Assembly: GCA_038245905.1 (NCBI GenBank)
Contig: JBBRRY010000043.1
Location: forward strand, 1-21,675
Reading direction: 5' to 3'
Length of the DNA: 21,675 nucleotides
Source of the DNA: Thermoanaerobaculia bacterium
GTDB lineage: Bacteria > Acidobacteriota > Thermoanaerobaculia > UBA5066
A program made the position numbers and the translations under genes. Shown here one piece after another: positions 1-21,675 of the stretch; position 1 is the first letter of the stretch; each line of letters starts with the position of its first letter. The notes beneath the pieces are model-generated. The model was given only the letters and a program-made list of their open reading frames with translations, searched no databases and had not been told where the DNA came from.

Positions 1-351
1 GATCGGGGCGACCCTCCACGGGGTCCGGCCCGAGTCCCGGTGAACCGCCGCGATGACGGCCTCGGTTCCATGCCCGCGCGCGGACGGCGCGAAGGTCCGG
101 ATGAGGAAGACGCACACCGGAAGCGCCAGCGGGAGCAGCCAAGTGGGCGAGAAGCCGGCCGGCGTGTGGCGTTTCACGTACGCGTCCGAAGCGCCGAGGG
201 CCCACAGGAACGCCCGTGTTCCGAAGCCGACGCAGAGGCCGGCCCCCGCTCCGAGCACCGCCCATTTCAGCGTGCTGATGAGAAGAGCCGTGTGCTCCGT
301 GTACCAGCGGTTCTCGTCCGCCAGTGCGGGCGGCGGCTCTTCGACGTCCAC
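1..351 (-). CDS. ClC-family chloride channel/antiporter, N-terminal part (runs off the window)
   Basis: Not in the ORF track. Manual translation from GTG at 351: MDVEEPPPALADENRWYTEHTALLISTLKWAVLGAGAGLCVGFGTRAFLWALG...WLLPLALPVCVFLIRTFAPSARGHGTEAVIAAVHRDSGRTPWRVAPI. Hydrophobic helices precede GHGTEAVIAAVH, which sits at the ClC GSGIP-motif position. Starts just after the pal stop. Confidence 0.85.
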   Translation of the reverse strand, partial: MDVEEPPPALADENRWYTEHTALLISTLKWAVLGAGAGLCVGFGTRAFLWALGASDAYVKRHTPAGFSPTWLLPLALPVCVFLIRTFAPSARGHGTEAVIAAVHRDSGRTPWRVAPI

Positions 352-353
352 CG

Positions 354-908
354 TCAGCGCGCCGTCACCACGAAGTGAGCCCGGCGGTTCTGGGACCACG
401 CCGCTTCGTCGTGCGCCGTGGCGAAGGGACGCTCCTTGCCGTAGGAAATCGTCTTCAGGTGCGAGACGTCCACGCCGAGGCTCGCGAGATACTCGCGCGC
501 GGCGGTCGTGCGGCGGTCGCCGAGCGCCATGTTGTACGCAGCCGTTCCTCGCTCGTCGCAGTGCCCCTCGATCGTCGCTCTGACCGTCGGGTGAGCCTTC
601 AGCCAGGCCCCGTCCCCTGCAAGGGCGTCGCGCTGGGCCGGTTCGATCGCGTACCCGTCGAGGGTGAAAAACACGTCCTTGAGGTATCCGCGGCGGTTGA
701 TCTCGTCCACGGACGACGGAAGGACATCTTCCGCGACGCGTGGAGGCGCGGGTGTGGGCGCGGGTGCGGGCTCGAGCGTCACGACCATGGGTGTGGCAGT
801 CGAGGCGGGCGCCACGGTCTGGGCAGGAGGCGTGGACGAGCAGGCCGCGACGAGAAGGGCGCCGGCGGCGAGCGCGCCGGCAGGGAGGGGACGGAAGCGC
901 AATGACAT
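354..908 (-). CDS. pal: Peptidoglycan-associated lipoprotein (OmpA C-terminal domain)
   Basis: Lipobox LVAAC, Pro/Ala linker, IEGHCDERGTAAYNMALGDRR, ISYGKERP and NRRAHF motifs. ATG at 908 with AAGGAG RBS at 915-920. The ORF-track extension to 1196 overlaps marR and is rejected. Confidence 0.93.
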   Translation of the reverse strand: MSLRFRPLPAGALAAGALLVAACSSTPPAQTVAPASTATPMVVTLEPAPAPTPAPPRVAEDVLPSSVDEINRRGYLKDVFFTLDGYAIEPAQRDALAGDGAWLKAHPTVRATIEGHCDERGTAAYNMALGDRRTTAAREYLASLGVDVSHLKTISYGKERPFATAHDEAAWSQNRRAHFVVTAR

Positions 909-939
909 CGAAAGCTCCTTTTCCGCGGGGAGTTTCCCG

Positions 940-975
940 CTTTTTTGTTTTGAGGTCAAATTAATTTTTGTGAGA
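940..975. promoter_or_regulatory. AT-rich divergent pal/marR control region with short palindromes (possible MarR operator)
   Basis: TTTGA-GG-TCAAA (949-960) and AAATTAATTT (958-967) in an AT-rich patch between divergent genes. Confidence 0.45.
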
Positions 976-1478
976 TGATCGCCGAGATGCGTGCCGGCAC
1001 GAAACCCCTTCAAGGTCTCGGCCGGGTGCTGGACTTCATGCGCCTGATCTGGGCGCTCGACCACGGGCTGCAGTCCCTCTCGAAGAGGATGCAGAGGAAT
1101 CTCGGGCTCACGGGCCCCCAGCGGGTTGCGCTCCGCGTCCTCGGCCGGCGGCCCGGAATCTCGGCAGGGGACCTCGCGTCGATCCTGCGGATCCACCCGA
1201 GCACGCTGACGGGGATCCTGAGCCGCCTCGAGAAGCGCGGCTTAGTGAAGCGGACCCGCGATCCCGAGGACGGGCGTCGGGCCCGCCTCGCCCTGACGCC
1301 CAGGGGGCGCGCCCTCGACATCCCCTCCGCCGGGACGGTCGAAGCCGTTGTCAAACGCGTTCTCTCGGGAGTGCCGGCGCACAGGCTGCGGCCCGCCGCC
1401 GATCTCCTCGCCGCCGTCGCCGCGGCTCTTCTCGAGGAGTCGGCGCCGGAGCGCCGGGGCCCTCGACCCCCTGCCTGA
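975..1478 (+). CDS. MarR-family transcriptional regulator
   Basis: GLTGPQ, wHTH (SAGDLASILRIHPSTLTGILSRLEKRGLV) and wing motif RTRDPEDGRRARLALTPRG. The start could be 975 or 987. Confidence 0.93.
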   Translation: MIAEMRAGTKPLQGLGRVLDFMRLIWALDHGLQSLSKRMQRNLGLTGPQRVALRVLGRRPGISAGDLASILRIHPSTLTGILSRLEKRGLVKRTRDPEDGRRARLALTPRGRALDIPSAGTVEAVVKRVLSGVPAHRLRPAADLLAAVAAALLEESAPERRGPRPPA

Positions 1479-1491
1479 TGCACCGGCACGA

Positions 1492-1535
1492 TTGACGCCG
1501 CAGGGGCACGACCCCATGATCGCTATATGGCGATC
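1492..1535 (+). promoter_or_regulatory. Sigma70-type promoter with overlapping palindromic operator; probably leaderless
   Basis: TTGACG(1492-1497)-N17-CATGAT(1515-1520), with ATG at 1527 and no SD. Near-perfect palindrome GATCGCTATATGGCGATC (1518-1535) covers the -10 end and the start codon. Confidence 0.65.
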
Positions 1536-1889
1536 CATGCGCATCTGTCCCTGACGGATGTCGGCTGCGAAGAAGTCGCACTGCGGTTCCGGGCGCTCTC
1601 CGAGCCGATGCGCCTGAAGATCCTGAGGCGCCTGTTTCGGAGCGAGGCCTCCGTCGGCGAGATCCTCGACGAGGTCGGCGGCACGCAGGCGAACGTGTCG
1701 AAGCACCTCTCGATCCTCTACGCCTCGGCCCTCGTGGACCGCCGCAAGGACGGAACACGGACCGTGTACCGAATCGCGGATCCGACGCTCCTCAAGATCT
1801 GTTCGATCGTCTGCGACGGCGTCGAGCGCCAGGCCCAGGGCAAGGCCGACGCGATCCTCGGGCGCCCGCGCCGGGGCGGCCGCCGCTGA
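1527..1889 (+). CDS. ArsR/SmtB-family regulator (Cys14 plus C-terminal C92xxxC96)
   Basis: FRALSEPMRLKIL, SVGEI...TQANVSKHLSIL and RRKDGTRTVYRIAD motifs. Lacks the alpha3 CxC arsenite site. Confidence 0.92.
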   Translation: MAIHAHLSLTDVGCEEVALRFRALSEPMRLKILRRLFRSEASVGEILDEVGGTQANVSKHLSILYASALVDRRKDGTRTVYRIADPTLLKICSIVCDGVERQAQGKADAILGRPRRGGRR

Positions 1890-1936
1890 GCGCCAGGCCC
1901 TCCGGTTCGCCCCGACTCGTCGACGCGGCTTCCGCC

Positions 1937-3439
1937 GTGCCCCGCGGCTCCATCGTCACGTCTTCGCCCGTCGAGGAAGCCGCGTTCCTCTTCCGTCTCC
2001 AGAGCCGCGTGATCGGATCGGACGCGACGATTCCCGGCCCTTTCGGCGAGAAGCCGCTCCGCTACTTCGACTTCATCGCCTCCGGCCGCTTCCACCGCGA
2101 CGTCGAGGAGGAGTTGAACGAGCGCGTTCTGCCCTTCATGGCGAACACGCACACGGAGAGCAGCTTCACCGGCCACTTCATGACGGAGCGCTACGAGGCG
2201 GCGCTCCGGAAGATCAGCGCCTACGTCGGTGCTTCGGCCGACGATGTCGTGATCCCCGTGGGCTCCGGCTCGACGGGCGCGATCAACCGCTTCATCCACG
2301 TCCTCGGCCTTAGGCTCCCCGACCAGCTGGACGCGCAGTTCGATCTCGCGGGGCGGATCCCGGCCGAGAGCCGGCCCGTCGTCTTCCGGTCGCTCATGGA
2401 GCACCACTCGAACGACATCGCGTGGCGCGAGACGATCGGCGACTCCGTCTACGTGGAGTTCGACGCGAACGGACGCATCAGCCTCGACGACCTCGACCGC
2501 AAGCTCGCGACCCACGCGCACCGGCCGTGGAAGATCGGCACGTTCAGCGCGGCCTCGAACGTGACGGGAATCCTCAACGACGTTCACGGCCTCGCGCGCG
2601 TCCTCCACCGCCACGGCGCGCTCGCGTTCTTCGACTTCGCGGCCGCCGGCCCGTACGTCGACATCGACATGCACCCAGCGGGCGATCCCGCGGCCGCCCT
2701 CGACGCTGTGTTCTTCTCGGTCCACAAGTTCCTTGGCGGCCCGCGCTCGCCGGGGCTCCTCGTCGCGCACCGGCGTCTCTTCACGAATCGCGTGCCGGCC
2801 GAACCGGGTGGCGGGACCGTCCTCTACACGTCCCCGTGGGACCACCGCTACCTCGGCGCGATCGAGTCGCGCGAGACGGGCGGGACGCCGCCGATCGTCC
2901 AGACGATCCAGGCTGGCCTCGCGTTCGACCTGAAGGCGGCCGTCGGGGCCGCCCGGACCCGGCGCGTCGAACAGGACTACCTCTCCCGTGCGATCCGCGC
3001 CTGGCGCGGGCGCGACGACCTCTTCGTCCTCGGCAACCTCGAGGCGCCGCGCCTCGGCGTCCTCTCGGTGATCTTCCCCCGCGTTCACCACAACCTCGCG
3101 GCGCTCCTCCTGAACGACCACTTCGGGATCCAGGTGCGCGCGGGCTGCATGTGCGCGGGGCCCTACGGCCATCTCCTCCTCCACATCGACGAGGGGCGCT
3201 CGAAGGCCATTCGCCACCGGCTTGACGAGGGCCACCTCGGCGAGAAGCCGGGCTGGGTGCGGATCAGCCTGTCTCCGACCGTGAGTGAAAACGAATTCCA
3301 GGCTCTTCTCGAGGGCGTCGACCACGTCGCGCGCCGTGGCCGGGAGCTCGCGGAGAACTACGAGCAGCGCGACGAAACGGGCGAGTGGGCGCGGCGAGGG
3401 CCGGTGCCCACGGCGTCGCACGAAAGGGAGACGACATGA
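1937..3439 (+). CDS. Class V PLP-dependent enzyme, cysteine desulfurase/selenocysteine lyase-like
   Basis: YFDFIASG, ANTH, MEHHSN, AASNVTG, DFAAAGPY, PLP-lysine motif FSVHKFLGGP, ETGGTP and catalytic-loop RAGCMCAGPY. Confidence 0.88.
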   Translation: MPRGSIVTSSPVEEAAFLFRLQSRVIGSDATIPGPFGEKPLRYFDFIASGRFHRDVEEELNERVLPFMANTHTESSFTGHFMTERYEAALRKISAYVGASADDVVIPVGSGSTGAINRFIHVLGLRLPDQLDAQFDLAGRIPAESRPVVFRSLMEHHSNDIAWRETIGDSVYVEFDANGRISLDDLDRKLATHAHRPWKIGTFSAASNVTGILNDVHGLARVLHRHGALAFFDFAAAGPYVDIDMHPAGDPAAALDAVFFSVHKFLGGPRSPGLLVAHRRLFTNRVPAEPGGGTVLYTSPWDHRYLGAIESRETGGTPPIVQTIQAGLAFDLKAAVGAARTRRVEQDYLSRAIRAWRGRDDLFVLGNLEAPRLGVLSVIFPRVHHNLAALLLNDHFGIQVRAGCMCAGPYGHLLLHIDEGRSKAIRHRLDEGHLGEKPGWVRISLSPTVSENEFQALLEGVDHVARRGRELAENYEQRDETGEWARRGPVPTASHERETT

Positions 3440-4662
3440 CAGACATCCGCAAGATGCACCCAGCCACCCGGATCATCCACGCAGGGCAGCATTCGGATCC
3501 CGCGACGGGCGCCGTCTCGACGCCGATCTATCAGACCTCGACGTTCGCCTTCCGAAACGCCGACGAGGGTGCCGCCCGCTTTCAGGGGCGCGACGCCGGC
3601 TACAAGTACACCCGGCTCGGCAACCCCACAGTCGCCGCGCTCGAGGAGTGCCTCGCGATCCTCGAGGGCGGCTGCGGTGCGCTCGGGGCCGCCACGGGGA
3701 TGGCCGCGATCAACACGGTCTACGTCACGTTCCTCGAGCAGGGCGCCCACGTCGTCGGGACCGACTCCGTCTATGGCCCGTCCCGCCTCGTTCTCGAGAA
3801 CGAGTACCGGCGCTTCGGCGTCGCTTCGACGTGGGTCGACTCCTCGAAGCTGGAGAACGTGGCCGCCGCGATGAGGCCCACGACGAGGATGGTCTACATC
3901 GAGACGCCCGCGAACCCGACGATGAAGCTGACGGACATCGCGGCGTGCGCCGACATCGCGCACTCCCACGGCGCGCTCCTTGTCGTCGACAACACGTTCG
4001 CCTCGCCCGTCCTCCAGCATCCGCTGGCGCTCGGGGCCGACGTCGTCGTCCACAGCCTCACGAAGTACATCAACGGGCACACGGACGTCGTGGGCGGCGC
4101 GATCGTCGCGGGTGCGCCCGCACTCCTCGACCGGCTCCGGAAGGTTCATGTCGCCTTCGGCGGCACGATGGACCCGCACCAGGCGTGGCTCGTGCTGCGC
4201 GGCGTGAAGACCCTCGGGCTCCGCATGGAGCGCGCCCAGGCGAACTCGCTCGAGATCGCCCGATACCTGGAGACGCATCCCGGCATCGCGTGGGTCCTCC
4301 ACCCGGGCCTCCCGAGCCACCCGCAGCACGCGCTGATGCTCCGCCAGATGTCGGGGCCGGGTGCCGTCTTCTCGTTCGGTGTGAAGGGCGGCCTCGAAGC
4401 CGGCAAGGCGCTCATCGACTCCGTGAGGCTCGCGACGCTCGCCGTGAGCCTCGGCGGCGTTGAGACGCTCATCGAGCACCCGGCGTCCATGACGCACACG
4501 GGGATGCCGAAGAAAGAGCGCGAGGCCGCCGGGATCTCCGACGACCTCGTGCGTCTCTCCGTCGGCTGCGAGGACGTGCGCGACCTGATCGCCGACCTTT
4601 CGCAGGCGCTCGAGGTCGCTGCGCAGGCGGCGCCCGTCGACGCTACGGCCTTACAGGCCTGA
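3436..4662 (+). CDS. Trans-sulfuration PLP enzyme (methionine gamma-lyase / cystathionine gamma-lyase family)
   Basis: PIYQTSTF, YTRLGNPT, ETPANPT, VDNTF, HSLTKYINGHTD and AVSLGGVETLIEHPASMTH motifs. ATG at 3436 overlaps the upstream stop (ATGA), with GGGAG RBS. Confidence 0.92.
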   Translation: MTDIRKMHPATRIIHAGQHSDPATGAVSTPIYQTSTFAFRNADEGAARFQGRDAGYKYTRLGNPTVAALEECLAILEGGCGALGAATGMAAINTVYVTFLEQGAHVVGTDSVYGPSRLVLENEYRRFGVASTWVDSSKLENVAAAMRPTTRMVYIETPANPTMKLTDIAACADIAHSHGALLVVDNTFASPVLQHPLALGADVVVHSLTKYINGHTDVVGGAIVAGAPALLDRLRKVHVAFGGTMDPHQAWLVLRGVKTLGLRMERAQANSLEIARYLETHPGIAWVLHPGLPSHPQHALMLRQMSGPGAVFSFGVKGGLEAGKALIDSVRLATLAVSLGGVETLIEHPASMTHTGMPKKEREAAGISDDLVRLSVGCEDVRDLIADLSQALEVAAQAAPVDATALQA

Positions 4663-4713
4663 GCCCCGAGGACCAGGCGCGAAGAACTCGCGGTCCGTTT
4701 GTCAGAGTCCTCG

Positions 4714-5077
4714 TCACCAGGGCGTGCCGTAAAGCCCCTTCGTGAGGATCCACGCCGAGAGCCCCACCAGCAGACCCCCGCTCGCCACCCGAACGACCAT
4801 GGGACGTGCGCGCAGGAAGGCGGTCCTCTCCCGGAAGGCCTGAGAGGCGTATCCGGCGGCAAGCATCGGGAGCGCGAAACCGACGCTGTAGAAGCCCAGC
4901 AGGGCCACGCCCTCGCCCAGCCGGGCCCTCGCCGCGACCATGCCGAGGACCGCGCTGAGGAACGGTGCGACACACGGGATCCACACGAGCCCGAGCGACG
5001 CGCCGAGGACGGAGCCTGTGCTCTCCCGGCTGCCCCGCCATCACGATCGGCAGGACGGGGAGCGTCTCCACGAGCAA
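4714..5077 (-). pseudogene. ccdA: CcdA/DsbD-type cytochrome c biogenesis membrane protein remnant
   Basis: The N-terminal piece LPVLPIVMAGQPGEHRLRP (the segment that normally follows SPC) lies in one frame. The C-terminal piece VLGASLGLVWIPCVAPFLSAVL...YSVGFALPML lies in another. The middle helices and first Cys are missing. Confidence 0.7.
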
Positions 5078-5084
5078 CCCGGGG

Positions 5085-5240
5085 TCAGCGGCCCGGCTTG
5101 CCGGGGATGCCCGACGGGACGGCGTCGACGGGCTGGATGCCGGGGGAATACCGTGTGATTTCCTTGCCGTCGGGGCCGACGAGAATCAGGTTGGGGAGGG
5201 AACGGACGCCTTACGTGTAGAACGCCTCCCGGTCAGCCGC
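5085..5240 (-). pseudogene. Thioredoxin-fold C-terminal remnant
   Basis: Reads ADREAFYT*GVRSLPNLILVGPDGKEITRYSPG..., resembling the YGVRSLPTL..DGKEI.R cis-Pro region. TAA at 5211-5213 sits where Tyr is expected, and there is no CxxC or start. Confidence 0.6.
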
Positions 5241-5281
5241 TCTCGCTCCTTGCCGGAGGTGAATTCCTTGTTGACCGCCGC

Positions 5282-5443
5282 TCAGCGGGAGCCGCGGCCG
5301 AAGGGGCTCTCGACGAGGGATTTCGGCGGCGGGCACGTGCAGCGCTTCTCGCGAGGAACGCCCGCAAGGGCTTCCTCGACGTGCCGACCGCACCCGGACC
5401 ACGTCGGCTTTCCGCACTGCGGACACGTCACGCGATGGCACAT
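5282..5443 (-). CDS. 53-aa Cys-rich miniprotein (putative metal/sulfur-binding)
   Basis: Below the ORF-track cutoff. MCHRVTCPQCGKPTWSGCGRHVEEALAGVPREKRCTCPPPKSLVESPFGRGSR has 6 Cys and 2 His, and lies downstream of a TATAAT -10 element. Confidence 0.8.
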   Translation of the reverse strand: MCHRVTCPQCGKPTWSGCGRHVEEALAGVPREKRCTCPPPKSLVESPFGRGSR

Positions 5444-5472
5444 GGCGCTCGATCTCTGCTCACCACGTCGGG

Positions 5473-5521
5473 TTGACCATTCATCGCTTAATGATTATAT
5501 TGGAATCTATGAGAGATGCAA
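5473..5521. promoter_or_regulatory. Overlapping divergent sigma70 promoters
   Basis: Plus strand: TTGACC(5473-5478)-N17-TATATT(5496-5501). Minus strand: TTGCAT(5521-5516)-N16-TATAAT(5499-5494). AT-rich patch in a GC-rich background. Confidence 0.7.
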
Positions 5522-5549
5522 GTCACGGGCACGGGCCCGGGAACCCGAA

Positions 5550-5732
5550 ATGAGCTCCGACGCCGCGTGGATGTGGGGCGCCCTTCTCGCCTGGATCCTC
5601 CTCCAGAAGTTCATCTTCCCCCGCCTCGACGTCCCGACGTGAGGGACGCGCGGTCCCGCCGGTGGCGGGACGAGCTGCTCGAGGCCGCCCCGTGCGAAAC
5701 AGCCGGAGGCGGAGAAGGACACCGACGCGTGA
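5550..5732 (+). CDS. Small single-TM protein, candidate selenoprotein (UGA31 read as Sec); 30 aa (5550-5642) if UGA is a stop
   Basis: MSSDAAWMWGALLAWILLQKFIFPRLDVPT-U-GTRGPAGGGTSCSRPPRAKQPEAEKDTDA*. A SECIS-like hairpin follows the UGA, and the final TGA (5730-5732) overlaps the GTG of the next gene. Confidence 0.6.
5653..5671 (+). promoter_or_regulatory. Candidate bacterial SECIS element
   Basis: Perfect 8-bp stem GTCCCGCC/GGCGGGAC with GGT apical loop. There are 10 nt from the UGA to the stem and 18 nt to the loop. No U-tract follows. Confidence 0.6.
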
Positions 5733-6871
5733 CCTTGCCCCCTCACGAGATCGACCGCCGGTTGGATGCCTTCCGCAAGCGGCGCGAGGCATTCGCCTCT
5801 CTCGGGCACGACTCGGGCCGCGCCGCCGCGCTCGTCCTCGACGCCGCCGGGCCATTCGAGGGCCCGGTCCTCGACGTCGGCTCCGGCATGGGCGTCATGG
5901 CCCGCGAGCTCGCGCGCCGCGGCCTCTTCGTCGAGAGCGTGGACGTGAACGCCGAGGACCAGGAAGTCGCCGCCGCGCTCACCGCGGGAACGGGCCTCGA
6001 AGCGCGGATACGCTTCACGCCCGCCGACGGCTCCGCCCTTCCCTTCCCCGACGGCACGTTTCCCTCAGTCATCTCGCACAACGTCCTCCACCACCTCGCG
6101 AACGGCGCCTCCGTCCTCCGAGAGTTCGTCCGCGTCCTCAGGCCCGGCGGCGCGCTGGTCCTCGCGGACTTCTCGCCCGAGGGCTTCGCCTTCGCGGCCC
6201 GCGTCCACGCCGCAGAGGGCGGCACGCACCCCGAAGGGCCGGTCACGCTCGACTGGGCCCGCGGCTTCCTCTCGGCCGCCGGGCTCCCGGAGACGGCCGT
6301 CGCCGAGGTTCATCACGAGCGGTTCGCGGCCTTCCGGAGACCCGCGACCGTGCACGCTCCGGTGCCGCCCGCCTTCGAGGCCCTCGACCGCGCGGGACTC
6401 TTCACGGCGCTCGACACGTTCGCGAAGAACTGGCTCGCCCACGACGGAAGCTGGTTCCTTGCGGCCGAGGAACGGTTCGGAATGGACACGGCCATGGAGC
6501 TCGACGCCGCGGCATGGCGCCGCTTCGCGGCCGCCGAGGCACGGCGGATCATGGAGGCTTACGCGATCCCGAAGGACGGCGGCCTCGACGCGCTCGCGCG
6601 GGCGCTCGCCTTCCGCGCCTACAGCTTCGTGAACCCGAGCCGGATCGAGAGGGACGGCGACGTCCTGCGCTTCTTCATGACGTCCTGCCGCGTGCAGGAG
6701 ACCCGCCGCCGCAAGGGCCTCCCGGACTTCCCGTGCAAGCCCGTCGGCCAGGTCGAGTTCGAGACGTTCGCGCGCACGGTCGACCCGCGCATCACGGCGC
6801 GTTGCCTCCACTGCCCGCCGGACCTGGACGCGCAGGGCCACTGCGGATGGGAGTTCCGTCTCATCGGGTGA
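5729..6871 (+). CDS. Class I SAM-dependent methyltransferase fused to a C-terminal DUF6125-like Cys-containing domain
   Basis: N-terminal domain: VLDVGSGMG, VDVN, DGSALPFPDGTF, NVLHH, RVLRPGG. C-terminal domain: AKNWLAHDGSWF...CRVQETRRRKGLPDFPCKPVG...CLHCPPD...CGWEF. GTG at 5729 has GGAGAAGGA upstream. The DUF name is from recall. Confidence 0.85.
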   Translation: MTLPPHEIDRRLDAFRKRREAFASLGHDSGRAAALVLDAAGPFEGPVLDVGSGMGVMARELARRGLFVESVDVNAEDQEVAAALTAGTGLEARIRFTPADGSALPFPDGTFPSVISHNVLHHLANGASVLREFVRVLRPGGALVLADFSPEGFAFAARVHAAEGGTHPEGPVTLDWARGFLSAAGLPETAVAEVHHERFAAFRRPATVHAPVPPAFEALDRAGLFTALDTFAKNWLAHDGSWFLAAEERFGMDTAMELDAAAWRRFAAAEARRIMEAYAIPKDGGLDALARALAFRAYSFVNPSRIERDGDVLRFFMTSCRVQETRRRKGLPDFPCKPVGQVEFETFARTVDPRITARCLHCPPDLDAQGHCGWEFRLIG

Positions 6872-6921
6872 CGGCAGCCACGGCCTGAATTCCAGGCTCC
6901 GCAGCGCTCGTCTGTTCCAGG

Positions 6922-8109
6922 TCACATGAACAGCGCCGAGACGACCCCGCCCGCGAGAACGACCCACACGACGTCGACGTCGAGGAGCAACGCCGCGAGG
7001 CCGAGCGTCGCGACGGCGCCCGAGGTCATGTTCCACGGCACGATCTGCGCGAAGTGAACGGCGACGGATGCCAGAAGCCCGACGAACGAGAGAACGAGGC
7101 CATGCTCCACGCCCGCGAAGGACGGACGGGACCGCACGCTCCGGAAGAAGGGCTCCAGCGCCAGCAGCACGAAGAGCGAGGGCAGAAAGATCGACACGGT
7201 CGCGACCAGCGCCCCGGCGAAGCCCGCCACGCGGTGGCCGACGAACGTCGCGGTGATCACGACGGGCCCGGGAGTGATCTGCCCGAGCGCCATGCCGTCG
7301 AGAAAGACTGGCGATGGCAGCCATCCGCGGACCTCGACCACCTCGTGGAACATGAGAGGGACGGAGGCGAACCCGCCTCCGAACGCGAACGCATCGACCT
7401 TCATCATGACGGCCCCCAGGATCGCGAGCTTCCGATCGACGATCCACAGGGTTCCGATGAAGACGACGCCCGTCGCCGCGACCAGGAATGGCGATCGCAG
7501 AACGCGCAACCAGTTTCTCGGGGTCCGGCGCGGTACGCTCCCATCGCCTCCATTGCTCCGCTCACCCCTGAGGAAGACGGCGCCTGCGAGGCCCGCGCCA
7601 AGGACGATCAGGAAAGGGCTGCCCCCCGCGAGAAAGAGCGCGGCCGTGGCCAGCGCGAGCAGGGCGTCCCTCACGCTGCGAACCGCCGGGCGGCCGAACG
7701 CCCACGCGGCGTTCACGACCAGTGCGACGACGACCGCACGGAGACCGGTCAGGGCGGCCGTCACCGAATGAAAAGCGACGGCCCTCTCATAGGCGAGCGA
7801 CAGAGCGAGCATGAGCGAGAACGCCGGCAGGCCAAACCCCGCGTAGGCCGCGACGGCGCCGCCGAGCCCTCTCGTTCGCAGCCCGACGTAGGCGGCCGCC
7901 TGCATAGAGGTGGCGCCCGGCACGGCCTGACAGAGCGCCGTACCCAGCCGGAAGTCGTCCTCGTCGATCCACCGCCGCTGCACGACAGCAAGACGCCTGA
8001 TGTACGCGATGACGCCCGGTCCGCCAAAGGAGACGGACCCGAGACGCAGAAACGACGCGAACAGGGCGATGAGGGTTGGCGGCGGGTCCTGTGGGGACGC
8101 CACGTTCAT
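6922..8109 (-). CDS. chrA: Chromate efflux transporter, long-chain CHR family
   Basis: Two CHR repeats: FLRLGSVSFGGP...LCQAVPG and FAFGGGF...LGQITPGPVVITATFVG. ATG at 8109 overlaps the CDF stop (ATGA). Confidence 0.93.
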   Translation of the reverse strand: MNVASPQDPPPTLIALFASFLRLGSVSFGGPGVIAYIRRLAVVQRRWIDEDDFRLGTALCQAVPGATSMQAAAYVGLRTRGLGGAVAAYAGFGLPAFSLMLALSLAYERAVAFHSVTAALTGLRAVVVALVVNAAWAFGRPAVRSVRDALLALATAALFLAGGSPFLIVLGAGLAGAVFLRGERSNGGDGSVPRRTPRNWLRVLRSPFLVAATGVVFIGTLWIVDRKLAILGAVMMKVDAFAFGGGFASVPLMFHEVVEVRGWLPSPVFLDGMALGQITPGPVVITATFVGHRVAGFAGALVATVSIFLPSLFVLLALEPFFRSVRSRPSFAGVEHGLVLSFVGLLASVAVHFAQIVPWNMTSGAVATLGLAALLLDVDVVWVVLAGGVVSALFM

Positions 8110-9002
8110 CGCGAAGACGCTTTCCAGTTCTCCGGGATCCCGGCTCCCGAGCAGAACTCGCTCTCGGGCTCGAGGGTCACGTGATGGATGTTCCATCGAT
8201 CCGCCAGGTGCGTCCGGATCGAGGCGAGCCGACCCTCGACCTCCTCGAGGCTCCCACCCTCGAGCTTCACGTGAGCGGTCAGGGCTACTTGCCCGGGGCC
8301 GACGGTCCACGCATGGACGTGGTGGAAGCGGGCCGGGGCGAACGCCGCATCGAGACCCGCCGAAAGCTCCTCGACGTCCAGGCCGGACGGGGCCGCCTCG
8401 ACGAGGATCCGGATGCTCTCCCAGATCAGCCGTCCCGCGCTCACCACGACCACGACACCGATCAGGAGGGAGGCGGCGGGGTCGAGCCACGGGCCGGCTC
8501 GTGTTCGAGCGAGGAGAGCCGCCGCCACGACCACGAGTGAGGCGAGAGCGTCCTGCAGGAGGTGGAGAAAAGCGCCTCGGACGTTGAGGTCGTGCTTCTC
8601 GTGCCGGCGCAGCAGGAGGACGGCCCCGACGTTTGCCACGAACGCCACGAGTGCGACGGCCAGCATCGTGCTCCCGTCCACGGCCGCGGGATGCCGGAGC
8701 CGATCGACCGCCGCTCCCCCGACGAGGGCCGCCAGGCCGACGAGAACCGCCGCGTTGACGAGCGCCGCGACGACCTCGAGGCGCCGGAATCCGTAGGAGA
8801 AGCGCCCCGTCGGCGACTTGCGGCCGAGGGCCCGGGCTCCGATCGCGAGCAGGAGCGCGGCGACGTCGCTCGCGTTGTGAAGTGCGTCGGACAGGAGCGC
8901 GAGGCTCCCGCTCGCGAGCCCACCGACGATCTCCACGATCGTGATGAGCAGGTTGAGCCCCACGCCCACCCAGAGCCGTCGATCGAGGGACACCCGGCTC
9001 AT
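8106..9002 (-). CDS. Cation diffusion facilitator (CzcD/ZitB-like)
   Basis: SGSLALLSDALHNASD, FSYGFRRLEVVAAL, NVRGAFLHLLQD, HHVHAW and HVTLEPE. HD-HD transport site typical of Zn-type CDFs. Confidence 0.93.
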   Translation of the reverse strand: MSRVSLDRRLWVGVGLNLLITIVEIVGGLASGSLALLSDALHNASDVAALLLAIGARALGRKSPTGRFSYGFRRLEVVAALVNAAVLVGLAALVGGAAVDRLRHPAAVDGSTMLAVALVAFVANVGAVLLLRRHEKHDLNVRGAFLHLLQDALASLVVVAAALLARTRAGPWLDPAASLLIGVVVVVSAGRLIWESIRILVEAAPSGLDVEELSAGLDAAFAPARFHHVHAWTVGPGQVALTAHVKLEGGSLEEVEGRLASIRTHLADRWNIHHVTLEPESEFCSGAGIPENWKASSR

Positions 9003-9022
9003 CAGCGTGCCCTGCGGACCAA

Positions 9023-9469
9023 TCAGTTGTAAGCGATCCGCGTCGCCTCGTCGACCAGGCACGGCGCCAAAAGGTTCTCCCAGGCCGGCCCCTCCCAGGT
9101 GCCCAGCGCTCGGTGTGCGTCGAAGTATTTCTGCGGGATGGGATGCGTGCCGACCCTCACCTCGAGGCCGAACCGCTCTGGGATCATCCGGATGAAGTGC
9201 TCCACGTGGGGGCACGGCGGGTATCCCACGAGGAACCCCGTCGCGAGATGCACGACCTGCGCGCCGTTCTTCTTCATCTCTTCCGGCGCGGACTCGATGT
9301 TCCCTCCGGGACAGCCTCCGCAGGACGTGAATCCCACGACTTCGACGTCGTTGCCCGCGTACGCCGCGAAGGCGCCCGCCCTCTCGCGCAGGGCGCGGAA
9401 GCACTTGCCTCCCGCGCAGCCTTTGTACCGGTCGCAGATGATGATGCCGATCCTGACTTTCTCGCTCAT
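9023..9469 (-). CDS. CGGC domain-containing protein
   Basis: IGIIICDRYKGCAGGKCF, FTSCGGCPG, YPPCP and VGTH motifs. ATG at 9469 with AGGAGG RBS at 9479-9484. Confidence 0.88.
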   Translation of the reverse strand: MSEKVRIGIIICDRYKGCAGGKCFRALRERAGAFAAYAGNDVEVVGFTSCGGCPGGNIESAPEEMKKNGAQVVHLATGFLVGYPPCPHVEHFIRMIPERFGLEVRVGTHPIPQKYFDAHRALGTWEGPAWENLLAPCLVDEATRIAYN

Positions 9470-9531
9470 TTCGTTACGCCTCCTGCAGGTCGTGCCCGAT
9501 CGCGGGTCGTGGCGGAGAGGCCTGACTTCGT

Positions 9532-9555
9532 CATTTCGGCACAAGCCGAAATGTA
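9532..9555. promoter_or_regulatory. Perfect 9-4-9 inverted repeat, likely repressor operator overlapping a -10 element
   Basis: CATTTCGGC-ACAA-GCCGAAATG (9532-9553). A minus-strand TACATT at 9555-9550 points toward the CGGC gene. Confidence 0.6.
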
Positions 9556-9611
9556 CCGGCCGCCCGGCTCCCCCGGCATGAGGCGCCTGCATCAGGCACC
9601 TCGCCGTGACC

Positions 9612-10685
9612 TCAAAGGAGCGCGTTGAACAGGTACCCGACGAGGAGGATTCCCGTTCCCACGACGCTCAAGAAGACCGCGATGAGGCGCGGGGTGAGGA
9701 CCTTGCGGAGGATCACCATCTCCGGGAGCGACAGGGCGATGACCGACATCATGAACGCGAGGACGGTGCCGAGAGCGGCCCCCTTTCCGAGGAGCGCCTG
9801 CACGACGGGGAGGATTCCCGCGGCGTTGGAGTACATCGGGATCCCGATCAGGACGGCGAGAGGCACGGACCACCAGGCGCCCTTGCCCATGATCGACGCC
9901 ATGAAGTTCTCGGGCACCCAGCCGTGGATTCCCGCACCGACGGCGATCCCCAGGATGACGTAGGGCCAGACCTTCCCGACGATCTCGCGGACCTCCCCTC
10001 GTCCGATCGCGAGGCGCTGCTCCCAGCCGGGCTTCTCCCCCGCCGGAGAGCCCACGGGACCACGGCTCTGATAGACCCACGGCTCCACCCACGCCTCGAG
10101 CTTCAGCCGGCCGATGACCCAGCCCGATGCGAACGCGATCAGGAGGCCGGTGCCGAGGTAGAGGCCGGCGACCTTCCAGCCGAACAGGCCGAAGAGAAGC
10201 GCCAGCACGATTTCGTTGACCATGGGCGCGGCCACGAGGAACGAGAACGTCACGCCGAGCGGCACGCCGGCCGTCACGAAGCCGATGAACATCGGGACCG
10301 CCGAGCACGAGCAGAACGGCGTCACGACGCCGAGAAGCGACGCGAGCGCGTTCCCTGCGGTCTCCCGCCGCCCGGCCAGAAGGGTCCGCGTCCTCTCCGG
10401 CGTGAAGAAGCTCCTCACGATGCCGACGACGAAGACGACGAGCGTGAGGAGGAGAAGGACCTTCGGGACTTCGAAGACGAAAAACTGAACCGCTTCGCCA
10501 AAATGCGTCTCGGGCGCGAGGCCGAGGAGACGGGTCGTGACGAATCGCGCGGCGTCTCCGTTCACGACATAGGCGCCGACCCAGGCGGCCAAGACCGCGA
10601 GATGGAGCAGGACCGTCCGGAGCCGGAGGCCGGCCGTCGGGGCTCCCTGCGGCTCGTAGGAAGGAAGGACGAGGGCTTCGCTCAT
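9612..10685 (-). CDS. arsP: ArsP/DUF318-family permease
   Basis: TPFCSCSAVP, FLVAAPMVNE, IGIPMY and LSLPEMVIL motifs with many TM helices. Coupled to arsC by an ATGA overlap. Confidence 0.85.
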   Translation of the reverse strand: MSEALVLPSYEPQGAPTAGLRLRTVLLHLAVLAAWVGAYVVNGDAARFVTTRLLGLAPETHFGEAVQFFVFEVPKVLLLLTLVVFVVGIVRSFFTPERTRTLLAGRRETAGNALASLLGVVTPFCSCSAVPMFIGFVTAGVPLGVTFSFLVAAPMVNEIVLALLFGLFGWKVAGLYLGTGLLIAFASGWVIGRLKLEAWVEPWVYQSRGPVGSPAGEKPGWEQRLAIGRGEVREIVGKVWPYVILGIAVGAGIHGWVPENFMASIMGKGAWWSVPLAVLIGIPMYSNAAGILPVVQALLGKGAALGTVLAFMMSVIALSLPEMVILRKVLTPRLIAVFLSVVGTGILLVGYLFNALL

Positions 10686-11101
10686 TTCAACTCCGCTGCA
10701 ACGAGAACAACCAGGCGTGCGCGGATCTCGTCGCGTACGCGCCGAAAGACAGGAAGGGCGTCCTCGCCGCCGCCGGCAAGGGCAGGATCCTCGAAGGTCT
10801 CATGGAGCGTCTTCCGTGCGCCTGGCAGGTTCGGGCAGGCTTCCCGCGCCGAGTCGCAGACCGTGACGACGAGGTCGAACGCAAGGCCCTTCAGCGCCTC
10901 GATGGACTTGCTGCGGTGCGACGAGATGTCGACTCCCGCCTCGCCCATGACGCGGATCGCGAGCGGATGCACGGTGGATGGCCGCGTCCCGGCGGAATGC
11001 ACCTCGACGCGATCGCCGAGGTCGTGGCGGACCCAGCCCTCGCCCATCTGCGACCGGCACGAGTTGCCTGTGCAGAGGATCAGGATGCGAGGCGTGCTCA
11101 T
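10682..11101 (-). CDS. arsC: Thioredoxin-coupled arsenate reductase (LMW-PTP fold)
   Basis: P-loop CTGNSCRS, resolving pair [15 protein letters not shown] and [11 protein letters not shown] at 11101 overlaps the acr3 stop. Confidence 0.95.
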
Positions 11102-12141
11102 GCGAAGTACCGCCGCTGGAACCAGAACGCCACGTTGACGAGTCCGATCATCACCGGCACCTCGACGAGCGGCCCGATGACCGCCGCGAAGGCAGCCCCG
11201 GAATTGATCCCGAAGACCGCGACGGCCACGGCAATCGCCAGCTCGAAATTGTTGCTGGCCGCGGTGAAGGCCAGGGTCGTCGTCTTGGCGTAGCCGGCTC
11301 CGGCCCGCTTTCCCATGAGGAACGAGAGCAGGAACATCACGACGAAGTAGACGAGCAGCGGGATCGCGATCCGGACGACGTCCATCGGAATCGAGACGAT
11401 GAGCTTGCCCTTCAGGCTGAACATCACCACGATCGTGAAGAGGAGAGCCACGAGCGTCACCGGGCTGATCCTGGGGACGAACTCCCGGTGGTACCACTCT
11501 CTTCCCTTCAGCTTCACGCCGACGAACCGGGTGAGGGCGCCGGCGAGGAAGGGAATGCCCAGGTAGATGAAGACGCTCTTCGCGATCTCCCCCATGCCGA
11601 CCTTCACGAGGCTTCCTTCGAGGCCGAACACGGGAGGGAGCACCGTGATGAAGAACCACGCGTAGACGCTGTAGAAGAGAACCTGGAAGACGCTGTTGAA
11701 GGCCACGAGCCCCGCGGCGTACTCGGTGTCTCCCTTCGCGAGCTCGTTCCAGACGATGACCATGGCAATGCAACGGGCGAGGCCGATCAGGATGAGCCCT
11801 ACCATGTAGTCGGGGTGGTCGTGGAGAAACACGATGGCGAGGAAGAACATCAGGATCGGGCCGATCACCCAGTTCTGAAGAAGCGAGAGCCCGACGATCT
11901 TCCGGTCCCGGAAGACGTCGCCCATTTCTTCGTACCTCACCTTGGCGAACGCCGGGTACATCATCAGGATGAGCCCCGCCGCGATCGGGACGTTCGTCGT
12001 ACCGACCTGGAACGAGTTGATGAATCCCTCGACCCCCGGAACGAACGCGCCGACGGCCACTCCCGCCGCCATCGCGGCAAAGATCCAGAAGGTGAGCCAG
12101 CGGTCGAGGAAGGAGAGCTTCCTCGCGATGCCGTCGGTCAT
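11098..12141 (-). CDS. acr3: Acr3-family arsenite efflux transporter
   Basis: [46 protein letters not shown] and GPLVEVPV motifs. Confidence 0.96.
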
Positions 12142-12146
12142 CGGAT

Positions 12147-12980
12147 CTACGCCGGCTTCGTGGCCCGCACGAAAGCGCTCATGAACTTCCCGTCCACGAG
12201 AGGCGCCATCGCGTCCGCGTCGATCCCCGCAGTCGAGAGGAAGTCCCGCGCGTCCGCAATCGTGTAGACGCGTGTCGGGACGATCTCGACGTCCGTGAAG
12301 CCCGCGCTCTTCAGCTTCGCCTCGAATTCTTTTTCTTCGAGCGCGCCCGCGAGGCACCCGATCCAGAGCTCGACGCTCTTCCGGACATCGGACGGCACTT
12401 CGCCCCGCACGACGACGTCCGACACCGCGAACCGTCCGCCCGGCTTCAGCACCCGGAACGCCTCGGCCAGCGCGCAATCCTTGTCCGCCGAGAGGTTCAC
12501 GACGCAGTTCGAGATGATGACGTCGACGCTCGCGGAAGGGAGCGGGATGCTCTCGAGCTCGCCCTTGAGGAACTCGACGTTCGTGACACCCGCCTTTTGC
12601 TGGTTCGCGCGCGCGAGGGCGAGCATGTCGTCCGTCATGTCGAGGCCATAGACCTTCCCGGTGGGGCCGACACGGCGCGCCGAGAGGAGAACGTCGATGC
12701 CGCCTCCCGAGCCGAGGTCGAGGACCGTGTCGCCTTCGTGGAGCTCCGCGAGGGCCGTCGGGTTGCCGCAGCCGAGCGACGCGGACACCGCCAGCTCGGG
12801 GAGACCCGCGGTCTCCGACAGCGAATAGAGATTCGACGTGATCGGGTCTTTCTCGCCGCCGCAGCACGTCGGCGCGCAGCATGACGTCCCTCCGGCCACG
12901 GCCCGCCGCGCGGCCTCTCCGTATTTCTCCTTGACCACGTCTTTGATGCTCGTTTCCGTCTTGATGTTCGCTTCCACCAT
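12147..12980 (-). CDS. arsM: Arsenite S-adenosylmethionine methyltransferase
   Basis: N-terminal [31 protein letters not shown] and [18 protein letters not shown] before ATG at 12980. Confidence 0.95.
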
Positions 12981-12994
12981 GGGTTCCTCCTTCT

Positions 12995-13012
12995 CATCAA
13001 CAGTTCTTGATG
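12995..13012. promoter_or_regulatory. ArsR box between arsR and arsM
   Basis: CATCAA-CAGTTC-TTGATG matches the ATCAA-N6-TTGAT operator known for Synechocystis ArsR. Confidence 0.75.
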
Positions 13013-13031
13013 TATCGGTCACACGAAACTC

Positions 13032-13358
13032 TCAGCAGCAGCGCGCGGCGACCTCCCGCACGGATCCGATGAAACTCTTGATCTCCTGAAGGACGTCCGG
13101 GTTCAGCGCGTAGTGCACCCAGCGCCCCTCCCGCCTGTCGGAGACGAGGCCGGCGTCCTTAAGCGCTTTCAAGTGGAACGAGAGCCGCGACTGTCCCGCG
13201 TCGAGCGCGTCCGTCAGGGTGCAGACGCACTGCTCGCCGCCGAGGAGCTTCCCGACGATCCTGAGGCGCGTTTCGTCCGACAGGGCGTGGAAGAGTCGCG
13301 CGAGCCGCGTCACGTCACGAGGGCGCTCGAGCATACGGGCCGGAAGGAGAGCCGCCAT
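13032..13358 (-). CDS. arsR: Arsenic-responsive repressor
   Basis: FHALSDETRLRI, alpha3 EQCVCTL, QSRLSFHLKALKDAGLV, GRWVHY and a C-terminal CC. Heads the ars operon. Confidence 0.95.
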   Translation of the reverse strand: MAALLPARMLERPRDVTRLARLFHALSDETRLRIVGKLLGGEQCVCTLTDALDAGQSRLSFHLKALKDAGLVSDRREGRWVHYALNPDVLQEIKSFIGSVREVAARCC

Positions 13359-13392
13359 GCCTTCAATGTATCAAGAAATCTTTATATGTCAA
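13359..13392 (-). promoter_or_regulatory. ars promoter with ArsR box in the spacer; probably leaderless arsR mRNA
   Basis: TTGACA(13392-13387)-N16-TACATT(13370-13365) with TGn extension, then 6 nt to the ATG at 13358. ATCAA-N6-TTTAT lies at 13370-13385. Confidence 0.75.
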
Positions 13393-13410
13393 GACGGCCC
13401 TTCCCCCCCC

Positions 13411-14262
13411 TCAGCCGCCGATCGCGGCCATCGACCGCGGCGTCTCGAACGAGAGGGGCGGACGCCTACCCAGGAGAAAGCGATCCACGTCTTCCTCGAG
13501 GCCGTCGCCGTCGCCCGCCTCCAGCCGTGCGAGCAACGGAAGCGGCTCCGGGTCCATCAGGCAGCGCCTCAGATCGCCACGCGAATCGAGCCTGAGACGC
13601 CGGCAGCCGCCGCAGAAGGAGTGCGAGATCGGCTCGATCCAGCCCGTGACGACTTCGACCCCCTGGATGCGCACGCGGAGCCGGCGCGCCGGCCCTGCTC
13701 CCGATTCCGAAGGCTCGAGGGCGCACCCGAGGCCCAGGGCCAGCCGCTCGCGCACTTCGCGAGAAGAGACGAACTCGTCCGTCGCGAACGCCGCGGCGGG
13801 CCCGGTCCGCATCAGCTCGATGAAGCGGACCTCGAGGCCTCTTTCGGAAGCAAACTCGAGGAGCGCCGGAACGTCGCTCTCGAACGTGCTGCGCCTGAGC
13901 ACGGCGTTCAGCTTCACGGGTGCGAGGCCGGCGGCGAGCGCGGAGAGCCGGGACCCGTTCGTCGTCATGGAGATCTCGCCGACTCCCGGCTCCCCCGCGA
14001 GGGCCCTGACGAACGAGACCAGACCCGCCCGGAGCAACGGCTCGCCTCCGGTGATCTTGACGCGCGTCACCGGGAGGCGGCGGACGGCCCAGCCGACCGC
14101 GGCCGCCAACCGGCCGAGCGCCGGGAGAGCTCGATCGGCCGGCTCACGCTCGAGTCCGGTCCGGCAGTAGCGACACTGGAGGTCGCATCGCTCCGTCACC
14201 GAAACACGAAGAGAGACGGCGCCGCTCCGAACGGCGGCGTCTCTCGCTTCCGGGGTCGACAA
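13411..14262 (-). CDS. moaA: GTP 3',8-cyclase MoaA homologue with an apparent internal in-frame deletion (possible pseudogene)
   Basis: LRVSVTERCDLQCRYC, TGGEPLLR, TTNG, VKLNAV, RFIELM, FCGGCRRLRL...CL and C-terminal IGG. The NVSLD segment is absent. The start (TTG at 14262) is uncertain. Confidence 0.85.
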   Translation of the reverse strand: MSTPEARDAAVRSGAVSLRVSVTERCDLQCRYCRTGLEREPADRALPALGRLAAAVGWAVRRLPVTRVKITGGEPLLRAGLVSFVRALAGEPGVGEISMTTNGSRLSALAAGLAPVKLNAVLRRSTFESDVPALLEFASERGLEVRFIELMRTGPAAAFATDEFVSSREVRERLALGLGCALEPSESGAGPARRLRVRIQGVEVVTGWIEPISHSFCGGCRRLRLDSRGDLRRCLMDPEPLPLLARLEAGDGDGLEEDVDRFLLGRRPPLSFETPRSMAAIGG

Positions 14263-14270
14263 GGGCCTCT

Positions 14271-15218
14271 TCAGCGCACCGCCTTGCGCACGGCGGCCTC
14301 GATCTCGTTCTGGATGTCGCCCGGCATCTGCATGTTCTTCATGAACGCCCAGTTCCCGGCGTCCTGAAAGTAGAGCTTCATCCGCCACATCTCCTTGAGG
14401 AGAGTGACGGAGCTGCCGGCGCCTTTCTTCGTGACGACGACTTCGACCGGAAACGCGGCCGCGTGGTCGATCCCCGGGAACAGATTCGCTTCCGTCGCCC
14501 GCTTCTCGCCCGCGATCCCAAACGCCCGGCCCTCGGTCTTCGGGTTCGTGAGGCCGACGACGAAGACCTCGTCCGACGCCTTGTACGCGTAGACGGCGTG
14601 CCAGCCCGCGGCGTCCGCGACACCTGCGCGGATCGCCTCGGCCAGCTCGGCTGGCGCCTTCGTGGACGCGAGCACCGGGACGATCTTGTCCGGGAACGCG
14701 CCTCCGCCCATTCCGCCGATCGCTCCGCTCTCGCGGATCTGCCCGGCCTGCTTCTGCGAGACCGGCCCGAGCGGCGCGAGAGCGGCGGCGACGTCGTCGA
14801 CGGCCTTCTGGCCCGCCGCGTCCTTCGCATCCGACGCATAGAACGTCCGGAGGAGCGAGACGGGGTTCACGACGGCGACGTTCGTGCCGGACGCGTTACC
14901 GTATACCGCGAGGCGCATCGGCAGTCCGAAAGCCTTGTCGGCGCCTCCGGAGAGGACCTCGGCGGCCCATGGCTCGGACGCGAACACGATCGTTCGCGCT
15001 TTCGCCTGGCAGCCCGCGGGGACGCCATTGTCGAAGCTCGCGAGGATCGTGAAGCCGGCGCCCTTGAGCGCCGCCTCCGCCTTCGCCGACGTCTCCGGGA
15101 CGTCGGCCTTGAGACCCGAAAGGAGCGTGACGGTGACCCCCTGCGTCCTCTCGACGCCCGCCGCGAGGGCGGGCGCCGCGAAGGCGAGGAGGACGAACGG
15201 CGCGATCAGGCGTTTCAC
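14271..15218 (-). CDS. Secreted/periplasmic hypothetical protein with DUF302-like segments
   Basis: Signal peptide MKRLIAPFVLLAFAAPALA. LKGAGFTIL and LPMRLAVY...VAVVNP resemble DUF302, with a second related segment FPVEVVV. Single Cys. Confidence 0.7.
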   Translation of the reverse strand: MKRLIAPFVLLAFAAPALAAGVERTQGVTVTLLSGLKADVPETSAKAEAALKGAGFTILASFDNGVPAGCQAKARTIVFASEPWAAEVLSGGADKAFGLPMRLAVYGNASGTNVAVVNPVSLLRTFYASDAKDAAGQKAVDDVAAALAPLGPVSQKQAGQIRESGAIGGMGGGAFPDKIVPVLASTKAPAELAEAIRAGVADAAGWHAVYAYKASDEVFVVGLTNPKTEGRAFGIAGEKRATEANLFPGIDHAAAFPVEVVVTKKGAGSSVTLLKEMWRMKLYFQDAGNWAFMKNMQMPGDIQNEIEAAVRKAVR

Positions 15219-15225
15219 GGCGTCC

Positions 15226-16476
15226 TCAGAAGCCGAACGACAGGCCGAGGTCGAACACCCACTGGTCCATCTTCAGCTCGATGGTCTGCTTGCCGGGCAC
15301 TTCGAGGGGATTCGGGCCGGAGACGGACTTGGAGAGAGCGCGCACCACCGCGAGGTTGACCTTCGTCTTGTCGCCCACCTTCGCGCTCGCACCCAGCGTC
15401 ACATGGTGTTCGATGACGCCGGGGGCGAGGATGTTGAAGAGGACTTCGGACTCCGGGATCGGCTGCTTCGCGTAGGCGTAGCCCGCACGGAGCGTCAAGT
15501 CCGGGCTCGCAGCCCACTGCAGACCGAGCTTGTACGCTGTGACGTCTTTCCAGCCGAAGCCGGCGCCGCCGTCGTCGCCGAGACGCGCCGTCATGAGATT
15601 CGGAATGAGCGGGTTCCCGATCGACTCGGTCTTGCTGTAATAGATCTGCTGGACGTCGAACGCGACCGTGAAAGACGGGGCGGGCTTGATCGCAACACCG
15701 ACCGTCCAGTTCGCCGGGATGTCGAAGTCGCCCTGCTCCGCGAAGAGCCCGGCGTACTTCTTGAACTTCTGCATCTCCATTTCGGTCTGGTAGGAGCCGC
15801 CGACCGAAAGCCACGGCGTCAGCTTGCCGAGGTACCCGACCCGCACGCCCCATCCGAGCGACGTGTCGAAGCCGTTGTTCGAGAGGCTCGCGGCCGACGA
15901 CGAGAAGGGCGCGAAGCTCCCGACTCCCTCGGCCTGGAAGCGCTGGTACCCGACGACCGGGCTCACGCCGAACGCGTGGCCCTCCGCGACTTTGTACGTG
16001 AAGGTCGGCGCGATGTACATCTGCATGAGGTTCACACCCGTGCGGCCGGCGTAAAAGACCGACTCCTCGTAGGCCGTGTTCATGCCTCCGTTGCCGTAGA
16101 GCGCGATGCCGAGCGTCATCGTGTCGTTCAGCTTCCAGTTCGCGCCGATAGAGGGCATGAGGAAGACCGAGGTCCCGCTCTTCACCGTTCCCGGTGTCAG
16201 GCCGAACGTGCCGGGAAAGCCCGAGGGCGTGCCGGTCACCGTGAACTCGCGGTTCGGGTTGAAGACGGCGATGCCGAGGTCGTAGCCCGTCGCCCACGCG
16301 TTCCCCGCGGGGTTCGTCGCGGGGGACATCGTATTGAGCGACAGCGCGACGCCCGCGCCGCCCATTCCGTTCTGCGCGGTCCCATAGCCGAGCTGGAAAT
16401 AGCCGTCCGTGGCGAGGGCGGGGGCGGCGGTGAGCGCGAGCAGCGCGACGAGCGCGACGCCGATCCGGATCTTCAT
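15226..16476 (-). CDS. FadL/TodX-family outer-membrane transport protein
   Basis: Signal peptide, hatch region TDGYFQLGYG..GMGGAGVA..NPA, amphipathic beta-strands, LTLRAGY and C-terminal Phe. AAGGAG RBS before ATG at 16476. Confidence 0.9.
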   Translation of the reverse strand: MKIRIGVALVALLALTAAPALATDGYFQLGYGTAQNGMGGAGVALSLNTMSPATNPAGNAWATGYDLGIAVFNPNREFTVTGTPSGFPGTFGLTPGTVKSGTSVFLMPSIGANWKLNDTMTLGIALYGNGGMNTAYEESVFYAGRTGVNLMQMYIAPTFTYKVAEGHAFGVSPVVGYQRFQAEGVGSFAPFSSSAASLSNNGFDTSLGWGVRVGYLGKLTPWLSVGGSYQTEMEMQKFKKYAGLFAEQGDFDIPANWTVGVAIKPAPSFTVAFDVQQIYYSKTESIGNPLIPNLMTARLGDDGGAGFGWKDVTAYKLGLQWAASPDLTLRAGYAYAKQPIPESEVLFNILAPGVIEHHVTLGASAKVGDKTKVNLAVVRALSKSVSGPNPLEVPGKQTIELKMDQWVFDLGLSFGF

Positions 16477-16538
16477 GTGAGCACTCCTTCTCGAAAGCGG
16501 GCCGCTCGGGTCCGCAGATTTGTCGACGACGGGACGCA

Positions 16539-17723
16539 TCAGCAGCCCCCGCCCTTCTTCGGTGCAACAGCCGGCGCGGCCGCGGGCCGCGGCGCGGCGG
16601 ACACGGGCGAGGCCGCAGAGGCCGCGCCCGTGAAGTGGGCGACCAGTGCCGCCTGTTCGCGATAGGCAGCCACCTGTGCAGCGGTCGGGTTCCCCGGCGG
16701 CTTCGGCGCCGTCAGGACCTCGGCGTTCCAGGCGTCGTATCCGCCTTCGAGGACGAAGACCTCGCCTCCGAACGCCCGCACGCCCTCCGGGAGGATCGCG
16801 AGGTCGCCCTGAGCGTAGACCGCGAGCTTCCGGGTCGGCGCGAGCGCGGCAACGGCCGACGCGCCCCTCTCCTCCGGGCCTGCCGCCATCGCGCCGGGCA
16901 GTCCGCGCCTCCCCGCGGCCGTCTCGGGCCGCAGGTCGACGACCCACCACGACTCAGGAGACACGACGAGTTGCGTCGCGAGCTCTGCGGCACCGATCCT
17001 CTGGACGGCCTTCGAAGCAGCAACCGTTTGGCGCGCCGGGAGCGCGAGGGCGACGAGCGCCAGCACGGCGACGGCGGCGAAGCCGGAGAAGATGCGCAGC
17101 TTGACACGCGCGGGCGAGGCCGGGACGAGCTCTCCCTGCCGCGGGGCGAAGATCGCCTCGAGCTTCTCGCCGCCGAGAAACGCGCCGACCGCCATCGCGA
17201 CGACGCCCGCCGCGACGACCGCGATCGGGACTCCGATCAGCCGGTCGAGCCGGACGACGCCCATCGCCCCGCTCTTGTAGAAGGTCTCGAGCGGCCCGTA
17301 GCCGAAACCGAACGCGAGCGAGCCGAGCATGACGCCGCCGATCGCGAAGACGCCGTCGAGATTTCCCGACGCGATCGCGACGACGCCCGTCCCGGGGCAG
17401 TAGCCCGACAAGATGAAGCCGGCTCCGAGGAGGAGGCCGCCGACGAGCTGCGGCCAGAGGAACGTCTCGGGCACCGTGATCTTCGCGAGATCGAGGACGC
17501 CCACCCCGGCGAGGAACGCCATCCCGACGCAGGCCGTCACGATCGCGCTGAACATGACCTTCAGGACGCGCACGTCCGTCAGGTAGAACTGCGCGGCGAG
17601 GTTGCGGGCGCGTCCGAAGCCCGCCCGCTCGAGGGCGAACCCGAACGCGACGCCGACGAGCGTCCCGATCAGGAGGCCCGTGTACGCGCCGAACACGTCG
17701 TGTGGGAAGAGAGGGAACGTCAT
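16539..17723 (-). CDS. YeeE/YedE sulfur-transport protein fused to a degenerate rhodanese domain and a C-terminal GGC tail
   Basis: FGFALERAGF and GFILSGYCPGT (YeeE-type). VVDLRP...LPGA...AVYAQG...VLEGGYDAW gives a rhodanese fold without the loop Cys. Ala/Pro-rich tail ends KKGGGC. ATG at 17723 overlaps the upstream stop. Confidence 0.85.
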   Translation of the reverse strand: MTFPLFPHDVFGAYTGLLIGTLVGVAFGFALERAGFGRARNLAAQFYLTDVRVLKVMFSAIVTACVGMAFLAGVGVLDLAKITVPETFLWPQLVGGLLLGAGFILSGYCPGTGVVAIASGNLDGVFAIGGVMLGSLAFGFGYGPLETFYKSGAMGVVRLDRLIGVPIAVVAAGVVAMAVGAFLGGEKLEAIFAPRQGELVPASPARVKLRIFSGFAAVAVLALVALALPARQTVAASKAVQRIGAAELATQLVVSPESWWVVDLRPETAAGRRGLPGAMAAGPEERGASAVAALAPTRKLAVYAQGDLAILPEGVRAFGGEVFVLEGGYDAWNAEVLTAPKPPGNPTAAQVAAYREQAALVAHFTGAASAASPVSAAPRPAAAPAVAPKKGGGC

Positions 17724-18259
17724 CGCCACTCCTTCCGGACGAACGGGGCGACGAGGTATCCGCCCGTGAAAACCGCCATCATGAAAACCCACGAGCCGAG
17801 CGAAAGCGCCGCGCCGCCCGTGAGCGCCTGGCCCGACGTGCAGCCGCGGGCGAGGCGCGCCGCGAACCCCATGAGCACGCCACCCACAACCGCGAGCACG
17901 AGGCGCTGCATCGTGGTCGCGCGCGGGCCCTTCTCGATCCCGATCTTCAGGCGCCCGGCCGAGTAGGCGCCGAGGACACCGCCGAGGAAGACACCGAGGA
18001 CCTCGAAGACGAGCCAATCCTCGAGAACGTGCTTGCCAGGGCCGTAGTACTGAGAGAAGTACGCATTCGTCTCGATCGTCTTCGGCGCCACGAAGTGGGC
18101 GCCCGCGACCGCGAACCGCGTCACGGCGCCGGACGAGCCGAGGCCGAAGCCCATGACAAGGAACGACGCGAGGAGGACGAGACCGAGAAAGACGCCCGCG
18201 ACGTACGGATTCCAGAAGGGGCGTTCGACTGGGGGCTGCAGTGTGGACACGGCGTTCAC
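17720..18259 (-). CDS. YeeE/YedE-family (thiosulfate/sulfur transporter-like) membrane protein
   Basis: WNPYVAGVFLG, GGVLMGFAARLARGCTSGQAL and four hydrophobic segments. GTGA overlap with the psrC stop. Confidence 0.9.
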   Translation of the reverse strand: MNAVSTLQPPVERPFWNPYVAGVFLGLVLLASFLVMGFGLGSSGAVTRFAVAGAHFVAPKTIETNAYFSQYYGPGKHVLEDWLVFEVLGVFLGGVLGAYSAGRLKIGIEKGPRATTMQRLVLAVVGGVLMGFAARLARGCTSGQALTGGAALSLGSWVFMMAVFTGGYLVAPFVRKEWR

Positions 18260-19239
18260 CTCATGACGAGGAGCCGGAAGGCCGAGGCCTGGCCGGCGGC
18301 GAGAAGGATCCAGCGCAGCGCGAGGCCGCCGGCGAGGATGAGGACCGGGACGAGGGCGACGAACGGCAGGTGACGCTTCGACTCGAGGAACTCCATCCCG
18401 AGCGGGACGAGAAGGCCCATCACGACGACGACGGACCAGAAGACGGCGGTGTACGGCCCGCCGAGGAAGCTCCGGGCCGCGAAACGGCCGGCCTCCCCGG
18501 ACGTCGCCCAGCCGAGGAGGAGGAGGACGATCAAGACGAGCTCGGCGCCGATCGCGATCGCGTCCCAGCGGACCAGAGTCCTTCGTTCGGCTTCATCGAG
18601 ATTGAGAAGGAGGAGCGACGCGGCGCCCGTCGAGATGCCCGACGCGAGGAAGAGCGGTCCGAGAACGGCGCTGTTCCAGGCGAGGCGCGAGGGCATCGTC
18701 CCGAGGAGGAGACCCGTATAGAGCCCGAGGCCCACGCCCGTCACGACGCTCGTGACGAGAATCGCGCGGCGGTGGCCGTCCGCGAACACCGTGAGACGGC
18801 CGAGAAGGCTCCTGAGCGCGCGGGGTATGCGTACGACGAGCCAGAGGCGCTGTACGGCGTCCAACGAACCGAGCCCGAGGAGCAGCCCGGCCGGGTAGAT
18901 CAGGACGAGAATCCACGCGCCCCACGACATCGGCGAGGTTGGGCGGAAGACAGCGTAGAAGCGCCACGCCCAGAGGCGGTGCGCGAGGTCCAGCCAGAGA
19001 GCGAGCATACCGAGCGAGAGGAGCCCGAGCGCCGCGAAAGGCGCCGGGAGCAGAGCGCGCGAGTGCGGGCGCGCGCCCGAGGCGAGCTCGAGAGCCGCCG
19101 AAAGGATGAAGATGCCGGCCACGATCCCGCCGAGGAAGAGGTACACCGTGATCTCCCAGCCCCAGACGTGGAGAGACGGGTCGATCTGCGCGTTGGCGCG
19201 GGTCGTGACGGTCTCGAGAAGCGAAGGCGTCATCGTCAT
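18256..19239 (-). CDS. psrC: NrfD/PsrC-type polysulfide reductase membrane anchor
   Basis: WGWEITVYLFLGG, LWLDL, TSPMSWGAWIL, YTGLLL...AWNS and LRWIL motifs with about 8 TM helices. Confidence 0.88.
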   Translation of the reverse strand: MTMTPSLLETVTTRANAQIDPSLHVWGWEITVYLFLGGIVAGIFILSAALELASGARPHSRALLPAPFAALGLLSLGMLALWLDLAHRLWAWRFYAVFRPTSPMSWGAWILVLIYPAGLLLGLGSLDAVQRLWLVVRIPRALRSLLGRLTVFADGHRRAILVTSVVTGVGLGLYTGLLLGTMPSRLAWNSAVLGPLFLASGISTGAASLLLLNLDEAERRTLVRWDAIAIGAELVLIVLLLLGWATSGEAGRFAARSFLGGPYTAVFWSVVVVMGLLVPLGMEFLESKRHLPFVALVPVLILAGGLALRWILLAAGQASAFRLLVMR

Positions 19240-19243
19240 ACCC

Positions 19244-19792
19244 TCAGAGGAGGAAGTAGAGGTTCGGCTGCGCGCCGCTCTCGGGGTGGTTCACCTTCCA
19301 GCGGCGGGTGCGGAGGTTCTTCGAGACGTCGGACTCGGAGTCGTTCAGGTCGCCGAACGCGAGCGTCCCGGTCGGGCAGACGCTCACGCACGCGGGAAGG
19401 AACCCCGCCTGCACGCGGTGGAGACAGAACGTGCACTTGTCGATGTAGCCCTTCGGGTTCACGAAGCGCGCGTCGTACGGGCAGGCGGTGATGCACGCCT
19501 TGCAGCCCGAGCACTTGCCGTGAGTCACGAGGACGACGCCGCCCTCGTTCACGTGGCTCGCGCCCGTCGGGCAGTTCCTGACGCAGGGGGCGTCCGAGCA
19601 GTGATTGCAACGCTCGGAGCGGATCTCGGCGGCGAGGAGCGGGAACTCCCCGCGCACGTCCTCGACGATCCAGTCGCGGCAGAAGCCGTCCGGGACGTCG
19701 TTCTCGGCCTTGCAGGACAGGACGCACGCCTTGCAGCCGACGCAGAGACGGGTGTCGACGGTCATCGCGTAGCGCTTCTTTGTCGTGCTCAT
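19244..19792 (-). CDS. psrB: Four-cluster Fe-S subunit (PsrB/NrfC type)
   Basis: CVGCKACVLSC, CNHCSDAPCVRNCP, CSGCKACITACPY and KCTFC...PACVSVCP. Confidence 0.92.
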   Translation of the reverse strand: MSTTKKRYAMTVDTRLCVGCKACVLSCKAENDVPDGFCRDWIVEDVRGEFPLLAAEIRSERCNHCSDAPCVRNCPTGASHVNEGGVVLVTHGKCSGCKACITACPYDARFVNPKGYIDKCTFCLHRVQAGFLPACVSVCPTGTLAFGDLNDSESDVSKNLRTRRWKVNHPESGAQPNLYFLL

Positions 19793-19793
19793 G

Positions 19794-21674
19794 TCAGGCC
19801 CTCTCGACGGAGACGAAGTTGACGCTCATCCCGGTGCTCCCCGCCACGGGGTCCACCGCGACCCTCGTGACGAGCTCCGAGTCGTCGAGGCCGCGCCCCT
19901 TCGCGAACTTCAGGCCGGGGCTCGTGTGGCCGTAACCGTGGACCACGAAGACACAGTCGGGGCGAATCCGCTGCGTCGCCTTGAGCTTCGCCGGAGTGGA
20001 CCTGGCGCCGTCCTGATTCACGAGGACGACCTTCTCCCCGTCCGCGAGGCCGCGCTCCTTCGCGATCTTCGCGTTCAGCCAGACCTCGTTGTCCTTCGTG
20101 ACCTCGGAAAGGAACCGGTTATTCGTGGTGCGCCCGAACGTGTGGACGGGCGTCCGTCCGAAGAGGAGCCGGAACTGGCCGGGACCGGGTCCCTCGTGCC
20201 GCGTGTAGGGCGGCAGCGGCGGGAGGCCAGCGGCCTCAAGCTGCTTCGAGTAGAGCTCGATCTTCTTCGACGGCGTCGCGAATGTCAGGGCGAGCCCGTC
20301 CTCGGTCGTCACGGGCACGGGCTTGCCCAGGAGGACGCCCTTCGTCTTGATCTTCGCGACGTCGTAGCCGCCGGCGGCGAGGCGCGCCTCAACCATCGTG
20401 CCGGCGTCGTCCCACGGGAAGTATTGCCCGAGGTTCATGCGGTTCGCGAGCTGCTTCGCGATCCACCAGCCCGGCTTGCTCTCGTAGAGGGGCGGCACGA
20501 CGGGCTGGCGCACGGCGAGGAACGGCTCGCGCCAGGGCGTCGGCGCGATGTCGTCCCAGCGCTCGAGGTACGTGCATTCCGGAAGGACGACGTCCGCGTA
20601 GCCGACGATCTCGGCTGGCAGGACGTCCACCGCGACGAGGAGGTCGAGGTGCTGAATCGCCTCGAGAACCTTTTCCCTCTGCGGAAGGGCCTGCAGGAGG
20701 TTCGTGCCGTACACGATCCACCCCTTGACGGGCGCCGAAGCGCCGAGCCGGCCGGGAACTGTCGCGTCGCAGATGCCGTGAGAGAGCACCTCGTCGGCGA
20801 ACGGGTACGTCACGCCGTCCGGGTGGTCCTGTGTCGCCTTCGCCTTCACGGCGTACTCGGGAACGGGGGTCTTCGGGACCTTCATCGACGACGGGATGAA
20901 GAAACCGCCGCGGCGCCCCCAGCTTCCGACGAGGGCGTTGAGGATCGCCACCGCCCGGCTCCGCTGCGTGTCGTCGCCGTACCAGGTCGTATGGCGGCCG
21001 GGATGGACGAGCGACGCGGGCCGCGCCCCCGCGATCACGCGCGCCGTCTCGACGATGACCTCGGGGCGGATCGTCGTCTCCGTGAAGGCCCACTCGGGGG
21101 TCTTGTCCGCGACGTGCTTCTTGAGCTCCTCGAATCCGGTCGCGTACGTCTCGATGTATTCGCGGTCGTAGAGGCCCTCGTTGATGATCACGTGCGTCCA
21201 CGCAAGGAGGAGCGCGAGGTCGGTCCCGGGCTTGATCGGGAGCCAGTATTTCGCCTTGCCCGCGGCGGTCGAGAAACGCGGGTCGACGGCGATGACCGTC
21301 GCGCCCTTCGCGATCGCGAGCGCGAAGTCCTGCACCTGCGTGTTGTGCATGTTCTCGCCGAGGTGCGAGCCGAGGAGCGTGATGACGCGCGCGTTCGCGA
21401 GGTCGAGGACTTCGGGCGAGCCGACGGGAGAGCCGTACGTGAGCTGGAATCCCACCTCGCGCGGCCCGCGGCACTGCCCATAAGACGGCGCCGTGACGTT
21501 CGCCGAGCCATAGGCGAAGAGTAGGTGCTTGAAGAACGAGCCGCCGAAGCCGTGCGAGAAGAGGGCAACCTTGTCGGCACCGGCCTCCTTCTGGATTCTC
21601 AGAAGCTTTTCGGCCGTGAAGTCGAGGGCCGTCTCCCACGAGACTTCCTCGAACGTCTGATCGCCGCGCTTTCC
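19794..21674 (-). CDS. psrA: Molybdopterin oxidoreductase catalytic subunit, PsrA/PhsA-like (N-terminus outside the window)
   Basis: The frame is open to the window edge (GKRGDQTFEEVSWETALDF...APSYGQCRGPREVGF). Putative Mo-ligand Cys is at 21471-21473 in a loop like T. thermophilus PsrA. Also VDPRFS, PGTDLA, ADVVLPECTYLER, TPSKKIELYS and HTFGRT. Confidence 0.88.
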   Translation of the reverse strand, partial: GKRGDQTFEEVSWETALDFTAEKLLRIQKEAGADKVALFSHGFGGSFFKHLLFAYGSANVTAPSYGQCRGPREVGFQLTYGSPVGSPEVLDLANARVITLLGSHLGENMHNTQVQDFALAIAKGATVIAVDPRFSTAAGKAKYWLPIKPGTDLALLLAWTHVIINEGLYDREYIETYATGFEELKKHVADKTPEWAFTETTIRPEVIVETARVIAGARPASLVHPGRHTTWYGDDTQRSRAVAILNALVGSWGRRGGFFIPSSMKVPKTPVPEYAVKAKATQDHPDGVTYPFADEVLSHGICDATVPGRLGASAPVKGWIVYGTNLLQALPQREKVLEAIQHLDLLVAVDVLPAEIVGYADVVLPECTYLERWDDIAPTPWREPFLAVRQPVVPPLYESKPGWWIAKQLANRMNLGQYFPWDDAGTMVEARLAAGGYDVAKIKTKGVLLGKPVPVTTEDGLALTFATPSKKIELYSKQLEAAGLPPLPPYTRHEGPGPGQFRLLFGRTPVHTFGRTTNNRFLSEVTKDNEVWLNAKIAKERGLADGEKVVLVNQDGARSTPAKLKATQRIRPDCVFVVHGYGHTSPGLKFAKGRGLDDSELVTRVAVDPVAGSTGMSVNFVSVERA

Positions 21675-21675
21675 C

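Follow-up and report, generated by a model that had tools for sequence, protein, structure and literature searches.

A candidate family of small single-pass membrane selenoproteins encoded across a conserved UGA in Thermoanaerobaculia and other bacteria

The eukaryotic SELENOK and SELENOS are small single-pass membrane selenoproteins with a helix near the N-terminus and a disordered-looking tail, SELENOS having a Cys-Sec pair. The bacterial SECIS element of the E. coli fdhF type is an in-frame hairpin located after the UGA, with a small apical loop containing a G; bSECISearch applies a 16-37 nt rule to this G in the small apical loop of the hairpin after the UGA. Table 1 of a 2026 review holds 119 selenoprotein families (PMC13188914), and BSepDB counts 111 bacterial ones (PMC13326102).

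Here, we analyse a stretch of DNA of 21,675 bp and 69% GC (the window), which belongs to contig C43 of a 3.8-Mb, 96%-complete metagenome-assembled genome (MAG) of Thermoanaerobaculia (Acidobacteriota), hereafter G000. An earlier, sequence-only reading of the window had proposed a small membrane selenoprotein, and comparison with homologues makes it highly likely that the segment 5550..5732 of the forward strand is a genuine selenoprotein gene, whose UGA at 5640-5642 is read as selenocysteine.

Gene layout and conservation of the UGA codon

The ATG at 5550 opens a 30-codon ORF (MSSDAAWMWGALLAWILLQKFIFPRLDVPT) that is closed by the TGA at 5640-5642. Read-through of this codon gives 60 residues, in which U31 is followed by GTRGPAGGGTSCSRPPRAKQPEAEKDTDA up to the stop TGA at 5730-5732, the whole gene comprising 60 codons plus stop. 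The N-terminal part contains a single predicted transmembrane helix (approximately W7-F23, 5568..5618, limits inferred from the sequence), with W15, L18 and Q19 near-invariant in an alignment of 28 homologues. It is followed by the motif P24-R-L-(G/D)-V-P-T30 (5619..5639), immediately 5' of the Sec codon, of which P, G and T vary little or not at all across 111 unique sequences. Beyond the UGA, the codon of Cys43 (5676..5678; U-x11-C) encodes a candidate partner of Sec31 that is nearly invariant in the same 28-homologue alignment. Finally, the read-through stop overlaps the GTG start of the next gene in a GTGA (5729..5732), an arrangement also observed as 4-nt overlaps of Pfam-supported genes at 10682-10685 and 15215-15218 of the window. 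The transmembrane ORF, the U31-x11-C43 read-through product and the 4-nt coupling had all been described by the sequence-only reading, and are indeed present in the DNA.

Upstream of the gene lies a putative sigma-70-like promoter, TTGACC-17-TATATT (5473..5501, forward strand), with 10 of 12 matches, the single site returned by a promoter scan for which 0.1 was expected in shuffles. This AT-rich stretch is kept in same-genus relatives, where translation of the upstream frame reads 'lndyivi'. The Shine-Dalgarno (SD) sequence before 5550 is weak in the window (gggaacccgaaATG), as was already noted in the initial reading; most relatives have a GGAG about 9 nt upstream.

A translated search that reads through stops was run on 61 related genomes, and 28 of them contain a homologue interrupted by exactly one in-frame TGA: G000 itself, 21 of 28 other genomes of the same genus and 6 of 8 representing other genera of the family. 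The alignments of these 28 homologues extend past the TGA. The 61 genomes include two unpublished ones (G037 and G042), neither of which gave a significant match. A profile of the 28 homologues matched in 89 of 401 sampled Acidobacteriota genomes: 88 of the 91 matches span the codon, which is TGA in 88/88, while three alignments end before it. A sample of Planctomycetota gave a family match in 28 of 251 genomes, with TGA in 27/27 codon-spanning matches; in G687 a weak match ends before the UGA codon. We also scanned species genomes for the codon-blind peptide pattern [FV][VI][FL]PRLGV[PS]T, in which the next codon is left free. This gave 344 stretches, 163 of which were confirmed, and the best 80 of these 163 all have TGA. 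These 80 loci come from Acidobacteriota, Planctomycetota, Myxococcales, Geobacter, Desulfuromonadaceae and Nitrospirae, as well as from Ignavibacteriales, Cytophagia, Chthonomonadales and Thermomicrobiaceae MAGs.

Altogether, the codon after ...GVPT is TGA in 135/135 loci (111 unique), whereas the second, true stop of the unique loci is mixed (TGA 84, TAA 14, TAG 12). Homologues with TAA or TAG at codon 31, a possibility raised by the sequence-only reading, number 0 of 135, and the codon is TGA, or TGC/TGT in the Cys homologues described below. Over the 111 unique sequences, entropy is zero at the three TGA positions and reaches 1.5-1.7 at the third positions of the adjoining invariant Pro, Gly and Thr codons, and the per-codon values before the UGA (0.83/0.43/1.39) have the periodicity of coding sequence.

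Downstream coding is also conserved past the UGA, as proposed initially, with Pro and Cys codons that vary synonymously. Two types of tail can be distinguished: one of the form U-[AG]-[VS]-P-x-P-[AR]-G..., in which a Cys comes 10-18 residues later and to which the window protein belongs (U-x11-C), and one of the form U-M/A-x-x-x-C, i.e. U-x4-C. Pro occupies codon +3 in 81 of 111 sequences, with CCC, CCG, CCT and CCA all in use, and codon +5 is Pro in 80 and Cys in 25 (TGC 18, TGT 7); as the tail subgroups were defined by the very residues counted, it is the third-position spread that is informative. A tail Cys is present in 98 of the 111 unique members, encoded by both TGC and TGT, and the 13 tails without Cys indicate that a Sec-Cys pair is not a universal mechanism in the family. 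Tails measure 16-113 residues (median 29) and are rich in G, P, A, R, S, E, T, D and K, although the G/P/A/R composition is also expected from translated GC-rich non-coding DNA.

Homologues with Cys in place of Sec exist as well. A word-indexed protein search returned 441 matches, and nearly all of the best 120 are 'hypothetical proteins' of 29-31 residues, while an exhaustive protein profile search returned 260. In 45 longer database proteins, the Sec site is occupied by Cys (34), W (4), G (3) or S (2), or is unclear (2), the W and G cases being probably gene calls under other genetic codes. Examples of the Cys form are ...LGIPT-C-MSGGC and ...PT-C-AVPAPRR. Some homologues seen as protein only (P0089, P0141, P0182 and P0219) carry CC or CCC at this site (...LGIPT-CCC-AVPD...). 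At the DNA level, metagenome contigs of one clade (LNRW) have TGA at 37, TGC at 20 and TGT at 10 of 67 loci; this set comprised 80 loci, of which the 13 where a regular expression did not match the motif were dropped, and one of the two scan patterns forced Cys while the other was codon-blind, which means that the Sec:Cys ratio is not a frequency. The TGC/TGT homologues of this clade run on in frame with the same x4-Cys motif: for instance, L191 (TGA) and L193 (TGC) both read PRMGVPT, then Sec or Cys, then MGGSCAVSPHPAAE, and are identical over 14 residues past the site. Cys-encoding homologues with conservation beyond the codon, which the sequence-only reading had suggested looking for, are therefore at hand in 30 of 67 LNRW-clade loci. 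Cys forms occur in metagenome contigs and protein databases, and none was found among the 401 plus 251 species genomes scanned. Fused longer forms were not found in the protein search at 134-2000 aa, which counts as weak evidence, and a search of the ESM Atlas gave only one unnamed 123-member cluster (score 0.88).

The post-UGA hairpin and the selenocysteine machinery

Ten nucleotides after the TGA (5643-5652), the window contains GTCCCGCC (5653-5660), a GGT loop (5661-5663) and GGCGGGAC (5664-5671), i.e. a perfect 8-bp stem with a GGU loop (5653..5671, forward strand) and 18 nt between UGA and loop. This SECIS-like hairpin doubles as codons G35-P-A-G-G-G-T41. The GC stem, the loop and the lack of a U-tract are as initially described: no T-run lies 3' of the hairpin, and a terminator scan of 5250-5800 found no terminator-like site. 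An Rfam search of the window gave no family. The local fold (71 nt, 5630-5700) has z = -1.12, with 24 of 200 shuffles folding as well. The hairpin of the window is thus within chance for DNA of 69% GC, and its significance can come only from comparison of homologues.

We surveyed homologues with our own script, which accepts at least 6 contiguous pairs (G-U allowed), a loop of 3-8 nt and a stem start 12-24 nt after the U of the UGA. The proportion with hairpins of at least 6 bp is 122/139 for Sec forms (96/111 and 26/28), 7/21 for Cys forms and 19% for 6,950 dinucleotide shuffles; for stems of at least 7 bp the values are 96/139, 1/21 and 8%, respectively. Most of the 17 Sec forms that miss the 6-bp criterion have 5-bp stems. 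The 122 hairpins have 62 distinct 5' arms, and at least 115 of them have a G in the first two loop bases, the commonest loops being GGC (40), GUC (16), CGGGC (12), GGA (11) and GGU (8). The distance from the U of the UGA to the start of the loop is 18-27 nt. As judged from these sequences, the hairpin goes with the UGA and is largely lost in Cys forms.

The sequence-only reading had suggested conservation and covariation analysis of the hairpin. Conservation is borne out by the 122/139 Sec forms, and covariation appears in a subclade but not in a broader alignment. In 50 gap-free, UGA-anchored U-x4-C sequences, RNAalifold found no column-consistent pair, which can be explained by the fact that the stem register shifts by up to ~8 nt between clades. 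In a subclade of 13 sequences sharing one register, 95.6% of cells pair, and two of seven pairs show compensatory double changes; in one of these, the Cys codon changes synonymously from TGC to TGT and the 3' arm from G to A. The observed score was not equalled by any of 500 shuffles, and when the structure is slid, 21-63% of cells pair, with the reservation that the 13 sequences are kin and that the structure was derived from those same sequences.

G000 encodes all four components of the Sec machinery that the sequence-only reading had named: selD (333.6 bits), selB (297.7 bits), selA (427.9 bits) and the tRNA-Sec, selC (62 bits), each above its curated cut-off. The selD gene (G000:C11:26-994, L001) is a selenoprotein gene itself, with one in-frame TGA (SSAG-U-ACKLG), and its 6-bp stem, which starts 14 nt after the UGA and carries a GUC loop, has the same geometry as the hairpin of the window.

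The family also follows the Sec trait across genomes. Among the 401 Acidobacteriota genomes, 301 have selA, in a tally that takes in three unpublished, family-negative genomes (G037, G108 and G210). When the two tables are set side by side, selA accompanies the family in 88 of 89 genomes, so that the family is present in 88/301 selA-positive and 1/100 selA-negative genomes; the sole carrier without a selA match, G287, has a tRNA-Sec at 71.6 bits. In Planctomycetota, selA is present in 186 of 251 genomes and in 25 of the 28 family-positive ones, and two carriers without a selA match (G520 and G650) both have selB above the cut-off. Carriers from other phyla had selA in the four cases tested (4/4). 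Since carriers include kin and are not independent, we give this co-occurrence as counts without a P-value. Each UGA-form genome tested has some Sec-specific component.

Genomic context and alternative readings

In the window, the small gene is followed by a gene coding for a SAM methyltransferase fused to DUF6125 (5729..6871, forward strand; Pfam). Of 111 unique loci, 19, all from close relatives, have this gene after the small ORF, and its start is usually located 1 nt before the read-through stop in the relatives that have it; in the full-length cases among these 19, the stop either overlaps the start (GTGA/ATGA) or sits 14 nt inside the gene. The two genes are probably co-transcribed in this lineage alone, and probably co-translated in this genus, given that the read-through frame ends on the methyltransferase start codon. 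The partnership with the methyltransferase proposed by the sequence-only reading thus stands as an adjoining gene in close relatives, and does not extend to the rest of the family, where neighbours are unrelated. These include rplQ, lon, aspS, thioredoxin, cysteine desulfurase, NfeD/Band7 and cytochromes, none of them conserved family-wide; greedy gene calls around the 111 loci are noisy in high-GC DNA, and these statements on context rest on Pfam-supported ORFs.

The downstream gene shows variants among relatives. At the same-genus locus L027 (1518-3068), the methyltransferase-DUF6125 frame as cut also has a C-terminal YgaP-like transmembrane domain (PF11127), and at L026, L028, L032 and L036 the alignment downstream of the small gene is limited to the DUF6125 half, which indicates that the partner gene is itself variable. 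At five related loci, represented by L048 (1662-2201), a gene for an ArsR-family regulator ends at the start of the small gene.

Within this genus, the gene sits in an island of arsenic, chromate and metal-efflux and sulfur/selenium functions. Its neighbours in the window are MarR, ArsR, a class V aminotransferase, methionine gamma-lyase, ChrA, a CDF transporter, a CGGC protein, ArsP, an ArsC-like phosphatase, ACR3, a second methyltransferase, another ArsR, YeeE and a Psr-like molybdoenzyme. A dense metalloid/sulfur island at 9023-21674 comprises a CGGC-domain protein, ArsP, an LMW phosphatase (ArsC-like), ACR3, an ArsM-like methyltransferase and ArsR, together with a MoaA-like radical SAM protein, FadL, YeeE/YedE, NrfD/PsrC, a 4Fe-4S subunit and a molybdopterin oxidoreductase gene that runs off the window.

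Upstream of the small gene, the window differs from same-genus relatives: in these, ~70-160 nt separate it from the end of methionine gamma-lyase, and the window has an extra ~890 bp (4663-5549) between the two. A 53-codon ORF on the reverse strand (5282-5443), divergent from the small-gene promoter, has a CxxC...GC...CxC arrangement (MCHRVTCPQCGKPTWSGCGRH...) and no Pfam or NCBIfam match. Another reverse-strand ORF (4714-5040) has a match to the CcdA/DsbD transmembrane domain that is confined to the C-terminal half of the domain (positions 129-216 of PF02683). We considered this half-CcdA ORF as a second selenoprotein with an N-terminal half hidden by a TGA, and rejected it, the extended frame not being CcdA-like.

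If the UGA were an ordinary stop, translation would yield the membrane peptide of 30 residues, and the hairpin would act as an RNA element, regulatory or stabilising, in the spacer before the methyltransferase gene. The public gene calls of 29-31 residues are in line with this, as are the unexceptional local fold (z = -1.12), the lack of an RNAalifold consensus over 50 sequences and the 13/111 tails without Cys. However, a plain stop codon would hardly be TGA in 135/135 loci when 24% of the true stops of the same genes are TAA or TAG, nor would one expect TGC/TGT homologues that run on in frame to the same x4-Cys motif, Pro and Cys codons that vary synonymously beyond the UGA, or Cys forms that have largely lost the hairpin. 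The Sec machinery of the carriers and the lack of a coupled downstream gene in most family members also argue against termination, which we regard as very unlikely. Less likely again, to the point of being extremely improbable, is that the stretch after the UGA represents an N-terminal extension of the methyltransferase starting from GTG 5639, in a GTGA overlap with the stop of the small ORF. It is true that the methyltransferase frame is open from 5516 in the window and that GTG 5639 lies in it, but in 14 of the 22 loci of the closest relatives (L023-L043, L051) a stop closes this frame 16-29 codons beyond the UGA. Moreover, the base before the TGA may be G, T, A or C (ACG, ACT, ACA, ACC), leaving no conserved start codon, and the frame conserved between genera is the read-through frame.

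A different possibility would keep the decoding of the UGA and make the locus mainly regulatory, the UGA-SECIS ORF being a selenium-sensing leader that gates the methyltransferase start, and the peptide being secondary. The strong amino-acid selection on the helix and the PRLGVPT motif across phyla is difficult to reconcile with such a role, as is the existence of Cys forms, which could not sense selenium. In addition, 92 of 111 unique loci have no methyltransferase downstream and their neighbours vary, and in the window an SD-like AAGGA located 10 nt before GTG 5729 may allow the methyltransferase to start independently. A leader would fit the read-through stops that overlap the methyltransferase start or sit 14 nt inside it in the full-length cases of the 19 relatives, as well as the island formed in the window by genes for metalloid resistance and S/Se metabolism (methionine gamma-lyase, two methyltransferases, ars genes, YeeE); on balance, we consider it unlikely.

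Possible function and comparison with known selenoproteins

According to the selenoprotein reading, which we prefer, SelB and Sec-tRNA, guided by the hairpin at 5653-5671, would decode the UGA at 5640-5642 as Sec. The predicted product of 60 residues would consist of a short acidic N-terminus, one transmembrane helix, the PRL(G/D)VPT-Sec motif and a flexible Gly/Pro/charged tail carrying Cys43. Sequence comparison places it in a family of predicted proteins of ~45-75 residues found in Acidobacteriota, Planctomycetota, Myxococcota, Geobacter, Desulfuromonadaceae, Nitrospirota and other phyla.

On the N side of the helix, a near-invariant Asp/Glu is present in 95 of 111 sequences and the mean net charge is -0.86, against +1.41 for the 12 residues before Sec. 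Following the positive-inside rule, this suggests that the N-terminus is outside and the tail inside, a topology that would place the selenol at the cytoplasmic membrane surface. Together with the tail Cys (U-x4-C or U-x10-18-C), it might form a reversible selenenylsulfide or bind soft metals or metalloids, and a redox or soft metal/metalloid role, close to the one put forward in the initial reading, would fit this pairing of a membrane-surface selenol with a nearby thiol. A polar Gln in the middle of the helix (Asn in the LNRW clade) is near-invariant and hints at a helix-helix contact.

A bolder proposal is that of a pan-bacterial single-pass family of SELENOK/SELENOS-like kind, with its selenol at the inner membrane face, whose UGA would in Thermoanaerobaculia also serve as a selenium gate for translation of the methyltransferase-DUF6125 gene; taken as a whole, we see it as a speculation with a rather small chance of being right. 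If the gate existed, coupled translation of the enzyme would depend on Sec-tRNA carrying ribosomes beyond codon 31, and methylation capacity would track selenium supply. No description of a bacterial family of this kind was found in the literature searched.

Within the limits of the models, table and literature compared, this appears to be a new selenoprotein family with a standard bacterial decoding mechanism, in keeping with the initial statement that it is not a characterised one. Pfam and NCBIfam 20.0 gave no match for the window protein, 21 Cys forms and 18 diverse Sec forms, and none of the 119 families in Table 1 of PMC13188914 has such a motif or architecture, the families of Haft and Tolstoy (2025) having been compared through the NCBIfam models and this table. 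No such family is mentioned in the passages compared from the deep-Sep (PMC12013277) and BSepDB (PMC13326102) accounts, and full-text literature searches with the motif strings and with small or single-pass bacterial membrane selenoproteins found no description. The family thus seems to be missing from the 119- and 111-family lists despite its presence in 89/401 Acidobacteriota and 28/251 Planctomycetota genomes. In databases it appears almost exclusively as 'hypothetical proteins' of 29-31 residues, truncated at the UGA, and this annotated stub of some 30 residues and the rarity of Cys forms, both of which defeat homology-based selenoprotein finders, would explain why it has been missed so far.

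If correct, this assignment adds one selenoprotein to the count of many genomes and raises the role of a lone selenol at the bacterial membrane surface. Being short and simple, and offering over 60 different stems within a single coding context, the gene also lends itself to testing SECIS rules; locally, the assignment points to a possible selenium-dependent methyltransferase link in a metalloid-resistance island.

Comparison with described systems shows both likenesses and differences. The window hairpin resembles that of the genome's own selD and the fdhF-type SECIS in lying within the reading frame, in starting 13-14 nt downstream of the UGA and in having a small apical loop whose first base is G; it differs from them in belonging to no Rfam family and in having a family-specific stem sequence that varies between clades. 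UXX-star, KCU-star and similar proteins (NF041114, NF041211, NF033934; PMC13188914) are likewise small, bacterial and truncated at the UGA in databases. However, they have their Sec within ~3 residues of the C-terminus, and 40 members of the new family gave no NCBIfam match. The putative mercuric transport selenoprotein (PF02411, MerT-like; PMC13188914) also combines membrane Sec/Cys with a metal context, as in the window, but has three helices instead of one and a different motif; no PF02411 match was obtained, and the family-wide context of the new proteins is not mer/ars.

The likeness to SELENOK and SELENOS is one of analogy only, and consists in a tiny protein with one N-proximal helix, a Gly/Pro/charged tail, one Sec and often a partner Cys. 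No sequence relation was found (no selenoprotein family is among the Pfam matches), and the SECIS of the new family is of the bacterial in-frame type, unlike theirs. Finally, SELENOK and SELENOS have their Sec 2-3 residues from the C-terminus, whereas in the new family it would be located at the membrane boundary, 16-113 residues before the end of the protein.
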